Assembly (NCBI GenBank): GCA_031369365.1
Contig: JANMOP010000014.1
Coordinates: forward strand, 4,680 to 68,679
Direction of reading: 5' to 3'
Length of the DNA: 64,000 nt
DNA from: Methylotenera sp.
GTDB lineage: Bacteria > Pseudomonadota > Gammaproteobacteria > Burkholderiales > Methylophilaceae
Shown here: piece after piece, positions 1 to 64,000 of the stretch
Layout: each line of letters begins with the position of its first letter
How positions within the stretch are numbered: position 1 is the first letter of the stretch
Program-made: the position numbers and the translations under genes
Notes under the pieces: generated by a model
The model's input: only the letters and a program-made list of their open reading frames with translations
Databases searched by the model: none
What the model was told of the DNA's origin: nothing

Positions 1-765
1 CCATTTAATGGAAAAGTAACGCTTACCGAGTCGCGCGAACTCAAAAGCATCGATCTGATGACTAACGACGAAACCTTAGCCATGCAGATAACGCCACAAG
101 GCAGCAGTTTCGCTATCGCGTTTTCAGGCACTAATTGGGCGTTGCCAATGAATCCAAAATTTATGTTCAGCGAGCTAAAGGCCAAAGGCATCATTAAGCA
201 GAGTTTGCTTTTTTTCAATGAAATCGAAGGCACAATTTATGGTGGAAGTTTCACAGGCAAGGCGGCGCTTGATTGGTCTAACCAGTGGTCAATAGCGGGG
301 AATTTCGAATTGAGTAACGCTAATTTGCCAGAGATATTAAAAGCTTTTGGCAGCAGCGCTTCTGTGGATGGCAAATTAAAGCTCGCTGGGATTTTTTCTT
401 GCCAATCAAAGCTGGCAGCCGCGCTCACAGGTGCACCAGAGATTAGCGCCTACTTTACAGTGCAAAACGGTAAAATTAATGGTGTCGAGCTAGACCGCGC
501 AGTCTTGTCTAAGAACAGCCAGTCTCTGGCTGGAGATTCTACGCGTTTCGATAAACTGACTGGCAACGTGAAAATTAAGAACCGTGGTTACCATTATAGG
601 CAGCTTGTACTTAAAAGTGATCAATTCTACGCCGAGGGCAATGTGGATATTAAGCCCAATCAGGATATTTCAGGCAACATCAATGCGAATCTTGCCGCAG
701 AATCACGCCGTTTACAAGCTAGATTCGATCTGGCCGGCAAAGTGAACAACGTGAAACGACAATAA
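1..765 (+). CDS. AsmA-family envelope protein, C-terminal part (5'-truncated by the window)
   Basis: Frame is open from base 1 (PFNGKVTLTESREL...) to TAA at 763-765. Beta-strand-rich sequence with AsmA-like C-terminal motifs (GDSTRFDKLTGNVKIKN, GNVDIKPNQDISG). Confidence 0.65.
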   Translation, partial: PFNGKVTLTESRELKSIDLMTNDETLAMQITPQGSSFAIAFSGTNWALPMNPKFMFSELKAKGIIKQSLLFFNEIEGTIYGGSFTGKAALDWSNQWSIAGNFELSNANLPEILKAFGSSASVDGKLKLAGIFSCQSKLAAALTGAPEISAYFTVQNGKINGVELDRAVLSKNSQSLAGDSTRFDKLTGNVKIKNRGYHYRQLVLKSDQFYAEGNVDIKPNQDISGNINANLAAESRRLQARFDLAGKVNNVKRQ

Positions 766-798
766 GTTGATTAACTTTTAAGACCTTAATCTAAGACG

Positions 799-1305
799 TT
801 AATCTTTAAGTCTTAAAAAGTCTGGTTTACCTAGCTCACAGCCATTATGGCGCAAAATATTGTAAGTGGTGGTCACGTGAAAATACACGTTAGGCATCAC
901 CCATTTCAGCAGGTAATCTTGGCCTGTAAAATGTAAATCGGTTTTGCGCACAGTAATTGTAATGTCACGCGTTTCGCTGCCGACCAATTGTTCTGGTTTA
1001 ATGGTGTCAATAAACGCGAGTGTTTTGGCGATGCGCGTTTGCAGTTGCTCAAAAGTCACTTCGGTATCTTCATACTTGGGCACTTCTAAACCTGCAAGCC
1101 TGGCAGCCGCGCCCTTGCTCATGTCTGTAGCAATATAGACTTGACGAATAATGGGATACATATCAGGAAAAAGGCGTGCGTTGAGCAAAACCGCGTGCTC
1201 AATATTTTTTACATCTGCATACGCCTCACCTTTTTTTAGAATGTGCGATAAGCTTAATAAAGCGCGTTTGAGCGGTGGAATGGTGGTATCAAACATAGGT
1301 AACAT
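799..1305 (-). CDS. DUF1993-family protein
   Basis: Motifs LLNARLFPDMYP, DMSKGAAARLAG, PNVYFHVTTTYNILRHNG..GK.DF are typical of DUF1993. Confidence 0.8.
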   Translation of the reverse strand: MLPMFDTTIPPLKRALLSLSHILKKGEAYADVKNIEHAVLLNARLFPDMYPIIRQVYIATDMSKGAAARLAGLEVPKYEDTEVTFEQLQTRIAKTLAFIDTIKPEQLVGSETRDITITVRKTDLHFTGQDYLLKWVMPNVYFHVTTTYNILRHNGCELGKPDFLRLKD

Positions 1306-1442
1306 GCTGTAATCCTAGAATTTTTTAATGGGTTAATATAAATGCACTTTAGTATAAGCCTATTTTACAAAGCCTAAAATAATTTGCCTATATTTTGGCA
1401 TCAGTCTATGATGAGGTGATTGTTTATTTGAGGAGAAACAGC

Positions 1443-1556
1443 ATGGCAAAAGGTCAAATTAAAAGTAATAAAGAAGTGAAAAAACCCAAGAAAAGCAAAG
1501 AGGTGGTAGTGCCTAATAGTGCTAATAATTTAATGAAGCCAGCGCCAAAAAAATAA
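1443..1556 (+). CDS. 37-aa Lys-rich small protein (MAKGQIKSNKEVKKPKKSKEVVVPNSANNLMKPAPKK), not in ORF track
   Basis: GAGGAG RBS at 1430-1435, ATG 1443, TAA 1554-1556, followed by a terminator hairpin. Confidence 0.7.
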   Translation: MAKGQIKSNKEVKKPKKSKEVVVPNSANNLMKPAPKK

Positions 1557-1586
1557 GCTTTCATTAACGCCTCAGCCTTTATTAAA

Positions 1587-1620
1587 AATGCCCGCCCTAT
1601 TTTTACATAGGGCGGGCATT
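1587..1620. terminator. Bidirectional intrinsic terminator between the small ORF and the convergent permease
   Basis: Perfect 14-bp inverted repeat AATGCCCGCCCTAT / ATAGGGCGGGCATT with a 6-nt loop and A/T runs nearby. Confidence 0.8.
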
Positions 1621-1643
1621 AGCTTTTAAAGCGTTAAATCGCT

Positions 1644-3125
1644 TTACTCTTTAACCGCTGGTGGGCCTTTAAAGCGTTTGCTTTCGCCAAACCCAAACCA
1701 GAATATTGCCATGACAACCAACATAAAAATAGTCAAATAGAGCACTTTCTCATTTGGCGGTTGTACGCCAACTATTACTAAGAAGCCACCGCCAATCACA
1801 GCCAGCACGCCGATGATTTTAGACATACCGCCTAAATTAAATGGGCCTTTATGCTTCCAAGTTTTGCCTTCGGCCAAAATACCAGCAGCGGTTGGCATGA
1901 TGTAAGAGATATACAGAAAAACCGCACAACCCACCGCCAACACACTAAAAGCCGCAGCGTACAGCGTTGCTGCAACTGCTAGTATGGCAGAAACCCAAAC
2001 AGCGGCAACGGGCGTTTTTAATATTGGGTGAACCGTGCGTAGCAAGTTAGAAGCGGGCAAACCACCATCGCGTGCAAAGGCAAACATCATGCGCGATGTG
2101 GAAGTTAAACAAGCTAAACCGCACAAATAATTGACTAAGAAAATAGACAAGCCTAATACTAATTGTAGTGTGGACGGCAGTGTTTTCAACAGCTCAGCAA
2201 AAAAGCCAAAGCCATTTTTTACACCAGTAGGAATGTCTGGCAATACCAACACAAAGGTACAAATTAAGATGTAACCAAAAATGACGGAGTAAACCACAGA
2301 ACTCACAATGCCTTTTGGTACTGTTTTGGCGGCATCGCGCGTTTCTTCTGAGGTGTGTGCTGAGGCATCAAAACCAGTAATGGTGTAAACCGCTAGCAAA
2401 AGCCCTAGCAAAAACGGAAACACCATACCTTCACTTTTTGGCCAAACACTGCCTTCAGTGCCCGTGTAGTTAGTAAAGGTAAACAAGCGAGAAAACTCTA
2501 ATCCACCTTCATGATAAGCCAACAAAGACAACACTAGCACGATAGTAATGATAAAAATCAGGTAGCCAGAAAGGTCGGTAATTTTGGTGGTAAATTTAGG
2601 AAAACGATAAATGAGTATGGCCTGCGAAATGGTAAACAGTGCGATGTAGAAAATTTGATGCGAATATCCAAAGCCTGATACATCAACGCCTAACAGCGGC
2701 AGCGCTAGCCCTTTAAAGAAGAAGTCATACACGCCAAAATTAACTGAGGCCACCACAAAAATTAAGCCCAGCAAATTAAACCAAGCGGTCGTCCAGCCAA
2801 AGCCTTTGCCACCCAATATAGAACCCCAGTGATACAAACCACCAGCCGTTGGGTAACTTGAAGAGATTTGCGCCATCGCCAATGCCACAATCGCTGCAAA
2901 TAAACCGCCCACTAGCCAGCCGATGCCAATAGAAGCGCCACCTGCGCCGCCTAGCGCCAAGGGAAACGCCGAAATACCACCCGCCAAAATACAAATAATA
3001 GAAAACGAAATTGCAAAATTAGAAAAGCCACCCATGTGACGGTGCAACTCTTGCTCATAGCCCATTTTTTTTAGTTCAGCGGCGTCATGTTCTAAGACCG
3101 CGCTTGCCTCGCTCAAATCACTCAT
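1644..3125 (-). CDS. APC-superfamily amino acid/amine permease (GABA/choline ACT-like), probable ethanolamine importer
   Basis: GYEQELHR..GGFSNFAISFSII, PTAGGLYHW, GFDASAHTSEET and SRMMFAFARDG motifs; ~12 hydrophobic segments; divergent from eutBC. Confidence 0.85.
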   Translation of the reverse strand: MSDLSEASAVLEHDAAELKKMGYEQELHRHMGGFSNFAISFSIICILAGGISAFPLALGGAGGASIGIGWLVGGLFAAIVALAMAQISSSYPTAGGLYHWGSILGGKGFGWTTAWFNLLGLIFVVASVNFGVYDFFFKGLALPLLGVDVSGFGYSHQIFYIALFTISQAILIYRFPKFTTKITDLSGYLIFIITIVLVLSLLAYHEGGLEFSRLFTFTNYTGTEGSVWPKSEGMVFPFLLGLLLAVYTITGFDASAHTSEETRDAAKTVPKGIVSSVVYSVIFGYILICTFVLVLPDIPTGVKNGFGFFAELLKTLPSTLQLVLGLSIFLVNYLCGLACLTSTSRMMFAFARDGGLPASNLLRTVHPILKTPVAAVWVSAILAVAATLYAAAFSVLAVGCAVFLYISYIMPTAAGILAEGKTWKHKGPFNLGGMSKIIGVLAVIGGGFLVIVGVQPPNEKVLYLTIFMLVVMAIFWFGFGESKRFKGPPAVKE

Positions 3126-3288
3126 TTTTTTACCCCTTTTAAAGATTAACTGCTAATAGAAACTACTAGATACTAATTTTTAAAACTAAAACGATCATGC
3201 ACTTTTATGGTTACTTACAGACAAATTACACTTCTAGTATAGATTTATAATAGACAATTGCAAGTGTTTGAACTTGATACAGTTTCAG

Positions 3289-3337
3289 TTTGCGACATTT
3301 ATATATAACATTTGCGACATTGTTAAAAAAAGTCGCA
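3289..3337. promoter_or_regulatory. Candidate operator array between the permease and eutB
   Basis: TTTGCGACATT at 3289-3299 and 3311-3321 (22-bp period), plus an inverted GTCGCA at 3332-3337. Confidence 0.45.
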
Positions 3338-3392
3338 TAATGTCATTGTGAATTGCAAGTAACTAGTGCAAAAGTGTGTGGGGTAGAAGTGC

Positions 3393-4808
3393 ATGACGAC
3401 CTATCGTTATAGTGTGGGCGCGCAAACTTATCAATTTGCAGATTTGAAAGATGTGCTTGCCAAGGCAACACCAGCGCGCTCTGGGGACTATCTTGCGGGC
3501 GTAGCGGCAGACACCTATGCTGAGCGCATGGCGGCTAGAATGTGCTTGGCTGAGATTCCGCTTAAAACCTTTCTGGAAGATTTAATTATTCCGTATGAGG
3601 CCGATGAAGTCACGCGCTTGATTGTGGATACGCACGACAAACAAGCATTTGCAGAGATTAGCCATTTAAGCGTGGGTGATTTTCGTGATTGGCTGCTTTC
3701 AGATATTGCTGATTCGGCTACTTTAAAGCGCGTTGCCACTGGCATTACGCCAGAAATGGCAGCGGCGGTGAGTAAAATAATGCGTAATCAAGATTTGATT
3801 TTGGTCGCTAAAAAATGCCATGTAATAACCAGCTTTCGCAACACCATCGGCCTACCAGACCATATTTCCGTGCGTTTACAGCCTAATCACCCCACAGATG
3901 ACATGCGCGGGATTGCCGCCTCTATGCTGGATGGTTTGCTCTACGGCGCGGGTGATGCAGTGATTGGCATTAACCCAGCAACCGATAGCTTGCCTGCGCT
4001 GATGGATTTGTATTATTTGGTGGATGAAGTTATTAACCAATACGAAATACCTACGCAATCGTGCATCTTGACGCACGTTACTAACCAAATTGAGTTAATC
4101 GAACGCGGCGCACCTGTGGATTTAGTATTTCAATCTATCGCAGGCACCGAAAAAGCCAACAAAAGTTTTGGCATTGATATCGCTTTGCTAAAAGAAGCGC
4201 AATCGGCGGCTTTGTCTTTAAATCGCGGCACTGTTAAAAATGAATTTGGCGAGTATAACGTCATGTATTTTGAAACAGGTCAAGGTTCAGCATTGTCTGG
4301 CAACGCGAACTTTGGTGTCGATCAACAAACCTGCGAAGCACGTGCTTACGCGGTTGCAAGGCATTTATCGCCTTTGCTTACCAACACCGTGGTGGGCTTT
4401 ATTGGCCCAGAATATTTGTACGACGGCAAACAGATTATCCGCGCAGGGCTAGAAGACCACTTTTGCGGAAAACTTTTAGGCGTGCCGCTGGGTTGCGATG
4501 TATGTTACACCAACCATGCCGAGGCCGATCAAGACGACATGGACACGCTAATGACGCTGCTTGCCACTGCCGGCCTCACCTTTATTATGGGTATTCCAGG
4601 TGCAGATGACATTATGCTGAACTACCAAACGACTTCTTTTCACGATGCGCTATATTTACGCAAAGTACTTGGCCTGAAAGCCGCGCCAGAGTTTGAGTTG
4701 TGGCTTAAACAAATGCACATTATGGATGCCAATGGACAAGTGCAGCCAATTGAGCAAGCGCATCACATGCTGCAAAATATGCCTAAACATTTATTGAGCG
4801 CCGCATGA
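3393..4808 (+). CDS. eutB: Ethanolamine ammonia-lyase large subunit
   Basis: LAKATPARSGDYLAG, RLQPNHPTDD, YFETGQGSALS, EDHFCGKLLGVPLGCDVCYTNH motifs. Confidence 0.97.
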   Translation: MTTYRYSVGAQTYQFADLKDVLAKATPARSGDYLAGVAADTYAERMAARMCLAEIPLKTFLEDLIIPYEADEVTRLIVDTHDKQAFAEISHLSVGDFRDWLLSDIADSATLKRVATGITPEMAAAVSKIMRNQDLILVAKKCHVITSFRNTIGLPDHISVRLQPNHPTDDMRGIAASMLDGLLYGAGDAVIGINPATDSLPALMDLYYLVDEVINQYEIPTQSCILTHVTNQIELIERGAPVDLVFQSIAGTEKANKSFGIDIALLKEAQSAALSLNRGTVKNEFGEYNVMYFETGQGSALSGNANFGVDQQTCEARAYAVARHLSPLLTNTVVGFIGPEYLYDGKQIIRAGLEDHFCGKLLGVPLGCDVCYTNHAEADQDDMDTLMTLLATAGLTFIMGIPGADDIMLNYQTTSFHDALYLRKVLGLKAAPEFELWLKQMHIMDANGQVQPIEQAHHMLQNMPKHLLSAA

Positions 4809-4818
4809 TTATTTTTCT

Positions 4819-4889
4819 CTGTCATTCTGACGAAAGTCAGAATCTTTTTAAAATATCCATTAGATTGCGGGTCTAGCCCGCAATGACAG
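4819..4889. repeat. GTCAT/CGTC-type palindromic repeat doublet
   Basis: Terminal inverted repeat CTGTCATT...AATGACAG. Each half is a hairpin (ATTCTGAC-GAAA-GTCAGAAT; ATTGCGGG-TCTAG-CCCGCAAT). Confidence 0.7.
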
Positions 4890-4900
4890 GTAGTATAAAA

Positions 4901-5692
4901 ATGGCTGAAAAAGTAAACAAACACCACCTACATTTAGACCCGTGGCAACAGCTTAAAAGCTTCACGCGCGCACGTATTGCCATCGGCCGCGTGGGTAGCA
5001 GCTTGCCCACTAAGGAAGTGCTCGATTTTGGCTTAAGTCACGCCATGGCGCGAGATGCGGTGCATTTGCCATTGGATATTAATGCGCTGGAAGCTGATAT
5101 ACAAGCACAAGGATTTAGCACTATTCGCGCAAAAAGTATGGCGCCTGATAGAGCCAGCTATTTGTTGCGACCCGATTGGGGGCGCAGGCTGCATGAGCAA
5201 AGTTTGATGCATTTGAAAAATCTTCATCAAGCAAAACCGACTGATTTTTTAATTGTAGTGGGCGATGGTTTGTCATCACTAGCAGTCGCGCGGCATGTAG
5301 CGCCGTTACTCGCAGAAATACGCAATTATCTACCAACTGATTGGCACACAGGCCACGTCGTTATTGCCTCGCAGGCAAGGGTAGCTATTGGCGATGAAAT
5401 TGGTCAAGCGCTCAACGCGAAAATAGTCGCCATGCTAATAGGTGAAAGGCCTGGTTTAAGTTCACCCGATAGTTTGGGCATTTACCTAACTTATAACCCT
5501 AAACTTGGCTTAAGCGATGCAGATCGCAATTGCATCTCAAACGTACGGCCAGAAGGCTTGCAATACGACGCTGCCGCCAAAAAGTTGATTTGGCTAGCCA
5601 AAGAAGCCATGCGCTTAAAGGTAACAGGCGTGGCGTTGAAAGATGAAAGTGATGTGCAGGAAATCAGCGCGCAAACTAAATTAACAAACTAA
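4901..5692 (+). CDS. eutC: Ethanolamine ammonia-lyase small subunit
   Basis: TRARIAIGRVGSSLP, YLLRPDWGRRL, DGLSSLAV, LIGERPGLSSPDSLG, DADRNCISN motifs. Start set at ATG 4901 because ATG 4883 lies inside the repeat. Confidence 0.95.
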   Translation: MAEKVNKHHLHLDPWQQLKSFTRARIAIGRVGSSLPTKEVLDFGLSHAMARDAVHLPLDINALEADIQAQGFSTIRAKSMAPDRASYLLRPDWGRRLHEQSLMHLKNLHQAKPTDFLIVVGDGLSSLAVARHVAPLLAEIRNYLPTDWHTGHVVIASQARVAIGDEIGQALNAKIVAMLIGERPGLSSPDSLGIYLTYNPKLGLSDADRNCISNVRPEGLQYDAAAKKLIWLAKEAMRLKVTGVALKDESDVQEISAQTKLTN

Positions 5693-5698
5693 GCTCGC

Positions 5699-6937
5699 TT
5701 AATGCAATTGATGTAACTCTAAATCTCGCAATTTAGGTGCATATTTAGCGGTAACCCCCACCACGCCAAGTGTCATTAATCCACCAAAAATCACCGAGGG
5801 TACTAAGCCCATTAAGCGAGCAGCCACGCCAGATTCAAACGCGCCTAGCTCGTTGGATGAGCCAATAAATATGCCATTGATGGCAGTGACACGTCCGCGC
5901 ATGGCATCGGGTGTGGCGAGCTGTAAAATAGTTTGTCGTAACACAACCGATACGCCATCAAAAATGCCAGAAAGCAATAATATGGCAGCCGCAACCCAAA
6001 AATAAGGGGTAAGCGCAAAGCCAATCATACACACGCCAAAGCCAGCAACCGCAAACAATAGCAAGCGTCCAGCGTGTAAGTTAATGGGGTGGCGCGTAAG
6101 CCATAAGCCTGTGGCAATAGCGCCTAAACCAGGCGCAGCGCGCAAAACCCCCAAACCTTCTGGCCCCATTTGGTATATATCTTGAATAAAAGCAGGCAGC
6201 ATGGCAACAGCTCCACCAAACAGCACGGCAAACATATCTAATGACAGCGCACCCAGAACGATTTGATTGCTAAACACAAAGCGCAAACCCTGCGCAATGC
6301 TGGCGAATACGGCAGGGCTGTTTTGCGCTGGCGGTGGTTCTTTTATTTTAAGAGATAACATAGCAAGCGCTGCGCCAGCACACAATAAAACGGCTATTTG
6401 GTAGGCGATAGTTTTATTAGCAAACCCAACCAGCAAGCCGCCCAATACGGGGCCAAGCACTAAGCCGATTTGAAACACCGAGCTACCAATACCCATGGCT
6501 TTGGCAAAATATTGGCGCGGAATAACAAGCGCGAATAAGGTGGTGTAGCTGGGGGCAATAAACGCACGTGCAACGCCAGTAAACGCGATTGAGCCATAAA
6601 TCCATAAACTCGCATTACCGTTAATCCAACCGAGTGAAATTGCGCTTAGTATCATTGCGTTAATCAATAATAACAGCGCCGCCAACATACCAAAAAATCG
6701 TCTTGAACAATAGTGATCTACCGCGTGGCCAGCAAATAGCGCACACGCAAAATAGGGAATCACCTCTGTAAGGCCGATTAAACCTAAAGCCAAAGTATCG
6801 TGTGTGATTTCGTAAATATGCCAGCCTACAGTGACCGCCATAATTTGGTAAGCCAGCACGATAAGCATGCGAAATGCTAATAATTTAAGAAATGCGTGAT
6901 TGTGTAATGTGAAAATTTGGGCATTAAAAGCTTGCAT
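5699..6937 (-). CDS. MFS transporter (DHA3/EntS-like exporter)
   Basis: 12 TM segments; LDMFAVLFGGAVAMLP, TPDAMRGRV and SSNELGAFESG motifs. Confidence 0.85.
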   Translation of the reverse strand: MQAFNAQIFTLHNHAFLKLLAFRMLIVLAYQIMAVTVGWHIYEITHDTLALGLIGLTEVIPYFACALFAGHAVDHYCSRRFFGMLAALLLLINAMILSAISLGWINGNASLWIYGSIAFTGVARAFIAPSYTTLFALVIPRQYFAKAMGIGSSVFQIGLVLGPVLGGLLVGFANKTIAYQIAVLLCAGAALAMLSLKIKEPPPAQNSPAVFASIAQGLRFVFSNQIVLGALSLDMFAVLFGGAVAMLPAFIQDIYQMGPEGLGVLRAAPGLGAIATGLWLTRHPINLHAGRLLLFAVAGFGVCMIGFALTPYFWVAAAILLLSGIFDGVSVVLRQTILQLATPDAMRGRVTAINGIFIGSSNELGAFESGVAARLMGLVPSVIFGGLMTLGVVGVTAKYAPKLRDLELHQLH

Positions 6938-7042
6938 GGTGGGCTATTATAAAATTAAACCCGTGATAAAACTTAAGTAATTAGTTAAACTAAAACTGCA
7001 AAACTAAATAACGGGTAAAATTGTGATAAGTGCAGTGAATAA

Positions 7043-7135
7043 GGCAGTAAGCGTGGGGGTGTTAATGAACGAACAGCCCACGTCGATGAGTCGTCGTTGA
7101 CCTAGTGTGACTCTGCCGATATAGATTAGGCGCAC
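7043..7135 (+). ncRNA. Candidate structured small RNA (unassigned)
   Basis: GC-rich island in an AT-rich spacer. Closing stem GGCAG/CTGCC, hairpin CGTGGG..TGTT/AACA..CCCACG, and hairpin GTCGATGA/TCGTTGAC whose G-U pairs favour the + strand. Confidence 0.25.
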
Positions 7136-7185
7136 TAAACTTTTTCAGCTATGTTGAAATCTTGAGCTATTTTGCGAGTTCTAAT

Positions 7186-7800
7186 TTATTTGGGCACGCG
7201 CCACAAGTACCAGCTTGCAACGGTGCGGTGTGGAGACCAAGCTTTGCCAATATCGGCCATTTCTTTGCGCTTAGGCGCAGTTTCCAGTTTTTTAAGGCGT
7301 TTGTAACCCTCACACACGCCAAAATCGTCTGCTGGCAGAATATCCATGCGCTGTAGCGTAAACATCAGCATCATTTCCACCGTCCATTGGCCAATGCCTT
7401 TTAACATCACTAAGCGCGCAATTAGCGCTTCGTTCGACAGCGAATCAGCAATGTCGCGTGGCGGCACAAGGCCAGAAATAGCGCCGTCGGCAATGCCTTT
7501 TAGCGTCTCAATTTTGCGGCCAGAGAACCCGCAAGCGCGTAAATCGTCAAACTGCGCAGCTATGAGTTCTTCTGGCGTAGGAAATTGACCAAAATGTTGA
7601 GTTAATCTACCCAAAATGGCGTCGCCAGCTTTGCCGTGCAGTTGCTGGTAAGCCACCGCGCGTACTAACGCCTCATAAGGATTACGTTCAGCTTTTGGCG
7701 TAAACTCGCAAGCGCCAACCGTGCTAATTAATTGCGCCCAATCATCATCGATGGCGCTGAGAAATTGTGTGGCATCGGCGTAATTTTGTGCATTAGACAT
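7186..7800 (-). CDS. alkA: DNA-3-methyladenine glycosylase II (AlkA/HhH-GPD family)
   Basis: YEALVRAVAYQQL, HhH LKGIGQWTVEM, DILPADD and WSPHRTVASWYLW motifs. Start at ATG 7800 (MSNAQ); the longer ORF-track extension is antisense to alkB. Confidence 0.85.
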   Translation of the reverse strand: MSNAQNYADATQFLSAIDDDWAQLISTVGACEFTPKAERNPYEALVRAVAYQQLHGKAGDAILGRLTQHFGQFPTPEELIAAQFDDLRACGFSGRKIETLKGIADGAISGLVPPRDIADSLSNEALIARLVMLKGIGQWTVEMMLMFTLQRMDILPADDFGVCEGYKRLKKLETAPKRKEMADIGKAWSPHRTVASWYLWRVPK

Positions 7801-7813
7801 AGGATCATTATAA

Positions 7814-8467
7814 ATGGATTTATTCGAAAATATGGATGAACAAACTTTGCATATCGCCGATGGCGCAATGCTGTTGCGCAGGTTTGCACTATCAAATTTT
7901 GCACTATCAAATGAAGTGCCATTATTAAATGATTTAAAGTCTATTATTGCAAAATCGCCTTTGCGCCACATGGTCACACCAGGCGGATTTACCATGTCGG
8001 TGGCCATGACTAATTGCGGTAAGTTAGGCTGGGTAACGGATAAAAAAGGTTACCGATACGATGCGCTAAACCCTAGCACTGGCGCGCCTTGGCAGGCCAT
8101 GCCGATGAGTTTTTTGCAGCTTGCAAATAATGCCGCCGCAGAAGTGGGCTATGCTAATTTTGTGCCCGATGCCTGTTTAATTAATCAATATGAAATTGGT
8201 GCGCGCATGAGTTTGCACCAAGATAAAGATGAGCAAGATTTTAGTCAGCCGATTGTTTCGGTTTCATTTGGTGTACCAGCGACATTTTTGTTTGGCGGTT
8301 TAAAGCGTAGCGATAAGCCTAGCAAAATTTTACTGCAACACGGTGATATTGTGGTTTGGGGCGGTAAATCACGGTTAAATTATCACGGCATCATGCCTCT
8401 GCAAGCCAATAACCATGCGGTGCTTGGCAATTATCGATATAACTTAACTTTCAGAAAAGCGGGCTAG
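7814..8467 (+). CDS. alkB: Alpha-ketoglutarate-dependent dioxygenase AlkB
   Basis: MDLF start, MSVAMTNCG.LGW, DACLINQY, HQD...H iron ligands and RYNLTFR. Confidence 0.93.
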   Translation: MDLFENMDEQTLHIADGAMLLRRFALSNFALSNEVPLLNDLKSIIAKSPLRHMVTPGGFTMSVAMTNCGKLGWVTDKKGYRYDALNPSTGAPWQAMPMSFLQLANNAAAEVGYANFVPDACLINQYEIGARMSLHQDKDEQDFSQPIVSVSFGVPATFLFGGLKRSDKPSKILLQHGDIVVWGGKSRLNYHGIMPLQANNHAVLGNYRYNLTFRKAG

Positions 8468-8469
8468 CT

Positions 8470-8553
8470 CTGTCATTATGAGCGCAACGAAGAGTCAATG
8501 CTTAAGACTTCGAGTTAAAGTTCTGGATTCTTCGTTGCGCTTAAGCATGACGG
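8470..8553. repeat. GTCAT/CGTC-type palindromic repeat doublet
   Basis: CTGTCATTATGAGCGCAACGAAGA ... TCTTCGTTGCGCTTAAGCATGACGG inverted arms, starting 2 nt after the alkB stop. Confidence 0.7.
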
Positions 8554-8570
8554 TGAGACACTATATAAAC

Positions 8571-8912
8571 TTACAGTTTTAACGCCGCTTTAATGCGTTT
8601 TAAAGTTTGCGTCACAATATTGCCATCTAACTGATAATGTTTGTGTAACGGTTGTATTACTTGCCAACTGGCTTTAGTGCCCGCTGGAAAAGTCACCAAA
8701 TCACCCTTACCAAAGCTAATAGGCGCGCCACCTGTGGCGGTAATGACGCATTCACCCTCTAAAATATAAGCGATTTCTTGCTCTGGAAATGTCCAATCAA
8801 ATGTAGAAACTTCTTTTTGCCACGTTGGCCAATTGCTCACACTTAAAGCGCCCAAGCGGGCTTGGGTGGGGTTGTTTTCTACAATAATTTGGTTGACTAA
8901 AATTTGGCGCAT
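8571..8912 (-). CDS. Cupin-domain protein (DUF861-like)
   Basis: WPTWQKEVSTFDW, E.AYILEG and GDLV.FPAG...W cupin motifs; AAGGA RBS. Confidence 0.8.
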   Translation of the reverse strand: MRQILVNQIIVENNPTQARLGALSVSNWPTWQKEVSTFDWTFPEQEIAYILEGECVITATGGAPISFGKGDLVTFPAGTKASWQVIQPLHKHYQLDGNIVTQTLKRIKAALKL

Positions 8913-9081
8913 ATTTTTCCTTTTTTGAGGCTGTCAGTTTAACGCAATGTGATAGATTAAGTCGCAACTTGCACTAAAATAATCAGTCTTAATCATTGAG
9001 CGCATCAACTTTAGCTACTAAATTTGCCCATATATTTTTTGACGCTCAGAGATGAGCTTGAAAGTGGAAAGGTGAACTATT

Positions 9082-9639
9082 ATGAAAACGCTAACAATCA
9101 ACAAGGTGTTGGTGGGCGAAGCTTTGGTGGGCGAAGGCAACGAGGTTGCGCATATTGATTTGATTATAGGGCCGCGTGGCAGTGCGGTAGAAACTGCTTT
9201 TTGCTTAACGCTCACTAATCAAAAACGCGGCGATAATGCTCTGCTAGCCGTGATAGCCCCAAATCTTATGGCGAAACCGCCAACCGTGATGTTCAACAAA
9301 GTAGATATTAAAAACGCGAAACAAGCGGTGCAAATGTTTGGCGCAGCGCAATGTGGTGTCGCGGCAGCAGTGGCCGATTGTGTGAAAGCAGGCGTGATAC
9401 CGATGGATGAAGCAGACGACGTATTTATTTGCGTTGGCGTATTTATTCATTGGGATGCCGTAGATGACTCAAAAATTCAAGATTGGAATTATGCAGCGAC
9501 CAAGCTAGCGATTGAGCGTGCCGTAGCGGGCTTGCCAAGCGCTAAAGAGGTGATAGAGCAAGCGGTTGCCGCGCATCACCCACTGGCTGCACATGATTAC
9601 AAGCAGGCAAACATAAGCAGGCTTCGCCAAGCTGCTTAA
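9082..9639 (+). CDS. fae: Formaldehyde-activating enzyme homologue (divergent paralogue)
   Basis: [41 protein letters not shown] and VGVFIHW match Fae. Confidence 0.9.
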
Positions 9640-9702
9640 AACTGGCATGGCACATTGCCAACTAGGTAGTAGAATATCATTTTTATACCTAGTTGGCAGA
9701 CT

Positions 9703-10641
9703 ATGCAGGTTAATTTAGCGCAAGCAATTACATTACTTAAAAATGGCGATGTGGTCGCCATACCCACCGAAACAGTGTATGGCTTGGCCGCAGATGCGAC
9801 TAATGAAGCGGCTTTGCTACAAGTGTATGCGATTAAACAACGCCCTGCCGATAATCCACTCATCGTACATATTGCTGATGCAAACCAAGTGCATAATTGG
9901 GCGGCGGAATTCCCACCGCTTGCACAAAAGTTGGCACTAGCGTTTTGGCCAGGCCCATTTACCTTGGTTTTAAGGGCAAGAGATAGCGTTTCAAACATTG
10001 TGCGCGGTAATCATCCAACAGTGGCGTTGCGTGTGCCTAATCATCCAATTACTCAGCAACTACTTAAGCAAAGTGGTTTGGCGTTGGCTGCGCCTTCTGC
10101 CAATAAATTCACGCAACTTAGCCCTACTACGGCTGCCCATGTGGCTTCTGGCTTGGGTGACAGCGTGCCAGTGTTAGATGGCGGTGCATGTAAAGTGGGT
10201 ATTGAATCGACCATAGTTGCCGTAATAGGTGAAGAATGGCAATTATTACGTTTAGGCATGTTGCCAGAAGCCAGCATTGAAGCGCTTGCTGGCAGGCCTG
10301 CTTTAAGCTCAAAACAGGCTATTAGAGTACCAGGCCAACATGTGCTGCATTATTCACCCAAAACACCAGTTAAGCTGTTTCAATCACGCAAAGAGCTCAT
10401 TAATTTTGTTCTAACTCCGCAAAATAACTGTGCTGCTTTGTTATTTGGAGCAGGTGAATACCCAAGTTGCCACTACGTGCAATTGCCAAATCAAGCCGCA
10501 AAAGCCGCAGAAGCCTTATACGGCGCGCTGCATCAGCTAGACGCGTTGCAAGTAACGCAATTACTGGTAGAAATGCCGCCGCGCACGACAGAATGGGCAG
10601 CGGTTAATGATAGGCTTAGTCGCGCAGCGCATCAGGGTTAA
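9703..10641 (+). CDS. tsaC: L-threonylcarbamoyl-AMP synthase, Sua5 long form
   Basis: PTETVYGLAAD, K.RP.DNPLIVH, AAPSANK and GIEST motifs, plus a C-terminal Sua5 domain (PG...HYSP; LYGALHQLD). Confidence 0.9.
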   Translation: MQVNLAQAITLLKNGDVVAIPTETVYGLAADATNEAALLQVYAIKQRPADNPLIVHIADANQVHNWAAEFPPLAQKLALAFWPGPFTLVLRARDSVSNIVRGNHPTVALRVPNHPITQQLLKQSGLALAAPSANKFTQLSPTTAAHVASGLGDSVPVLDGGACKVGIESTIVAVIGEEWQLLRLGMLPEASIEALAGRPALSSKQAIRVPGQHVLHYSPKTPVKLFQSRKELINFVLTPQNNCAALLFGAGEYPSCHYVQLPNQAAKAAEALYGALHQLDALQVTQLLVEMPPRTTEWAAVNDRLSRAAHQG

Positions 10642-11126
10642 AACGTCGCGCCGCGCATCGTTAATATCGAGGCAAAATGTTTTTATTTAAAAAAATTACC
10701 CATTTAGGAATGAGATCTTTCACTTGGCTAAGTACGCCACTTAGAATTATTTGACCAATCTCGCTATTGACTCGATTCAGCGTTTCTTTGTGCAATAAAT
10801 CTAGCAAGTGATTGTATTTGCCGTTAAAAATACATTAGGCACTTGTTCAGCAAGCCAAATGGCTGCATAACTTGTAACGTGTTGGCGGGCGAAAAGGCCG
10901 TTTGGTTTGCATTCACCTCCACTCGTTTACTTTGGCTGCTTTGAATGTAGGTTGTACCTTTTTGCCTTTAACCGCGCTCATTCCGCCTTTTAATAACTAA
11001 CGATACACATTTGTCGGTGACAACAACAAACATTTTATAGACATAAATTAGCCGCCTACACTTGCTCATTCTTTAAAAAAGGCGTAATTTGTGTATTATC
11101 AAATTTTGTTAAAAATGGAGTTAACC

Positions 11127-11345
11127 ATGGATAATAAATATGGTTTAGGCAGCAATAAAGTAGCGACAGAACACCACGAAACACACCATAAAACGGCGGT
11201 CATTCATCCTACGCATTGCAAATTTTGTAATAGTCCCAGCTTAACTTTAAGCCCAAGCATGCACGACCATCGTTGCAATGATTGTGGCGAATGGCAAAGT
11301 GATGTGCCGCAGGGATATTCAACTGGCAGAGCAGCTGATTATTAA
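11127..11345 (+). CDS. 72-aa His-rich zinc-ribbon-like protein
   Basis: GGAG RBS at 11117-11120 before ATG 11127; CKFC...CNDC pairs; EHHETHH tract. Confidence 0.6.
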   Translation: MDNKYGLGSNKVATEHHETHHKTAVIHPTHCKFCNSPSLTLSPSMHDHRCNDCGEWQSDVPQGYSTGRAADY

Positions 11346-12355
11346 TTGGCAGCAGGTTTTAGCGCCGCTGTAAATTCTTCATCCAGCTCGCCATTAATGG
11401 CCTTAAGCGCAACCCGCGTTTTCTCTACATCATCCGCCTTACCAGCCCGATTTGCCATCAACCCAAGCTCAATCAATGTTGCCACATGTTGTGGATGAAG
11501 GCTAAGCGTTTTTTGAAAGTACTGGTAAGCCTTAGTTAAATCGCCTAAATTTTCTTCTGCCACACCCGCGTAGAATAAAGCTTCTGGACTAGTTGGTTCT
11601 TTGGTAATCCATTCTTGCGCCACAATTTTTAAATCAGCCCATTTTTCGTTTTGATACGGCAACACTACGCGCATAAAAAACGGCCGTTGTGGCTCTGGCG
11701 CATCCCAAAACGGTAGTTCATTGGTATCAAGCGACGCTATGTCGGGCGCATTTAATAAGGCCTTAATCCATTTTACAGGCATATTATAAAAATAAGCCCC
11801 GCCGCGCCCTGGGCTTTTAAAAGTACTGAGCGCAACCAGTTTGCCCTCTGCATCAAACACTGGGCTGCCGCTCGCACCCATCACAAACGAGGCGTCGGTA
11901 CGCACCACTTGACTGTCGTCATGCGGATATAAAGCTTTAATTTTGCCATAGGTGGCTTGTGGCTTGGGCGGCCCGCCAGGAAAGCCGATTGAAAATATGG
12001 CTTGCTCGTTTACTAAGTTTTCAGAATCGCCTAACTCCACTGGTATCAGGTCAAGATATTGAAAGCGTAAAATACAAAGATCGTGTTTCCAATCTGCTTT
12101 CATGGTGTCTGGCACAAAACTTTCACCAAATTTACTAATTTTTACACCTGTAGCGTTAGCGATAACATGGCAATTAGTCGCCACTGAATCTTTACTGACT
12201 ACTACACCAGTGCCAACCCCATGCCCACCAGATTTGGTAGCCACGTGTACCTTAACTACAGAGGCTTTAAGCTTAAATGCCAGCTCATGATTAGGCTGTG
12301 CGCTTAAAGTGGGTTGAGAAGAAATTAAAGTAAGTAAAGCTAAAATTAAGCGCAT
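11342..12355 (-). CDS. Secreted trypsin-like (S1C) serine protease with C-terminal TPR
   Basis: Signal peptide; catalytic TNCHV, DLCIL and GASGSP motifs; TPR-like C-terminus (EALFYAGVAEENLG...). Confidence 0.85.
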   Translation of the reverse strand: MRLILALLTLISSQPTLSAQPNHELAFKLKASVVKVHVATKSGGHGVGTGVVVSKDSVATNCHVIANATGVKISKFGESFVPDTMKADWKHDLCILRFQYLDLIPVELGDSENLVNEQAIFSIGFPGGPPKPQATYGKIKALYPHDDSQVVRTDASFVMGASGSPVFDAEGKLVALSTFKSPGRGGAYFYNMPVKWIKALLNAPDIASLDTNELPFWDAPEPQRPFFMRVVLPYQNEKWADLKIVAQEWITKEPTSPEALFYAGVAEENLGDLTKAYQYFQKTLSLHPQHVATLIELGLMANRAGKADDVEKTRVALKAINGELDEEFTAALKPAAN

Positions 12356-12513
12356 ACAAACACTTTCTATAATTAAGGTGTTGTTAAATGACAGCTGTTT
12401 AAAATATTAATTCTTATCTAATACCAAACAGTTTGCCAAATTTAATGCTTTTTGTGTGTGACAATCCTCACAAAACTTGTAAAATAGTGCATTCTAGAAT
12501 TTAACTAAAATTT

Positions 12514-13254
12514 ATGCAGACACAATCGCACATTGCTGATATTTCCACACCTACAGGCGTAATGCGAACTTATATTCATAGGCCAACGCATAACAAACCT
12601 GTGCCTGCCATTCTATTTTACTCCGAAATTTTTCAACAAACAGGTCCAATTGAGCGTGCTGCTATTTACATGGCGGGTCAAGGCTTTGCGGTGCTGGTGC
12701 CAGAGGTGTTTCACGAGCTAAACCCCATTGGCACGGTGCTGGGCTACGACGACGCAGGCCGCATTAAAGGCAATAACGACAAGGCCGCCAAAGATGTACA
12801 GGGCTACGATACCGATAATCGTGCCATGATAGATTATTTAACCACGCAAGATTGGTACAACGGCAATGTGGGCGCAATGGGTTATTGCATAGGCGGGCAT
12901 TTGGCTTTCCGCGCGGCTTTGCAGACAGAGGTTAAAGCGACCGCCTGTTTTTACGCTACCGATTTACACATTAATAACATCCCCAGTAAGCCTAATCAGC
13001 ACAGTATGGAGCGCCTAGCCGATATTAAAGGCGAGCTAATGATGATTTGGGGCAAGCAAGACAATCACGTACCCGTAGCAGGCCGCCAGCTAGTACATCA
13101 AAAAATGACAGACGCCAATTTAAATTTTACTTGGCATGAATTTAATGCACAGCACGCGTTTATGCGCGATGGCGAAGCGCGTTACGATTCAGAGTTAGCG
13201 GGCTTATGTTATTTAATGAGTACCATGTTATTTAATCGAACACTTAAAACTTAG
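12514..13254 (+). CDS. Dienelactone hydrolase family protein
   Basis: GYCIGG nucleophile elbow, QDNHV and HAFMRD motifs. Confidence 0.9.
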   Translation: MQTQSHIADISTPTGVMRTYIHRPTHNKPVPAILFYSEIFQQTGPIERAAIYMAGQGFAVLVPEVFHELNPIGTVLGYDDAGRIKGNNDKAAKDVQGYDTDNRAMIDYLTTQDWYNGNVGAMGYCIGGHLAFRAALQTEVKATACFYATDLHINNIPSKPNQHSMERLADIKGELMMIWGKQDNHVPVAGRQLVHQKMTDANLNFTWHEFNAQHAFMRDGEARYDSELAGLCYLMSTMLFNRTLKT

Positions 13255-13340
13255 CAGCAATTTCCCCCAAAACAAAAGCCACAAGCCTTTGTTTTATTTT
13301 AACTTAAAGCGCTAAAAGAGCGCAGACAAAGAGAAAAGAT

Positions 13341-14855
13341 ATGACTACAAAAAATGCTGATATTGGCCTAGTTGGCCTTGCCGTGATGGGGCAAAATCTT
13401 GCCCTTAATATTGCCGATCACGGCTATACCATTGCGGTGTACAACCGCGATCCTAAAAAAATGACTAACTTTATTAAAGAGTGCAAGGCAAACGAACCTT
13501 CGCACGCTAATGTGGTGGGTCATGCTGATTTGGCTTCTTTTGTGCTTAGCATTAAGCGACCGCGCAAAATCGTGCTGCTGGTAAAAGCAGGCAGCGCGAC
13601 CGATGTAACGATTAATGCGTTACTGCCGTTTTTAGAAGAAGGCGACATTATTATTGACGGCGGCAATTCATTATGGACAGACACCATTCGCCGCGAAAAA
13701 GAGTTAGCGGTAAAAGGCATTGATTTCATTGGTTCTGGTGTATCTGGCGGCGAAACTGGCGCGCGTTTTGGCCCAAGTTTAATGCCATCTGGCACGCGCA
13801 AAGCTTGGGCGAGTTTGGAGCCAATTTGGCGTGACATTGCTGCAAAAGTAGATTCAGTCACAGGTGAGCCAATGGAAGGCGGCAAGCCAGGCAAACCAGT
13901 AGTAGGTGGTTTTTCATGTGCGGAATATATTGGCCCAGATGGCTCAGGGCATTATGTGAAGATGGTGCACAACGGTATTGAATATATCGATATGCAGCTT
14001 ATTTGCGAGGCCTATTGGCTCATGAAAAACTTACTTGGTATGCCAGCTGATGAAATCGGTAAAATATTCGCAGAGTGGAACAAAGGCGAATTATCCAGTT
14101 TCTTAATCGAAATTACCGCCGATATTTTGCAACAAAAAGATCCAATGACTAAAGGCTTCTTGGTGGATCAAATTTTAGATACCGCAGGTCAAAAAGGCAC
14201 CGGCCAATGGACAGCCGCCAATGCGCTTGAGCTTGGTGCGCCTGCTAACGCCATCGCCGCAGCGGTGTATGCGCGCGCACTCTCTAGCTTGAAAGAGGAA
14301 CGTGTAGAAGCCAGCAAAATTTTAAAAGGCCCAGCAATTAAGCATGAGACAGACAAAAAAGCCATTATTGATGCGATTAAAAACGCGCTGTATTGCAGCA
14401 AAATATGCGCTTACGCACAAGGTTTTCAGCTGATTGATAAAGCACAAGTGGCGTATAACTGGAAGCTTAACTTTGGCGAGCTGGCACAAATTTGGCGCGG
14501 TGGTTGTATTATTCGCGCCCGCTTTTTGCAAAAAATCACCGAAGCTTACGCACTTAATTCACGTTTGAAAAACTTGATGCTAGACCCATACTTCACTAAA
14601 GCCATGAACGACGGCCAAGCTGGCTGGCGTAAAGTGATTGCTTTAGCGGTGACTAACGGTATTCCCGCACAAGGCTTTAGTGCGGCGATGGCATATTACG
14701 ATGGCTACCGCAGTGCCGATTTACCAGCTAACTTATTGCAAGGCCAACGTGATTATTTTGGCGCGCATACTTACGAGCGTAAAGATCAGCCTCGCGGTCA
14801 GTTCTACCATTTAGATTGGCCAGAACCAAAACGTCCGCAATTGCTGATTGAATAA
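13341..14855 (+). CDS. gnd: 6-phosphogluconate dehydrogenase, decarboxylating (NADP)
   Basis: [40 protein letters not shown] and [10 protein letters not shown] motifs. Confidence 0.97.
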
Positions 14856-14885
14856 AAGCTGACAGCAATTTAGCTAGAAAGCAAC

Positions 14886-14916
14886 GTGGGTTGGCAGTAA
14901 TGCCACCCGCTTTTTT
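14886..14916 (+). terminator. Intrinsic terminator of gnd
   Basis: GTGGGTTGGCA-GTAA-TGCCACCCGC followed by TTTTTT. Confidence 0.7.
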
Positions 14917-14943
14917 CTTTAAAGCCAAATTATATGCTTAAGC

Positions 14944-15138
14944 TTAAACGCAGTCGCTGTACGCTTCTAGCGTACGACTAAAACTTGGTGGTTTAACTTG
15001 TTCCGCAACTTCGGGTAGTTTCGCTTTATCAGCTTTTGAATCACTTACCAGTTTGGTAGAGATGGCCAATTTGGCAGTGGCTTGGGTTTTTACAACGTTA
15101 TTAACATTACTTGTTTCTAAATTTGCTGCTTGCATCAT
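14944..15138 (-). CDS. 64-aa hypothetical protein ending FSRTLEAYSDCV
   Basis: AAGGA RBS at 15143-15147 supports ATG 15138 rather than the ORF-track start. Confidence 0.55.
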   Translation of the reverse strand: MMQAANLETSNVNNVVKTQATAKLAISTKLVSDSKADKAKLPEVAEQVKPPSFSRTLEAYSDCV

Positions 15139-15421
15139 GTTTTCCTTTTGGGATTTAAAGCTACTGGAATTTTGTTCCATTAGCATGTGAGTCTAATCTA
15201 TTAAAATAATTCATTCATTTCATAGGTTTAGTCTATAAACTAAATTAATCATTACAGTTTGATGTATAACGCGGCACATCTGCTGCGGAATACAAAAAAA
15301 ATATTTTTTCCTTATTTGATTAAAGCAATAGCCATACCAAACTTATACAAAACATAAATTTTTGCAGCAAAGCACAGATATTCGCCCGTAAAATAGTGCT
15401 TTCCAGTAAAATTAATCTACT

Positions 15422-15625
15422 ATGAACATTATTATTAACGGCAACGCCAAGCAGTTTGATAGCGAAAACATGACAATCTTGGCACTTGTGGCGACACTTA
15501 ATTTAACTGGCAAGCGCTTGGCGATTGAAAAAAATGGCGGAATTGTGCCGCGCAGCCAGTTTGATACGGTGAATTTGCAAGATGGCGATAAGCTGGAAAT
15601 TGTCGGTGCAGTCGGCGGCGGATAG
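15422..15625 (+). CDS. thiS: Sulfur carrier protein ThiS
   Basis: Ubiquitin-like, ends EIVGAVGGG; directly upstream of thiG. Confidence 0.95.
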   Translation: MNIIINGNAKQFDSENMTILALVATLNLTGKRLAIEKNGGIVPRSQFDTVNLQDGDKLEIVGAVGGG

Positions 15626-15634
15626 ACTAAAAAT

Positions 15635-16423
15635 ATGAGCGAAAAATTAATGATTGCAGGGCAAGCTTACCACTCGCGCTTATTGGTGGGTACGGGCAAA
15701 TACAAAGATTTTGCCGAGACCCGCGCCGCGATTGATGCCAGTGGCGCGCAGATTGTGACGGTGGCAATTAGGCGCACCAATATTGGCCAAACAGCGGGTG
15801 AGCCGTCATTGCTAGAGTATTTGCCGCCCGAAGAATTCACCTATTTACCCAATACGGCAGGCTGCTATTCGGCGGATGACGCGGTGCGTACTTTAAGATT
15901 AGCTAGAGAACTTTTGGATGGTCACAAACTGGTTAAACTGGAAGTGCTAGGCGACCCAAAAACGCTGTATCCGAATGTGCTTGAGACGATTTCCGCCGCT
16001 AAAATCCTAGTAAAAGATGGCTTTGACGTGATGGTTTATACCTCGGACGACCCGATTATCGCCAAACAGTTAGAAGAGATAGGTTGTTGCGCGGTGATGC
16101 CATTGGCCTCATTAATCGGCTCTGGTATGGGTATTTTAAACCCGTGGAATTTACAAATTATTATCGAAAACGCAAAAATCCCCGTATTGGTAGATGCAGG
16201 TATTGGTAGCGCGGCCGATGCAGCGGTTGCGATGGAGCTTGGTTGCGACGGTGTGCTAATGAACACCGCCATTGCGGCCGCGCGCGACCCAGTGATGATG
16301 GCAGGCGCGATGAAAAAAGCCATTGAAGCAGGACGTGAATCTTTTCTGGCAGGGCGTATGCCAAAAAAACTCTATTCCGCCAGCCCAAGCTCACCGACAT
16401 CTGGTTTAATTACGGCGGCATAA
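15635..16423 (+). CDS. thiG: Thiazole synthase
   Basis: [21 protein letters not shown] and DAGIG motifs. Confidence 0.97.
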
Positions 16424-16432
16424 CCATCTAAA

Positions 16433-16819
16433 ATGACGGCTACTGACAAAAAATATGCGTTTATGGTGAGTGTACACACTGCTTACTTTGCAGATCAATC
16501 TAACCCCGATGATAGCAAATATGCTTTTGCCTACACCGTGACCATTAGTAATGTGGGTAGCGTCGCTGCACAATTGATTAGCCGTCATTGGATTATTACA
16601 GATGCGAATAATAATGTGCAGGAAGTGAAAGGTTTGGGCGTGGTAGGCGCGCAGCCCTTATTGCAGCCAGGTCAACAGTTTGAATATACTAGCGGGACGC
16701 TACTGGCTACGCCCGTTGGCTCTATGCGCGGCAGCTATAAAATAGTGGCAGAAGATGGCACCATGTTTGATGCGATTATTGAGCCTTTTACCTTGGCTGT
16801 GCCTAAAATGTTGAACTGA
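16433..16819 (+). CDS. apaG: ApaG (Co2+/Mg2+ efflux-associated) protein
   Basis: FAYTVTISN, QLISRHWIITD, GVVGAQP and F.YTSG motifs. Confidence 0.95.
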   Translation: MTATDKKYAFMVSVHTAYFADQSNPDDSKYAFAYTVTISNVGSVAAQLISRHWIITDANNNVQEVKGLGVVGAQPLLQPGQQFEYTSGTLLATPVGSMRGSYKIVAEDGTMFDAIIEPFTLAVPKMLN

Positions 16820-16840
16820 TTAAAGTGAGCTAATGATATT

Positions 16841-18070
16841 TTGCAAAAACTTTCTATATTAATTAAACTTTATATATTAATTTTACTGGCGCTGCTTAGC
16901 ACTTCTTGTGCAAATCGCATTGTAAAACCTGCTTGTAACTGTGACGACAATACGCCAACTGTTGCTGTGATTGAAGCGCAAAAAAATACAGAAAGCATAA
17001 AGCCAAATGAGTCAAAAATAGCCGAGTATAGCTTGCTTAAACCCATCTCTTGGCGCAACGCCGAAATTTTGCTGGATGATAATACCGTTGAAGCTTGGGA
17101 GGCATGGCTACAAAGCTGTCAAGGCTTAAAAAACAAACCAAAATGGAAAGCCGTTTGCCAAACAGCCAGTATAATTAATCAGCCGAATGATGCAGATGTA
17201 AATAGATACTTTGTTCAAAATTTTGATGTGTTTCAGGCGAGCAATGTGGATGGTAGCGAAACAGGTTTAATTACAGGCTATTACGTGCCGAAAATGCGCG
17301 GCAGCCGCACCAAAACTGCGCAGTTTTTGCAGCCAGTATATCGAGAACCTACGGACTTGATTACTGTGGAGCTGAGCGAACTTTACCCTGATTTAAAATA
17401 CAAGCGCGTGCGTGGTAAATTGCAAGGTAATAAGTTGGTGCCCTATTTGCAACGTGCAGATATTGATAGCGCAAATACGCCTTTGGCGGGTAACGAAATT
17501 GCTTGGGTGGCCGATGCTGTTGAGTTATTTTTCTTGCAAATTCAAGGTTCTGGTATTATTGAGCTAGAAAATGGTCAGCAACTTCCGATTGGTTATGCCA
17601 ACCAAAACGGCCATGCTTACAACTCAATTGGCAAAATTTTGATTGAGCGCGGAGAATTAACGCGTGACCAAGCTAGCATGCAAGGCATTAAAAACTGGGC
17701 GCTTAAAAATCCACAAAAATTGCAAGAATTACTAAATACCAACCCAAGTTATGTGTTTTTTAGAGAGCTACCTGCTGGGCTGCCAGGTCCGCTTGGTGCG
17801 CTTGGCGTGCCAATTACTGCTGAGCGCAGCGTAGCGATTGACCCAAAATTTGTGCCGCTTGGCGCACCGATATTTTTATCTACAACACAACCCAACAGCA
17901 ATAAACCACTACAACGCTTGATGATGGCGCAAGATACGGGCGGTGCAATTAAAGGCGGAGTGCGAGCTGATTTTTATTGGGGTGCAGGCGATGTGGCTGG
18001 AGCAAAAGCTGGCAGTATGAAACAAGCTGGTAAAGTTTGGGTGCTGCTGCCTAAAGGATTTTTTAACTAA
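16841..18070 (+). CDS. mltA: Membrane-bound lytic murein transglycosylase A (lipoprotein)
   Basis: Lipobox-like LSTSC; TGYY, FFLQIQGSG, NPSYVFF and DTGGAIKG..RADFYWG motifs. TTG start is uncertain. Confidence 0.9.
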   Translation: MQKLSILIKLYILILLALLSTSCANRIVKPACNCDDNTPTVAVIEAQKNTESIKPNESKIAEYSLLKPISWRNAEILLDDNTVEAWEAWLQSCQGLKNKPKWKAVCQTASIINQPNDADVNRYFVQNFDVFQASNVDGSETGLITGYYVPKMRGSRTKTAQFLQPVYREPTDLITVELSELYPDLKYKRVRGKLQGNKLVPYLQRADIDSANTPLAGNEIAWVADAVELFFLQIQGSGIIELENGQQLPIGYANQNGHAYNSIGKILIERGELTRDQASMQGIKNWALKNPQKLQELLNTNPSYVFFRELPAGLPGPLGALGVPITAERSVAIDPKFVPLGAPIFLSTTQPNSNKPLQRLMMAQDTGGAIKGGVRADFYWGAGDVAGAKAGSMKQAGKVWVLLPKGFFN

Positions 18071-18094
18071 TAATTTGATTGAAAGCTGGGCAAT

Positions 18095-18122
18095 AAAAAA
18101 GCGCTCTGGCAGAGCGCTTTTT
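18095..18122. terminator. Bidirectional terminator shared by mltA and pqqA
   Basis: AAAAAA-GCGCTCTG-G-CAGAGCGC-TTTTT. Confidence 0.85.
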
Positions 18123-18151
18123 TGTAGAACAGACAAAAATACTTGTTTTAC

Positions 18152-18223
18152 TTATTTATTCATAACATACATTGTAACTTCGAAACCGAAACGCATTTCA
18201 GTAGCAGCTGGTGTTGTCCACAT
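18152..18223 (-). CDS. pqqA: Coenzyme PQQ precursor peptide, 23 aa (MWTTPAATEMRFGFEVTMYVMNK), solitary copy
   Basis: AGGAG RBS 7 nt upstream; MW.TP...EMRFGFEVTMY carries the ExxxY core; terminator downstream. Absent from the ORF track. Confidence 0.95.
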   Translation of the reverse strand: MWTTPAATEMRFGFEVTMYVMNK

Positions 18224-18347
18224 CGTAATTCTCCTCAAGTTAAAATTCGCTAGGTTCTAGTTGCATCACTGCTTTCACAAACCCATCACGTAGATGAATA
18301 ATACGCTGAGTGCAAAAACGCAACAGCTTAAAACTACTTAAATTGGC

Positions 18348-19709
18348 CTAATGATTTTCATTAGATTGTGGCTGCTTAGCCCAGCGTATAAAGCTTGTGT
18401 AGTACTCTGGCTGGCGTAAGCACAAGTAAATAGTGACGACAATATTGAGTAAAGCGGTAGCTAAAAATAGCTGTGGAATGCTGAAGCCAAGCTTGAAAAT
18501 CCAAATTGAAAAGCCCGCAGATGCCACCATAAATAAGGCGTTCATAATATTGTTGGCGGCAATCACGCGCGATTGATGGCTTTTTTCAGAGCGCGTTTGT
18601 AACAGCACATACAATGGAACAATGTAAAAGCCGCCAAATAGGCCAATTAAAGCGATGTCGGCGAGTAAGCGCCAATGGCTAAGCGTACTAATGCTAGGTG
18701 TACTAATATTAAGCGTGCCAATAAAGCTTAAATAACTTTGCAAGGCAGGGCTGGAAGCCGCATGGATACTAGTGCTTGAGGCATACAAATCTGCACCAAA
18801 TAGCGTTAAACCAATCGCGCCAAACACTACCAAACCTATCTCTACGCGGCCTTTAGAGAGCTTTTCACACAGTAGCGAGCCCAGCCCAATGCCAATAGAA
18901 AACACAGAAAGCAGCAAAATAAATACGCTTTCGTCACCATGCAAAACGTCTTTAGCCAAGCTGGGAAACTGTGCCAACAAAGTTGCGCCGTAAAACCAAA
19001 ACCATGAAATAGCCACAATCGCCAACCAAATTTGTTGTTGCGGCCATATCAACTTGACGTTGCGTATGGTTTCGGTGATGGGGTTCCAATTAATTTTAAG
19101 TGCGCTATCTGCAGCGGGTGAGTTTGGCACGCCACGACTTGTGCAATAACCCAGCATGGCAATAAATAAAATGGCGATGCTGGTGAATAACTCGTGCTGA
19201 TGCACGGTAGCGAGCCATGCGCCTAGCACTTGGCCAAGCAAAATGGCCACAAAGCTACCCATTTCCACCATGCCATTGCCGCCTATTAGCTCGTGTTCTT
19301 TTAAATGTTGCGGTAAATAGGAGTATTTAACAGGACCAAACAAGGTGGAATGCATGCCCATCATAAAAAGTGCAGTTGCCAACAGCCAAATGTTGTGCAT
19401 AAAAAAGCCTACACTGGCAAATAGCATAATGGCAATCTCAAACGCTTTAACCAAGCGAATAATCTGCGATTTTTCATACTTATCAGCGATTTGCCCTGCA
19501 GTGGCCGAGAACAAAAAGAACGGCAAAATAAACACGCCTGGCAATAGTGTAACCAGCGTTGCACCATCTAGGCTACTAAGACTAGCTGCATGAAATGCCA
19601 CCAAGGTGATAAGCGCAGTTTTAAATACATTATCGTTAAATGCACCTAAAAACTGGGTGAAGAAAAAAGGGCGAAAACGTTGTTCTTTTAATAATTGAAA
19701 TTGATTCAC
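18348..19709 (-). CDS. lplT: MFS lysophospholipid transporter-like protein
   Basis: FFTQFLGAFNDN, HSTLFGP.KY and RVIAANNIMNA motifs; translationally coupled to aas. Confidence 0.75.
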   Translation of the reverse strand: MNQFQLLKEQRFRPFFFTQFLGAFNDNVFKTALITLVAFHAASLSSLDGATLVTLLPGVFILPFFLFSATAGQIADKYEKSQIIRLVKAFEIAIMLFASVGFFMHNIWLLATALFMMGMHSTLFGPVKYSYLPQHLKEHELIGGNGMVEMGSFVAILLGQVLGAWLATVHQHELFTSIAILFIAMLGYCTSRGVPNSPAADSALKINWNPITETIRNVKLIWPQQQIWLAIVAISWFWFYGATLLAQFPSLAKDVLHGDESVFILLLSVFSIGIGLGSLLCEKLSKGRVEIGLVVFGAIGLTLFGADLYASSTSIHAASSPALQSYLSFIGTLNISTPSISTLSHWRLLADIALIGLFGGFYIVPLYVLLQTRSEKSHQSRVIAANNIMNALFMVASAGFSIWIFKLGFSIPQLFLATALLNIVVTIYLCLRQPEYYTSFIRWAKQPQSNENH

Positions 19710-21853
19710 TAAGCGCTTTCAGCCATTTGTTTCAACGTCACATAATCAGTTTTGCCAGTGCCCAACAGTGGTATTGCCTCAATGCAAATTATTTTACGGG
19801 CGACTGCCAGTTCTGGCAGACCGAGATTTTTTGCGACAATCTGCAAATCTTCACGTTTTAATTGTGTATCGGTAGTAAATAAGATAATGCATTCGCCCCG
19901 CTGCGCATCAATGCTGGAGCTAGCGGCATGTTGATGCTCTGTTGCAGCGGTGTTTGCGATATGCTCGACCACTTCGAGTGAGACCATCTCGCCTGCCACT
20001 TTGGCAAAGCGTTTCACGCGGCCTTTAATATGCACAAATCCTTCTGCATCAACATCAACAATATCGCCTGTGTTATACCAGCCAAGCCCATATGCTGTTT
20101 GAGGCGGATTAAGCACGCCAGGTGCGTCAAATAAGTAGTAACCCATCATCACATTTTCGCCCTTAACGTGTAACAGCCCGCCATTGTCAATGCCAGACAC
20201 CGCTTCCAGCTTATGTTCTAAGCCAGGTAAAAATTGGCCGACGCTGCCGCTTAAGTTAGCGATAGGCGTGTTGGCTGAGATCACGGGCGCACATTCGGTG
20301 GTGCCGTAGCCTTCTAAGATGCGAATACCAAATTTTTCAGAATAGGTTTTACGTACTTCCTCATTCAATTTTTCCGCGCCTGCTACCACAATTCTAAGTT
20401 TATAAAAATCAAACGGGTGGGCGAATTTAGCGTAGTTGGCTAAAAAGGTACTAGTGGCAAAAAATAGGGTGCAACCACGGTCGTAAATGATTTCTGGAAT
20501 GACTTTGTATTGCAAAGGCGAAGGGAATACATGAATTTTGATGCCACCCAGCAAGGCGATGAGCGTGCCTGTGAAGCCAAACGAGTGAAACACGGGCAAC
20601 ACCATCATCATTTTATCGGTGGGGTTAAAATCTAACACGGCTGATATTTGTGCCACATTGGCCAAAATGCTTTTATGCGAATGCACAACGCCTTTGGGTT
20701 TGCCCTCACTGCCTGAGGTGAACAATATCACAGCGGGCTGATCATGCTTGTTGGTTTCCATGGCAGAACGTGGATAATGCAGGGCGTAACCCATGAGCCA
20801 GGCGCGATCCATCATGCCAAATTGCGCGCGTAAATCTTCTAAATAAACGATATTGAGATTTTGAAAATTGGCAACCACGCTTTCAAGGCTGGCGGCCTCT
20901 ATAAACTTACGCGAGGTAATCACTGTTTTGATATTGGCGGCAATACAGGCGTTTTGCATACCTGCCGTGCCAGCCGTGTAATTGAGCATAGCGGGAATGC
21001 GGTTAAATGCGCTCATGCCCAAAATAAGCGCCAGTGTGTTGGTAATATTGGGCATAAGTACGGCCACGGCCTCATTAGGCGCACTGACTTTAGTGGCTAA
21101 TTTACCTAAAGCTAAACTTTTCTTCAGCAAGTCTTGATAGGTTTCTTCGGTTTCATTTAAGTCTTCGATTAATTTATAGTTGCCGCCAAATTTATCGACC
21201 GCATCTAAAAAAGCCTCGAACAAGGTGCGATTTTTTTGTGCTTGAAACAGCATTTTTTGCATTACACTGCGCATACCCTCACCCGCAATGCGCCGTCTTT
21301 GCTTGGCTGTAGGAAAGCTATGATGTGATGGTTCAGGCATCGCCACGCTGGTGGTGGGCATGATGGTTAAGGTCACTCTGGGGTGAAGTTTTCGTGGATG
21401 GTGGCTGGATAAGCGCCCAAAATAGGATTCTGCCGCGCCATCAATACGCACAGGCAAAATGGTGGCACCCGTTTTAGCCGCAACAAAACCTGGGCCATCG
21501 TAAACCTTCATCAAGCTGCCTGTGATGGTGATGCGCCCTTCAGGGAAAATCACCACATTTTTACCAGCTTCTAGCAACTTAATGACTTTTTTCATGGCGT
21601 ATGGGCTGGCGGGATCGACCGCCAAATGCGGAGTTAGTCGTAAAAATTGCCTAAACCACCAGTTTTTTAGCACGGTGGTATGCACAACAAACGTCGCTTT
21701 TTTGGGGATAAATAGCCCCAGCAATAAGCCATCTAAAAACGATTCGTGATTGGCGACAATCAATATGCCATCCTCAGCGGGGATGTTCTCTAAACCGCGC
21801 AATTCAACGCGAAATAGTATTCTGCTTATAAAACGTAACATGCTGGCTAACAT
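19709..21853 (-). CDS. aas: Bifunctional 2-acyl-GPE acyltransferase / acyl-ACP synthetase
   Basis: N-terminal NHESFLD and FPEGR acyltransferase motifs; C-terminal AMP-binding FTSGSEGKPKG, EGYGTTE and TGD motifs. Confidence 0.93.
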   Translation of the reverse strand: MLASMLRFISRILFRVELRGLENIPAEDGILIVANHESFLDGLLLGLFIPKKATFVVHTTVLKNWWFRQFLRLTPHLAVDPASPYAMKKVIKLLEAGKNVVIFPEGRITITGSLMKVYDGPGFVAAKTGATILPVRIDGAAESYFGRLSSHHPRKLHPRVTLTIMPTTSVAMPEPSHHSFPTAKQRRRIAGEGMRSVMQKMLFQAQKNRTLFEAFLDAVDKFGGNYKLIEDLNETEETYQDLLKKSLALGKLATKVSAPNEAVAVLMPNITNTLALILGMSAFNRIPAMLNYTAGTAGMQNACIAANIKTVITSRKFIEAASLESVVANFQNLNIVYLEDLRAQFGMMDRAWLMGYALHYPRSAMETNKHDQPAVILFTSGSEGKPKGVVHSHKSILANVAQISAVLDFNPTDKMMMVLPVFHSFGFTGTLIALLGGIKIHVFPSPLQYKVIPEIIYDRGCTLFFATSTFLANYAKFAHPFDFYKLRIVVAGAEKLNEEVRKTYSEKFGIRILEGYGTTECAPVISANTPIANLSGSVGQFLPGLEHKLEAVSGIDNGGLLHVKGENVMMGYYLFDAPGVLNPPQTAYGLGWYNTGDIVDVDAEGFVHIKGRVKRFAKVAGEMVSLEVVEHIANTAATEHQHAASSSIDAQRGECIILFTTDTQLKREDLQIVAKNLGLPELAVARKIICIEAIPLLGTGKTDYVTLKQMAESA

Positions 21854-21990
21854 ACCGCTCCCTAAATATCGTTCTTTATGTAATTTAAAACGCTTTGATT
21901 TTCAGACATAACTACATAATTAGTTATTTAGATGTATGTGTCTAGCATAATGTTAATAATTTTAAAATAGTCACAATAAAGCACAAATAA

Positions 21991-22032
21991 AAACGGGCGC
22001 CCAATAAAAAACGGACACCTAGGCGCCCGTTT
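21991..22032 (-). terminator. Terminator downstream of amtB with a duplicated arm
   Basis: On the minus strand AAACGGGCGCC can pair with GGTGTCCGTTT or with GGCGCCCGTTT; each is followed by a T-run. Confidence 0.65.
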
Positions 22033-22052
22033 GCTTATTGCTAGTTTAAAAA

Positions 22053-23615
22053 TTATGAATGATAAGCACGTTCGCCATGCTCTGTTGTGTCTAAGCCTTC
22101 GCGCTCAGATTCTTCAGATACACGTAAACCAATGACCAAGTCTACAATTTTAAGTGCTATGTATGACACTACTGCAGAAACCACAATGGCAGTACCAACA
22201 GCCCATAATTGCGCTGTCATTTGTGCTGCAAAGTTATACTCTGCAACACCGTTTGCTACGTAGTCAATCACACCAGCGCCACCCAATGCAGGGTTTACAA
22301 ACACGCCAGTAGCTAACGCACCAAAAATACCACCTACGGCGTGAATACCAAATACATCAAGTGCATCATCGTAACCAAACATGTATTTCACTTTGGCCAC
22401 AAACATGTAGCAAATAGGTGAAACCAATAAGCCGATGATAATGGCTGCCATCGGGCCAACGAAACCGCATGCTGGCGTAATGGCAACTAGGCCAGCAACC
22501 GCGCCAGAAGCGGCACCCAACATAGATGGTTTTGATTTGTGGAACCACTCAATAAACATCCAAGAAAGTGTTGCTGCACCTGCTGCAATCATAGTGTTTA
22601 AAAAAGCTAAGGCTGCGTAGCCGTTTGCCTCTAAGTTAGAGCCTGCGTTAAAACCAAACCAGCCCACCCACAACAATGCTGCACCTACCATGGTTAAGGT
22701 TAAGCTGTGCGGCGTCATCGCCTCTTTGCCGTAGCCAATACGTTTGCCTAACACAAAGCATGCTACCAAACCTGCCACGCCTGCATTAATATGCACCACT
22801 GTGCCGCCTGCAAAGTCTAATGCGCCTTTTGCCCACAACCAACCAGCATTTGCTAATACGGTATTTAAAGATTCAGCAGTTGTAATTGCATCTGGGCCAT
22901 CCCAATACCAAACCATGTGAGCGATTGGTAAGTAAGCAAAAGTAAACCATAACACCATAAAAGCTAATACGGCTGAGAATTTCATACGCTCAGCAAATGC
23001 GCCAATAATTAAAGCGGGAGTAATGGCTGCAAAAGTAAGTTGAAAAGCCACAAATATTAGCTCTGGAATATACACACCCTTGCTAAATGTAGCGGCAATG
23101 GATTCGGGTGTAATTCCCATTAAAAAGGCTTTTCCAAAACCACCAAAAAATGGGTTACCACCTGTAAACGCAACGCTGTAACCGTAAACAGCCCACAACA
23201 CGCCCATTAGCGAAAATATAACAAACGTTTGCATTAATACCGAGAGCATATTTTTTTGACGCACTAAGCCGCCATAAAATAAAGCTAAACCTGGAATGAC
23301 CATCAGGGATACCAATGCGGTAGCCACTATCATCCAAGCCGTATCTCCTTTGTTGGGTACTGGCGTTGGCGTAGCAGTAGCTTCAACAGGTGTGGCTTCG
23401 GTTGCCACTGCCTCAGCTGTGGTTACAGTTGATTCAACAGCAGCATCTACAGTACTTTCTACAGCACCTTCAACAGCCACTGATTCAACTGTTGCTGCTG
23501 CAGCTTCTGCGGTTGTTATATCTTCGGCATAAGAAAGCTGCGTTGCGCCAAAACCTAACAAAGCAAGCAATGATAAAACCGATAAGAATTTCTTCATGTC
23601 CCAAATCTTATTCAT
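22053..23615 (-). CDS. amtB: Ammonium transporter AmtB with signal peptide and low-complexity N-terminal extension
   Basis: GLALFYGGLVR, FQLTFAAIT, DFAGGTVVH, GWFGFNAGS and DDALDVFGIH motifs. Start 23615 is chosen from the AGGGG RBS overlapping the glnK stop. Confidence 0.95.
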   Translation of the reverse strand: MNKIWDMKKFLSVLSLLALLGFGATQLSYAEDITTAEAAAATVESVAVEGAVESTVDAAVESTVTTAEAVATEATPVEATATPTPVPNKGDTAWMIVATALVSLMVIPGLALFYGGLVRQKNMLSVLMQTFVIFSLMGVLWAVYGYSVAFTGGNPFFGGFGKAFLMGITPESIAATFSKGVYIPELIFVAFQLTFAAITPALIIGAFAERMKFSAVLAFMVLWFTFAYLPIAHMVWYWDGPDAITTAESLNTVLANAGWLWAKGALDFAGGTVVHINAGVAGLVACFVLGKRIGYGKEAMTPHSLTLTMVGAALLWVGWFGFNAGSNLEANGYAALAFLNTMIAAGAATLSWMFIEWFHKSKPSMLGAASGAVAGLVAITPACGFVGPMAAIIIGLLVSPICYMFVAKVKYMFGYDDALDVFGIHAVGGIFGALATGVFVNPALGGAGVIDYVANGVAEYNFAAQMTAQLWAVGTAIVVSAVVSYIALKIVDLVIGLRVSEESEREGLDTTEHGERAYHS

Positions 23616-23625
23616 GATAAGCCCC

Positions 23626-24003
<378 letters not shown>

Positions 24004-24017
24004 CTACGTTTAGCATT

Positions 24018-24033
24018 AGCAAAGCGCGTGCCA
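24018..24033 (-). promoter_or_regulatory. Sigma-54 (-24/-12) promoter of glnK-amtB
   Basis: Minus strand reads TGGCAC-GCGCT-TTGCT, an exact match to TGGCAC-N5-TTGC. Confidence 0.85.
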
Positions 24034-24152
24034 ACAAAAAACATGTTTACAATCAAACACATAATTAATATTTAATCAGCACAACAATTGTGATTTAGCT
24101 TTTAATATCTGCTAAACTATAAAATATAATCGTAAAACGTTAAGGCAAGCCT

Positions 24153-24404
24153 ATGTTTAATGCAGATAAAATTAATGAAATATCCAGCAAAATCAATGAG
24201 ATGATTAAATCAAGCCCGTTAGCGGATGTAGAAAAGAACATCAATGCACTAATTAAGGGCGCATTCACCAAATTGGAGCTTGTTTCACGCGAGGAGTTTG
24301 ATGTGCAAGCTGAAGTTTTGCGTAACACGCGTGAAAAGCTGGTAAAACTAGAAGCAACATTAGCTGAATTAGAAGCCAAAACCAAAAATAATATATCAAA
24401 TTAA
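24153..24404 (+). CDS. ubiK: Accessory factor UbiK/BMFP family
   Basis: KLELVSREEFDVQAEVL..TREKL..LE coiled coil; upstream of yifB/comM. Confidence 0.85.
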   Translation: MFNADKINEISSKINEMIKSSPLADVEKNINALIKGAFTKLELVSREEFDVQAEVLRNTREKLVKLEATLAELEAKTKNNISN

Positions 24405-24440
24405 AGTTAAAAATAGCAATGAATCAAACTTATAAAACAT

Positions 24441-24552
24441 TCCCTCGCCCAAGCAGGGCTGGGGCTAAAGTAAGTGCTAGGGAGGGGGTAGAAACTAAGC
24501 ATATTCAAGCTTTCACCCCCATTCCAACCTTCCCCCTAAAAAGGGGAAGGAG
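24441..24552. repeat. Degenerate intergenic member of the CCCTC(T/G)CCC...GGGAGAGGG palindromic family
   Basis: Left half CCCTCGCCC...GGGAGGGGG. The reverse complement of 24514-24552 matches metH unit 29377-29415 at 28/39 positions. Confidence 0.65.
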
Positions 24553-24573
24553 TCACGCAATCGAGCTGCCAAT

Positions 24574-26094
24574 ATGAGCCTAGCCGTGCTTTACAGCCGC
24601 GCGCTTAGTGGCATGGACGCGCCCGAGGTGGTGGTGGAAGTGCATCTCGCCAACGGCTTGCCGCAATTCACGATTGTGGGATTGCCCGAAGCAGAGGTGA
24701 AAGAGAGCAAAGACCGTGTACGCGCCGCCATTCTCACCGCACAGTTTGAGTTTCCCATGCGGCGCATCACGGTAAACCTAGCACCTGCCGACCTGCCTAA
24801 AGAAAGCGGTCGATACGACCTGCCCATCGCGTTAGGTATTTTGGCAGCCAGTGGGCAGATTCCTAAAGAGCCGCTCGCACGTTATGAAATTGCAGGCGAG
24901 TTAGCGCTCACTGGCGAGTTGCGCCCGATACGCGGCGCCCTAGCCATGACGTATCATATGCAACACAAGACAAAAATTAATCTTAAATTGAATGGCAAGC
25001 GCGCCTTTATTTTGCCCCAATTAAGTGCGCTAGAAGCAAGCTTAGTAAAAGATGCGATTATTTACCCCGCCAATTCTTTGCTAGAAGTGTGCGCGCACCT
25101 AAGTGGGCATACTGCTTTAAATCAGTATGAATCTAGCGCAGAACTACAAACAATCGCCTACCCCGATTTTGCCGAGGTAAAAGGTCAATCTCAAGCCAAA
25201 CGCGCGCTTGAAATTGCCGCCGCAGGTGGCCACAGCGTACTCATGAGCGGCCCGCCAGGCACAGGCAAAAGCATGTTGGCCGCACGTTTTGCAGGCATTT
25301 TACCCAGCATGACAGAGCATGAAGCATTAGAATCTGCCGCTATACAATCATTGAACGGAAGTTATAAGCTAGAAAATTGGAAGCGCAGACCGTACCGAAG
25401 CCCGCACCACACTGCTTCTGGCGTGGCGTTGGTGGGAGGGGGTGGCATTCCACGACCTGGTGAAATCTCGCTGGCGCACAACGGCGTGTTGTTTTTAGAC
25501 GAGCTGCCCGAGTTTGAGCGAAAAGTGCTAGAAGTGCTGCGTGAGCCTTTAGAAAGCGGCAAAATCACCATCAGCCGCGCCGCGCGTCAGGCCGATTTCC
25601 CCGCCAGTTTTCAACTACTCGCCGCCATGAACCCTTGCCCATGCGGTTATTTAGGCCACTTTAACAATAAGTGCAGATGCACGCCTGATAACGTGGCGCG
25701 CTACAAAGCCAAAATTTCAGGCCCCCTTTTAGACCGCATTGATTTACATATTGAAGTGCCTGCGCTAAAAGAAGACGAACTTACCACTGCCGCCAATGCA
25801 GAGAATAGCGACAGCATCCGTTCACGCGTTGAACGCGCCAGAGAACTGCAACTAAAACGCCAAGGTAAAGCTAATTTTGCGCTAGGTAGTTTAGAGATTG
25901 ATACATTTTGCCAGCCCGATGATGCAGGATTAACCTTGCTAAAAACCGCCATTTCGCGTTTAAATTTATCTGCGCGTGCCTACCATCGCATTTTAAAAGT
26001 GGCCAGAACTATCGCCGACTTGAGTGGAGATGTTGAAATAAAGCCTAGCCACATAGCGGAGGCGGTTCAATATAGGCGTGGCGATAGTAACTAA
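24574..26094 (+). CDS. comM: YifB/ComM family Mg-chelatase-like AAA+ ATPase
   Basis: NLAPADLPKE, GPPGTGKS, GEISLAHNGVLFLDE, AAMNPCPCG and GPLLDRID motifs. Confidence 0.93.
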   Translation: MSLAVLYSRALSGMDAPEVVVEVHLANGLPQFTIVGLPEAEVKESKDRVRAAILTAQFEFPMRRITVNLAPADLPKESGRYDLPIALGILAASGQIPKEPLARYEIAGELALTGELRPIRGALAMTYHMQHKTKINLKLNGKRAFILPQLSALEASLVKDAIIYPANSLLEVCAHLSGHTALNQYESSAELQTIAYPDFAEVKGQSQAKRALEIAAAGGHSVLMSGPPGTGKSMLAARFAGILPSMTEHEALESAAIQSLNGSYKLENWKRRPYRSPHHTASGVALVGGGGIPRPGEISLAHNGVLFLDELPEFERKVLEVLREPLESGKITISRAARQADFPASFQLLAAMNPCPCGYLGHFNNKCRCTPDNVARYKAKISGPLLDRIDLHIEVPALKEDELTTAANAENSDSIRSRVERARELQLKRQGKANFALGSLEIDTFCQPDDAGLTLLKTAISRLNLSARAYHRILKVARTIADLSGDVEIKPSHIAEAVQYRRGDSN

Positions 26095-26211
26095 AAGTAT
26101 GGGCTGATTGCCCGCTTTATGGCTAGAATTTAAGTGCTTTTATATAGGTCTATAATAACTAGCTTGATAATTAGCCTTGATAACTTATGGCTTAATAAGT
26201 GAAAGTAAATA

Positions 26212-27381
26212 ATGCAAACTGATTCTGAATCAAAAGTCGCCACTCAAACCAGCCCTGAGTTGCCAGCCGATCATTTATTTCCATCAAATGATCCCGTGCA
26301 AGTGAGAAATGTTGCTTTAATCATCATTTCTAGCATTGCAGTTATTTTTGCATTAGATTGGGCGCAAAGTTTTATCATCACCGTATTATTAGGCGGACTT
26401 TTAGCTTATGCATTAAATCCACTGGTAATAAAGCTAGAAAGCATCAAAGTGCACCGTGTTATTGGCGCATCTCTTATTGTCATTGCTTTGGTGGCTGGCA
26501 TCATCTTTTCAGGCTACGCGTTACGTGGTCAAGTGCAGTCAATCATTTCAATTTTACCTGAAGCTGCGGTTAAACTTACTTCTGGTTTTGCCGTAAAGCG
26601 TGGCGACCCGTTGACCAATATGCAAAAAGTGCAGATTGCAGCGAATCAAGTTGAAACAGCCGCTAGTTCAGTTGAAAACAACATTAAAACTAAAAAAAAA
26701 CCAGTCATGCGTGTGGTTTTAGAAGAGCCTAAATTTAAGATTGGTGATTTTCTTTGGCGCAGCTCTTTAGGCGTTTTCGGCTTTATTGCAGAAGCCATTA
26801 CCATGATTTTTCTCGCTTACTTTTTCCTGCTGTCTGGTGACATATTCAAGCGCAAACTAGTTAAAATTACTGGGCCTTCGTTAACGCGCAAAAAAATTAC
26901 AGTCAATATACTCATGGATATTAATAGCTCTATACAAGGCTACATGTTCATGTTGTTAATCACCAACATCATTGTCGGCGTTTTATCATGGATGGCATTT
27001 CGTGCGCTTGAATTAGAAAATGCGGGCGCGTGGGCTGTTGCAGCAGGGTTTTTGCATATAGTGCCCTATTTTGGCCCAGTTGCAACCGCAGCAGCCACTG
27101 GCATGGCTGCTTACATGCAATTTGATTCACTATTAATGGCCGTGACAGTTGCAGGCGCGTCTATTGTCATCGCCACTGTGGTTGGCGTATTTATTACCAC
27201 CTGGATGACAGGCCGCATCGCCAAAATGAACTCGGCCGCAGTTTTTATAGCGCTTATCTTTTTTTCTTGGTTGTGGGGACTCTGGGGCATGTTGCTTGGT
27301 ATTCCAGTTATCGTCATTTTAAAAGTTATTTGTGAGCATATTGAGCATTTACAGCCGATTGCCGAACTACTGGGTGAATAG
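26212..27381 (+). CDS. AI-2E family transporter
   Basis: Multi-TM; LLAYALNP, HIVPYFGP and WLWGLWGMLLGIP motifs. Confidence 0.85.
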   Translation: MQTDSESKVATQTSPELPADHLFPSNDPVQVRNVALIIISSIAVIFALDWAQSFIITVLLGGLLAYALNPLVIKLESIKVHRVIGASLIVIALVAGIIFSGYALRGQVQSIISILPEAAVKLTSGFAVKRGDPLTNMQKVQIAANQVETAASSVENNIKTKKKPVMRVVLEEPKFKIGDFLWRSSLGVFGFIAEAITMIFLAYFFLLSGDIFKRKLVKITGPSLTRKKITVNILMDINSSIQGYMFMLLITNIIVGVLSWMAFRALELENAGAWAVAAGFLHIVPYFGPVATAAATGMAAYMQFDSLLMAVTVAGASIVIATVVGVFITTWMTGRIAKMNSAAVFIALIFFSWLWGLWGMLLGIPVIVILKVICEHIEHLQPIAELLGE

Positions 27382-27605
27382 AAAGTGCTTTTTTAATTGG
27401 GCGAATCCAGCCTTAAATTTCTAATTTCTAAATTTTAATATTCATCATCAATATGCTGCAATTACTTTGTTTATAGCGCAGCACTTAATCACTTTAGGCA
27501 TCAGTTTTAGTTGGCTTGCAATTGTAGTTAGTTCGCAATACAAGTGAAACGGTCGCAACATGTTAAAATAATTCATTATTAGCCAATTGATTCAAATCTC
27601 ATTTA

Positions 27606-30600
27606 ATGCAATCTGCAACAGAAATTAAACTACGCAAATTACTCTCTCAACGCATCCTAATTTTAGATGGCGCGATGGGTACCATGATTCAGCAATATAA
27701 GCTGACTGAGGCGGATTATCGCGGTGAACGATTTAAGGATTTTGCCTCACCCGCAGGCCAGCGCGAGTTATTTGTAAAAGGCAATAACGAGCTGTTAAGT
27801 TTGACTGCGCCGCACATCATTCAAGAAATACACGAGCAATATCTGGCCGCTGGCGCGGATATCATCGAAACTAATACTTTTGGTGCCACATCCGTGGCGC
27901 AAGACGATTACCACATGGCGCATTTGGTGTATGAGATGAATGTGGCTTCTGCCAAATTAGCAAAGGCTGCTTGCGATAAATATAGCACGCCCGATAAACC
28001 ACGCTTTGTAGCTGGCGCGCTTGGGCCAACGCCCAAAACCGCCAGCATTTCACCCGACGTGAATGATCCCGCCGCTCGTAACGTCAATTTTGACCAGTTA
28101 GTAAACGCTTACTTAGCGCAAACGCGCGCATTGGTAGAAGGTGGCGCGGATATTTTAATGGTGGAAACTATCTTTGATACGCTCAACTGCAAAGCCGCTT
28201 TGTTTGCGATTGATACGTTTTTTGAAGAGGTGGGTTACACATTGCCGCTGATGATTTCTGGCACGGTGACCGATGCTTCTGGTCGCATATTATCAGGTCA
28301 AACCGTGACCGCGTTTTGGAACTCAGTTCGCCACGCCAAACCGCTGACGATTGGCTTAAATTGTGCCTTAGGCGCCACTTTAATGCGGCCTTATGCCGAA
28401 GAATTAAGCAAAATCGCCGATACATTCGTGTGCATTTACCCCAATGCTGGCTTACCGAATCCAATGAGCGATACGGGTTTTGATGAAACGCCTGACGTGA
28501 CTTCTAGCTTAGTGAAAGAGTTTGCCAATAGCGGCTTTATCAATATCGCGGGCGGTTGCTGCGGGACTACGCCAGCACACATTAACGCGATTTATGAACA
28601 AGTTAAAAATATCGCCCCAAGAAAGGTGCTCCAGCAGCCAATAGCCATGCGGCTTGCAGGGCTAGAGCCTTTTATCATTAATGAAGAATCACTATTCGTC
28701 AACGTAGGCGAGCGCACCAATGTGACAGGCAGCAAAGCCTTTGCGCGGCTGATTATTAATGAGCAATACGACGAAGCGTTAAGTGTAGCGCGGCAGCAGG
28801 TAGAAAACGGCGCACAAGTCATCGACATTAATATGGATGAAGGCATGCTGGACGCCGTAAAAGCCATGACACATTTCCTGAATTTAATCGCCAGTGAGCC
28901 TGACATTGCCCGTGTGCCAATTATGATTGATTCCAGCAAATGGTCTGTCATTGAGGCTGGGCTTAAATGCGTGCAAGGCAAAGCCATTGTCAATTCTATC
29001 TCGATGAAAGAAGGCGAAGCCGAATTTTTGCGCCAAGCCAAGTTGTGTCGCCGTTACGGCGCAGCGGTGATTGTGATGGCATTTGACGAAAAAGGTCAAG
29101 CGGATACCTTTGCGCGTAAAACGGAAATCTGTGAAAGGGCGTATCGCTTGTTGGCGGGAGATCCAGAGTATCACCGTAGTCAACTATTGCAAGAAAACAG
29201 GCTAGAAAATGCACAAACACTGGCGTTTTTAAGTCCCTCGCCCGCGAGCGGGAGAGGGGTGGGGGAGAGGGGCGAAATATCCATCACCGCCCCTCTCCCT
29301 AGTCCTCTCCCGCCTGCGGGCGAGGGGACACACCCGCCCTCCCACTTGATGGGGTTGGGCATGCTCGAACTTAATACTCCCTCCCCCTTGATGGCGGAGG
29401 GTTGGGGAGAGGGTGAAAACAAGCGAGAGGATGAAATGTATGACAAGGGCATAGGCTTTCCGCCAGAAGACATCATCTTCGACCCTAACATTTTTGCCAT
29501 TGCCACCGGCATTGAAGAACACAACAACTACGCGGTGGATTTTATCGAGGCCACACGCTGGATTAAGCAAAATCTGCCACATGCCAAAATTTCGGGCGGC
29601 GTCTCGAATGTAAGCTTTAGCTTTCGCGGTAACGATCCCGCGCGCGAGGCCATTCACACGGTTTTCCTCTACCACGCCATTAAAGCAGGTATGACCATGG
29701 GTATTGTGAATGCGGGCATGATGGGCATTTATGATGATCTCGCACCAGAGTTAAAAGAGCGGGTGGAAGATGTAGTGCTAAATCGCAGGGATGACGCCAC
29801 CGAGCGCATGATTGAAATTGCTGGCACGCTAGTGGCAGGTGGTAAAAAAGTGGCTGCAACGCTAGAGTGGCGCGGCTCTGTGGATGATCCTGTGAGCGTG
29901 CAAAAACGCTTAGAACACGCCATGGTGCATGGCATTACCGACTTTATAGTGGAAGACATCGAAGAAGCGCGTGCGGCGGTTGAAGCATCTGGCGGCAGAC
30001 CAATTCACGTCATCGAAGGCCCACTGATGGACGGCATGAACGTGGTAGGTGATTTGTTTGGCCAAGGCAAAATGTTTTTGCCGCAAGTGGTGAAATCTGC
30101 TCGCGTGATGAAAACTGCCGTGGCACATTTAATCCCGTTTATTGAGGCCGAAAAAGTCTTAGAGCAAGAGCGCACAGGCGTGGTAGCCAAACCAAAAGGC
30201 AAAATCGTCATCGCCACTGTTAAGGGTGATGTGCATGACATCGGAAAAAATATTGTGAGTGTAGTATTGCAATGCAATAACTTTGAAGTAGTCAACATGG
30301 GCGTGATGGTACCAGCGGCGGAGATTTTAGCCATGGCAAACGCCGAAAACGCCGATATTATTGGCTTGGGCGGCCTGATTACGCCAAGCTTAGAAGAAAT
30401 GACGCACATTGCCAAAGAAATGCAGCGCGACCCCTATTTTGCTAATGCAAAAACGCCGCTGCTTATTGGCGGTGCCACATGCTCGCGCGCGCACACAGCG
30501 GTAAAAATCGCCCCGCATTACGATGGCCCCATTGTCTATGTGCCAGATGCCTCGCGCAGTGTAAGCGTGATGCAAAATCTACTCACACCCGAAACGCGCG

Positions 30601-31658
30601 GCGCGTATTTGGCCGAGATTCAAGCGGATTACCAAAAAGCGCGCGAGCAACATGCCAACAAAAAAGGCGTGCCAATACTCACTATTGCCGATGCGCGCGC
30701 AAACAAATCTAAATTAAGTTTTGCAGGTGAATTTGCACCCGTAAAGCCCAAGTTTATTGGTCGCCGCGTGTTTAAAAATATCGATTTAAGCTTAATCGCG
30801 CAATACATTGATTGGGCGCCATTCTTCCAAACGTGGGATTTAGCAGGCTTTTATCCCGCTATTTTGACTGATGAAGTAGTGGGCGAAGCCGCGACAAAAG
30901 TATTCGCCGAAGCGCAAAGTATGCTAAAAAAAATCATTGATGGCCGCTGGCTAACGGCTAACGGCGTCATCGCGCTAATGCCCGCCAATAGTGTGAATGA
31001 CGACGATATTGAAATTTATACTAACGAAAATAGAGATGAAGTTGCCTTCACCTATTACGGTATGCGCCAACAAAGCGTAAAGCCAGTGATAGAAGGCGTG
31101 GCGCGGCCAAACCAATGTTTAAGTGATTTTATTGCGCCTAAAAATAATGCAGATGATTACATCGGCTTATTTGCCGTAACCGCAGGTTTAAGTACTGAAA
31201 AAATCGAAAAACGCTTTATAGACGCGCAAGATGACTACAGTGGCATTATGTTCAAAAGCCTTGCAGATAGGCTTGCTGAAGCGTTTGCAGAATACATGCA
31301 CGAACGCATCCGCACCGATTTATGGGGTTATGCGAGCGACGAAAAGTTGCCTATAGACGCGTTAATCAAAGAAGAATATGCAGGCATTCGCCCTGCGCCT
31401 GGCTATCCTGCTTGCCCAGACCATACGGTAAAAGCCGATATGTTCAAGCTGCTGCAATGCGATGAAATTGATATGCAGCTCACCGATAGCTTCGCCATGA
31501 TGCCTGCGGCGGCAGTATCAGGTTTTTACTTTGCACATAAAGACGCTAAATACTTTAGTGTGGATAAAATTGGCACAGACCAACTAGAAGACATGGCAAA
31601 ACGCAGAAACTTGCCTAAAAGCTATTTAGAGCGCTGGTTAGCGCCGAATTTGGGATAA
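27606..31658 (+). CDS. metH: Cobalamin-dependent methionine synthase carrying a ~96-aa in-frame repeat-derived insertion
   Basis: Hcy domain (DGAMGT, GLNC, GGCCG), pterin domain (GERTNV, DSSK, IIFDPN), B12 domain (GDVHDIGKN) and AdoMet domain ([12 protein letters not shown]). One continuous 1350-aa ORF. Confidence 0.97.
29235..29415 (+). repeat. Intragenic palindromic repeat cluster in metH: 94-bp hairpin doublet plus two related units
   Basis: Arms at 29235-29273 and 29289-29328 are near-perfect inverted repeats. There is a partial unit near 29333-29360 and a full unit at 29377-29415. Confidence 0.9.
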
Positions 31659-31661
31659 ATT

Positions 31662-32303
31662 ATGCTGAAAAATGGCTATCAAATTGTTTATGTTTTAACA
31701 AACCCTGCAATGCCAGGGCTGGTAAAAATTGGCAAAACAACAAATTTAGAAATTGAAGTAAGAATGCGTCAGCTATATGGAACGGGTGTTCCAGTCCCAT
31801 TTGATTGCGCTTTTGCTTGCCAAGTAAAAAACGCGCATGAAGTTGAAAGAGCTCTACATTATGCTTTTGGAAATATAAGAATCAACCCGAATAGAGAGTT
31901 TTTTAAAATTGAAGCAGAAAGAGTTATTTCAGTTTTAAAGCTGCTCAAAGTTGACGACATAACTGCTGAATTTGAAGATAAAATTGAGGCAGGTACAGAA
32001 GAGGTAGATAAGCAATCTGCACAAATATTTAAAGAAACAATAAGACCTAGAATGAATTTTCATGAGCTTGCCATCCCAAACGAATCTATATTAGTTTCTA
32101 GAGATGGAAGGTTGCGAGTTAAAGTTATTGAAGCAAAAAAAGTTGATTTAAACGGCGAAAAAATGTCTTTAACTATGGCCACGCGCCGTTTACTGGGTTT
32201 GCCAGACAATCAGCCAATTCAGCCTTCGCCCTATTGGTCGTTTAATGGCAGATCAGTTATAGATATTTACGAAGACTATCACTCCGTTGCTGAAGAAGAA
32301 TAA
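31662..32303 (+). CDS. T5orf172/MUG113-type GIY-YIG nuclease with a probable RAMA-like C-terminal domain
   Basis: IVYVLTNPAMPGLVKIGKT, RMRQL..TGVP.PF and VERALH..F...RINPNREFF match T5orf172. The C-terminus VDLNGEKMSL..A.....PSPYWSFNGRS is RAMA-like by eye. The gene is AT-rich. Confidence 0.8.
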   Translation: MLKNGYQIVYVLTNPAMPGLVKIGKTTNLEIEVRMRQLYGTGVPVPFDCAFACQVKNAHEVERALHYAFGNIRINPNREFFKIEAERVISVLKLLKVDDITAEFEDKIEAGTEEVDKQSAQIFKETIRPRMNFHELAIPNESILVSRDGRLRVKVIEAKKVDLNGEKMSLTMATRRLLGLPDNQPIQPSPYWSFNGRSVIDIYEDYHSVAEEE

Positions 32304-32305
32304 CT

Positions 32306-33829
32306 ATGCACATTCACATTTTAGGTATTTGCGGTACATTCATGGGCGGTATTGCGGTGCTAGCTAAGCAGGCAGGGCATCGCGTCACGGGGTGCGATGC
32401 GAATGTTTACCCGCCAATGAGTACGCAATTAGAATCTCAAGGCATTGAGTTGATTGAGGGTTTTTCACCCGAGCAAACCAAGTTAAACCCAGATATTTAT
32501 GTGATTGGTAATGTGGTTTCGCGCGGTAATCCGTTGATGGAAGAAATTTTGAACCTTGGTTTGCCCTACATTTCTGGCCCGCAATGGTTGGCAGAGAATG
32601 TGTTGCAAGGTAAGTGGGTGTTGGCTGTAGCGGGCACGCACGGCAAAACTACAACGTCTTCAATGCTCGCATGGATACTGGAATATGCGGGTTTGGCACC
32701 TGGCTTTTTGATTGGTGGGGTGCCTGAGAATTTTGGCGTTTCGGCAAGGCTGCCGCAAGTGCCGCCTGCGCAAACGCTCAAGCTAGCAAGCCCCTCGCCC
32801 GCAAGCGGGAGAGGGGTTGGGGTGAGGAGCGGCTCGACTATGGGCATTGCCCCTCACCCTAGCCCTCTCCCGCCTGCGGGCGAGGGGATAAAAAACAAAG
32901 GTGATTTTTCACCCTTTTTTGTCATCGAAGCAGACGAATACGACACCGCTTTTTTTGATAAGCGCTCAAAATTTGTGCATTACCGCCCGCGTACGGCTAT
33001 TTTGAACAATTTAGAGTTTGATCACGCGGATATTTTTGATGACCTAAATGCGATTGAAAAGCAGTTTCATCATTTGATTCGCACTGTGCCGCAAAACGGT
33101 TTGGTGGTGATTAATGGCAAAGAAGATAGCCTAAAACGTGTTTTAGATAAAGGCTGCTGGAGCACGGTGGAGCATTTTGGCACGGATGCGGATTGGCAGG
33201 CAAAAAATGCACTAGGCGATGGTAGTTTCGACGTATATTTTAAGAATGAGCGCCAAGCGCATTTAAGCTGGCAGATGTTGGGCGAACACAACAGAATGAA
33301 TGCGCTGGCAGCAATTGCCGCGGCGCGCCATGTGGGCGTGGCGCCGTGTATTGCCATTGAAGCGCTTAGCGAATTTAAAAACGTAAAACGCCGTATGGAA
33401 ACCAAAGGCGTGGTGAATAATATTACAGTTTACGATGATTTCGCGCATCATCCAACCGCTATCGAGACTACATTAGCAGGCCTGCGAAGCAAGCTGGACG
33501 CGGTTTCTGGCGATGCCAAAAAAGGTGCTAGAATAATAGCGGTGCTAGAGCCGCGCAGCAACACCATGAAGCTGGGTGTGATGAAAGACGCGCTGCCTGC
33601 CAGTTTAAAACATGCAGATTTGGTGTTTTGTTATGGCGCAAATTTAGGTTGGGATGCAACAGAGGCATTAAAACCGATTGCAAATAAAGCCAAAACATTC
33701 GATGATTTAACTATGCTAGTAAACGCAATAAGCGCAGCAGCTAAATCGGGTGACCATATTCTAGTGATGAGTAATGGTGGTTTTGGTGGCGTGCATCAAA
33801 AAATTATTGATTCATTAGCGGAAAAATAA
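32306..33829 (+). CDS. mpl: Murein peptide ligase Mpl carrying an in-frame hairpin insertion
   Basis: MHIHILGICGTFMGG, AGTHGKTTT, FVIEADEYDTAFFDKRSKF, DDFAHHPTAI and EPRSNTM motifs. Confidence 0.97.
   Translation: MHIHILGICGTFMGGIAVLAKQAGHRVTGCDANVYPPMSTQLESQGIELIEGFSPEQTKLNPDIYVIGNVVSRGNPLMEEILNLGLPYISGPQWLAENVLQGKWVLAVAGTHGKTTTSSMLAWILEYAGLAPGFLIGGVPENFGVSARLPQVPPAQTLKLASPSPASGRGVGVRSGSTMGIAPHPSPLPPAGEGIKNKGDFSPFFVIEADEYDTAFFDKRSKFVHYRPRTAILNNLEFDHADIFDDLNAIEKQFHHLIRTVPQNGLVVINGKEDSLKRVLDKGCWSTVEHFGTDADWQAKNALGDGSFDVYFKNERQAHLSWQMLGEHNRMNALAAIAAARHVGVAPCIAIEALSEFKNVKRRMETKGVVNNITVYDDFAHHPTAIETTLAGLRSKLDAVSGDAKKGARIIAVLEPRSNTMKLGVMKDALPASLKHADLVFCYGANLGWDATEALKPIANKAKTFDDLTMLVNAISAAAKSGDHILVMSNGGFGGVHQKIIDSLAEK
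32792..32888 (+). repeat. Intragenic 97-bp hairpin doublet in mpl
   Basis: Left arm is 33/36 and right arm 38/40 identical to the metH copy; loop is 18 nt versus 15 nt. Confidence 0.92.
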
Positions 33830-33832
33830 ACA

Positions 33833-34837
33833 TTGGCCGCTGTTATTAAACAAACCGAAGTGGCAGCGGTAGCATTAGCCAACATAGTGAGCAAGCTTAA
33901 AACATTAAGTGCGTTTGCGGTAGCAATATGGGTTTCTATCGCGATTCATGCAGCAATCTTAACTATTCATTTTCAGCCCGAGCTCAAAAAGCTCAAAGAC
34001 AGCTTACCTTCGCTAGAGGTAGTTTTAGTCAATGCTAAAACTAAAAGTGCGCCCGATAAAGCTGAATTATTAGCCCAAGCCAATTTAGATCGCGGTGGCA
34101 ATACCGAGGCTAATCGCAAGATGAAAACCGCGCTGCCTGCGCCCAAAGAGAAAACTACCGAAGTTAAATTGCAGCCAAATTCTGAAGCGCGTAGTGCAGC
34201 TAAATCGGCCAAAATGAAAGCACTTGAGGCGCGTGAACAAAAGCGTGTGGATGAGCTGGAAAAACAAGCGCAAGAGCTGCTAACACAAATTAAATCGACA
34301 AAAAAAATAGAATCGAATCCTACCCAAAATGTAGCTTCGGCCGAACCTGAGCTGGGCGAACAAAAAACCGAAGCAAAATCGTTAGATCGTGCAGAATTAA
34401 TTGCGGCCAGCCTAGAAATGGATAGGCTACAAGCACAAATTGATAAGCAACAAGACGAATACCAGAAACGTCCTAAAAAGAAATATATTGGGGCACGCAC
34501 TAAAGAGTACCGATTCGCTTTATATGTGGAATCGTGGCGGCAAAAAGTGGAGCGTATTGGCAATATGAATTACCCCGAGGCGGCAAAAACACAAAAGTTG
34601 TATGGGCAATTACGCATGACGGTTGCTATAAAAGCCGATGGTAGCTTAGAAAGCGTGGTGATTGACCAGCCATCAAATCACAAAGTGTTAGACGAAGCGG
34701 CCAAGCGCATTGTAGAGCTGGCAGCGCCGTATGCGATTTTCCCTGAGGATATTAGGCGCGATACCGATATCTTATACATTACACGCACCTGGACATTTAC
34801 GCAGGAAGATTTACTAGCGACTAAAGGTTCAGATTAA
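33833..34837 (+). CDS. TonB/TolA-family energy transducer
   Basis: N-terminal TM (SIAIHAAIL), LEVVLVN, a coiled coil, and a TonB-C-like tail (YVESWRQKVERIG..NYP; ITRTW.F). TTG start is uncertain. Confidence 0.8.
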   Translation: MAAVIKQTEVAAVALANIVSKLKTLSAFAVAIWVSIAIHAAILTIHFQPELKKLKDSLPSLEVVLVNAKTKSAPDKAELLAQANLDRGGNTEANRKMKTALPAPKEKTTEVKLQPNSEARSAAKSAKMKALEAREQKRVDELEKQAQELLTQIKSTKKIESNPTQNVASAEPELGEQKTEAKSLDRAELIAASLEMDRLQAQIDKQQDEYQKRPKKKYIGARTKEYRFALYVESWRQKVERIGNMNYPEAAKTQKLYGQLRMTVAIKADGSLESVVIDQPSNHKVLDEAAKRIVELAAPYAIFPEDIRRDTDILYITRTWTFTQEDLLATKGSD

Positions 34838-35148
34838 TGACTGATTACTATCAGCACCACGTATTTTTCTGCTTAAATCAACGCGAGCATGGCGAAGCAT
34901 GTTGCATGAATAAAGGCGCCGAAGCGGCGTTTGACCACATGAAAGCGCGCGTGAAAAAACTAGGCTTAAACGGCGAAGGTAAAGTGCGTATTAACCGTTC
35001 TGGCTGTTTGGATAGATGCGGGCTTGGGCCATTAATGGTGATTTATCCGCAAGCCGTTTGGTACACATTTGTTGATAATGACGATATTGATGAAATTATC
35101 GAAAGCCATCTGGTGAATGACAAAGTAGTAGAGCGTTTGGTTGTGTAG
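34837..35148 (+). CDS. Thioredoxin-like [2Fe-2S] ferredoxin
   Basis: HVFFCLN...C, RSGCLDRC..GP..VIYP..VWY motifs. Confidence 0.92.
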   Translation: MTDYYQHHVFFCLNQREHGEACCMNKGAEAAFDHMKARVKKLGLNGEGKVRINRSGCLDRCGLGPLMVIYPQAVWYTFVDNDDIDEIIESHLVNDKVVERLVV

Positions 35149-35205
35149 GAGCGACGACCCCGTCGCGAAATAATATGCAAATCGTGACGGGGTCGTCGCT
35201 CCTAC
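35145..35205. repeat. GTAG-family REP doublet (REPIN) that overlaps the stop codons of both convergent genes
   Basis: GTAGGAGCGACGACCCCGTCGCGA, a 13-nt spacer, then an inverted copy (23/24 identical). TAG 35146-35148 and minus-strand TAG 35204-35202 lie within the GTAG ends. Confidence 0.88.
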
Positions 35206-35639
35206 ATAGCGCAATTAATATGTGCGCTTATTTTTTCTTTTAGTAATTGTTTAGATGCACTGGAAAGGTTGCTGGTATTGCCTTTACGCATCTTATCGCC
35301 CCAATGACTATTGGGAAAATGTTTGTCATCTGCAAAGCGCGGAATGATATGCCAATGCACATGCGGCGTTTTGTTGCCAAGGCTCGCCAGGTTAATTTTA
35401 TCGGGGTGAATCACTTCGCGCATCGCGGTTTCTACAGCAAAAACCACTGTCATCATACGCACGCGATTTTCAGGCGGCAAATCAGTCATTTCTTTGATGT
35501 GCTCTAAGAGTTCAACGCGGCAATAGGCGGGGTAATCCGCGTCGTTTAGTAACACCACGCGGCAAAAATCGTCTTGCCAAAGTATTTCATGTGGGCTGGG
35601 TTGGCCTTGTAAGCTAGCAATGCATAGTGGGCAGGTCAT
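35202..35639 (-). CDS. HIT family protein
   Basis: CPLC, KINLASLGN and histidine triad PHVHWHIIPR. Confidence 0.9.
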   Translation of the reverse strand: MTCPLCIASLQGQPSPHEILWQDDFCRVVLLNDADYPAYCRVELLEHIKEMTDLPPENRVRMMTVVFAVETAMREVIHPDKINLASLGNKTPHVHWHIIPRFADDKHFPNSHWGDKMRKGNTSNLSSASKQLLKEKISAHINCAM

Positions 35640-35668
35640 GTTTAGCTACAAAAGTTAGTTGAATAAGT

Positions 35669-35757
35669 CGTCATTGCGAGCCTATGGTTATAACTTAGGC
35701 GAAGCAATCCATGATGTTGTGAAATGCTGGATTGCTTCGCTTTGCTCGCAATGACAG
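35669..35757. repeat. CGTC-type palindromic repeat doublet
   Basis: CGTCATTGCGAG...CGAAGCAATCC / GGATTGCTTCGC...CTCGCAATGACAG; ends 2 nt from the nadA stop. Confidence 0.8.
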
Positions 35758-35759
35758 TA

Positions 35760-36872
35760 TTAAGAGGCAGCAAGCATGCGCTCTAGCGTGAGTTTCGCCA
35801 ATTTCGCATCGTGCGCTGGCACTTTGATTTGATTGACCACATTACCTTCCGCCAAGTTTTCTAGCGTCCAAGCCAAGTGTTGCGGGTCTATGCGCGCCAT
35901 CGTTGAGCATTCACACACGACGTGGCTCATAAATTGTACTAATTTACCTTGCGGCTTCATTTGCTCGGCCAAGCGATTTACTAAGTTTAACTCGGTGCCG
36001 ACCAGCCATTTTGTATTAGGCGCAGCCTCAGAAACAGTGCGTAAAATGTACTCAGTCGAGCCGACAAAATCAGAATTCAAGCATACTTCAAACGGCGCTT
36101 CTGGGTGCGAAATCACGATGCCATCGGAATGATCAGCGCGGAATTTGGTGATATTTTGCAGTCGGAACATTTGATGTACGGCGCAATGGCCTTTCCACAG
36201 CAAGATTTTGGCGTTTTTAATCTCTTCAACTGTTAGGCCACCTTGCGGTTGGTCTGGGTCCCAAATGGGCATTTGCTCTAACGGAATGCCCATTTTATGT
36301 CCGCTCCAGCGACCCAAATTTTGATCGGGAAAGAACAACACTTTTTCACGTTGCTTAAAGCTCCAATCCAGTATTTTTGGCGCGTTAGTTGAGGTGCAAA
36401 CAATGCCGCCATGCTCGCCACAAAAGGCTTTTAAATCGGCGGCGGAGTTAATATAAGTAACAGGCGTAATTTTTTCATCAAAATTCAGCACTTTATTCAG
36501 CTCACGGTAGCTGCGTTCTACTTTGGCAAGGTTGGCCATATCGGCCATAGAACAGCCAGCAGCAAGGTCTGGCAACACCACAATTTGTTCAGGACGGCTT
36601 AAAATATCCGCCACTTCGGCCATAAAATGCACGCCCAAAAACACAATAAACTCAGCATCTAAATCTTCGCAATAACGTGATAACTTAAGTGAATCACCCG
36701 TGAAATCAGCATGTCGATATACCGCCTCATTTTGATAATGATGGCCTAAAATCACCAAGCGTTTGCCTAATTTACTGCGCGCAGCAATAATGCGACGCTG
36801 ACAATCTGCATCGTCAACAGCTTGAAATTTTTCGAATTTAATCGGTATAGATTTAATGGCTTCTGTTTGCAT
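35760..36872 (-). CDS. nadA: Quinolinate synthase A
   Basis: GHHYQ, GVHFMAE, AGCSMADM, YINSAA, CTSTNA, C.VH, HPE and C.CSTM motifs. Confidence 0.96.
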   Translation of the reverse strand: MQTEAIKSIPIKFEKFQAVDDADCQRRIIAARSKLGKRLVILGHHYQNEAVYRHADFTGDSLKLSRYCEDLDAEFIVFLGVHFMAEVADILSRPEQIVVLPDLAAGCSMADMANLAKVERSYRELNKVLNFDEKITPVTYINSAADLKAFCGEHGGIVCTSTNAPKILDWSFKQREKVLFFPDQNLGRWSGHKMGIPLEQMPIWDPDQPQGGLTVEEIKNAKILLWKGHCAVHQMFRLQNITKFRADHSDGIVISHPEAPFEVCLNSDFVGSTEYILRTVSEAAPNTKWLVGTELNLVNRLAEQMKPQGKLVQFMSHVVCECSTMARIDPQHLAWTLENLAEGNVVNQIKVPAHDAKLAKLTLERMLAAS

Positions 36873-36882
36873 AACAAGTATT

Positions 36883-37344
36883 TTATAGCTTTAATTGATA
36901 CATTTCACCTAATCTTTTTAGCGCATCCACATTCGTCCAGCTAAAAACGCGTGTTGCGGCCTCGCGCCAATCTACCCATTCATAGCGTAAATGCTCATCT
37001 GGGGCTAATTTGATTGGTAACGGTGACGGAAGTTCTAAGCCGAACAAATGCTCGGTATTTTCCACCACGCCTGGTGCGTAACGATAGCGCCAATGCGGGT
37101 AAATTTCATATACGTTAGAAGCTTGCCAATCTTGCAAATTATATTGAGTAGCGTCCAAGCCAGTTTCTTCAAACACCTCACGAATAGACGCTTGCAGCGG
37201 CGTTTCATCACCTTCAATACTACCCGTAACAGATTGCCAAAAGCCTGCTTTATCGGCACGCTCCATGATTAATACTTGCAAATCGGGTGTGCGCGATTTT
37301 TGTGTATAAACCAGCACCAGCGCTGAAATTGGCGTTTTAAACAT
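36883..37344 (-). CDS. nudB: Dihydroneopterin triphosphate diphosphatase (Nudix)
   Basis: FK.PISALV, WQSVTGS, Nudix box A..REV.EETG and FSWTN motifs. Confidence 0.93.
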   Translation of the reverse strand: MFKTPISALVLVYTQKSRTPDLQVLIMERADKAGFWQSVTGSIEGDETPLQASIREVFEETGLDATQYNLQDWQASNVYEIYPHWRYRYAPGVVENTEHLFGLELPSPLPIKLAPDEHLRYEWVDWREAATRVFSWTNVDALKRLGEMYQLKL

Positions 37345-37347
37345 TTT

Positions 37348-38316
37348 TTATATGGTTTTTTGTGCAGAAGTTAAATTTTTTGGCAATTGAAATACCACGC
37401 TTTCTACCACGCCGTGCAGTTCTTGCACCTCATTCGCACCAAAAGCTTGTAATTTTGAAATCACATCTTTCACTAAAATTTCGGGCGCAGAAGCGCCTGC
37501 AGATACGCCAATTTTATTTTTACCAATCAACCATTCAGCCTTTAAATGGCTTGCATTATCCACCATGTAAGCTTCAACGCCTTGATTTTGTGCGACTTCG
37601 CGCAGGCGATTAGAGTTTGAACTATTGGGTGAGCCAACAATAATCACTAAATCGCAATCCTTCGCCATAATTTTCACCGCATCTTGGCGGTTTTGCGTGG
37701 CGTAGCAAATATCATCGCTTTTAGGCGCGTGAATATTGGGGAATTTCGTTTGCAGCGCATTAATTACTAAGGCTGCATCGTCCATAGAAAGCGTGGTTTG
37801 TGTGACAAACGCCAATTTTTCAGCATCTTTAACGATTAATTTTTTAACATCTTCGGGCGTTTCTACCAAATACATGCCTTCTCTAGATTGCCCCATTGTG
37901 CCTTCGACCTCGGGGTGGCCTTTATGGCCTATCATCACAATTTCCATGCCCGCTTTACGCATTTTGGCCACTTCGATATGTACTTTTGTGACTAAGGGAC
38001 AAGTTGCGTCAAAGGCAATTAAACCGCGGGTTACCGCCTCTATACGCACCGCTTTTGAAACGCCGTGCGCGCTGAAAATCACCGTGCTGCCAGTGGGGAT
38101 TTCATCGAGTTCTTGCACAAAAACTGCACCTTTGGCGCGCAGTTCATCCACCACAAATTTATTGTGCACCACCTCGTTACGCACATAAATGGGCGCGCCA
38201 AATTTCTCTAAAGCTTGTTCTACAATAATAATGGCGCGATCTACCCCAGCACAAAAGCCGCGCGGGTTGGCTAACACTATATTGGCTGGTATTTCGGTTT
38301 GTTGGTTCATATTCAA
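37348..38316 (-). CDS. ispH: 4-hydroxy-3-methylbut-2-enyl diphosphate reductase
   Basis: [27 protein letters not shown] and SSNS.RL motifs. Confidence 0.97.
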
Positions 38317-38425
38317 ACTGTCATCTTGTATTTGTTAAAACTCTCGTGTTTATTAAAGCGCATGAATTTATAAAAGCTATAAGGCCATCAGGTATAATCG
38401 CATCAATTTTCAATTAGCTAAGTAT

Positions 38426-39280
38426 ATGAAAAATACCGCAACCTTACTCATTACCTGCCCCGATGCACGCGGCATTGTGGCGGCGATAGCTGATTTTTTA
38501 TATCAGCATAATGCCAATATTTTACACGCAGACCAGCATCAAGATGCAGAAAATAATCTGTTTTTAATGCGTGTAGAGTGGGATGTAGCAGGTTTTAATT
38601 TAGATGAAGCCAGCTTTGATGCGGCTTTTGCGCCAATTGCCAGCAAATTTAATATGGTTTGGCAATTAAAACTCTCACAACACAAAACGCGTGTGGCGAT
38701 TATGGTCTCGCAGTACGACCATTGTTTGGCAGATTTGTTGCACCGTTTTAAGAGCGGTGAGCTGGTGTGCGAAATTCCACTGATTATTAGTAACCATCGC
38801 GATACTGAGGCTTTGGCTAAATTTTACGGCATTGATTTTCACCATATTGAGGTGAGTAAAGATAACAAGCCGCAGGCCGAGGCCACACAGTTTAAATTGT
38901 TTGACGACTACAAAATTGATTTAATTGTGCTGGCACGCTACATGCAGATTTTGTCGCCCGATTTTGTCGCGCGCTATCCTCAACGCATTATTAATATTCA
39001 CCATTCGTTCTTGCCCGCTTTTGTTGGTGCAAAGCCTTATCATCGTGCATTTGAGCGTGGCGTGAAACTGATAGGCGCCACCAGCCATTATGTGACAGAG
39101 GTATTAGACGAAGGCCCGATTATCGAGCAGAATATTGATAGAATTTCGCATCGTGATCAGGTAGAAGATTTGATTCAAAAAGGTCGTGATTTGGAGCGCT
39201 CGGTGTTAGCAAAAGCCGTACGCTGGCATATTGAAAACCGTATTTTATTGTATGCGAATAAAACGGTGATTTTTGATTAA
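38426..39280 (+). CDS. purU: Formyltetrahydrofolate deformylase
   Basis: N-terminal ACT domain (CPD..GIV); INIHHSFLPAF.GA.PY and GVKLIGATSHYV motifs. Confidence 0.96.
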   Translation: MKNTATLLITCPDARGIVAAIADFLYQHNANILHADQHQDAENNLFLMRVEWDVAGFNLDEASFDAAFAPIASKFNMVWQLKLSQHKTRVAIMVSQYDHCLADLLHRFKSGELVCEIPLIISNHRDTEALAKFYGIDFHHIEVSKDNKPQAEATQFKLFDDYKIDLIVLARYMQILSPDFVARYPQRIINIHHSFLPAFVGAKPYHRAFERGVKLIGATSHYVTEVLDEGPIIEQNIDRISHRDQVEDLIQKGRDLERSVLAKAVRWHIENRILLYANKTVIFD

Positions 39281-39285
39281 GCCTT

Positions 39286-39323
39286 GAGTTTTTTTAAGAG
39301 TTTTTTTAAGAGTTTTTTTTGAG
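39286..39323. repeat. Short tandem repeat (GAGTTTTTTTAA)2 plus a partial third unit
   Basis: Read directly from the sequence after the purU stop. Confidence 0.7.
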
Positions 39324-39333
39324 ATTTAAGCGT

Positions 39334-39368
39334 AAAAAAAGCGAGGCGCCAATGTGGCCTCGCTTTTT
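39334..39368. terminator. Bidirectional terminator between purU and the small secreted ORF
   Basis: AAAAAAA-GCGAGGC-N9-GCCTCGC-TTTTTT. Confidence 0.85.
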
Positions 39369-39381
39369 TATTGGTAAGTGA

Positions 39382-39519
39382 TTATTCTGCAGCAGGTGCG
39401 TCTAATGCTGGTGGCGCAACTTCTTCTTCTGGAGCAATTTCTGGCAATGCTTCATCAGCATAAACAACAGAAACATTTAAAGCGGCTAAGGCTAACAACA
39501 TAGCAAACAAACTTTTCAT
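39382..39519 (-). CDS. 45-aa secreted acidic peptide (MKSLFAMLLALAALNVSVVYA-DEALPEIAPEEEVAPPALDAPAAE), not in ORF track
   Basis: AGGGG RBS at 39526-39530, ATG 39519, Sec-type signal peptide ending VYA, TAA 39384-39382, then a terminator. Confidence 0.75.
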   Translation of the reverse strand: MKSLFAMLLALAALNVSVVYADEALPEIAPEEEVAPPALDAPAAE

Positions 39520-39640
39520 ACTTTTCCCCTTGGTAAAATATCTTTATAAAAATAAATGTCTATTAATAATTAACGCCGAAACAACAATTTACACTGACTT
39601 TTATTCGCTGGCAACATAAATACAACATAAATAAAGGAGC

Positions 39641-40927
39641 TTAATCTATGGGTAAATTTAGGCAGCTTTCTAGTGCAAATAAATCGGCTATTTTTTCGCG
39701 CTGACGCACTACAAAAACTTGGTCGCCATCTACTATGACTTCGGCCGCACGGCCGCGTGTATTATAGTTGCTGGCCATACTCATACCATATGCCCCAGCC
39801 GACATAATGGCGAGTAAATCACCCTCGTTCAAGTTTAAATTTCTATCATGGCCTAAAAAATCGCCACTTTCGCACACGGGGCCTACAATTTCATACACTT
39901 CAGCCTTGCCTGTGCGTGGTGCAACTGCCTGAATATCGTGAAAAGCATCGTACAAAGCAGGTCGCATCAGGTCATTCATGGCGGCATCTACAATGGCGAA
40001 ATTTTTAGGCTTATCCATCTTCAAACCTTGCTCCGAACCTTGGCCCATTTTTAAATATTCAACTTTGGTCAATAATACGCCTGCATTGCCCACCAATGCT
40101 CGGCCTGGCTCAAACAGTAGTTTTACATTACGATTAGTCAGTTTGGCTAAAATCGCTTTGACGTAAGTTTTAAATTCGGGTGGCGTTTCGTCCGCATAAG
40201 TAATGCCAATGCCGCCACCCACATCGATGTGGCTAATATGAATACCTTTGGCTTCTAGTTTATCTACCAAGCCTAAAATTAAATCCAGCGCCTCAATAAA
40301 CGGCGCTAATTCGGTAATTTGCGAGCCGATATGACAATCGACGCCATGCACGGTGATATTCGGCATAGCGGCGGCTTGCTCATAAACGCTAATCGCCTCG
40401 TCAAACGCCACACCAAACTTATTATTTTTTAAACCAGTGGAAATATATGGGTGGGTTTTGGCATCTACATTCGGATTCACGCGCAAAGACACTGGCGCAA
40501 TTTTGCCCATTTCACCAGCCACTGCATTCAAGCGTATTAGCTCGCTTGCCGATTCCACATTAAAGCAAAAAATACCCGCGTTTAAAGCCGCGCGCATTTC
40601 ATCGGCAGTTTTACCCACGCCAGAAAACACAATTTTTTGCGGGTCGCCACCTGCGGCCAAAACACGCGCCAGCTCGCCACCAGACACAATATCAAAGCCC
40701 GCACCCATCTTGGCAAACAAATTCAAAATGGCAATGTTGGGGTTAGCTTTTACGGCAAAACACACCAAATGGTTTGTACCAATTAGCCCCGCACTAAAAT
40801 TTGTAAAGGCACGTGTTAAAGCGGCTTTACTGTAAACATAACACGGTGTGCTAAATTCTTGTGCTATGCGCTCAAGCGCAATATTTTCGGCATGTAATTT
40901 GCCGTTTTTTAAATTAAATATATTCAC
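39641..40927 (-). CDS. lysA: Diaminopimelate decarboxylase
   Basis: FAVKAN (PLP Lys), DIVSGGEL, HIGSQ, EPGR and GPVCESGD motifs. Confidence 0.97.
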   Translation of the reverse strand: MNIFNLKNGKLHAENIALERIAQEFSTPCYVYSKAALTRAFTNFSAGLIGTNHLVCFAVKANPNIAILNLFAKMGAGFDIVSGGELARVLAAGGDPQKIVFSGVGKTADEMRAALNAGIFCFNVESASELIRLNAVAGEMGKIAPVSLRVNPNVDAKTHPYISTGLKNNKFGVAFDEAISVYEQAAAMPNITVHGVDCHIGSQITELAPFIEALDLILGLVDKLEAKGIHISHIDVGGGIGITYADETPPEFKTYVKAILAKLTNRNVKLLFEPGRALVGNAGVLLTKVEYLKMGQGSEQGLKMDKPKNFAIVDAAMNDLMRPALYDAFHDIQAVAPRTGKAEVYEIVGPVCESGDFLGHDRNLNLNEGDLLAIMSAGAYGMSMASNYNTRGRAAEVIVDGDQVFVVRQREKIADLFALESCLNLPID

Positions 40928-40945
40928 AATGTATCTTTTAATTTC

Positions 40946-41182
40946 TTATAAATATGCACTGCAATGCGCATGGATATTGGCTTGCAGGCCTGTGCTGGAA
41001 TGTCTTAGTCCAGTGACATGTTGTTTTTCGTTTATTGGCACGCTATTATTTTCAGCGCCCTGCGGGTAGCGCTGCTCAGGGATATACAACGGCCCTTTAG
41101 TGCCGCAACCAGCTAAAATGGACAAAGTAAGGTATAACATTGCAATAAATAAATTTTGGCTTGTATTTTTTTGGCGCATCAC
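40946..41182 (-). CDS. lptM: LptM/LppL-family small lipoprotein
   Basis: LAGCGTKGPLYIP lipobox motif; upstream of lysA as in many proteobacteria. Confidence 0.75.
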   Translation of the reverse strand: MMRQKNTSQNLFIAMLYLTLSILAGCGTKGPLYIPEQRYPQGAENNSVPINEKQHVTGLRHSSTGLQANIHAHCSAYL

Positions 41183-41351
41183 AATCTCGCAATAAATTTT
41201 GTTATTTATATTTTATCATTGAAAAGTGCAGAAGGCAGAATACAAGGTTTTTTAACCGCTTATTCTGCTAAATTATCCGAATATCGGATACTACTAGACA
41301 AGGCTAGTAAGGCTTTGGCATGATGCAATTAACTGAAAAAGGAAGTACAAA

Positions 41352-41750
41352 ATGAAGTCATTAAAAGTAGGACAAAAAGGGTTTACCTTAATCGAGCTAA
41401 TGATTGTGGTAGCTATTATTGGTATATTGGCGGCTATAGCATTACCGAGTTATAAAGCTTATATAATTAAAAGTAAGCGTAGTGCAGCTCAATCATTTAT
41501 GTTGGATGTGGCAAACAGAGAAAAACAATATTTGTTGGATGCGAGAGCTTATACAACAAGTCTATCTACATTGGGCGCAACAATACCAAATGAAGTTTCA
41601 GCAAACTATACATTTCCGCCGATTGATGTGGATGCAACACCGCCTTCATTTAAGATTACGGCTACGCCAGTTTCAGGCAGCACCCAAGCGGGCGATGGAA
41701 ATTTGACGCTGACCGATACGGGTATTAAAAACCCTAGTAACAAGTGGTAA
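41352..41750 (+). CDS. pilE: Type IV minor pilin PilE
   Basis: Class III signal G|[24 protein letters not shown]; RS.AQS..L..A..EKQY. Confidence 0.88.
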
Positions 41751-41760
41751 TGTGGCGCAC

Positions 41761-42231
41761 ATGAAGCAATTAAAATTATCAGCGGGATTCACACTGGTTG
41801 AGATGATGGTAGTGATTTCTATCATCGCTATATTGGCTGCTGTAGCGACTCCTAGTTTTCAGTCGCTAATTCGCAACCAGCGTATAAAAAACAGTAGCTA
41901 TGAGATGTTTATTAGCTTAATGGTGGCCAGAAGTGAAGCAATTAAACGTAACAACACGGATATTACAGTGGCACCAGTCACTGCGGGGAGCTGGCAGGAT
42001 GGCTGGCAAGTCAGTGCTGGCAGTACTGTTCTAAAAAATCAAGAAGCGTTGAAAGGCATTGCCGTGAGCGGCGCACCAGCCTCGTTAACTTACAAAAGAA
42101 CGGGTCGTTTATCTGCTGCCGCTACGCCCTCGTTCCAATTTGATATTATTCCAGCAGATTCTAATTTTACCCGCTGTATTACTATCGAATTAAGTGGCTT
42201 GCCACGCACTAAAAAAGGAGCGTGCTCATGA
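41761..42231 (+). CDS. fimT: FimT/FimU (GspH-like) pseudopilin
   Basis: G|FTLVEMMVVISII; ARSEAIKRN; W..GW; CITIELSG.P. Start taken at ATG 41761. Confidence 0.85.
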   Translation: MKQLKLSAGFTLVEMMVVISIIAILAAVATPSFQSLIRNQRIKNSSYEMFISLMVARSEAIKRNNTDITVAPVTAGSWQDGWQVSAGSTVLKNQEALKGIAVSGAPASLTYKRTGRLSAAATPSFQFDIIPADSNFTRCITIELSGLPRTKKGACS

Positions 42232-42782
42232 GTTGCCCTACAATCAAGAGCGTTGCAGGTTTCAGCATGATAGAAGTGTTGATTACTATTGTTATACTGA
42301 TGTTCGGCCTATTAGCTTTGGCAGGGTTACAGGGCAGGGCGGTGACGGCGCAGATGGAATCTTATCAGCGCTCGCAAGCATTAATATTGCTGAAAGACAT
42401 GGTAGATCGTATTAGTGCTAATCGTAAAAATGCCGCAGCTTATGTGACTGCATCGGGAACAGCGCTAGGTACTGGGGCTGCCTGCCCCGCGGCAGGTGCA
42501 ACTACCGCCAGCAAAGATTTGAATGATTGGTGCGATGCATTGCTGGGTGCTGCCGAGAAACAAGGCACGTCAAATATCGGTGCAATGATTGGCGCGCGTG
42601 GTTGCATCACTCAGACTGTTGCCCCAGCAACTGGTGTAGCTAGCCAATATCTAGTGGCGGTGGCATGGCAAGGCTTAAACAGTACCGCTACATCAACTAT
42701 CACTTGCGGGCAAAATCGATATGGCAACGAAGGCTTGCGCCGCTTGGTTGCAATTCCTGTCAATATAGCGGACTTGTTTTAA
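42228..42782 (+). CDS. pilV: Type IV pilus modification protein PilV
   Basis: G|FSMIEVLITIVILMFGLLALAGLQ; RSQA..L..DM.DRI.AN. AGGAG RBS and ATGA overlap with fimT. Confidence 0.88.
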   Translation: MSCPTIKSVAGFSMIEVLITIVILMFGLLALAGLQGRAVTAQMESYQRSQALILLKDMVDRISANRKNAAAYVTASGTALGTGAACPAAGATTASKDLNDWCDALLGAAEKQGTSNIGAMIGARGCITQTVAPATGVASQYLVAVAWQGLNSTATSTITCGQNRYGNEGLRRLVAIPVNIADLF

Positions 42783-42783
42783 T

Positions 42784-43812
42784 ATGATTAAACCTATACA
42801 AACTCATGCTTACAAGAGTTGGCAAAAGCAGCGCGGCCTATCGTTGATTGAGCTGATGGTTGCTATCACCATTGGCTTGCTAATTCTTGCGGCGCTTTCT
42901 TCTTTGTTCATCAGTCAAACCAATATCCGTAACGAATTGGATAAGTCGAATCGTATGATTGATAACGGTCGCTACGCACTGGAATTACTGTCAGAAAATA
43001 TTAAACTAGCAGGTTTTTATGATAGCTATGCGCCTATTGGCGCAACCGCCCTTACCCCTACTCCGTGTTCTTTGACAGACATTATCAATGGAACAACAAA
43101 TATTAATGTGCTACTTCATCACGTTCAGGGTTACAACGCCGCTTCGGCATCTAGTACTATCTCTAGTCCACCTTGCAGTCTAACTTCATTGAAGAATGGC
43201 AGTGATATATTAGTGCTGCGTCGCGTCGGTACATCAAGTATCGCAGCCACTGCAGCAGTAGCTAGCACAGCCTATTTGCAGGTTTCATACTGCCATAAAG
43301 ATGTTCCACCTAGTTATAAACTTGCAAGAGGTTCGGCAGGGTTTACTGCCTTACGTAAAAGAAATTGTTCAACAGCTTCTGATTTGCGTCCTTTTGTAGA
43401 GCAAGCCTATTTTGTAACGCCAGATAACGTTGCTGGTGATGGCATCCCTACGCTAAAACGCATAGAACTTGATCCCTCTGGCGCATTTGTGACTACACCT
43501 TTGGTTGAGGGGATAGAGTTTATGCAAGTTGAATATGGGCGAGATATTGATACCGTGGATACCAATCCTGATGGAGTGGCAAATAACTACACTGATGCGC
43601 CTGTAGCTGCAGATTGGCCAAATATCGTATCAATAAAAGTTTTTATCATTGCTAGAAATATCGAAACAACAAGAAACTACACGGACACAAAAACCTACTC
43701 GCTAGGACAAGCTGGAACTTACACACCAGCATCGGCAGATCACTACAAGCGCCACGCATATACTCAGGTGATTCGTTTGGTAAATCCTTCTAGCCGCAGG
43801 GAGGCGCCATGA
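42784..43812 (+). CDS. pilW: Type IV minor pilin PilW
   Basis: G|LSLIELMVAITIGL; DNGRYALELL; LVEGIEFMQVEYG.D motifs. Confidence 0.88.
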   Translation: MIKPIQTHAYKSWQKQRGLSLIELMVAITIGLLILAALSSLFISQTNIRNELDKSNRMIDNGRYALELLSENIKLAGFYDSYAPIGATALTPTPCSLTDIINGTTNINVLLHHVQGYNAASASSTISSPPCSLTSLKNGSDILVLRRVGTSSIAATAAVASTAYLQVSYCHKDVPPSYKLARGSAGFTALRKRNCSTASDLRPFVEQAYFVTPDNVAGDGIPTLKRIELDPSGAFVTTPLVEGIEFMQVEYGRDIDTVDTNPDGVANNYTDAPVAADWPNIVSIKVFIIARNIETTRNYTDTKTYSLGQAGTYTPASADHYKRHAYTQVIRLVNPSSRREAP

Positions 43813-44396
43813 TGCATTCTTGGTATAGAACTAAACTTGGCCGCAGCAAGTTTTGTAATGGGCATCTTAATCAGCGCGGTAGCACTTTATTGGTGGCAAT
43901 GATAATGTTGATATTGCTAACATTAATGGCGATATCTGCCATTAACTCCACAACGTCAAGTATTCAGGTAGTGGGTAATGCCCAATTCCGCGAGGAGGCA
44001 AACGCCGCCGCTCAGCAAGCTATTGAGAAGCTAATCAGTAAAGATTTTACGACTAACCCAAGCGCTTACTCTACTGCTGCATCTGGCACGGTGGACTTTG
44101 GTGTGGCCAGTTATAACGTAACAGTTGCAGTACCTACGTGTACTAGCTCCGTTCCAGTTACTAACGTAGAGCTAAATCGTAGTGTTGCCGCAGATAAGCC
44201 TTGTTTTAATGGCGCGGGTGGGGGTCAGGTGATATTTTTATCTGACGGCACTGTAACATCAACTGGGACATCTTGGTGCAAGAAGCAGAAGTGGGATGTT
44301 GTTGCCACAGTAAGCGACGCCAATAACACAGGAGCGAACACAATCCTGCATCAGGGAGTGTTTAGCAGAATTCCAGTAGAGAGAGGTTGCCCATAA
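43809..44396 (+). CDS. pilX: Type IV minor pilin PilX
   Basis: QRG|STLLVAMIMLILLTLMAISA lacking Glu5 as expected for PilX; GNAQFREEA..AA. Confidence 0.85.
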   Translation: MMHSWYRTKLGRSKFCNGHLNQRGSTLLVAMIMLILLTLMAISAINSTTSSIQVVGNAQFREEANAAAQQAIEKLISKDFTTNPSAYSTAASGTVDFGVASYNVTVAVPTCTSSVPVTNVELNRSVAADKPCFNGAGGGQVIFLSDGTVTSTGTSWCKKQKWDVVATVSDANNTGANTILHQGVFSRIPVERGCP

Positions 44397-44469
44397 TGTT
44401 TATGTGTTCAGCAATATTTTTTACTAATAATGAAAGTAGCTGCCCTCATGGCAGCTTGGAGATAACACC

Positions 44470-47400
44470 ATGAAAAAAATACAACTTATTTTAGCTGGCC
44501 TACTAATTGCCTTAATGGCACATGTATCAACCAGCATGGCGGAAGATACCGACATTTATAGTGGCCGAGGTGGCGCGGCGGGTACACCTAACATAATGAT
44601 TATTATTGATAATGCATCAAACTCAAATGCCCAGATGACAGCTTGTACATACTTGGATGGTAGTACACCTACTGGATCTAATCAGGGTAGCAAGTCCCTA
44701 GATAACTATATGTGCGCGTTGGACAATCTCACGAATCTCCTGACAACCAAAGCCGACGGTAGTGCTTTGGTTAATCTTGGCATTACGACACAGGCGGGTG
44801 TTTACTTGGGGCTAACCCCAGTAAATAATGCTGTTTACACAGGTATTTATCCACATACCGCTGGGCAAACTAATCGTCAGGTACTTTCAAAAGCAATCAG
44901 AGCGTTATCAACTGTGTCTGGTCAGGCTACGCAAGGCACTTCGTTTCAGGAGACTTGGGCATATTATACTGGCGGTAACGGCGGATCGACCAATGTTGGT
45001 ATTAAATCAGGCGTAGCATATGCAGGCACCAATGCAACCACAGGCTGCCAAAAGAATTTTGCTATATTTATTAGCGGAGTAACTAATTCGGCTCATGCCA
45101 ACACCAATGGTAACGAAATTACGAAGCTTACGGCATCTATAGATAATGCAGTAACATCTGGTGCTATTACTGCTACCGAGGGTACGGCACTCAAAGTGCG
45201 GATTGGTGGTTCTTCAGAAGAAAGTCCTTGGGCGGTTGAATGGGCACGTTTCATGCATGGTGTAGACATCAACACCACCACAGAAGGTACTGGGGTACAA
45301 AGCATTACTACTTATTCGATAGCCGCTGGCGACCCTGTGTATCCTGCCGCTATGGGTAGTATGGAAAGATATATTCGTAACACGGCGCAGTATGGCGGCG
45401 GTAAATATTTTGCGGCAAAAAGCTATGCTGATATTTATCAAAGCATTCTTAGAATCCTTAACGAAGTGCAGGCGGTTAACAGCGTGTTCTCTGCTTCTAG
45501 CTTGCCTGTCAGCGTGAACGCACAGGGTACTTTTCTGAACCAAATTTACATGGGTATGTTTCGCCCAGATGAAACTGGCGCGCCAAGATGGGTGGGCAAT
45601 ATGAAGCAGTATCAGTTTGTTGCTACACGCAATGTGAGTACAAATGAAATCGACTTGTTTCTTGGTGATAGTCTAGGTGATCCTGCCATTAGTGCTGGCG
45701 GTACTGGGTTTATTGCACCTGATGCAGTCAGTTACTGGACATGCGGCGGCAACCCTAGCATACGTGCATGTAGCCCAGTGGCAGACCCTACAGCTGGTTT
45801 TTGGGCTAACGATTCAAAAGGCGTGGGCACTACTTATGATTTACCAGATGGGGAGTTTGTGGAAAAAGGTGGCGCGGCTCAGATATTGCGTCTAGCCAAT
45901 TTAACTGCCGATTACACAACCACGGCTGGCAGCGCAACCAATCCACGCAAGCTCTATACCTATTGCCCGAGCGGGGCAAGTTGCAATGCTACCTTGTCTA
46001 ACAGTGCCAACGCTTTTTCAACAGCCAATGTAAATATCGCCAACAATGCATTTGGTGCTTCTTCTTCTTTAGTTGTGAGTAGCATTGTCCGCACAGGCAC
46101 TACAGCATTGGTGACCACTTCTGCAACACATAACTATGCAAATGGCTCTACCGTGACGATTAGTGGCGCAGACCAATCCGAATACAACGTAACGCAGGCT
46201 ATTAATTTTGCAAATCCAAATAGTGCTAATACATTTACTATCACAGGCTTGCCAGATTACCCAACAACGCCATCGGCGGGTGCTTATACGGCTGCTTTGC
46301 ATAACGCTTCCGCACAAGCGATTAGCTCGCTATCGGTTGCAACCGCTACCACAGTCAATGCAAATGGATGCACATCGGGTACTATTCCAAACATCAATTG
46401 TGTGCAAGTCACGGTTACCTTGCCAAGTCATGGTTATAGCAACGGCGATAGCGTTGTAATTGCTGGGGTTTCTCCTGCGCAATACAGTGGTACATTTACC
46501 ATTGCCAGTGTCACAACTAATATGTTTACTTATAAAGTATCAGTAACACCAAGCTCTCCATCGAAAAATGCGTATTCATTAGTATTGCCATCTCCAGCAG
46601 CTAAAACTATTACAAGTATTACCAAGTCTGGCTCAACCAACACTGTTTCAGCGTCGGCTCATGGGTTTTTAGCTGGGCAATCTGTGACGATTTCGGGTTG
46701 TAATGCAGGTTACAACGGCACATGGAGTGTATCTGCTACAAACTTGGCTACAGGGTCTTTTGTAATACTTAGCCCTTCAGGTAACCCAGGAGCCTGCGCC
46801 GCTGGTGCTTCAGTTGTTTTATCTAACCCTGCCATTTCAATATCGGTTGGCAATATCTCTCGTGCCAGCGCCACAGCTAGTGTGGCAACTGCAACGGCTG
46901 CTAGTGCAGTCACGCATAACGCTACCTATAATTTGTCTTACGTGTCGGGCACTGATACTAATGAAGCTGGCTATGCTCCAAAGCCTGGGGCTAGAACAGT
47001 GCTGGTGACTTGTGCATCTGGCACAACGTGTACTACATTTACCTTTGCGTTGAGCACTACGTTTTCTACAACGTTAACCACCAGTAGTGCAACCGTTGCA
47101 TTATCATCAAACCCAGTTACCATAGTAGCGGGGAAAATCACTCGCTCTGCTACCACAGCTACCGTCACTGGTGTAAGCAATACTTTTACCAATGGGCAGT
47201 TCATTGATATTGGTGTGTCTGGTTCTGCGATTGGCACCGAGAGCGCCTACCTTAGCCCTGCGGCTGGTTGGCAAATTACCTGCCCTATTTCATGCAGCAC
47301 TGCATTTAGCTTTGGGCCAGTCATTCTGTCACCTTCAACCCCAGCAACCACTGGGTCGACGATACGTGCTTTCCAAGGGTCAACCCCGCCCGACAAAAAC

Positions 47401-49119
47401 TCTATAATCAACTGGGTGCGTGGCGAAGATAATTTTGGCGATGAGAAGAGCCTCTGCCCGCCAGGAACAGCCGCAGGCACAGCTAATTGCCCCAGTACTA
47501 AGGTAACCGTTCGCCCATCTATCCATGGAGATGTCTTGCATTCACGGCCAGTTGCGCTTAATTATGGAGGCACCACAGGTGTTGTGGTTTACTATGGCAC
47601 CAATGACGGTGTTTATCGTGCAGTCAATGGTAATAAGGTCAACCCAGCTGGAAGTTCGCTACCTGTTCCAGGAAGCGAACTGTGGGGCTTCGTTCCAAAT
47701 GAGTTCTTTGCCAAGTTAAATCGCCAACGTAGCAATAGTCCGCTACTGTCGTTGCCGTCAACGCCAAACGGAATTACACCTTCTCCAGAGAAAAAAGATT
47801 ATTTTGCCGATGGGCCAACTAGTGTCTATCAGCTGCTGAATGCCGATGGCACAACGAATAAAGCTTATATTTATCTCACAATGCGCCGAGGCGGCGATTT
47901 CATCTACGCGCTGGACGTATCTGACCCTACTAATCCTAAGTTTTTATGGAAGCTGGATCCAACAGGATTAACTACGCCAAGCGGTTTTAGTGCGAGTACG
48001 AATTTTGCCGAGCTAGGGCAGACTTGGTCTAATCCAAAAGTGAACTTGATTAAAGGGTATGCGAATCCAGTAATGATTTTTGGGGCGGGTTACTCTGCCT
48101 CGCAAGATGCTCAACCAGCTACAGTCGATACCGTGGGTCGCGGAGTTTATATTGTAGATGCAGTCACTGGCGCCCTAGTTTGGCGAGCTACTTATGGCAC
48201 TAGCTCGGCATGTAGCGGTACGTCCACCACAGCAAGCTGTACTGTATCGGGCATGGATTACAGCATTCCATCTGATATTACCTTGATGGATAGGGATAGC
48301 GATGGCTATATAGATCGTTTGTACGCAGGTGATATGGGCGGTAATGTATGGCGCGTCGATTTACAACGCTCGGGTAACACGACTAATAACACCCCTGACT
48401 TCTGGAGAGTCAATCAGGTAGCATCACTAGGCGGTGGTGGCGTTCCCTTACGTAAGTTCTTCTTTCCACCAGACGTAATACCTACTAATGACTTCGATTT
48501 AGTAATAGCTATTTCTGGCGATCGAGAACATCCGCTGTCATCTACAAGCACAAGAGATAGAGTTTTTGCGCTGCAAGATCTGACTGGAAACGACGGAAGT
48601 AGCTTAACAACTATCACTGACAGTAGTCTATTTGATGCCACAACCACGCTTTATAGTGCTGCAACAGGTTCTAATCAAGGCTACTTTAAAGACTTTCTAG
48701 CTGCAGAGAAAGGGGTTAACGCACCACTAACAGTGGCTGGTTTTACCTATTTCGGCACCAATCAACCTACAGCTGCAAATTCATGTACTGCCAACCTAGG
48801 GCTAGCCAAAGGTTACAGGCTTGACCCCTTTACGGGAGCGATTAATTTTGTAGAATTTGATGGTGGCGGTCTTCCTCCTTCGGCAGTGGCTGGGGTGGTA
48901 AACCTAATTCTGCAGGGTGAAAATACAGAGAGTTCAGTGCGATTCTGTATTGGCTGTGGTGGCGCAGGCGGTGGCGCTCCTATTGGCGCAGGCGGTGGCG
49001 CTAGCAGTAGCCCTGGCTCTGACCCTAGTGGCTGTAATACGGCGCTTGGTGCTTGCAGTCCCCCCGTCAGCGTTCCAACCAGCCGCACTAGAACTTACTG
49101 GTATCAGGAAATAGATTGA
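44470..49119 (+). CDS. pilY1: PilY1/PilC tip adhesin, 1549 aa, with an internal repeat insert
   Basis: Signal peptide, EDTDIY, vWA-like N-domain, W.GN.KQY, INWVRG, HGDVLHSRP, Ca-binding DRDSDGYID and C-terminal RTYWYQ. Confidence 0.92.
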   Translation: MKKIQLILAGLLIALMAHVSTSMAEDTDIYSGRGGAAGTPNIMIIIDNASNSNAQMTACTYLDGSTPTGSNQGSKSLDNYMCALDNLTNLLTTKADGSALVNLGITTQAGVYLGLTPVNNAVYTGIYPHTAGQTNRQVLSKAIRALSTVSGQATQGTSFQETWAYYTGGNGGSTNVGIKSGVAYAGTNATTGCQKNFAIFISGVTNSAHANTNGNEITKLTASIDNAVTSGAITATEGTALKVRIGGSSEESPWAVEWARFMHGVDINTTTEGTGVQSITTYSIAAGDPVYPAAMGSMERYIRNTAQYGGGKYFAAKSYADIYQSILRILNEVQAVNSVFSASSLPVSVNAQGTFLNQIYMGMFRPDETGAPRWVGNMKQYQFVATRNVSTNEIDLFLGDSLGDPAISAGGTGFIAPDAVSYWTCGGNPSIRACSPVADPTAGFWANDSKGVGTTYDLPDGEFVEKGGAAQILRLANLTADYTTTAGSATNPRKLYTYCPSGASCNATLSNSANAFSTANVNIANNAFGASSSLVVSSIVRTGTTALVTTSATHNYANGSTVTISGADQSEYNVTQAINFANPNSANTFTITGLPDYPTTPSAGAYTAALHNASAQAISSLSVATATTVNANGCTSGTIPNINCVQVTVTLPSHGYSNGDSVVIAGVSPAQYSGTFTIASVTTNMFTYKVSVTPSSPSKNAYSLVLPSPAAKTITSITKSGSTNTVSASAHGFLAGQSVTISGCNAGYNGTWSVSATNLATGSFVILSPSGNPGACAAGASVVLSNPAISISVGNISRASATASVATATAASAVTHNATYNLSYVSGTDTNEAGYAPKPGARTVLVTCASGTTCTTFTFALSTTFSTTLTTSSATVALSSNPVTIVAGKITRSATTATVTGVSNTFTNGQFIDIGVSGSAIGTESAYLSPAAGWQITCPISCSTAFSFGPVILSPSTPATTGSTIRAFQGSTPPDKNSIINWVRGEDNFGDEKSLCPPGTAAGTANCPSTKVTVRPSIHGDVLHSRPVALNYGGTTGVVVYYGTNDGVYRAVNGNKVNPAGSSLPVPGSELWGFVPNEFFAKLNRQRSNSPLLSLPSTPNGITPSPEKKDYFADGPTSVYQLLNADGTTNKAYIYLTMRRGGDFIYALDVSDPTNPKFLWKLDPTGLTTPSGFSASTNFAELGQTWSNPKVNLIKGYANPVMIFGAGYSASQDAQPATVDTVGRGVYIVDAVTGALVWRATYGTSSACSGTSTTASCTVSGMDYSIPSDITLMDRDSDGYIDRLYAGDMGGNVWRVDLQRSGNTTNNTPDFWRVNQVASLGGGGVPLRKFFFPPDVIPTNDFDLVIAISGDREHPLSSTSTRDRVFALQDLTGNDGSSLTTITDSSLFDATTTLYSAATGSNQGYFKDFLAAEKGVNAPLTVAGFTYFGTNQPTAANSCTANLGLAKGYRLDPFTGAINFVEFDGGGLPPSAVAGVVNLILQGENTESSVRFCIGCGGAGGGAPIGAGGGASSSPGSDPSGCNTALGACSPPVSVPTSRTRTYWYQEID

Positions 49120-49268
49120 TGATGTATGGCTATGCTAACAAATGAATGATCATTGGGGCTGGGCAACTCAAAAGAGAAGCGAAGAGCGAAACGCTGGGTT
49201 GCCAAGTCGCTGCTATACGGCGATGCTAATGCATCGTCGGTAGTAGATTACAATTGGTATAGTTTCGT

Positions 49269-49982
49269 ATGGAACGCGCTTTAGAGTTTATCGACAGAGA
49301 TAACATACGCTTTGCATTTTTTTTGTGCTTGTCAGTATTGGGGCACATATTAGTTTTAATTTATGCACTACCCACTATATTACCAAACCTGAAAGACGAG
49401 CTACCAAACGAAGCCACGCTAAAAGCTTTAACGGTTCAGATTACACAAGTTTATAGTGATTATCATGAGCCTGTAATTGCAACAGAAAAAGCTATAGCAA
49501 GTAACATTGACCTCACTAAGATTAAGCCAGTCGCTGATACACCAGAAGCGGATAACACGGAAAATAAAGTTACCGAAACTAGCACAACCGAAGCAGAAAC
49601 AGTCAAAACTGAAACAGTCGAGACTGACACCAAGAGTGAATATGCGGATGAAAGCAATTCAGGTAGCCAATTAAAATCAATTTTGAATGAAAAGTACTAT
49701 TTGTTGAGCGAGCTGGATAAAATACCAGAAGCGCAAACAGATGTCGATATTGAGTCTTTAAATTTATTAAAATTTGCTCAAGGTGGTAAGCTTGAGCTTC
49801 GATTATGGGTAAATGAGCAAGGTCATGTCGTTAATGTGGAGGTCATTAAATCAGAGCTGCCACCAGCTTTTGTTGAGAATGCTGTAAAACTTTTTTCGCA
49901 GGCACAGTTCTCGCCAGGGATAGTTCACAATAATCCAGTAAAGTTTGTTTCCAAGGTAGTGGTTCGTTATGAACCACACTGA
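49269..49982 (+). CDS. TonB C-terminal-domain protein
   Basis: TM with SVLGHIL, Thr/Glu-rich linker, YY..SELD..P, LWVNEQGHV..VEV and A.F.PG...N.PV motifs. Confidence 0.7.
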   Translation: MERALEFIDRDNIRFAFFLCLSVLGHILVLIYALPTILPNLKDELPNEATLKALTVQITQVYSDYHEPVIATEKAIASNIDLTKIKPVADTPEADNTENKVTETSTTEAETVKTETVETDTKSEYADESNSGSQLKSILNEKYYLLSELDKIPEAQTDVDIESLNLLKFAQGGKLELRLWVNEQGHVVNVEVIKSELPPAFVENAVKLFSQAQFSPGIVHNNPVKFVSKVVVRYEPH

Positions 49983-50027
49983 ATAAGGCAGCTCAGTTGT
50001 TTTCACAACAGTGTTGATAACGACGTT

Positions 50028-50585
50028 TTATTTTAAACGCGAGCTCAAATTGCTTAACAAGTTAACTGTAATCAAGCCATTAATCACCCCGAATATTAAA
50101 GCCGCAGTGGCGAAAATAGGTATCAAGTAAGCTACGCCTGTATGCGGGATTAGCCATAGCCTGACTATAATTAACTGACCTGCAATATGCGCGAAAGCGG
50201 CGAAAACACTAAGCGAAATGGCGCTGAAGTATTTTTTTGGTAAATATTGCGCTAGAAATAATGCGGCCAAACTCAGTAGTGCGCCACTTAAACTTAACAC
50301 AAAAGTGGGTGATAAAAATTGGCCAAGTAATAAGCTACTGGCGAAGACGCGGAGCAAGCTTACCCAAGCGGCGGTGGCGAAGCCGTATTGATACAACACG
50401 AACAAGGTGACGATATTGGCGATGCCAGGTTTTACGCCAGGCAGTGGCGATGGAATCACCGCTTCAATAATGTGCAAGCCAATCGCTAGAGCGGTGAGTT
50501 TGGCGATGTGGTGATCGCTTGCGGTGGTTTTAATGTGGGTAGTTTTAAAATTATTCACGTTAATAGTAGCTTTAGTTAATGCCAC
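50028..50585 (-). CDS. Gx transporter / heptaprenyl diphosphate synthase component I family membrane protein
   Basis: IEAVIPSPLPGVKPGIANIV, SLLRV..SSL..G.F.SPTF and AHIAGQL motifs. Start is uncertain. Confidence 0.85.
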   Translation of the reverse strand: MALTKATINVNNFKTTHIKTTASDHHIAKLTALAIGLHIIEAVIPSPLPGVKPGIANIVTLFVLYQYGFATAAWVSLLRVFASSLLLGQFLSPTFVLSLSGALLSLAALFLAQYLPKKYFSAISLSVFAAFAHIAGQLIIVRLWLIPHTGVAYLIPIFATAALIFGVINGLITVNLLSNLSSRLK

Positions 50586-50591
50586 AAAAAT

Positions 50592-50666
50592 GTAGGAGGC
50601 ACGTCTCGTGCCGATTGCCGTTGTGAAAATTGCACGCTAGCTTTCGCGGCGAGTCGCAGCTCCTAC
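50592..50666. repeat. Hybrid GTAG-family REP doublet
   Basis: GTAGGAGGCACGTCTCGTGCCGA on + (50592) faces GTAGGAGCTGCGACTCGCCGCGAAAG on - (from 50666, overlapping the NusG-II stop). Confidence 0.7.
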
Positions 50667-51058
50667 TAATAATTAAGCGAATCATAAGTGCTTTTAGCGC
50701 CCATCAACTGTAGGCTAATTTGATTAGGCAAACAGATAGCCACTTGCCCTGCACGGCTTAACCAGCCTTGATGCACGCAATATTGATTGCGGCAGGGTGA
50801 ATGTTTAAAGCGCACTTTGCCTTGGTTTATACTAATCAAGCTTTCACCCATTGCACCAGTAATTTTTAACTCGCGCATTTGGTTTAAATCGTAAGTACCA
50901 AGCACCTTATTACCTTGCCGAATTTTGAGTTTGCTGGCTGGCACCATGCTCCAAAATTGTTGAAACATGAAAATAATGGCAATTATGCTGGCAGCAATTA
51001 CCAACCAATCGCCAATGAGTGGTTTATGGTTGAATTTGAACAACATGTTTTGCCGCAT
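50666..51058 (-). CDS. NusG domain II-containing protein
   Basis: GDWLVI TM; G..GES.I.I..GKVRF..SPC.NQYCV.QGW.....ICLPN. Confidence 0.88.
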   Translation of the reverse strand: MRQNMLFKFNHKPLIGDWLVIAASIIAIIFMFQQFWSMVPASKLKIRQGNKVLGTYDLNQMRELKITGAMGESLISINQGKVRFKHSPCRNQYCVHQGWLSRAGQVAICLPNQISLQLMGAKSTYDSLNY

Positions 51059-52064
51059 CTTTATCTAGCCAAGTAATACGCTTTGCCATGGCGACGCTTG
51101 CCCAAATTTTATCAGTTGATTCAATGATTAAAAAATTCTCAACCCCCATTGATTTGGCCGCTTCTGCGCGCGAATCTGATTTGTCGATAAAAATCGGCTT
51201 AGAAGCCACGTCAGACTTCACGCCAGCATGGCTTTGTGGCGGTATTAGCACCGTTACCGCTTGCATGCCTTGCACGGGGTAGCCTGTGGCAGGATCTATA
51301 ATATGGCAGTAGCGTTTGCCGTTCAAATCAAAATAGCGCTGATAATCGCCCGATGTGCCAATAGCCCAGCCACTTTCTAAATTTAATACTGCAATGGCAT
51401 TGGGTTTGCGCGGGTGCTGTATGCCTACGCGCCAAGGTTTATCACCATGTTGGCCAAGCGCAATAATATTGCCACCAATATTAATCAATGCATTTTTAAC
51501 ACCTTGTTTACGCAAGTTAATAAGGGCTAAATCGAGCGCATAACCTTTGGCGTAGCCACCAAAATCCAGCTGCACATTTGGATTGTTACTAAAAACTTTG
51601 CCGTTTTCAATGACAATGTCGGTCATTTGGGGGTTAGCTTGCACCAAACTTTTAAGCTTATTTTCGTCTATATCGGTCGGCTTAAACTCATCTTGCTGAA
51701 AGCCCCATGCTTGGATAAGGCCGCCAATAGCGGGGTTGAACGCACCTTTGGATTGTACTGATAGTTTGGTTGCGTCTGCAATCATCAAAACCAAATCAGG
51801 CTTAATAGTGACGGGAAATTTACCTAATGCAAATGCCCTGTTGAGAGATTTAAGCTCGCTAGGCCGCCAAGCATGTAAGCGATTGTGCAGTGCTTGAAAA
51901 TCGCGAATAATCTGGTTAGAGATTTCTTGTGCTGCCTGTTCGGATTCGCCGTAAATGCTGATGTCCACCAGCGTGCCAAACACGTAGCTTTGCGTGTTGT
52001 AGAGCGGCTCTGGCTTGGTACAACCCACCAAAAAAATAAAGCTGAAAATAAGAAATAAACGCAT
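51024..52064 (-). CDS. apbE: FAD:protein FMN transferase ApbE (lipoprotein)
   Basis: LVGC lipobox; GAFNPAIG, DFGGYAKGYA, INIGGN, GTSGDYQRY and HIIDP.TG motifs. Confidence 0.93.
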   Translation of the reverse strand: MRLFLIFSFIFLVGCTKPEPLYNTQSYVFGTLVDISIYGESEQAAQEISNQIIRDFQALHNRLHAWRPSELKSLNRAFALGKFPVTIKPDLVLMIADATKLSVQSKGAFNPAIGGLIQAWGFQQDEFKPTDIDENKLKSLVQANPQMTDIVIENGKVFSNNPNVQLDFGGYAKGYALDLALINLRKQGVKNALINIGGNIIALGQHGDKPWRVGIQHPRKPNAIAVLNLESGWAIGTSGDYQRYFDLNGKRYCHIIDPATGYPVQGMQAVTVLIPPQSHAGVKSDVASKPIFIDKSDSRAEAAKSMGVENFLIIESTDKIWASVAMAKRITWLDKDAAKHVVQIQP

Positions 52065-52080
52065 AGGCGCTACTATAGCG

Positions 52081-53037
52081 TTAGTTTAGGCTTCCTTCCA
52101 GTGCCCGCATAAATACTTGTGCGGGTTTACACGGCATTTGCGCTGCAAGCTCAACCATGCCAGTGGGGCTGGTGACGTTAATCTCGGTTAAATGCTCGCC
52201 AATCACGTCTAAGCCAACTAAAAACAGGCCTTCTTGTTTAAGAGTTTTACCGACAAAAGTGGCGATTTCTAAATCGCGCGAAGTCAAGGGCTGCGCAACA
52301 CCAGTGCCGCCCGCAGCCAGGTTGCCCCGTGTTTCGCCCGCTTTAGGTATGCGTGCAAGTGCATAAGGTAACGGCTCGCCATTAATCACAATGATACGTT
52401 TATCGCCCTGCAAAATAGCGGGCAAATAACGTTGCACCATAATAGTTTGCCTGCCAAATTGGGTTGCGGTTTCTAAAATCACACCAATATTATGGTCATA
52501 TTCGTGAATTCTAAAAATACCGCTACCGCCCATGCCATCGAGTGGTTTTACTACGATGTCTTTGTGCGTTGCTAAAAATTCACGGATTAAATCATGTTTG
52601 CTAGTGACTAAAAATTCTGGCGCAAATTGTGGAAATTTAGCGACAGATAATTTTTCATTCCAACTTCTTACCGATGCAGGATTGTTAATGACGTGCGCGC
52701 CTTGATTGGCAGCCAACTCTAGCAAATACGTGCTATACAAATACTCATTATCAAATGGCGGGTCTTTACGCATTAAAATTGCGTCAAAATCTTTAGGTAA
52801 AACCTCTTGGTTTTTGCCAAGCGAATACCAGCTTGCATTTTTATATTGGTCACCATCGCTAAAGCTAAATTCAGCCGCGTTAATTTTCACGATTTCGTTA
52901 CGCAAAAACACATCGTGTTGCACGCACACAAACAGCACATGTCCACGCGCCGCCGCCTCACGCATGATGGCGAGGCTAGTGTCTTTATAGCTTTTTAGGC
53001 TAGCAAGCGGGTCGAGGATGAATAGGAGTTTCATCAT
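52081..53037 (-). CDS. gshB: Glutathione synthase
   Basis: KDTSLA, MRKDPPFD, NEKL, KPLDGMGG, RGNLAAGG and TEINVTSPTG motifs. Confidence 0.97.
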   Translation of the reverse strand: MMKLLFILDPLASLKSYKDTSLAIMREAAARGHVLFVCVQHDVFLRNEIVKINAAEFSFSDGDQYKNASWYSLGKNQEVLPKDFDAILMRKDPPFDNEYLYSTYLLELAANQGAHVINNPASVRSWNEKLSVAKFPQFAPEFLVTSKHDLIREFLATHKDIVVKPLDGMGGSGIFRIHEYDHNIGVILETATQFGRQTIMVQRYLPAILQGDKRIIVINGEPLPYALARIPKAGETRGNLAAGGTGVAQPLTSRDLEIATFVGKTLKQEGLFLVGLDVIGEHLTEINVTSPTGMVELAAQMPCKPAQVFMRALEGSLN

Positions 53038-53040
53038 TTT

Positions 53041-54351
53041 TTATACGTTTAACGGGTCAAGCTCTTGCAGCTCAATCGCCGCTGCTAGCAAAGCCAAGCG
53101 CGCCACTACACCATACGCATAAAAGCGATTCGGTACGGTATCAGGCTGGCCAGCGCAATCGGGCAAACTGCAAGGTTTTTCAAACGCTAACGGCTCAAAG
53201 TGTGAGCCAGGCGCATTAAGGTTCTCATCTGCGCTACGCTCCGTGTGTACGCGGTAAAAGCCGCCAATCACAAAGTGATCCATCATATACACCACAGGCT
53301 CGGCCACCGCGTCGTTAATGCTCTCGAAAGTGTAAACGCCCTCTTGGATAATCACCTCTGAGACTTGCTGGCCTTCTTTAATCACTGACATTTTATTGCG
53401 CGCTTTGCGGTTTAAATCGCGCACGTCATCGGGTGATTTCACCGTCATAATGCCCATGCCATAAGTGCCAGCATCGGCTTTTACAATCACAAATGGCTCT
53501 TGCTTAATATTATATTCCGTATATTTCAGCTTGATTTTACCCAGCAAAGTTTCGACTTTATCTGCCAAGCAATCTTCACCCGTACGTGCGTGAAAATCAA
53601 TTTCGCCACAGGTTTCAAAATAAGGGTTTAATAGCCATGGGTCAATATCTAAAAGCTGCGAAAATTCATCCACTACGCGATTATAAGCTCTAAAATGTTG
53701 CGATTTACGTCTAACGTGCCAACCTGCATGTAACGGTGGAATCAAATCTTGCTCTAGGTTTTTAAGTATATCTGGCACGCCACCCGATAAATCGTTATTG
53801 AGCAAAACCGCACAGCTATCAAAGGCTTTGTAATCAACGCCATCCTTCGTACAAGCATTGAGTTTAATGCGGTTTTTTTCGCGAACTACTGGCTCTAATA
53901 ATAATTGTTGACCATCGTGCGTTTCAAAAAATGTAGGTTCGGCAATATCAGGGTTCACCGTGCCCACGCGCACGTCCATGCCAGCCGCTTTCATGATGTT
54001 GACTAGCTCAACTACGTTGCGCAAATAATAAGTATTGCGTGTATGATTTTCGGGGATAATCATGAGTCTATGCGCCTCGGGGCAGATTTTCTCTACCGCT
54101 ACTTGCGCGGCTTGAACACATAAACTTAAAAACTCGGGGTTTAAATTATTAAAGCCGCCTGGAAATAAATTGGTATCTACAGGCGCGAGTTTAAAGCCTG
54201 AGTTACGTAAATCGACACTGGCATAAAACGGCGAGGCGTACTCTAACCATTGTGTGCGAAACCAATGCTCAATTTTCGGCATGTCGCTTAACATACGTTT
54301 TTCTAGGCTAAGTAGCGGGCCGCTTAATGCGGTAGTTAAATGTGGAACCAT
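53041..54351 (-). CDS. gshA: Glutamate-cysteine ligase, betaproteobacterial type
   Basis: MVPHLTTAL, SVDLRNSGFKLAPVDTNLFPGGFNNL, KADAGTYGMG and NLNAPG motifs. Confidence 0.95.
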   Translation of the reverse strand: MVPHLTTALSGPLLSLEKRMLSDMPKIEHWFRTQWLEYASPFYASVDLRNSGFKLAPVDTNLFPGGFNNLNPEFLSLCVQAAQVAVEKICPEAHRLMIIPENHTRNTYYLRNVVELVNIMKAAGMDVRVGTVNPDIAEPTFFETHDGQQLLLEPVVREKNRIKLNACTKDGVDYKAFDSCAVLLNNDLSGGVPDILKNLEQDLIPPLHAGWHVRRKSQHFRAYNRVVDEFSQLLDIDPWLLNPYFETCGEIDFHARTGEDCLADKVETLLGKIKLKYTEYNIKQEPFVIVKADAGTYGMGIMTVKSPDDVRDLNRKARNKMSVIKEGQQVSEVIIQEGVYTFESINDAVAEPVVYMMDHFVIGGFYRVHTERSADENLNAPGSHFEPLAFEKPCSLPDCAGQPDTVPNRFYAYGVVARLALLAAAIELQELDPLNV

Positions 54352-54360
54352 ATTGAATCC

Positions 54361-55338
54361 TTATGTGATGCTTTGCGCTTGCAAATCCGCATGATAGCTA
54401 CTTCTTACCATGGGGCCACTGGCAGCGTTATTAAAGCCCATCGCGTTAGCCTGTTGTTTTAAAGCATCAAAAATTGTGGGTTCAACATAGCGCATTACAG
54501 GCAGGTGATGCACACTGGGCTGCAAGTATTGACCTAGCGTGAGCATGGATACTTGGTGCGCGCGTAGGTCTTGCATGACTTGTAAAATCTCATCATCTGT
54601 TTCGCCCAAGCCCAGCATCAAGCCCGATTTGGTGGGGATATGTGGGTACATCTCAGAGAACATTTTAAGCAAATTAAGCGAGTTTTGATAATCTGATCCA
54701 GGCCGTGCTTGTTTATATAAGCGCGGCACAGTTTCTAGGTTGTGGTTCATTACATCGGGCGGAGCTTTACGTAAAATTTCTAGAGCAACGTCAAGCCGCC
54801 CGCGAAAATCAGGCACTAAAATTTCAATTTTGATCTTGGGCGATGCTTGTCTAACCGCATGAATGCAATCTACAAAATGCTGTGCGCCGCCGTCTTTTAG
54901 GTCGTCGCGATCAACGCTGGTAATCACCACGTACTTCAGCTGCATCTGCGCGATGGTACGCGCTAAATTGGCGGGCTCGTTAACGTCGGGCGGCAGCGGT
55001 TTGCCATGCGCCACGTCGCAAAACGGGCAACGACGGGTACAAATGTCGCCCAAAATCATAAACGTCGCCGTACCACCGCTAAAGCATTCGCCGATGTTGG
55101 GGCAGCTGGCTTCTTCACACACGGTGTGCAAGTTATTTTCACGTAAGATTTTTTTAATCTCTTGAAAGCGCGCGCTGTCTGGCACTTTCATGCGTATCCA
55201 GTCAGGCTTACGCAGCATGGGCTGCGGGATGATTTTGATGGGAATGCGCGCGGTTTTTTCGGCGTCAATTTGCTTAACTCCGATTTTTTTGTCAAACCCA
55301 GCAATTTTTTTTACCGCTGATATTGTGGTTTCGCTCAT
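54361..55338 (-). CDS. lipA: Lipoyl synthase
   Basis: [12 protein letters not shown] and CTRRCPFC clusters; VRSSYHA. Start at ATG 55338 overlaps the lipB TAA (TAATG). Confidence 0.97.
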
Positions 55339-55958
55339 TAAATCAATTTTTCTGTCAGTATTTTTAACAAGTTTTCGCCCATTTGTTGCGGCGTTTCTGT
55401 AATGCCTAAATCTCTGGTTTGCGCAACTTCTAGCCCCACATAGCCACACGGATCAATTTCGCTAAACGGCGATAAATCCATCTCTACATTTAAACTTAGG
55501 CCATGATAGCAGCAATTATTTTTTAAGCGTAACCCAAGCGAAGCGATTTTTTTAGCATTAACATACACGCCAGGCGCATTGCTATTTGCGTTGGCGGTGA
55601 CACCATGATTAGCCAGCAATTCAATGATACTCGCTTCCATCATATTGACGAGCTGGCGCACATTTAAGTTGCGGCGTTTTAGGTCAATCAGCACATAAAT
55701 AATGACTTGGCCGCTGCCATGATAAGTGATTTTACCGCCTCTATCGACCAACACCGTAGGAATAGTATTTTGCGGCAAACGCACATTTTTGCGATTGATG
55801 CCCAGCGTATAAACGCTAGTATGCTCTGTAAGCCATATTTCATCAGGCGTTGTGGCAGTACGGCTTGCCGTAAACTGCTGCATGGCGATTAGCGTTGCTT
55901 GATAATTAGTACAGCCGAGGTCTTTAACAATCAGGTCTTTAATAATCAAGTCTTGCAT
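55338..55958 (-). CDS. lipB: Octanoyltransferase
   Basis: [35 protein letters not shown] and I.PCGY motifs. Confidence 0.95.
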
Positions 55959-55966
55959 AACTCAAA

Positions 55967-56263
55967 TTAAAGCACAAATTTCACCATAGGGTGAGCGGTT
56001 AAGGCGCGATAAACGTCATCAAGTTGCAGTTTAGAAGTGACATAAACCGTGCAAGTAAGGCTGATATATTTGCCACCAGAGCTACCGCGCATTTCAATTT
56101 GACTGGCATCAAAGCTTGCTATCACGTTTTGAATGGCTTTAATCATTTCATAGCTAAACTCCGCATCAGTTTCGCCCATGACCTTGATGGGGAAATCGCA
56201 GGGAAACTCAATTAAAGTATCTTGCGGGATTTCGGGTTCTAGAGGAAGATTACTAGTAGTCAC
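55967..56263 (-). CDS. ybeD: YbeD (DUF493) family protein
   Basis: LIEFPCDFPIKVMG, SSGGKYISL and L..HP.VK.VL motifs; canonical position between dacA and lipB. Confidence 0.9.
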   Translation of the reverse strand: MTTSNLPLEPEIPQDTLIEFPCDFPIKVMGETDAEFSYEMIKAIQNVIASFDASQIEMRGSSGGKYISLTCTVYVTSKLQLDDVYRALTAHPMVKFVL

Positions 56264-57409
56264 TTATTGAATTAACAATCTAATACTATCAAGTATTCTG
56301 CCAAAAAAGCCAGCTTCCTCAATAGCTTTGGCGGCGACTAATTTTTGTTGGTTGATTATTTTTCCATCTAAAGAAAAACTAATGTTGCCAATTTCTTGCC
56401 CTGCTTTAATCGGCGCTATTAAAGGTTGTTGGCTAGTCATGTTGGCCTTAACACGAGCATAATCGCCTTTAGGCAAAGTTAAATAAAAATCCTTATTAAG
56501 TGTGGCAGCCACAGCTTTATCTTGACCCTTATAAACACGTAAAGTATTGATGGTTTGCGCTTGCTTATAGATTAAAGTTGATTCGTAAAATTGAAAGCCA
56601 TAATTGAGTAATTTTTGGCTCTCGCTTGCGCGCATCGCTTCATTTACCGCGCCTAATATGATAGAAACTAAGCGTGTGTTGCCGCGTTTCGACGAGGCAA
56701 TTAAGCAATAACCAGCACTATCTGTGTGGCCTGTTTTCATGCCGTCAACATTGGCATCTAGCCACAATAAACGGTTACGATTTGGCTGTGTGATTTTGTT
56801 GTAGGTGTACTCTTTTACTGAGTACAGACGCCGATATTCCAGCGGAAAATCACGAATTAACGCTATAGCTAATTTAGCTAAATCGTTCGCTGTTGTATAG
56901 TGATTCTTGTCGGGTAAACCTGTTGCATTCATAAAATGAGTGCTAGTTAAACCTAGTTTCGCGGCTTGTTTATTCATCATTTCTGCAAATTGTTCTTCGC
57001 CACCTGCCACACCTTCAGCCAAAGCAATTGAAGCATCGTTGCCAGACTGAATAATCATGCCGTGTAAAAGTTCGTCCACCGTGACAGGTTTATTAGGCTC
57101 AATAAACATCTTAGAGCCTTCTATTTTCCAAGCTTTTTCACTCACTGGCAGGGTTTGATCAAGTTTTAAATGACCATGTTGAATAGCATCGAATGTGATG
57201 TAAGCTGTCATTATTTTAGTGAGGGATGCAGGTTCTATGCGCTCATCTTTTTTGTAAGAGGCAATAAAGTTGCCGCTATTAAAATCTTGCAATAAGTAGG
57301 CCTTAACCGCCAGTGCTGGCGGTGATGCAATTTGCGCCCTAGCATGTGCCACCCAAACAAAATTAGAGATTAATAAAATAGAAATAAGGTTTTTGATAGT
57401 TAGACGCAT
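56264..57409 (-). CDS. dacA: D-alanyl-D-alanine carboxypeptidase (PBP5/6)
   Basis: SxxK (PASLTK), SxN (SGND) and KTG motifs. Confidence 0.93.
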   Translation of the reverse strand: MRLTIKNLISILLISNFVWVAHARAQIASPPALAVKAYLLQDFNSGNFIASYKKDERIEPASLTKIMTAYITFDAIQHGHLKLDQTLPVSEKAWKIEGSKMFIEPNKPVTVDELLHGMIIQSGNDASIALAEGVAGGEEQFAEMMNKQAAKLGLTSTHFMNATGLPDKNHYTTANDLAKLAIALIRDFPLEYRRLYSVKEYTYNKITQPNRNRLLWLDANVDGMKTGHTDSAGYCLIASSKRGNTRLVSIILGAVNEAMRASESQKLLNYGFQFYESTLIYKQAQTINTLRVYKGQDKAVAATLNKDFYLTLPKGDYARVKANMTSQQPLIAPIKAGQEIGNISFSLDGKIINQQKLVAAKAIEEAGFFGRILDSIRLLIQ

Positions 57410-57422
57410 AATTTTTGAAAGT

Positions 57423-58391
57423 TTATTGATTAATAATGATGGCTGGAGTATTTAGCTTCGCACGAATAGCTGCCGCAACTTGATCAGCTTCTAGTTTGCT
57501 GGCATAAGGACCGAGTTTTAAACGGTAAAGACCATTATTATACTCGCTGTTAAAGCCAGCATTTTGCTCAATTCCCATTCCTTGAATTTTTTTCATAAGC
57601 GAGTCTGCATTGGCCTCGCTTTTAAATGCGCCTGCTTGTATAAAATATTGAATCACCGCCGACACATTAGAATTGACTGAGTTCGGGATTGAATTTGATT
57701 GTGATATGGCAGCAGGCGGGGCAATTGCTACAACGGGTGCTTTAGTTGGCTGTGAGTAGCTTGTGATGGCGCTTGAGTTTATCGCTTCTACTTCTACCAA
57801 AGAGCTACCTTGTGCCGAGAACCGCAATTTATAAGCCGCCGCATAAGAAAGATCAATCACACGATTATGTTTAAAAGGACCTCTATCATTAACACGTACC
57901 ACCACAAATCGGCCATTGGCTGGATTGGTGACTTTAACATAACTTGGTAGCGGCAAAGTGGGATGCGCCGCCGACATACTGTACATGTCATAAACCTCAC
58001 CACTAGAGGTTTTTTTGCCATGATAGCGTTTGCCATACCATGAGGCCACACCGCTCACTTTATAGGGTTGGTAGCTGGTCATGGGCTTGTATACCTCGCC
58101 AAGCGCTTTATAGGGCTTGTTAGCGCGGTCTAATAAAGACTCTTTTCTTGGCACGGCGTTAGGAATACTATCAATATCTTGCGGTGGGTTATCGCCTGGA
58201 CCATCGTCTAAATAGTAGCCTCCAGGTTTGCGGCTGCTAGCATCCACAGGCGTGCTTAACGACGTAGGTACTGGTTTGCTGGCGCCAGATGGTGCAGAGG
58301 TGGGTTTAACCGTACTTTTAGCCGAATTTTGGCCAGCACAAGCGACCAAGTACATAGTGCAAAATAGTATCAAATAAGTTTGTTTTTTCAT
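57423..58391 (-). CDS. rlpA: Septal ring lytic transglycosylase RlpA
   Basis: Lipobox LVAC; G.ASWYG, AAHPTLPLPS, VNDRGPF and IDLSYAAA motifs; C-terminal SPOR domain. Confidence 0.95.
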   Translation of the reverse strand: MKKQTYLILFCTMYLVACAGQNSAKSTVKPTSAPSGASKPVPTSLSTPVDASSRKPGGYYLDDGPGDNPPQDIDSIPNAVPRKESLLDRANKPYKALGEVYKPMTSYQPYKVSGVASWYGKRYHGKKTSSGEVYDMYSMSAAHPTLPLPSYVKVTNPANGRFVVVRVNDRGPFKHNRVIDLSYAAAYKLRFSAQGSSLVEVEAINSSAITSYSQPTKAPVVAIAPPAAISQSNSIPNSVNSNVSAVIQYFIQAGAFKSEANADSLMKKIQGMGIEQNAGFNSEYNNGLYRLKLGPYASKLEADQVAAAIRAKLNTPAIIINQ

Positions 58392-58443
58392 TTAGTAATT
58401 TCCACCTCATATATTCACATGATTTGCTTGCATCAACAGTGGC

Positions 58444-59541
58444 TTAGCCTGAGGCAACCAGTTTTTTGTGTGTTTGAATACTCATTAAAATTCCAAAACC
58501 TAACAGCAAGGTTACCATAGACGTACCACCGTAGCTGATGAGTGGTAAGGGCACGCCGACTACGGGTAATATGCCGCTTACCATACCCATATTCACAAAC
58601 GCGTAGGTAAAAAAGGTGAGTGTTATGCTGGCTGCGAGCAATCTAGTGAAAGTGCTTTTGGCTTGTGCGGCAATCACTAAGCCCCTCATAATAATCAAAC
58701 TAAATAATGTCAGTAATATTAAGTTGCCAGCTAAGCCAAACTCTTCGCCAAAAACAGCAAAAATAAAATCGGTAGTGCGCTCAGGTAAAAAATCTAACTG
58801 TGCTTGCGTGCCATTGAGCCAGCCTTTGCCAGTCGTACCGCCAGAACCTAAAGCAATCGTGGCCTGAATGGTGTGATAGCCCGCACCTAGAGGGTCTTGC
58901 GCGGGGTCTAATAAAATTTCGATTCTTTTTCTTTGATAACCATGCAACATTGACCAAAAAATAGGCATGAGCGCGCCAGCTAACACCATCCCACCCACTA
59001 TAAACTTCCAACTTAATCCCGCCAAAAAAATTACAAAAATGCCTGAGGCACAAATTAATAAGGCCGTGCCTAAATCGGGTTGTTTCATAATTAGAGCTAC
59101 GGGAATCAGCAGCAACAAGGCGGCAATAGCAAAATCAGTAAAGCGCGGGCTGGTTTCTCTTTTAGCAAAAAACCACGCTAGCATCATCGGTACGGCAATA
59201 CGCATAATCTCTGAAGGCTGGATTTTTATAATGCCCAAGTTTAGCCATCTCTGTGCACCGTGGCTAATATGCCCAAATATTTCTACCGCAATTAATAATA
59301 AAATACCGAATAAATAGAGAGCTGGAGCGATACGCTCCAAATGCTGTGGCTGAATATTGGCTACTAACCACATCAGGCTTAGGGCCACTGAAATGTTGAC
59401 CAGCTGCGCGCTAATTCTTTCAAAGCTTTGCCCTGATGCGCTATAAAGTACAAACAAGCCAATTAACATGGTAAATAGTAAACAGCCCATTAAAAAAGCA
59501 TCGATATGCTTGAAAATGTTTTGCAGTAGCTGACTAATCAT
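58444..59541 (-). CDS. rodA: Rod shape-determining protein RodA (SEDS)
   Basis: GAQRWL, QPSE, QPDLGT, FLPE..TDFIF and PLPLISYGGTS motifs. Confidence 0.96.
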   Translation of the reverse strand: MISQLLQNIFKHIDAFLMGCLLFTMLIGLFVLYSASGQSFERISAQLVNISVALSLMWLVANIQPQHLERIAPALYLFGILLLIAVEIFGHISHGAQRWLNLGIIKIQPSEIMRIAVPMMLAWFFAKRETSPRFTDFAIAALLLLIPVALIMKQPDLGTALLICASGIFVIFLAGLSWKFIVGGMVLAGALMPIFWSMLHGYQRKRIEILLDPAQDPLGAGYHTIQATIALGSGGTTGKGWLNGTQAQLDFLPERTTDFIFAVFGEEFGLAGNLILLTLFSLIIMRGLVIAAQAKSTFTRLLAASITLTFFTYAFVNMGMVSGILPVVGVPLPLISYGGTSMVTLLLGFGILMSIQTHKKLVASG

Positions 59542-61489
59542 AATGTTCTACCACGGGCGCATTTACAGGTGGGTCAACGGGAGCAAGATTTTCATTTGGT
59601 TTAACCAATACATTCGCTTTTGGCAATTCCACTTCTGGCAATTTCCCCAAAAGATAATAATCCATGACTTTACGTGCAATGGGCCCAGCAGCAGAGCCGC
59701 CGTGGCCGCCGTTTTCCACAATTACAGCCAGTGCAATTTTTGGGTCTTCCGCAGGCGCGTAAGCAATAAATAAGGCGTGATCGCGGTGACGTTCGGCGAT
59801 TAAATTGGCGTTATATTTTTCGTTTTGTTTCATGCCAATCACTTGTGCAGTGCCTGTCTTGGCTGCAACACTATAGCCAGCATTAGCGCCCACGCTGGCT
59901 GCCGTGCCGCCAGGTAAAGTCACATCTATCATACCGAGTTTTACAATTTCTAAATTAGTTTCATCTAAAGATATTTTATCGCTAATGACCGTCTGTGTCG
60001 CTTGGCTGATGCCCGTTTTAGCATCTGTAATGGCAGCAACTAAGCGTGGCCGCATCGCCACGCCTTTATTGGCTAAAATGGCGGTCGCTTGGGCAAGCTG
60101 CATGGGCGTAGCCAAAGTGTAACCTTGACCGATGCCCACAATCACCGTTTCACCCATGTACCAAGGCTGTTTGAAACGGCGCATTTTCCACTCTGGTGTC
60201 GGCATTAAACCACCTACTTCGCCCGCAATATCCACGCCACTTTTTTTACCGAAACCAAAATGACGCACAAAACTGCTTAAGCGTTCAATGCCTAATTCCA
60301 TGGCCAAACCATAAAAGAAAGTATCGCACGAGATAGTAATGGCACGTCGCATATCTACATTGCCATGACCGCCTGGCTTCCAATCGCGGTAGCGATGGCT
60401 ACTGCGTGGTAACATAAAATATCCAGCATCGCTAATGCTAAAAGGGGGTTTGCGCTTACCATTTTCTAACCCTGCCAACGCTGCAAAAGGCTTAAAGGTT
60501 GAACCTGGCGGATATACGCCACGCAAAGGTCGGTTAATGAGTGGCTTATCGAGCGATTCATTCAGCAATTTCCAGTTTTCGACATCAATACCGCCTACAA
60601 ATAAATTGGAATCAAAAGTCGGCATGCTGACGAAAGCCAACACTTCGCCAGTGCTGGGTTTAATAGCGACTAGTGCACCACGGCGCTCGCCAAAAGCAGT
60701 TTCGGCAATTTCTTGTAATTTGCTATCGGTTGACAAAATAAGATTGCTGCCAGAAGTGGGTGCTTTGCTGGAAAGTATGCGTACTGCTTTGCCATCAGCA
60801 TCAATTTCAACTTGTTGAAAGCCAGTGGTGCCGTGCAATTGTGCTTCGTAGTGTTCTTCGATACCACTCTTGCCAATGTGGTCGGTGCCTTTGTAATTTG
60901 AAAGCACGTCATTTGCGGCTAATTTAGTAAGATCTTTGTCGTTAATGCGGCCAATATAGCCCACTAGGTGCGCGCCCTGTTTGCCAAGAGGATAATGGCG
61001 AAATAACCTTGATTTAAGCTCAATTCCAGGGAAACGATAGCGATTGACGGCAAATTTAGCGGCTTCAATCTCGTTTAAATGGGTACGCAGTGGGACGCTC
61101 TCAAAGTTATGGCTCTCTGATTTTAGTTTGTTAAAGCGCTTGAGATCTGAGGGGCTAACCTCTACTAGTTGTGCGATGTCCGCGATAGTGGCAGCTAAAT
61201 TTTTTACTTTAGAAGGTGTAATCTCTAAAGTATAAACAAAAAAATTGTGCGCGAGTATAACGCCGTTCCTGTCAGAAATTAAGCCTCGATTAGGGGTAAT
61301 GGGCACTATGGAGATGCGGTTATTTTCAGCGAGCGTTTGATAGTAATCGTAACGATAAATTTGTAAAAAATAAAAGCGAATGGCCAGCAAACTAAATGCG
61401 GTCAGCACAACTAGGCCGAGCACGCCGAGCCTTAATTTAAAATTGTGCTGCTCGTTTTGGTAGTTTTTAAGTTCGTTGCGAGATTTCAT
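59534..61489 (-). CDS. mrdA: Penicillin-binding protein 2
   Basis: RG.I.DRNG, PPGSTFK, SCD and KTGTAQ motifs. Confidence 0.96.
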   Translation of the reverse strand: MKSRNELKNYQNEQHNFKLRLGVLGLVVLTAFSLLAIRFYFLQIYRYDYYQTLAENNRISIVPITPNRGLISDRNGVILAHNFFVYTLEITPSKVKNLAATIADIAQLVEVSPSDLKRFNKLKSESHNFESVPLRTHLNEIEAAKFAVNRYRFPGIELKSRLFRHYPLGKQGAHLVGYIGRINDKDLTKLAANDVLSNYKGTDHIGKSGIEEHYEAQLHGTTGFQQVEIDADGKAVRILSSKAPTSGSNLILSTDSKLQEIAETAFGERRGALVAIKPSTGEVLAFVSMPTFDSNLFVGGIDVENWKLLNESLDKPLINRPLRGVYPPGSTFKPFAALAGLENGKRKPPFSISDAGYFMLPRSSHRYRDWKPGGHGNVDMRRAITISCDTFFYGLAMELGIERLSSFVRHFGFGKKSGVDIAGEVGGLMPTPEWKMRRFKQPWYMGETVIVGIGQGYTLATPMQLAQATAILANKGVAMRPRLVAAITDAKTGISQATQTVISDKISLDETNLEIVKLGMIDVTLPGGTAASVGANAGYSVAAKTGTAQVIGMKQNEKYNANLIAERHRDHALFIAYAPAEDPKIALAVIVENGGHGGSAAGPIARKVMDYYLLGKLPEVELPKANVLVKPNENLAPVDPPVNAPVVEHYD

Positions 61490-61508
61490 TGTTTAGAGCG
61501 ATAGAGCG

Positions 61509-61985
61509 CTATTGGGTCTTTGGGCGCGTTAGTCCGCCAAACATTAATATCAGGGCTTGCCACAATAATAAGCCAGCCACCACTGGCCAAAAGTATTGTA
61601 GGCCAGGGTTCTCGTTACCAGCAAATAATTTAAGCAGCAATATGACGATGCGCTCAATGATGAGTAGTGCGAGTACATAGCCTGCAAGTTGCCAACCGTT
61701 AAATAACGCTAATCTACGTTGGTAAGTTAAGGCAATAAATGCGGTAATTGTAAAACTTAAGGCATGCTGACCGAGCAAACTACCTGTCGCCAAATCTACC
61801 AGTAGGCCAGCCAGCCAAGCGGTGCCTACGTTGCATAGGTTAGGCGCTCGCAACAACCAATAAAGCAATACAACCAGCATAAATGCTGGGCGAAAAATAA
61901 CACCTTGACCAACCCAAGGATAAAGCTGGCATAGCAAGGCGATTAATAATGTGAGATAAACACTCACTAGGCTAGTGTGGCGCAA
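61509..61985 (-). CDS. mreD: Rod shape-determining protein MreD
   Basis: P.F.L.V..YW....P; GLLVDL..G.LLGQHAL. TTG start. Confidence 0.92.
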   Translation of the reverse strand: MRHTSLVSVYLTLLIALLCQLYPWVGQGVIFRPAFMLVVLLYWLLRAPNLCNVGTAWLAGLLVDLATGSLLGQHALSFTITAFIALTYQRRLALFNGWQLAGYVLALLIIERIVILLLKLFAGNENPGLQYFWPVVAGLLLWQALILMFGGLTRPKTQ

Positions 61986-62949
61986 TGGGTTTAGCCTTAT
62001 TTTTAATATTTTCTTTATTTTTCTTAATGCCAGCTGCCGCTTCTGGCACTGAAGCAGAAGTAGGCGCTAGCACAGGCATTTCAGCCTCTTTTGTTTCGGG
62101 CAAGGCTAACAATAAAAGTTGTAAGTGATTGCTGACACCGGCCACAGGCGTACTGACAATTTTAGCAAATGGCGATTCTGGATTTTGCTGTATTTTTGTG
62201 ACAGTGGCAACCGCCAAGCCAGCAGGATAAACGCCATCAATACCTGAAGTCACCAACCTATCGCCTACCTTAATATCAACATTGGTGGGTAAGTAAGGAA
62301 TATCGAGCGTATTATTGCCCTCTCCAAAGGCAATGGCGCGTAGCTGATTGCGCTCGATTTGAATAGGAATAGAAAGCTCTTTATCGGTAATTAGCGTGAC
62401 CTCAGCAGTAAAAGGATAAACGCGTGTGACTTGGCCAATGACCCCTTTTGAATCAACCACCGCCTGCCCCGCTTTGATGTTGTGTTGACTGCCTCGGTTG
62501 ACTACCACGACATGCGTAAATGGATCACGTCCCATGTGAGAAATCTCGCCCAAAACCGCTTTAGGTTGAATAGGCATATTGCCATTTAACAATTGACGGA
62601 GATGTTGGTTTTCTGCTTGTATGGTGTTTAAGCGTTGCAAAGAAACTTGATGCTGAAACGCTTGTTGTTTAAGCACATAGTTTTCTTGTAATAATTTGTT
62701 ATGTGCAGAAAAGTATTTCTGTACATCGCGAACCCATTCACTGGGTGCGTTTGCCGCCATTTCAAACGGGTGCAGCGCAGCAATAAAGGCTTGTCGCACT
62801 TGCGATAGATAATTTAAGCGCGCATCTACTGCCATAAAAACAATAGAGAGTGCACAATAAAACACCATGCGAGAAAATGGCTTAGCGCCACGGACGAAAA
62901 AAGCAGGGGTTTCTTGGGTTTCTAGCTTTTGATGAACACCTTTAAGCAT
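61972..62949 (-). CDS. mreC: Rod shape-determining protein MreC
   Basis: ENQHLRQLL, VVNRG...IK.GQ.V, LITD and GD.LVTSG.DG.YP.GL motifs. Confidence 0.95.
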   Translation of the reverse strand: MLKGVHQKLETQETPAFFVRGAKPFSRMVFYCALSIVFMAVDARLNYLSQVRQAFIAALHPFEMAANAPSEWVRDVQKYFSAHNKLLQENYVLKQQAFQHQVSLQRLNTIQAENQHLRQLLNGNMPIQPKAVLGEISHMGRDPFTHVVVVNRGSQHNIKAGQAVVDSKGVIGQVTRVYPFTAEVTLITDKELSIPIQIERNQLRAIAFGEGNNTLDIPYLPTNVDIKVGDRLVTSGIDGVYPAGLAVATVTKIQQNPESPFAKIVSTPVAGVSNHLQLLLLALPETKEAEMPVLAPTSASVPEAAAGIKKNKENIKNKAKPIAPH

Positions 62950-62999
62950 GCCAACACGATAGATTGAATTGGCTAGCAGATGATAATAATAGCGCGTGC

Positions 63000-64000
<1,001 letters not shown>

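Follow-up and report, generated by a model that had tools for sequence, protein, structure and literature searches.

Rickettsia palindromic elements (RPEs) are repeats of ~100-150 bp that make up Rickettsia-specific families, RPE-1 to RPE-10. Where these palindromic repeats lie in-frame within housekeeping genes, the ORFs stay open, the proteins are thought to be functional, and the extra peptide is found at permissive positions; the elements are regarded as selfish DNA (reviewed in PMC10969869; also cited in PMC3733652). REPs of the GTAG and CGTC superfamilies, which are short GC-rich stem-loops, are also found inside genes for known proteins: they occur singly, as inverted dimers, or in clusters with a coding length of up to 43-82 aa, with many copies in repair genes and with uvrA, uvrD, and helicases among the hosts (Di Nocera et al. 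2013, PMC3733652). The same survey noted that 'untagged' stem-loop repeats remain to be catalogued (PMC3733652). Inverted REP doublets, described as REPINs or BIMEs, are mobilized by RAYT transposases, and REPINs are extragenic by definition (PMC5581495, PMC3733652). MITEs, which are small non-autonomous repeats, can give in-frame fusions on landing in genes (PMC10969869).

Here we describe a 99-codon insert in the metH gene of a Methylotenera sp., within a window that comprises the whole 64-kb stretch of DNA analyzed (64,000 nucleotides). In our reading, to which we assign a probability of roughly 0.8, REP-like stem-loop repeats, a form of non-autonomous 'selfish' DNA, make up the insert as a cluster; they accumulated without breaking the frame, at the tip of a loop extension of the MetH pterin-binding TIM barrel that is itself older and restricted to the lineage. 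The case adds a clear new instance to a known phenomenon and does not represent a new kind of element.

The metH insert and its alleles

The metH ORF (27606..31658, + strand) is open over 1350 aa, with no stop or frameshift. All five MetH modules (Hcy, pterin-binding, cap, B12-binding, and activation) are present, with Pfam matches above cut-offs to S-methyl_trans, Pterin_bind, B12-binding_2, B12-binding, and Met_synt_B12. The product is 82-92% identical to Methylotenera MetH and, outside the insert, 92-95% identical to insert-free orthologues. The gene order AI-2E transporter - metH - mpl is the same in relatives, which indicates that this metH is the resident copy. The insert (29154..29450, + strand; A517-G615) stands in place of a 3-4-residue loop. 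A preliminary description of this DNA had placed 99 residues between AYRLL and the GFPPED-side flank, against about 3 in E. coli MetH; the count proved exact, the ORF is open throughout, and the E. coli sequence is as quoted there. An insert-free reading, LLV(S/A/N)(T/Q)GFPPEDI, is found in 113 of the 120 nearest orthologues, and the spacing from RAY to [DE]IIFDPN is 108 residues here versus 11-12 in 119/119 diverse MetH (vertebrates, Bacteroidota, Burkholderiales, and others).

The insert begins with an N-terminal non-repeat arm (29154..29231, + strand), followed by two inverted copies of a unit that we call A. The left arm of the doublet (29232..29276, + strand) was detected by covariance model R1 with 51.4 bits (E 2e-9) and holds an exact copy of the 23-nt family motif at 29235; the right arm (29285..29329, - strand) scored 49.9 bits (E 5e-9). 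Together they form a ~97-nt hairpin at 29233-29329 with a predicted RNA fold of -84 kcal/mol (z = -8.4), equalled by 0/200 shuffles. GC content is 0.71 in this hairpin versus 0.45 for the window, and 0.44 in each non-repeat arm. No intrinsic terminator was found at the hairpin. The hairpin doublet reported earlier (arms 29235-29264 and 29297-29326, -84 kcal/mol) is thus real, as are the two further units reported with it, at 29337-29359 and 29379-29413.

The former of these two is a degenerate small stem-loop unit encoding PPSHLMGLG (29337..29359, + strand; -12.8 kcal/mol) that is 83% identical to the stem-loop of the unit after it. Because model R1 does not detect it, it is the weakest part of the insert. 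The latter, unit B (29376..29419, + strand), belongs to a sister family with the stem-loop CCCTCCCCC..GG.GGAGGG and a GGGGAGAGGG tail, the same tail as in the unit A family. Unit B agrees with the B sequence of relatives at 33 of 35 positions, gives a full-length but weak match to R1 (E 0.035), and shows a ~40-fold excess of contig depth in metagenomes. The insert ends with a C-terminal non-repeat arm (29417..29450, + strand), which is common to allele P0005; these 12 non-repeat residues had been missed in the preliminary description. The two non-repeat arms together comprise 38 aa.

Seven Methylotenera metH alleles carry inserts of 26, 40, 51, 55, 58, 71, and 99 aa at an identical site; six of them come from other assemblies, whose homologous inserts occur at the same codon. 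The insert-bearing alleles differ in their combinations of repeat units, the repeat-coded core being A, B, a VRPELVEG-type unit, or none. This series supports the earlier proposal of successive, nested insertions at a hot-spot. The 26-aa stretch that had been called unique is not, since its first 10 residues (AGDPxxHRxx) are common to 7/7 insert-bearing alleles. Close relatives differ in whether they carry the insert, a patchy pattern that the preliminary description had not noted and that suggests replacement of allelic patches rather than only stepwise insertion in one lineage. Judging from an NJ tree without bootstrap, pairwise BLASTP identities, and a DNA alignment, the insert segment and two linked substitutions in the preceding helix appear to move among Methylotenera lineages by homologous recombination. 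Sliding-window nucleotide identity gave no clear recombination peak at the insert; all alleles are ~80-85% identical in DNA.

The repeat family and a second site in mpl

The consensus of the A unit, CCCCTCGCCCGCTTGCGGGAGAGGGG..GGGGWGAGGG, was built from 122 copies. Each unit of ~40 nt consists of a GC stem of 9-11 bp in which a single G.A mismatch is conserved (CCCCTCGCCCGC-NN-GCGGGAGAGGGG), followed by the GGGGWGAGGG tail. In the alignment of copies, the unit edges are sharp, the tail is conserved, and information content falls to zero outside the unit; a single unit folds at -19 kcal/mol. The GC-rich consensus is stop-free in all six frames, so a gene stays open when the net insertion length is a multiple of three.

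A second A doublet lies in-frame inside mpl (ORF 32306..33829), 3.4 kb downstream of the metH doublet, at 32789..32889 (+ strand; R1 E 7e-11 and 6e-10). Its hairpin (32791-32887) has a predicted stability of -88.2 kcal/mol (z -9.95). Two relatives have no repeat at this mpl site and two others carry a B/B' doublet there, and a Gallionellaceae Mpl has an A unit in-frame in the same loop as the Mpl described here. The five R1 matches in the window correspond to four A arms and one B unit, and every copy of the family in the window lies within either metH or mpl (0 intergenic), with further intragenic and intergenic copies in relatives. The preliminary description had not recognized the repeats as belonging to a widespread REP-like family with a further copy in mpl. 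The window also contains a genuine GTAG-type REP doublet at 35144-35206, in the classic REP location between convergent genes, whose sequence is unrelated to the A unit.

The exact 23-nt motif was found at no fewer than 120 genome loci, with hosts in the Beta-, Gamma-, Alpha-, and Deltaproteobacteria, Planctomycetota, Armatimonadota, and Thermomicrobiales. Viral contigs contain it as well, in 85 stretches. Long ORFs span 24 of 105 copies elsewhere versus 176 of 354 random positions, indicating a family that is mostly, not solely, extragenic. A census of decorated proteins, which combined DNA loci, the ORF-spanning test, and Pfam, found A units in-frame in UvrA, UvrD, HsdM, PurL, a FolC-like ligase, and GcvP (all Pfam-confirmed hosts), and at different sites in two Pfam-confirmed HrpA-like helicases. 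In-frame units also occur in two Mu-like phage proteins, a portal and gpI. Querying proteins with the 68-aa peptide encoded by the repeats returned no usable candidates.

Searching the literature for the repeat sequence itself turned up no relevant paper, and we found no named family for the A unit. Neither a RAYT nor another transposase was found or linked to the unit; locus L053, where two inverted units lie 760 nt apart, was checked for a transposase and held only non-coding repeat DNA. The unit consensus and alignment contain no GTAG or CGTC tag, the conserved unpaired tetranucleotide at one end of the RAYT-linked REPs, which places the A unit outside both REP superfamilies. By its sequence, it falls among the 'untagged' stem-loop repeats of PMC3733652. 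Comparison of filled and empty sites revealed no evident target-site duplication. The one candidate for such a duplication is a direct repeat of 19 nt (at 29193 and 29415); with 79% identity it is weak and compatible with chance (~0.1 such pairs expected by a rough hand estimate).

A broader reading is possible, though we hold it only tentatively and think it rather doubtful: the A unit may be an unnamed, cross-phylum, phage-carried family (GGGAGAGGG stem-loop) that is unusually coding-compatible through its lack of stop codons in six frames, repeatedly colonizes the same surface loops in core enzymes (MetH, Mpl, UvrA, UvrD, HrpA, PurL, FolC, GcvP, and phage portal), seeds hot-spots where units pile up, and spreads between species as allelic patches. 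If true, this family would drive loop expansion in free-living bacteria generally, much as RPEs do, and such expansion would not be a Rickettsia curiosity.

Structural setting and competing explanations

An AF2 model of the pterin-binding (folate) domain, built with a diverse alignment (pLDDT 81.9), places the insert in an alpha-to-beta loop between helix 502-517 and strand 623-626. The modeled barrel matches 3k13 with a TM of 0.96 and an rmsd of 2.0 A, and the rest of the barrel is unperturbed; a run on residues 1-770 with 41 close orthologues (pLDDT 52) was excluded from the geometry. The repeat-coded residues (~543-603) coincide with a segment of pLDDT<50 (549-603), flanked by predicted helices at 520-542 in the N-terminal arm (pLDDT 81-88) and at 605-614 in the C-terminal arm. 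The alpha-to-beta loops of a TIM barrel lie on the face of the strand N-terminal ends, opposite the ligand site, and on this topology the insert loop is probably on the non-catalytic face. Of the earlier claim that the insertion occupies an alpha-to-beta loop opposite the active site, then, the loop is upheld by the model and the face is argued from topology. The suggestion that the RNA hairpins lie between domains does not hold: they are inside the pterin-binding domain, whose Pfam match (Pterin_bind) is interrupted at residue 516.

In the insert, two inverted ~40-nt units make up the 97-nt hairpin, a REPIN/BIME-like doublet, with a degenerate unit and a sister-family unit after it. In-frame insertions would survive only in permissive surface loops. 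We infer that the units are self-targeting: once one unit sits at a site, further units could be attracted or exchanged, giving rise to the allele series at the metH site and, independently, in one Mpl loop. Most likely, the repeat DNA is transcribed, and its translation yields a disordered loop rich in Pro, Gly, and Ser that is probably retained in the protein; retention has indirect support in that the frame is kept in every allele and in the population indel. Two short predicted helices would hold this loop away from the barrel on its non-catalytic face, and the enzyme would stay functional. Among the indexed sequencing runs, no RNA run contained the insert; the one metatranscriptome listed matches the conserved flank alone, in sequence from other organisms. 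Since a 45-bp RNA duplex within coding sequence might carry a cost, the neutrality of the insert is assumed.

Repeats are a classic cause of misassembly, and the edges of the units are where many metagenome contigs stop (with loose ends at 29232, 29271, 29379, and 29416). Even so, an assembly artefact, whether a repeat-induced chimera or a collapsed repeat, is extremely improbable, and the concern about misassembly raised in the preliminary description is answered by single contigs from two independent studies that cross both junctions and the whole insert. A 391-nt contig from metagenome run X1 spans 29093-29483 with 0 differences, and a 425-nt contig from run X5, a different study, spans 29069-29481 with 6 mismatches and a 12-nt in-frame duplication. 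The homologous inserts at the same codon in six other assemblies also argue against an artefact. The duplication, a polymorphism located after nt 29203, is the sole indel seen, and it keeps the frame. This population variant likewise bears on whether metH is an inactivated or decaying copy in which the insert is damage no longer selected against. Loop length is otherwise invariant across MetH, and an insertion of almost 100 aa could disrupt a TIM barrel, but the five domains are full and score strongly, 1350 codons run without a stop or frameshift, identity to insert-free orthologues is 92-95% outside the insert, synteny points to the resident copy, and the predicted barrel is intact. We therefore regard decay as very unlikely.

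Removal of the insert before the mature protein, as an intein, an intron, or by translational bypass, would account for the presence, in frame, of so much foreign sequence within a conserved enzyme, and the strong hairpin is reminiscent of bypassing take-off and landing structures. Removal is nonetheless highly improbable. Pfam finds no family in the 99 aa; the insert begins with AGDP and ends with DKG, followed by Ile, so that it lacks both the Cys/Ser/Thr nucleophiles and the His-Asn characteristic of inteins. Known mini-inteins exceed 99 aa in length. An Rfam scan of 29050-29550 at E<=10 gave no group I or group II intron, only sub-threshold, miRNA-like hairpin matches, and a gathering scan of the whole window found nothing at the insert; the earlier statement that there is no intein signature thus stands. 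Bypass is not needed, as the frame is open throughout, and removal would have to work for every insert in the 26-99 aa series although their cores are unrelated. Alternatively, the insert or its RNA hairpin may have been co-opted as an adaptive module, either as an interaction or regulatory loop of MetH or as an mRNA-level device (ribosome pause or RNase III site) tuning expression or co-translational folding. In support, both non-repeat arms are modeled as helices (pLDDT 81-88) and show partial conservation among alleles, the insert persists with its frame intact in several species-level lineages, and the hairpin is extremely stable. However, the repeat-coded core is wholly different between alleles, which argues against a conserved function; the same units occur in many unrelated proteins and in intergenic DNA, 113/120 of the closest MetH have no insert, and the hairpin is within a domain rather than at a domain boundary. 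Co-option is thus unlikely, and we favor accumulation of selfish repeats at a permissive loop.

Relation to known repeat systems

As this case shows, palindromic repeats can colonize essential genes in-frame outside Rickettsia and outside the GTAG/CGTC REPs. The metH locus provides a natural experiment, with seven alleles (inserts of 26-99 aa), more than 100 insert-free orthologues, solved structures, and an easy complementation assay, so that the tolerance of a TIM barrel for a disordered insert and the cost of a 45-bp mRNA duplex are directly measurable. There is also a warning for annotation: PLPxAGEG- or GEGWGEG-type stretches in proteins are translated repeat DNA and not domains.

Among the described systems, MITEs (Correia/NEMIS, ERIC, and Nezha) have IS-derived terminal inverted repeats and target-site duplications, whereas neither IS-like ends nor a convincing duplication was found for the A doublet; as a palindrome it has trivially inverted ends, and the flanking direct repeat is weak. 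Like REPINs and BIMEs, both the metH and the mpl doublets consist of two inverted units with a short spacer that form one long hairpin, and copies are dispersed and clustered, but these doublets are intragenic and no RAYT was found. The A unit is a short (20-40 nt), imperfect, GC-rich palindrome, as REPs are in the broad sense, although its copies in the window are not extragenic. It resembles intragenic GTAG/CGTC REPs in behavior and in the kinds of host genes, and differs from them in lacking the tag that PMC3733652 uses to define those superfamilies and in forming, at 99 aa, a longer insert than the reported clusters. Like RPEs, it lies in-frame in unrelated housekeeping genes with the ORF kept, a likeness of behavior only. 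In contrast to RPEs, the A unit is ~40 nt (~95-97 nt as a doublet) and very GC-rich, and it is distributed across several phyla and phage contigs, mostly outside long ORFs. By analogy with Rickettsia palindromic elements and intragenic REPs, the best reading of these insertions is that they are tolerated and translated at a permissive hot-spot.

Position and structure of the insert

The window's metH (27606..31658, + strand) is a single open frame of 1350 codons in which 99 residues (A517-G615; 29154-29450) occupy a loop that is short elsewhere. The 120 closest orthologues in the database all come from Methylotenera or Methylophilus, with 82-92% identity, and 113 of them read LLV-x-x-GFPPEDI there; the E. 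coli MetH loop agrees exactly with its quotation in the preliminary description. Among 120 diverse MetH sequences gathered by a profile search, from vertebrates to Bacteroidota and Burkholderiales, the spacing from RAY to [DE]IIFDPN was 11 or 12 residues in all 119 that could be scored, and it is 108 in the window's MetH. Sequence alignment to solved structures, of the Bacteroides folate domain (3k13) and from human (9ssp/4ccz), breaks precisely at the insert site, with 0-2 residues there. The invariant spacing, the short orthologue loops and the structure alignments together indicate that the anomaly is real and lies in a loop of nearly invariant length. The MetH matches, with an Rfam Methylophilales-1 sRNA at 7025-7140 (94.2 bits, exceeding the gathering score), assign the window to Methylophilaceae (Methylotenera).

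Misassembly of the insert was ruled out by placing Logan contigs of public metagenomes onto this region. A 391-nt contig from run X1 spans 29093-29483 with zero differences to the window. Contigs of 349-425 nt from runs X2-X5, which belong to another study, span 29069-29405 or 29069-29481 with 5-6 substitutions, and the 425-nt X5 contig crosses the whole insert to 29481. The X2-X5 contigs also carry a 12-nt tandem duplication, AGAAAATGCACA, after 29203 (29203/29204), which keeps the frame and adds four residues to the insert's non-repeat arm. Co-sampled contigs that connect 29128-29131 to 29448-29457 via ...KRAYDLLV... are insert-free alleles of co-occurring Methylotenera.

Five parts make up the insert: (a) an N-terminal non-repeat arm (29154-29231) with a GC content of 0.44, like the remaining genome; (b) a near-perfect hairpin (29232-29329; GC 0.71; RNA folding energy -84 kcal/mol, z = -8.4) formed by a doublet of two inverted ~40-nt units, here called A, around a 13-17-nt spacer; (c) a degenerate small stem-loop (29337-29359); (d) a unit of a sister family, B (29376-29419), whose stem is CCCTCCCCC/GGCGGAGGG and whose tail, GGGGAGAGGG, matches that of unit A; and (e) a C-terminal non-repeat arm of ordinary composition (29417-29450). 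The doublet and the two further units noted from the sequence were thus all found. An unfiltered search of all 64 kb with a covariance model built from 35 unit copies matched the four doublet arms of the metH and mpl genes (E 7e-11 to 5e-9), with unit (d) as a weak full-length match (E 0.035); there were no further matches in the window.

An AlphaFold2 model of residues 345-770, based on a diverse 113-sequence alignment (mean pLDDT 81.9, pTM 0.78), superposes on the Bacteroides pterin-binding domain structure 3k13 (TM 0.96; rmsd 2.0 A). The chain exits the barrel after helix 502-517 and returns before strand 623-626 (IIFD), which locates the insert in an alpha-beta loop, as proposed. Both non-repeat arms are predicted to be helical (520-542, pLDDT 81-88; 605-614), and residues 549-603, with pLDDT <50, coincide with the repeat-coded stretch. 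Alpha-to-beta connections in a TIM barrel lie at the N-terminal strand ends, on the face opposite methyltetrahydrofolate binding in MetH, and on this topology the insert would be on the face away from that site; the DPN motif, at the opposite end of strand 623-626, is invariant.

Removal of the insert from protein or RNA was also considered. An intein was rejected, in agreement with the preliminary description: the 99 residues contain no Pfam family, start with Ala, end with Gly and are followed by Ile, so that intein chemistry is absent. Rfam returned no intron family at the insert at E<=10, and the hairpin is not terminator-like, with no U-tract after it. None of the RNA-seq runs searched contained the locus; from the conserved frame, we infer that the insert is transcribed and retained in the protein. 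The initial observation and most of its interpretation stand, but the hairpins do not lie between domains, as had been suggested: Pfam puts them within the pterin-binding domain.

Allele history and a second hot-spot in mpl

Inserts at one and the same codon are found in seven MetH alleles, all of which share the pattern AGDPxxHRxx...G-IGF. Designated by protein, they range from 26 aa with one short palindrome (P0018), through 40 aa with a VRPELVEG-type repeat (P0085), 51 and 58 aa with an SPTRGEG hairpin plus unit B (P0002 and P0005), 55 aa with no recognisable repeat (P0023) and 71 aa with an A doublet plus B (P0001), to the 99 aa of the window's allele, in which a degenerate unit accompanies the A doublet and B. 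This series, with one codon and varied unit content, supports the earlier proposal that insertions accumulated successively at a hot-spot, whereby differing repeat units would have been added at the tip of an older non-repeat loop extension.

The insert alleles are scattered in a neighbour-joining tree of 121 MetH sequences (insert columns removed, no bootstrap). Outside the site, by visual estimate from BLASTP alignments, P0001 is ~97% identical to the insert-free P0003 and P0023 ~95% identical to the insert-free P0061, whereas the insert-bearing P0001 and P0023 are ~89% identical to each other (loci L121, L127 and L126). At the DNA level, the P0001 and P0003 flanks are ~95% identical, but the 25 nt that precede the insert contain a dense patch of substitutions, which give K510E and D514R. 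Insert presence, linked with K510E and D514R, thus varies between otherwise ~95-97% identical proteins. This patchiness among near-identical proteins, along with the scatter in the tree, suggests that a short allelic patch has been swapped by homologous recombination, in either direction. Patch replacement would fit the distribution better than repeated clean insertion and excision.

A second A doublet lies at 32789-32889 in mpl (ORF 32306..33829), the UDP-N-acetylmuramate tripeptide ligase gene, where it forms a 97-nt hairpin of -88 kcal/mol. It is in-frame, has the orientation and reading frame of the metH doublet and splits the Mur_ligase_M domain. In relatives, the Mpl loop is empty (RLPQVPKQDAKSISPFF), holds a B/B' doublet, or holds B/B' plus a third repeat type (LMVRQAHHER), and a Gallionellaceae genome (L061) has a single A unit in the corresponding loop. 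The short metH-mpl gap (31662-32303) is a variable gene slot. The window and locus L123 have a T5orf172/MUG113-domain gene there, L124 and L127 have a Fic-domain gene, L122 has a PRiA4_ORF3 gene, and in L125 the slot is empty. Intergenic B-like units also occur in relatives upstream of a ChlI/Mg-chelatase-family (comM-like) gene (L121:427-470, L124:2487-2552, L127:253-296); the corresponding place in the window (24439-24476; E 4.6 only) holds at most a decayed remnant.

The repeat family and its coexistence with genes

Scanning one genome per species for the exact pattern found at least 120 loci of the unit, with Beta-, Gamma-, Alpha- and Deltaproteobacteria, Planctomycetota, Armatimonadota, Thermomicrobiales and Pasteurellaceae among the matches listed. 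The consensus of 122 aligned copies is CCCCTCGCCCGC-TT-GCGGGAGAGGGG-NN-GGGGWGAGGG, and at either edge the information content drops to zero; most copies are single, and ~10 of the 122 form same-family inverted doublets. Rfam has no family for the unit and returned only sub-threshold miRNA-precursor-like matches, as expected of any long hairpin, and no name for it was found in the literature. Neither a GTAG nor a CGTC tag is present in the 122-copy alignment, which places the unit outside both RAYT-linked REP superfamilies; it belongs with the 'untagged' stem-loop repeats that PMC3733652 leaves to be catalogued.

Among IMG/VR viral contigs, 85 stretches contain the exact motif as well, making phages possible vehicles for its cross-phylum spread. 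One Mu-like phage contig (L195; IMGVR_UViG_3300006995_000018) has seven copies, including in-frame copies in a portal protein (C-terminal ...GRGAGGEG) and a Mu gpI protease/scaffold (e.g. 8817-10466, 12630-13880).

All six frames of the consensus unit are free of stop codons (one translation is PLPQPLSRKRAR), so that net length alone decides whether a host frame survives. In a crude test on other genomes, 24 of 105 evaluable copies lay within an ORF of at least 100 codons on either side, against 176 of 354 random positions, indicating that the family is depleted in genes yet far from excluded. By inspection and Pfam, in-frame copies occur in UvrD, UvrA (two units), HsdM, PurL, a FolC-like Mur ligase, GcvP and, at different sites, two HrpA-like helicases. 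The unit shares these kinds of host genes with the intragenic GTAG/CGTC REPs (PMC3733652).

Unrelated to unit A is a classic GTAG-tagged REP doublet at 35144-35206 (TGTAGGAGCGACGACCCCGTCGCGA and its inverse, 13-nt spacer), between the convergent ORFs 34837..35148 (+) and 35202..35639 (-). At least two stem-loop repeat families, in differing niches, are thus present in the genome. A composition scan also picked out a GC-rich stretch with recurring GGCGCAGGCGGTGGCGCT motifs (48945-49032).

Overall, the element is best viewed as an in-frame cluster of untagged REP-like stem-loop repeats, one REPIN-like doublet among them, that was inserted at the tip of a lineage-restricted MetH loop extension; its most likely product is a disordered loop on the protein surface. 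Several features stand out: how large the element is, how invariant the occupied loop is otherwise, the allele series, the further hot-spot in mpl, and the occurrence of the unit across phyla and in phages. In behaviour, the element is like the Rickettsia palindromic elements and the intragenic REPs described by Di Nocera et al.; by sequence or tag it appears to belong to neither.

Follow-up and report, generated by a model that had tools for sequence, protein, structure and literature searches.

The window (the whole 64,000-nt stretch of Methylotenera sp. DNA that was analysed) carries, between the genes for methionine synthase (metH) and murein-peptide ligase (mpl), an open reading frame (ORF) for a protein of 213 aa. 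Both flanking genes were identified above the NCBIfam equivalog cut-offs. The features of the locus are as follows:

27606..31658, + strand: metH (NCBIfam methionine synthase equivalog, 2040 bits), context and presumed source of transcription
31656..31664, + strand: upstream junction, read from the sequence as the metH stop codon TAA, the spacer ATT and ATG
31662..32303, + strand: 213-aa ORF, PDC-S57 member (ORF list; PADLOC profile match; homologues of ∼213 aa)
31683..31943, + strand: T5orf172-type GIY-YIG nuclease domain, residues 8–94 (Pfam PF10544, PF13455)
31944..32036, + strand: acidic and basic helical linker, residues 95–125 (structure model; invariant columns)
32037..32300, + strand: predicted RAMA-fold DNA-binding domain, residues 126–213, with an acidic tail at its end (AF2 model, Foldseek)
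32301..32308, + strand: downstream junction, read from the sequence as the stop codon TAA, the spacer CT and the mpl ATG
32306..33829, + strand: mpl (NCBIfam TIGR01081, 730 bits), context and downstream gene of the same operon

The ORF is fitted tightly into the operon. The metH stop codon (TAA, 31656–31658) is followed by 3 nt (ATT) and the ATG of the ORF at 31662, and the stop codon of the ORF (TAA, 32301–32303) by 2 nt (CT) and the mpl ATG at 32306. No promoter-like site was detected on the + strand in the last ∼1.3 kb of metH, no terminators were found around the ORF, and an Rfam search over 26–36 kb of the window gave zero family matches. Because it has no promoter of its own, the ORF presumably is co-transcribed with the operon and translated by coupling. 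A terminal-repeat search around the gene returned neither direct nor inverted repeats bracketing the ORF, and no integrase is present with it. A preliminary description of this DNA had stated that promoter space, an integrase and terminal repeats are lacking, and the 3-nt and 2-nt spacers, together with the empty searches, bear this out. An integron gene cassette was considered and rejected: there is no attC, with just 2 nt and no inverted repeat between the stop codon and the mpl ATG.

The ORF also stands out by its composition, with 36.6% G+C and a GC3 of 0.26, compared to 48.8% and 0.50 for metH and 48.0% and 0.47 for mpl. Equally AT-rich sequence made up 0.9% of the 642-nt windows across the 64 kb, and the spot counts reported earlier (21/60 G+C at 31681–31740 and 17/60 at 31861–31920) proved exact. 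The early view of a foreign-looking, inserted gene is thus upheld by the low G+C and GC3 and by the metH-mpl junction, which is empty in related genomes and in contigs from the same metagenomes (see below). Further AT-rich patches (642-nt windows of at most ∼37% G+C) lie at ∼14720–15040, 23560–23940 and 40780–41140.

Domain architecture of the 213-residue protein

The N-terminus had been described as T5orf172-type, and Pfam agreed: T5orf172 (PF10544) matched residues 8–94 with an E-value of 1.6e-18 (67.5 bits versus a cut-off of 20). MUG113 (PF13455), which like PF10544 belongs to the GIY-YIG superfamily, also matched the N-terminus (E 3.4e-14), and the full-length structure model matched the GIY-YIG nuclease Slx1 with a Foldseek probability of 0.96–0.98. 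Residues Y10, K22-I23-G24, T26, R34, H66 and N75-P76-N77-R78-E79-F80-F81 were invariant in 35 homologues; judging from their position in the motif, R34 and E79 are probably the catalytic Arg/Glu pair of GIY-YIG enzymes. The T5orf172 domain is a proven nuclease in Odn of phage ICP1, where the E180A substitution kills activity (PMC8263062), and in SNIPE, of which the E414A variant is inactive (PMC13190303). In the full-length model, the two domains are joined by a long helix of low pLDDT (residues 98–127), and the linker residues D116, Q118, S119 and K124 were invariant in the same 35 homologues. An NCBIfam scan of the 213-aa protein gave zero families, and when the full-length and C-terminal alignments were run as profiles against PDB sequences, the hits were noise alone.

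The structure of the C-terminal 88 residues was modelled separately with AF2 from a 60-sequence alignment, and this model had a pLDDT of 91.8. Its best Foldseek match in the PDB was CcrM (6pbd_A/B; TMq 0.71–0.74, rmsd 2.1–2.7 Å, probability 1.0), the next distinct match was MPND (TMq 0.53–0.62, the highest for 7ydw_B), and a SAND domain was a weaker match. The CcrM match probably falls on the C-terminal domain of that enzyme, given its length of ∼90 columns and the parallel match to MPND. The only solved RAMA domains are those at the C-terminus of CcrM and at the N-terminus of MPND, which resemble one another far more in structure than in sequence (PMC9963953). The present domain was 13–14% identical in sequence to CcrM and 8% identical to 7ydw_B, the best chain of MPND. 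Pfam RAMA (PF18755) did not match the C-terminal domain alone or 60 diverse copies of it at E-values up to 10, nor did any other Pfam family. A Foldseek comparison with viral predicted structures gave the C-terminal model one match, an uncharacterised phage protein, and nothing informative. The models support the assignment of a RAMA fold to this domain; because PF18755 misses both the domain and its 60 relatives, it would represent a divergent, uncatalogued branch of that fold. The tail had been called RAMA-like in the preliminary description, which thus holds at the level of the fold, with CcrM and MPND as the top PDB matches, and fails for the curated Pfam sequence model. The residue pattern on which that call was based was likewise partly correct: residues G165, S169, A173, W192, N195 and G196 exist, but not at the spacing given, as A and W are 18 residues apart.

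The C-terminal domain alone had 292 relatives in 1.8 billion representative proteins. In these it followed T5orf172 domains (sometimes as a tandem of two or three copies) or an EEP nuclease, formed the C-terminus of a 1629-aa SF1 helicase that also has an MTES_1575 restriction-type nuclease, or stood alone in proteins of 80–125 aa (architectures seen in P0126, P0131, P0132, P0187, P0192 and P0269). The domain thus displays the promiscuous fusion to nuclease domains that is a trait of RAMA. Iyer et al. (2016) described RAMA as a portable nuclease accessory with T5orf172 among its listed partners (PMC4738411). The T5orf172-RAMA fusions predicted in that study by Iyer, Zhang and Aravind have the same pairing of nuclease and RAMA fold as the present protein; they differ in that PF18755 misses the present C-terminal domain and in that no adenine methyltransferase is linked to the present gene (PMC4738411). 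The RAMA fold is shared with CcrM (6PBD) and MPND (7YDW/7YDT), and an acidic stretch follows the domain as it does in MPND, whereas the partner is a nuclease here, a methyltransferase in CcrM and a deubiquitinase in MPND. Both solved RAMA domains contact the DNA backbone without sequence specificity, DNA binding by MPND is unchanged by 6mA, and the acidic stretch that follows the MPND domain inhibits DNA binding (PMC9963953).

Distribution and movement of the gene

A check against PADLOC had been proposed in the preliminary description, and it identified the protein as the single-gene phage-defence candidate PDC-S57 by an end-to-end match. Model PDLC05041 matched residues 4–208 at profile positions 3–208 of 212 (E 1.4e-74, 248 bits), and PDLC05043 also matched (E 1.2e-36); the PDC-S57 models comprise PDLC05040–05043. 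By its sequence, the protein is a member of this catalogued, uncharacterised candidate family. It agrees with PDC-S57 in being encoded by a single gene with no conserved partner, and the gene here is located in a housekeeping operon, not in a defence island. A literature search found no paper that mentions PDC-S57 and no anti-phage experiment on the family.

We collected 1975 homologues, nearly all of ∼213 aa and 65–97% identical; the exact 213-aa protein had no record in the contig index. Of the 185,579 species genomes searched, 368 (∼0.2%) contained a relative; most of these genomes are from Beta- and Gammaproteobacteria, and the outliers are from Planctomycetes, Bacteroidota, Actinomycetes and cyanobacteria. 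Close relatives were missing from known phages and plasmids, where full-length relatives were only 30–43% identical. No conserved partner gene was found (the largest cluster of neighbours accounted for 5 of 83 loci), and the immediate neighbours were mostly housekeeping genes and small toxin-antitoxin (TA) pairs rather than defence islands, with type III or IIG restriction-modification, Dpd or mad genes as a minority. Typical settings were trpB-[gene]-trpA, leuD-[gene]-leuA, downstream of rlmB, and upstream of a GyrB/ParE-type topoisomerase gene; the upstream neighbour was usually on the same strand across a small gap. In L007, L011, L012 and further loci the gene adjoins small TA pairs (DUF4258/DUF2283, HepT/MNT, DUF4258/MqsA-like), which are likewise wedged into the trp, leu and rlmB operons. 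It seems that small cassettes of a selfish or defensive kind gather at these operon junctions.

At the metH-mpl site itself, the arrangement metH-[gene]-mpl-tonB was also found in a metagenome contig (L008; protein 86% identical), in a Methylotenera metagenome-assembled genome (MAG; L019, 76%) and in a Methylophilaceae MAG (L021, 74%). Three more distant relatives (L094, L095, L161) had an empty junction, with the metH stop codon followed by the mpl ATG across 9–64 nt. Comparison of the filled and empty sites indicates that the inserted material was the ORF plus 2–3 bases. Gene-free alleles were also seen in two freshwater-sediment metagenomes that hold the sequence of the window. Five contig joints there skipped 641–647 nt, running from 31658–31662 to 32301–32306, at a depth at least that of the gene itself; these empty alleles may come from related rather than identical populations, because the shorter side of the joints spans only 29–45 nt and mpl varies very little at its start. 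Comparison of the gene with its orthologues at the same site gave dN/dS values of 0.06–0.09 with saturated dS, and mpl behaved likewise. From this low dN/dS with saturated synonymous sites, we conclude that the gene is old at metH-mpl and strongly constrained. Conservation differed between the two halves of the protein across taxa: the nuclease half was 85–88% identical and the RAMA-fold half 57–67%. Three metagenomic alleles (P0015, P0016, P0018) were mosaics, with an N-terminal half 92–97% like the allele of the window and a C-terminal half 84–88% like the L019/L021 allele, which suggests that the parts of the gene encoding the two domains have recombined within the Methylophilaceae population.

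Transfer between distant hosts left a compact trace. A Propionivibrio locus (beta; L038:5359-6010) and a Methylomonas locus (gamma; L040:5986-6637) shared 88% nt identity over 652 nt, and this block consisted of the ORF with ∼15 nt upstream and 13 nt downstream, and nothing beyond. The transferred unit therefore appears to be essentially the bare ORF. In 73 of 79 loci the gene had a higher A+T content than its host, and its G+C still tracked that of the host (r = 0.73), a combination that points to repeated transfer followed by long residence. Across ∼80 loci there was no common insertion-site motif, except for short leaders within subgroups. These leaders of ∼22 nt (e.g., TTAGCTTTCTTCAATATCCGCC) lie ∼25 nt upstream of the ATG and move with the gene into differing contexts (in L038, L039, L040 and L042, and in L024, L025 and L027); a signal for ribosome binding or regulation may lie within them. 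One Variovorax genome contained two copies of the gene in a common unit of ∼2 kb (87% identity, L060 versus L064). Taken together, the comparisons firmly support the description of an accessory, horizontally spread gene whose product is a predicted GIY-YIG nuclease carrying a RAMA-fold DNA-binding domain, and which entered a housekeeping operon as a bare ORF and presumably relies on that operon for its expression.

Possible functions of the nuclease

The role that we tentatively place first is that of a stand-alone defence nuclease: a soluble, single-chain GIY-YIG endonuclease connected by its linker to a RAMA-fold DNA-binding domain, and encoded by a horizontally mobile gene that was inserted and has been kept by selection. 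According to this model, the bare ORF would have been inserted precisely after the stop codon of metH and before the start codon of mpl in an ancestor of one Methylophilaceae lineage, and strong purifying selection would have kept the gene since then. The RAMA-fold domain would bring the enzyme onto phage or plasmid DNA that enters the cell, and the GIY-YIG domain would nick or cut this DNA. The host chromosome might be spared by recognition of a base modification that is absent from the host, by an autoinhibitory effect of the acidic linker and tail, or by AT-rich codons that keep expression very low. We rank defence first because of the PADLOC designation, the architecture of nuclease plus reader that also occurs in restriction enzymes and in SNIPE, the accessory nature and AT-richness of the gene, and the faster-evolving DNA-binding half. 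The weak points of the model are surroundings that are mostly not defence islands, the absence of the close family from known phages and plasmids, the miss by the Pfam RAMA model, the lack of a visible way to avoid self-cleavage, and a domain layout like that of homing enzymes. In particular, the absence of sequence or 6mA preference in the solved RAMA domains argues against defence, as it leaves no basis for distinguishing self from non-self.

SNIPE (PD-lambda-1) offers a comparison for this role, in that a T5orf172-type GIY-YIG nuclease and a DNA-binding domain occur in one polypeptide and the nuclease part is the most conserved in both proteins while the DNA-binding part is more variable (PMC13190303). 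In contrast to the present protein, in which the order of the domains is reversed and DUF4041 is absent, SNIPE has ∼490 aa, is membrane-anchored, contains DUF4041 and carries its nuclease at the C-terminus (PMC13190303). Membership in SNIPE was rejected: no DUF4041 appeared in the Pfam scan, and the PD-Lambda-1 models matched the nuclease domain only (E ∼1e-9, profile positions 356–462 of 496). Inspection of the 213-aa sequence revealed no hydrophobic segment. SNIPE becomes toxic once it lacks its membrane anchor and thereby combines a soluble nuclease with a DNA binder of no specificity (PMC13190303). A 213-aa protein with no obvious anchor must therefore spare its own chromosome by a solution other than that of SNIPE. 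If PDC-S57 truly defends, it would rank among the smallest systems that target DNA, with 213 aa and no partner gene, and its protein would provide a tractable route to what the RAMA fold recognises, for which the two structures have given backbone contacts only.

A more specific version of the defence model, and one that we regard as unlikely, is modification-dependent (type IV-like) restriction, with the RAMA-fold domain reading a modified base that is absent from the host, such as N6-methyladenine. RAMA was proposed to be an m6A reader because of its fusions to nucleases, T5orf172 included, and to N6A methyltransferases (PMC4738411), which makes this preference a prediction even for its founding members, and a conserved methyltransferase neighbour is missing here, as expected of a type IV enzyme. 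Set against this, 6mA is without effect on binding by MPND, and the RAMA domain of CcrM contacts the backbone only (PMC9963953). Because the solved domains show no sequence or 6mA preference, we treat modification dependence only as a possibility.

GIY-YIG homing enzymes such as I-TevI have an N-terminal GIY-YIG domain, a linker and a C-terminal DNA-binding domain, and the present protein has this same layout. The gene may accordingly be viewed as one for a selfish, free-standing homing-type endonuclease, which would cut gene-free genomes near the operon junction so that repair copies the bare ORF in, any benefit to the host being incidental; we find this rather doubtful, and it is the most substantial competitor of the defence model. 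The insertion of a promoterless ORF with 2–3 nt between stop and start codons, free of repeats and integrase, fits such a history, as do the unit of the ORF and ∼15 nt common to different bacterial classes, the coexistence of empty and filled alleles in the same metagenomes, the upstream gene that is mostly on the same strand across a small gap, and the occurrence of mosaic alleles. T5orf172 genes are moreover putative homing endonuclease genes in ICP1 phages (PMC10448857, PMC8263062). The likeness to the I-TevI-type enzymes and to the ICP1 T5orf172 homing genes and Odn extends to a free-standing promoterless ORF between conserved genes (PMC8263062, PMC10448857). The DNA-binding part, by comparison, is a predicted RAMA fold here versus a zinc finger plus helix-turn-helix in I-TevI and RepA_N in Odn, and unlike the phage genes the present family is chromosomal in bacteria, occupies many unrelated sites and is under strong purifying selection. 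As in homing genes, the promoterless ORF lies exactly between conserved genes and has filled and empty alleles; however, there is no single insertion site. Proteins that are 65–75% identical are encoded at metH-mpl, at trpB-trpA, at leuD-leuA, after rlmB and at many other sites that are unrelated and have no flanking motif in common, which one target specificity cannot explain. The dN/dS of 0.06–0.09 over saturated dS would be unusual for a homing gene once fixed, the solved RAMA domains lack sequence specificity, and the close family is chromosomal rather than phage-borne.

A bolder reading of the same mobility, which we consider quite unlikely, is that the family represents a class of naked-ORF mobile genes of bacterial chromosomes, in which the predicted nuclease, guided by its fast-evolving RAMA-fold domain, inserts its own gene at stop-start junctions of actively transcribed operons and borrows their promoters. 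If true, a unit of ∼650 bp would be spreading between bacterial classes with no recombinase, repeats or attC, as a chromosomal counterpart of the free-standing homing genes of phages that has no fixed target site. Whichever function the protein has, the clean entry of a bare ORF into housekeeping operons and ORF-only transfer between classes raise the question of how such genes move.

A domesticated host factor would also fit the strong purifying selection on a gene that is inherited stably and vertically within a housekeeping operon; it could be either a structure-specific repair nuclease or a DNA-binding regulator whose cleavage activity is lost, as in CapR of PLE. The resemblance of the N-terminal model to Slx1 would suit the former, and T5orf172 proteins can become repressors (PMC8096241). 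We nevertheless judge such a role to be very improbable. It is made unlikely by the sporadic distribution (∼0.2% of species), and the presence/absence polymorphism, the persistent AT bias, the invariance of R34 and E79 (the putative catalytic pair) and the variation of insertion sites between lineages also speak against it.

Palindromic hairpins in the flanking genes

Both neighbours of the ORF contain a copy of a near-perfect palindrome of ∼97 nt, at 29234–29327 in metH and at 32791–32887 in mpl, with a DNA folding energy of -46.6 kcal/mol (z -8.6). The preliminary description had raised the idea that the nuclease mobilises these hairpins. This did not hold up: L008, L019 and L021 have the gene at this site with no hairpin in metH or mpl, and 172 of 173 fetched loci lacked the motif. 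In L008, metH (1271 aa) and Mpl (457 aa) are without the hairpin. In the window, by comparison, the inserts are in frame (29210–29330 and 32767–32888), adding ∼50–80 residues and leaving the reading frames unbroken. Some mpl alleles lack the element, and metagenome contigs skip 164–168 nt at the mpl copy; because contigs skip it and the depth there is ∼250, the hairpin is a high-copy, MITE-like element. The insert in metH extends to ∼29420 with more repeat-like sequence.

Follow-up and report, generated by a model that had tools for sequence, protein, structure and literature searches.

The window, which is the whole 64,000-nucleotide stretch of Methylotenera sp. DNA that was analysed, contains an mpl gene, which encodes an enzyme of cell-wall recycling and in whose reading frame a 97-nt hairpin is embedded, and a metH gene that carries a sister copy of the same hairpin (Table 1). 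The TIGR01081 mpl profile scored the window ORF at 730 bits (cut-off 389), and its PDB matches were 3EAG (E 1e-144) and 3HN7 (E 1e-132); the exact protein was not found among recorded proteins. The initial annotation placed about 53 residues between the motifs SARL (residues 146-149) and FFVIEADE (204-211), and the count is 54. It also stated that E. coli Mpl has only a few residues at this position, which is true of the K-12 protein (SAHLGESDFFVIEADE), but the first motif reads SAHL there and not SARL. FFVIEADE is invariant in two alignments; the Mpl reading frame is unbroken, every Mur-ligase motif is intact, and the predicted fold is preserved.

Table 1. Features of the mpl and metH loci, with positions in the window
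Feature	Position	Strand	Description
mpl (UDP-N-acetylmuramate:L-Ala-gamma-D-Glu-meso-DAP ligase)	32306-33829	+	From the ORF list; 507 aa, intact
Loop from SARL to FFVIEADE	32753-32914	+	54 codons, P150-P203 (translation)
Putative inserted block	32762-32887	+	126 nt = 29-nt left flank + 97-nt hairpin; boundaries inexact
Left flank PPAQTLKLA-S	32762-32790	+	Pattern P(A/K)QT(I/L)(K/Q)Q.S common to type-A alleles
Hairpin, inverted dimer of TM/BoxC units	32791-32887	+	97 nt; in frame in the Mpl loop
Left TM unit	32792-32827	+	CCCTCGCCC GCAAGC GGGAGAGGG GTT GGGGTGAGG; exact match to the E. coli TM consensus
Central spacer, apical part of the hairpin	32828-32851	+	Position held by the DUF559 gene in full cassettes
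Right TM unit	32852-32886	-	CCCTCGCCC GCAGGC GGGAGAGGG CTA GGGTGAGG; exact match to the E. coli TM consensus
Tail IKNKGDFSP	32888-32914	+	9 residues; from alignment of filled-allele tails with the empty site
FFVIEADE strand and Mg/ATP-site acidic motif	32915-32938	+	Unchanged
Sister hairpin in metH (ORF 27606-31658)	29234-29327	+	In frame, 32 residues
TM unit in the metH hairpin	29235-29270	+	Exact consensus match
Second, different TM unit in the metH insert	29379-29413	+	CCCTCCCCC TTGATG GCGGAGGG TT GGGGAGAGGG

Judged by its sequence, the mpl hairpin is composed of two inverted units of the widespread, G/C-rich repeat known as BoxC, PIT or triplex motif (TM). BoxC/PIT repeats were reportedly described by Bergler in 1992 and by Hoyne et al. 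in 2000. The TM consensus is 5'-CCCTCNCCC N3-6 GGGNGAGGG N3 GGGNGAGGG (Holder et al. 2015, PMC4666352), and the window contains three exact matches to it (0.00 expected), namely the two units of mpl, which stand 24 nt apart, and the first unit of metH. Every TM-like unit of the 64 kb lies inside metH or mpl, and all eight matches to the arm palindrome (0.00 expected) fall within these two copies. The arms of the mpl hairpin are 31 nt each and 90% complementary, and its in-frame translation gives 33 residues. Its RNA fold, modelled with Watson-Crick and GU pairs, reached -88.2 kcal/mol, against -48.0 +/- 3.6 for shuffled sequences (z = -11.1; 0 of 200 as good). Over five hairpin copies, 95% of cells were paired with one compensatory pair, a result equalled by 260 of 500 shuffles and hence not significant. 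The Rfam search of the hairpin returned no family, only sub-threshold look-alikes among eukaryotic miRNA hairpins. None of the RNA-seq runs searched contained the locus. The composition of the blocks (Y-block, R-block, R-block) is compatible with the intramolecular purine-motif triplex into which a BoxC single strand is reported to fold in vitro.

The TM unit was detected by DNA scans in many genomes and many phyla. In blastn searches, 1841 E. coli genomes held stretches 80-83% identical to the right-hand unit over 48-56 nt; all of these matches were chromosomal, and the listed examples lay under no annotated feature. E. coli K-12 has 23 TM copies, all of them intergenic, and a mobility function was not found near them; five sites in E. 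coli are paired (inverted), and the repeat marks unstable loci there (PMC4666352).

The nearest Mpl proteins were collected by searching a set of 5.8 billion proteins with an insert-less query. A 13-residue loop, PQ(V/T)PKQDAKSISP, is present in the closest relative (P0002, 93% identical) and in 63 others of the 120 nearest Mpl proteins, and the loop of N. meningitidis Mpl (3EAG) also has 13 residues. The 150 best representatives of 50%-identity clusters all aligned as two blocks, from residue 1 to ~150 and from ~202 to 504, and their loops are 13 residues or shorter. At the DNA level, the empty allele L281 reads GTG CCT AAG CAA GAT GCA AAA AGC ATT TCA CCT TTT. Its codon-by-codon comparison with the filled alleles L282-L288, from which the boundaries of the inserted block were drawn, gives a net gain of 123 nt, or 41 codons, in the window. 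On these comparisons the 97-nt element of mpl is an insertion. The tail of L287 (GCT AAG CAT CTG GAT GAT GAT AGC TCG CCT) aligns with the empty site, and we infer that the tail of the window allele is what is left, in diverged form, of the ancestral loop (P)KQDAKSISP. The left flank, which is partly common to the window metH copy, may belong to the element, or it may have arisen as a duplicate of the ancestral PKQ..KS codons that has since diverged. The 'AQTL' flank shared by mpl and metH is not claimed here as part of the element, being missing from the metH copy of L284.

The alignment of sister strains that had been proposed as a check yielded the empty site; a target-site duplication, an exact breakpoint and a clean empty-to-filled junction were not definable in the mpl alleles, since both flanks of the insert are short, A-rich and diverged and resemble ancestral loop codons. 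Orthologues that have the same peptide and lack the repeat DNA, named at the outset as the refuting observation, were not found. It is hardly credible that the long loop is an ancestral or lineage-specific low-complexity stretch of protein, or an assembly chimera: the length of this loop does vary naturally, but outgroups and nearest relatives have 13 residues, the DNA is a repeat common to metH and to genomes of many phyla, and independent assemblies and metagenome contigs carry the insert. Contigs from freshwater-sediment metagenomes cross both junctions (32328-32822 and 32796-32980, 0-3 mismatches), and therefore the join is not an assembly artefact of this record. In the same metagenomes, contigs of related populations skip the insert. 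A search with the 44-residue insert peptide gave no match in an index that needs shared 5-mers, so that absence is not implied. Among the matches listed, the scan of metagenome contigs returned distant Mpl genes only.

The AF2 model of the window Mpl was computed from 103 diverse sequences (60 near-identical sequences gave a pLDDT of 53) and reached a mean pLDDT of 91.5 and a pTM of 0.91, with the Mur-ligase fold kept. The best Foldseek matches were the Mpl structures 3HN7 and 3EAG (TM-score 0.96 on target) and MurC (0.80). In the model, pLDDT falls below 50 for residues 165-193 only, no secondary structure is predicted for 149-203, and strand 204-208 has a pLDDT of ~96. The insert, rich in Pro, Ser and Gly, lies in the central ATP-binding domain and is predicted to form an unstructured excursion between the beta-strands 147-148 and 204-208. 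The proposed structural check thus agreed with the initial annotation, which had placed the element in a variable loop; this loop ranges from 4 to ~32 residues across Betaproteobacteria. The remark that the insert lies next to EADE holds in sequence only, as the insert is attached N-terminally to the strand whose last residues are EADE. Enzyme function has probably been kept, to judge by the unbroken ORF, by motifs that are conserved and by a predicted fold that is preserved. E. coli does not require Mpl, and a form with impaired activity might for that reason persist as well.

The hairpin of mpl was described initially as an independent insertion of the same element as in metH, and this is borne out: one consensus fits both copies, and empty alleles exist for mpl (L281) and for metH (L288, RAYDLLVSTGFPPED). 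The metH site is polymorphic, being filled in L284. The mpl and metH hairpins have the same orientation and the same reading frame and are 82% identical, a value too low to indicate recent movement in this genome. The right arm of the metH hairpin is degenerate, and the second metH unit is of the kind found in type B Mpl alleles (compare CCCTCCCCC TTGATG GGGGAGGG CT GGGGAGAGGG in L283).

The Mpl site is multi-allelic in the population. Among the 120 closest Mpl proteins (>79% identical), 64 have an empty site and 49 a filled one; the filled loops differ widely, with 23 lengths and four or more repeat types among them. The alleles comprise the empty form, two kinds of TM dimer, a different REP-type hairpin, composites and truncated remnants, with several junctions, and filled and empty alleles are interleaved in the tree built from the remaining protein. 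The interpretation as an insertion was retained, but not as a simple single insertion; the window carries one allele of a multi-allelic, unstable site.

Such a series could have arisen from one ancient insertion followed by in-place deletion, nested insertion and gene conversion with other copies of the repeats, the alleles being spread among strains by homologous recombination with no repeated hits in the clade. This course of events is possible but somewhat doubtful. As would be expected from it, the left junction PQVP-P and variants of the same tails (K.LDDGSSP or ..IDAQNCSP) recur in almost every filled allele, and the alleles combine left flanks, cores and tails in different ways. On the other hand, differing junctions occur, PQVPK-KTT.. 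in P0075, PQVPA-LMVRQ.. in P0107 and P0119, and GEGNM-SP in P0028, and the cores (TM type A, TM type B and the VSPELVEG-type hairpin) are unrelated in sequence. Other families also speak against it: in a Gallionellaceae MAG (L107) the corresponding loop of Mpl contains a TM monomer of its own, read in the frame seen here, and Comamonadaceae Mpl proteins have other repeat-like peptides there.

The explanation that we consider probable is that selfish repeat DNA was inserted in frame into a loop of Mpl that tolerates it, where it would be translated as a functionally inert passenger. A coding insertion would persist only if its length is a multiple of three, its frame is free of stops and the loop tolerates it; the frame would also have to encode a flexible peptide rather than an Arg-rich one. 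The Mpl loop offers all of these, which would explain why it has been filled repeatedly in different lineages. After its arrival, DNA with G-run hairpins or with the capacity to form triplexes may favour slippage, deletions and exchanges with other copies of repeats, and this instability would produce an allelic series such as that described for E. coli BoxC loci (PMC4666352).

An adaptive gain, in which the peptide provides Mpl with an interaction or regulation or the mRNA hairpin tunes the translation or stability of mpl, is very unlikely. The insert is in frame in many alleles and the RNA hairpin is very stable, but the presence, length (25-70 aa) and sequence of the insert vary freely among strains >85% identical elsewhere. 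It is missing from 64 of the 120 proteins, the same repeat occurs in unrelated proteins, and the peptide is predicted to be disordered. In addition, PIT/BoxC elements showed neither promoter nor terminator activity in E. coli (PMC4666352).

In-frame TM units are not confined to Mpl and MetH. Of 135 sampled TM units, 48 sit in long open frames, and of the 19 TM-bearing long frames that were tested in other bacteria, 18 contain Pfam domains. The hosts include PurL, HrpA, Cas10, UvrD, HsdM, MetRS and further proteins. Thirteen of the 19 units in the tested frames read PSPA(S/G)GRG and none is in an Arg-rich frame; the in-frame units of unrelated proteins are thus mostly in the same reading frame as that of Mpl.

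A candidate source of the repeat was found in the genes that it flanks. Full TM units lie within 150 nt of 62 of 80 YcjD-like DUF559 genes from many phyla, and 36 of the 80 have them on both sides, in + orientation upstream and in - orientation downstream. TM density is 119 per 100 kb in DUF559 loci versus 0.5-0.65 in Mpl loci. The arms of the mpl hairpin match the termini of a Methylotenera cassette (L291, 543-589 and 970-1015) and its middle has no match there; 106 of 121 bases are identical overall, and ~90% within the arms by hand count. The DUF559 domain matches PDB 3HRL (E = 6e-23). E. coli ycjD has a degenerate TM hairpin at its end and a BoxC unit 170 nt downstream, and in one Methylotenera MAG a whole cassette, nuclease included, lies in frame inside a YgiQ radical-SAM gene. 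A DUF559 gene was sought in the 64-kb window and none was found, and the sequences bordering 20 cassettes showed no consistent direct repeat. To our knowledge, DUF559 is not a known transposase, and BoxC/TM has stood for over 30 years as an orphan among repeat families, with no known means of spread.

Based on these associations, the mpl hairpin may have originated as a gene-less, MITE-like form of a ~400-540-bp cassette in which inverted TM units surround a YcjD-like DUF559 (Vsr-fold) gene, and the DUF559 nuclease, acting in trans, would be the best candidate for copying or maintaining TM elements. The chances are nearly balanced, if a little on the low side, that BoxC/TM units in general represent the terminal inverted repeats of a cross-phyla DUF559 cassette of 0.4-0.5 kb, with Mpl-like hairpins as gene-less derivatives that routinely colonise genes in frame. 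The link could also run the other way, if the nuclease gene homes into TM dimers already in place, or it could be regulatory.

REPINs mobilised by RAYT transposases are said to have been described by Bertels and Rainey in 2011. The chance that the mpl hairpin is such a REPIN (a REP doublet), moved by a RAYT (IS200/IS605-type) transposase, is very slim. The mpl hairpin is built like a REPIN, from two short palindromes that are inverted and pair into one long hairpin; REPs inside genes are known to 'decorate' proteins (PMC3733652), and the window itself has a GTAG-tagged REP pair at 35144-35206. However, the ends of the TM unit (start CTCCCCTCG, end GGGGTGAGGG) have no GTAG or CGTC tag, and what the units flank in other genomes are DUF559 genes (62 of 80). 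TM units begin with (C)TCCCCTCGCCC and end with GGGG(T/A)GAGGG, and CTAG occurs in the inner spacer only. A RAYT/REPIN origin was set aside on these two grounds, the missing tag and the identity of the flanked gene.

In-frame selfish palindromes were long seen as a curiosity of Rickettsia and were later widened to some REPs. BoxC/TM, strictly intergenic in E. coli, is written into Mpl, MetH, PurL, HrpA, UvrD and MetRS of free-living Betaproteobacteria, and one Mpl loop has been occupied repeatedly. What is new here is the in-frame placement of the BoxC/TM family and its link to a nuclease; in-frame palindromic repeats as such were already known. TM insertions provide a natural map of insertion-tolerant loops in host enzymes, and the Mpl alleles a natural population series in which hairpin/triplex DNA would destabilise a coding site with the frame unbroken. 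The TM-DUF559 association is a testable candidate for the function that generates BoxC repeats. For annotation, the peptides PSPASGRG and PLPxAGEG in many 'hypothetical' and real proteins are to be recognised as repeat-derived.

Among the closest known systems is the Rickettsia palindromic element (RPE), reportedly described by Ogata et al. in 2000 and 2002. A palindrome in frame in unrelated genes, by which RPEs are defined, was found in mpl and metH and in 18 of 19 frames elsewhere. RPEs likewise are translated palindromic repeats in frame in unrelated housekeeping genes, at positions tolerated by the fold, but the sequences are probably unrelated, and RPEs are ~100-150 bp, AT-richer and confined to Rickettsia (PMC10969869). 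Intragenic REPs/REPINs are also short palindromic units, often inverted doublets, that sometimes add 20-80 residues (PMC3733652), and they resemble TM in having a dedicated repeat-flanked gene ('REPtron'). They differ in that TM has no GTAG/CGTC tag and that the flanked gene encodes a Vsr-fold DUF559 endonuclease instead of a Y1 transposase. MITEs resemble the TM hairpin in that both lack a gene but have the same terminal inverted repeats as a longer element that contains one, and the arms of the hairpin align to the L291 termini; however, a target-site duplication was not seen, and the putative autonomous partner would be a nuclease rather than a transposase. With E. coli BoxC the hairpin shares the three-block motif, including the conserved G/A mismatch variant, the inverted 'palindromic' pairs, the very wide phylogenetic spread, and loci that differ strongly among close strains with partial deletions that keep the hairpin. 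The two differ in placement, BoxC being intergenic in E. coli whereas the window copies and many Betaproteobacteria copies are in frame within genes, and in that the family here also brackets DUF559 genes.

The initial annotation had described a 97-bp hairpin inserted in frame in a variable loop of Mpl, with about 53 residues between SARL and FFVIEADE, and had regarded it as an independent insertion of the same element as in metH. This observation and its main inference hold: 54 residues were counted, the hairpin is translated within them, and the copy in metH is 82% identical and likewise in frame. The mpl hairpin has a folding energy of -88.2 kcal/mol (z = -11.1 against shuffles), and metagenome contigs cross both insert junctions with 0-3 mismatches. 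Judging by the nearest named relatives and the run labels, the organism is probably a Methylotenera-like betaproteobacterium of the Methylophilaceae living in freshwater sediment. The nearest solved structures to this Mpl are those of N. meningitidis and Psychrobacter Mpl, and E. coli K-12 Mpl reads SAHLGESDFFVIEADE at the corresponding loop.

Features of the window and of the radical-SAM frame in locus L143 (nucleotides for the window, residues for L143 and for motifs)
Feature	Position	Strand	Description
mpl ORF	32306-33829	+	507 aa; TIGR01081, 730 bits
Mpl loop	SARL (146-149) to FFVIEADE (204-211)		54 residues; from translation of the mpl ORF
Hairpin in mpl	32791-32887		97 nt; arms 31 nt, 90% complementary; translated in frame
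Hairpin copy in metH	29234-29327		orientation and frame as in mpl; 82% identity to mpl copy
metH insert	within 29150-29450 (metH ORF 27606-31658)		composite, about 90 aa
Single type-B unit in metH	29379-29413		half of one unit of the kind in type-B Mpl alleles; follows the type-A copy
L143 670-aa frame	33-232		Radical_SAM_N
L143 670-aa frame	296-400		DUF559
L143 670-aa frame	537-595		Radical_SAM

Both halves of the hairpin fit the published E. coli BoxC/PIT/TM consensus, CCCTCNCCC N3-6 GGGNGAGGG N3 GGGNGAGGG, without a mismatch, and the element is therefore an inverted dimer of two triplex motif (TM) units, an arrangement found at five E. coli loci (PMC4666352, the source of the consensus and of the list of E. 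coli copies). The consensus was matched three times in the window, where 0.00 matches were expected, and unannotated stretches of E. coli chromosomes are 80-83% identical to the right half of the mpl hairpin. An Rfam search with the element matched no family. When one genome per species was scanned, the 25-nt arm was found in at least 120 contigs; among the matches listed, these belonged to Proteobacteria, Planctomycetota, Armatimonadota and others, and the arm was mostly a single unit followed by GGGG(T/A)GAGGG.

The mpl hairpin is an insertion. Of the 120 nearest Mpl proteins, which are 79-93% identical when the loop is disregarded, a 13-aa loop, PQ(V/T/A/Q)PKQDAKSISP, is present in 64 and a loop of 25-70 aa in 49; N. 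meningitidis Mpl shares the 13-aa form, and loops of 4-32 aa occur over 160 more distant Mpl genes. The remaining seven (P0031, P0037, P0058, P0062, P0066, P0076, P0106) carry five additional residues, PQ.P-ALA(K/Q)S-KQD.KS.SP, which may reflect a short duplication or what was left behind by an insert since lost. In all of the best 150 representatives of 50%-identity clusters, the alignment falls into two blocks, breaking near residue 150 and restarting near 202. In DNA, the empty allele is represented by locus L281 (GTG CCT AAG CAA GAT GCA AAA AGC ATT TCA CCT TTT), of which 30 nt correspond to 153 nt in the window, so that the window is longer by 123 nt, equal to 41 codons. The tail, IKNKGDFSP, resembles a diverged remainder of the ancestral KQDAKSISP, and the 29 nt that precede the hairpin may belong to the element or be a diverged duplicate of ancestral loop codons. 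When the L281 and filled-allele DNA were compared, no exact breakpoint could be defined, nor could a target-site duplication.

Occupancy of the Mpl loop is recurrent and multi-allelic, which is new. The 49 filled alleles show 23 different loop lengths: a TM dimer like that of the window (type A) is present in 22, another TM variant (type B; CCCTCCCCC TTGAT GGGGGAGGG CT GGGGAGAGGG, translated as NTPSPLMGEGWGEGD...PSPQPSPTRGEG) in 11, and an unrelated hairpin (type D) translated LMVRQAHHER...VSPELVEG in seven; the other nine comprise composites and shortened remnants. The alleles combine left flanks, cores and tails in various ways, with several distinct junctions, and filled and empty alleles are interleaved in the tree of Mpl outside the loop, which fits recombination between strains, recurrent gain and loss, or the two together. 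Within this clade the alleles may descend from a single ancient insertion with later turnover, or may reflect several separate insertions. Outside it, the loop has been occupied independently: a Gallionellaceae MAG (L107, CAZXDK010000023.1, about 6148-6190, minus strand) carries a TM monomer in the same loop and frame as the window, and its relatives read SARITDAP-FFVIEADE. Comamonadaceae Mpl proteins have other repeat-like peptides at this position. In Variovorax, Polaromonas and a metagenome contig (L069, L077, L230) the loop is 25-32 aa long, with peptides such as SAAPGRPKQASAPSGGS, and no TM motif was found in it; presumably these peptides resemble another repeat family common in Comamonadaceae.

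An AlphaFold model of the window Mpl, built on 103 diverse Mpl sequences (a shallow alignment gave pLDDT 53), has a confident fold (mean pLDDT 91.5, pTM 0.91) whose best matches are the Mpl structures 3HN7 and 3EAG (TM-score 0.96 on target), followed by MurC (0.80). Values of pLDDT below 50 are limited to residues 165-193. In the model the insert runs out unstructured from the turn between two strands, because residues 149-203 have no predicted secondary structure and are bordered by strands 147-148 and 204-208. It joins the strand that ends in EADE at the N-terminal end of that strand. Mur ligases generally have their active site along the C-terminal edge of this sheet, and the same would apply to this Mpl. 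Mpl carrying the insert probably still works.

The metH insert lies in the pterin-binding module and consists, in order, of a novel left flank, a type-A TM dimer, a spacer and a type-B unit; the site is empty in one relative (L288) and filled in another. The gene between metH and mpl (window 31662-32303) varies among strains: a T5orf172/MUG113 protein in the window is replaced in the same slot of other loci by Schlafen-AlbA_2 and HATPase_c_4 (L284), RhuM with an HTH (L286), a weak PD-(D/E)XK match (L285) or ORFs without domain assignment (L282, L283). This slot is a small variable islet adjoining the unstable loop, possibly with a role in defence. Farther on, a 25-nt inverted repeat (35144-35206, 96% complementary, TGTAGGAGCGACGACCCCGTCGCGA / TCGTGACGGGGTCGTCGCTCCTACA) overlaps the end of a 2Fe-2S thioredoxin-like ORF (34837-35148) and extends into the spacer; it starts with GTAG and therefore resembles a classical RAYT-type REP doublet, a repeat family other than TM.

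TM units are also found inside other proteins. The frame is open for at least 60 codons on either side of 48 of the 135 TM units in the sampled contigs, and Pfam domains surround the unit in 18 of the 19 open frames tested. The hosts are PurL, HrpA (twice), Cas10/Cmr2, a TPS-secreted protein, UvrD, HsdM (twice), MetRS, MmeI-like and Eco57I-like enzymes, another DNA methylase, a P-type ATPase, a RuBisCO-like protein, KAS III, DnaG, another Mur ligase and a YgiQ radical-SAM protein. In 13 of the 19 frames the unit is read as PSPA(S/G)GRG.GGEG, as in the window, and in none is it read in the Arg-rich frames (PLSRKRAR, PLARLRER), though these are stop-free too; this bias suggests a filter for flexible, harmless peptides.

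Across phyla, the TM repeat shows a tight association with a gene for a putative Vsr-fold endonuclease, DUF559, and this association is new; the openly searchable literature on DUF559 contains no link to BoxC/TM. The domain matches PDB 3HRL (E = 6e-23), and Vsr and a homing endonuclease of a group I intron have been placed in one group with the family (PMC3424549). All five DUF559 matches in the TM-selected contigs adjoin TM units. In a protein-first sample of 80 YcjD-like genes (L291-L370; Alpha-, Beta-, Gamma- and Deltaproteobacteria, Chloroflexota, Nitrospirota, Acidobacteriota, Actinomycetes, Firmicutes and a CPR bacterium), a complete three-block TM lies within 150 nt of the gene at 62 loci and on both sides at 36, typically plus upstream and minus downstream with the third block toward the gene, forming units of about 390-540 bp. 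Per 100 kb, TM density is 119 at DUF559 loci versus 0.5-0.65 at Mpl-selected loci, which total 0.87 Mb. In E. coli K-12 (L290, 1351204-1351760) the ycjD stop codon overlaps a degenerate TM hairpin. It was in the fabI-ycjD spacer that BoxC originally came to attention. This spacer contains copy no. 9 in the BoxC list of Holder et al., 170 nt downstream of ycjD.

We propose that the Mpl hairpin may be a gene-less form of this TM-DUF559-TM cassette, because its arms align to both termini of a Methylotenera cassette and 24 nt stand where that cassette has its gene. The reverse reading, in which a putative nuclease gene would home into pre-existing TM dimers, fits the same data. In a Methylotenera MAG (L143:2-2011, minus strand, JANOWA010000330.1, a contig also sampled as L291), a DUF559 domain lies between two inverted TM units, and the whole cassette is in frame within a YgiQ-like radical-SAM gene; the nuclease would be produced either as a domain inside the host polypeptide or by initiation at a start within the frame. 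Several DUF559 loci have a GTG within the third TM block or immediately behind it, 3' of GGAG-like runs, and for this reason the left unit might also supply the translation start.

In E. coli, the motif was reported by Holder et al. to be strictly intergenic, without promoter or terminator activity and without a nearby transposase, and to mark loci with unusual differences between strains (PMC4666352). Palindromic repeats translated in frame are already known as RPE and intragenic REPs (PMC10969869; PMC3733652). What is new here is that the in-frame palindrome family is BoxC/TM, which was previously described as intergenic but is here found in frame inside genes.
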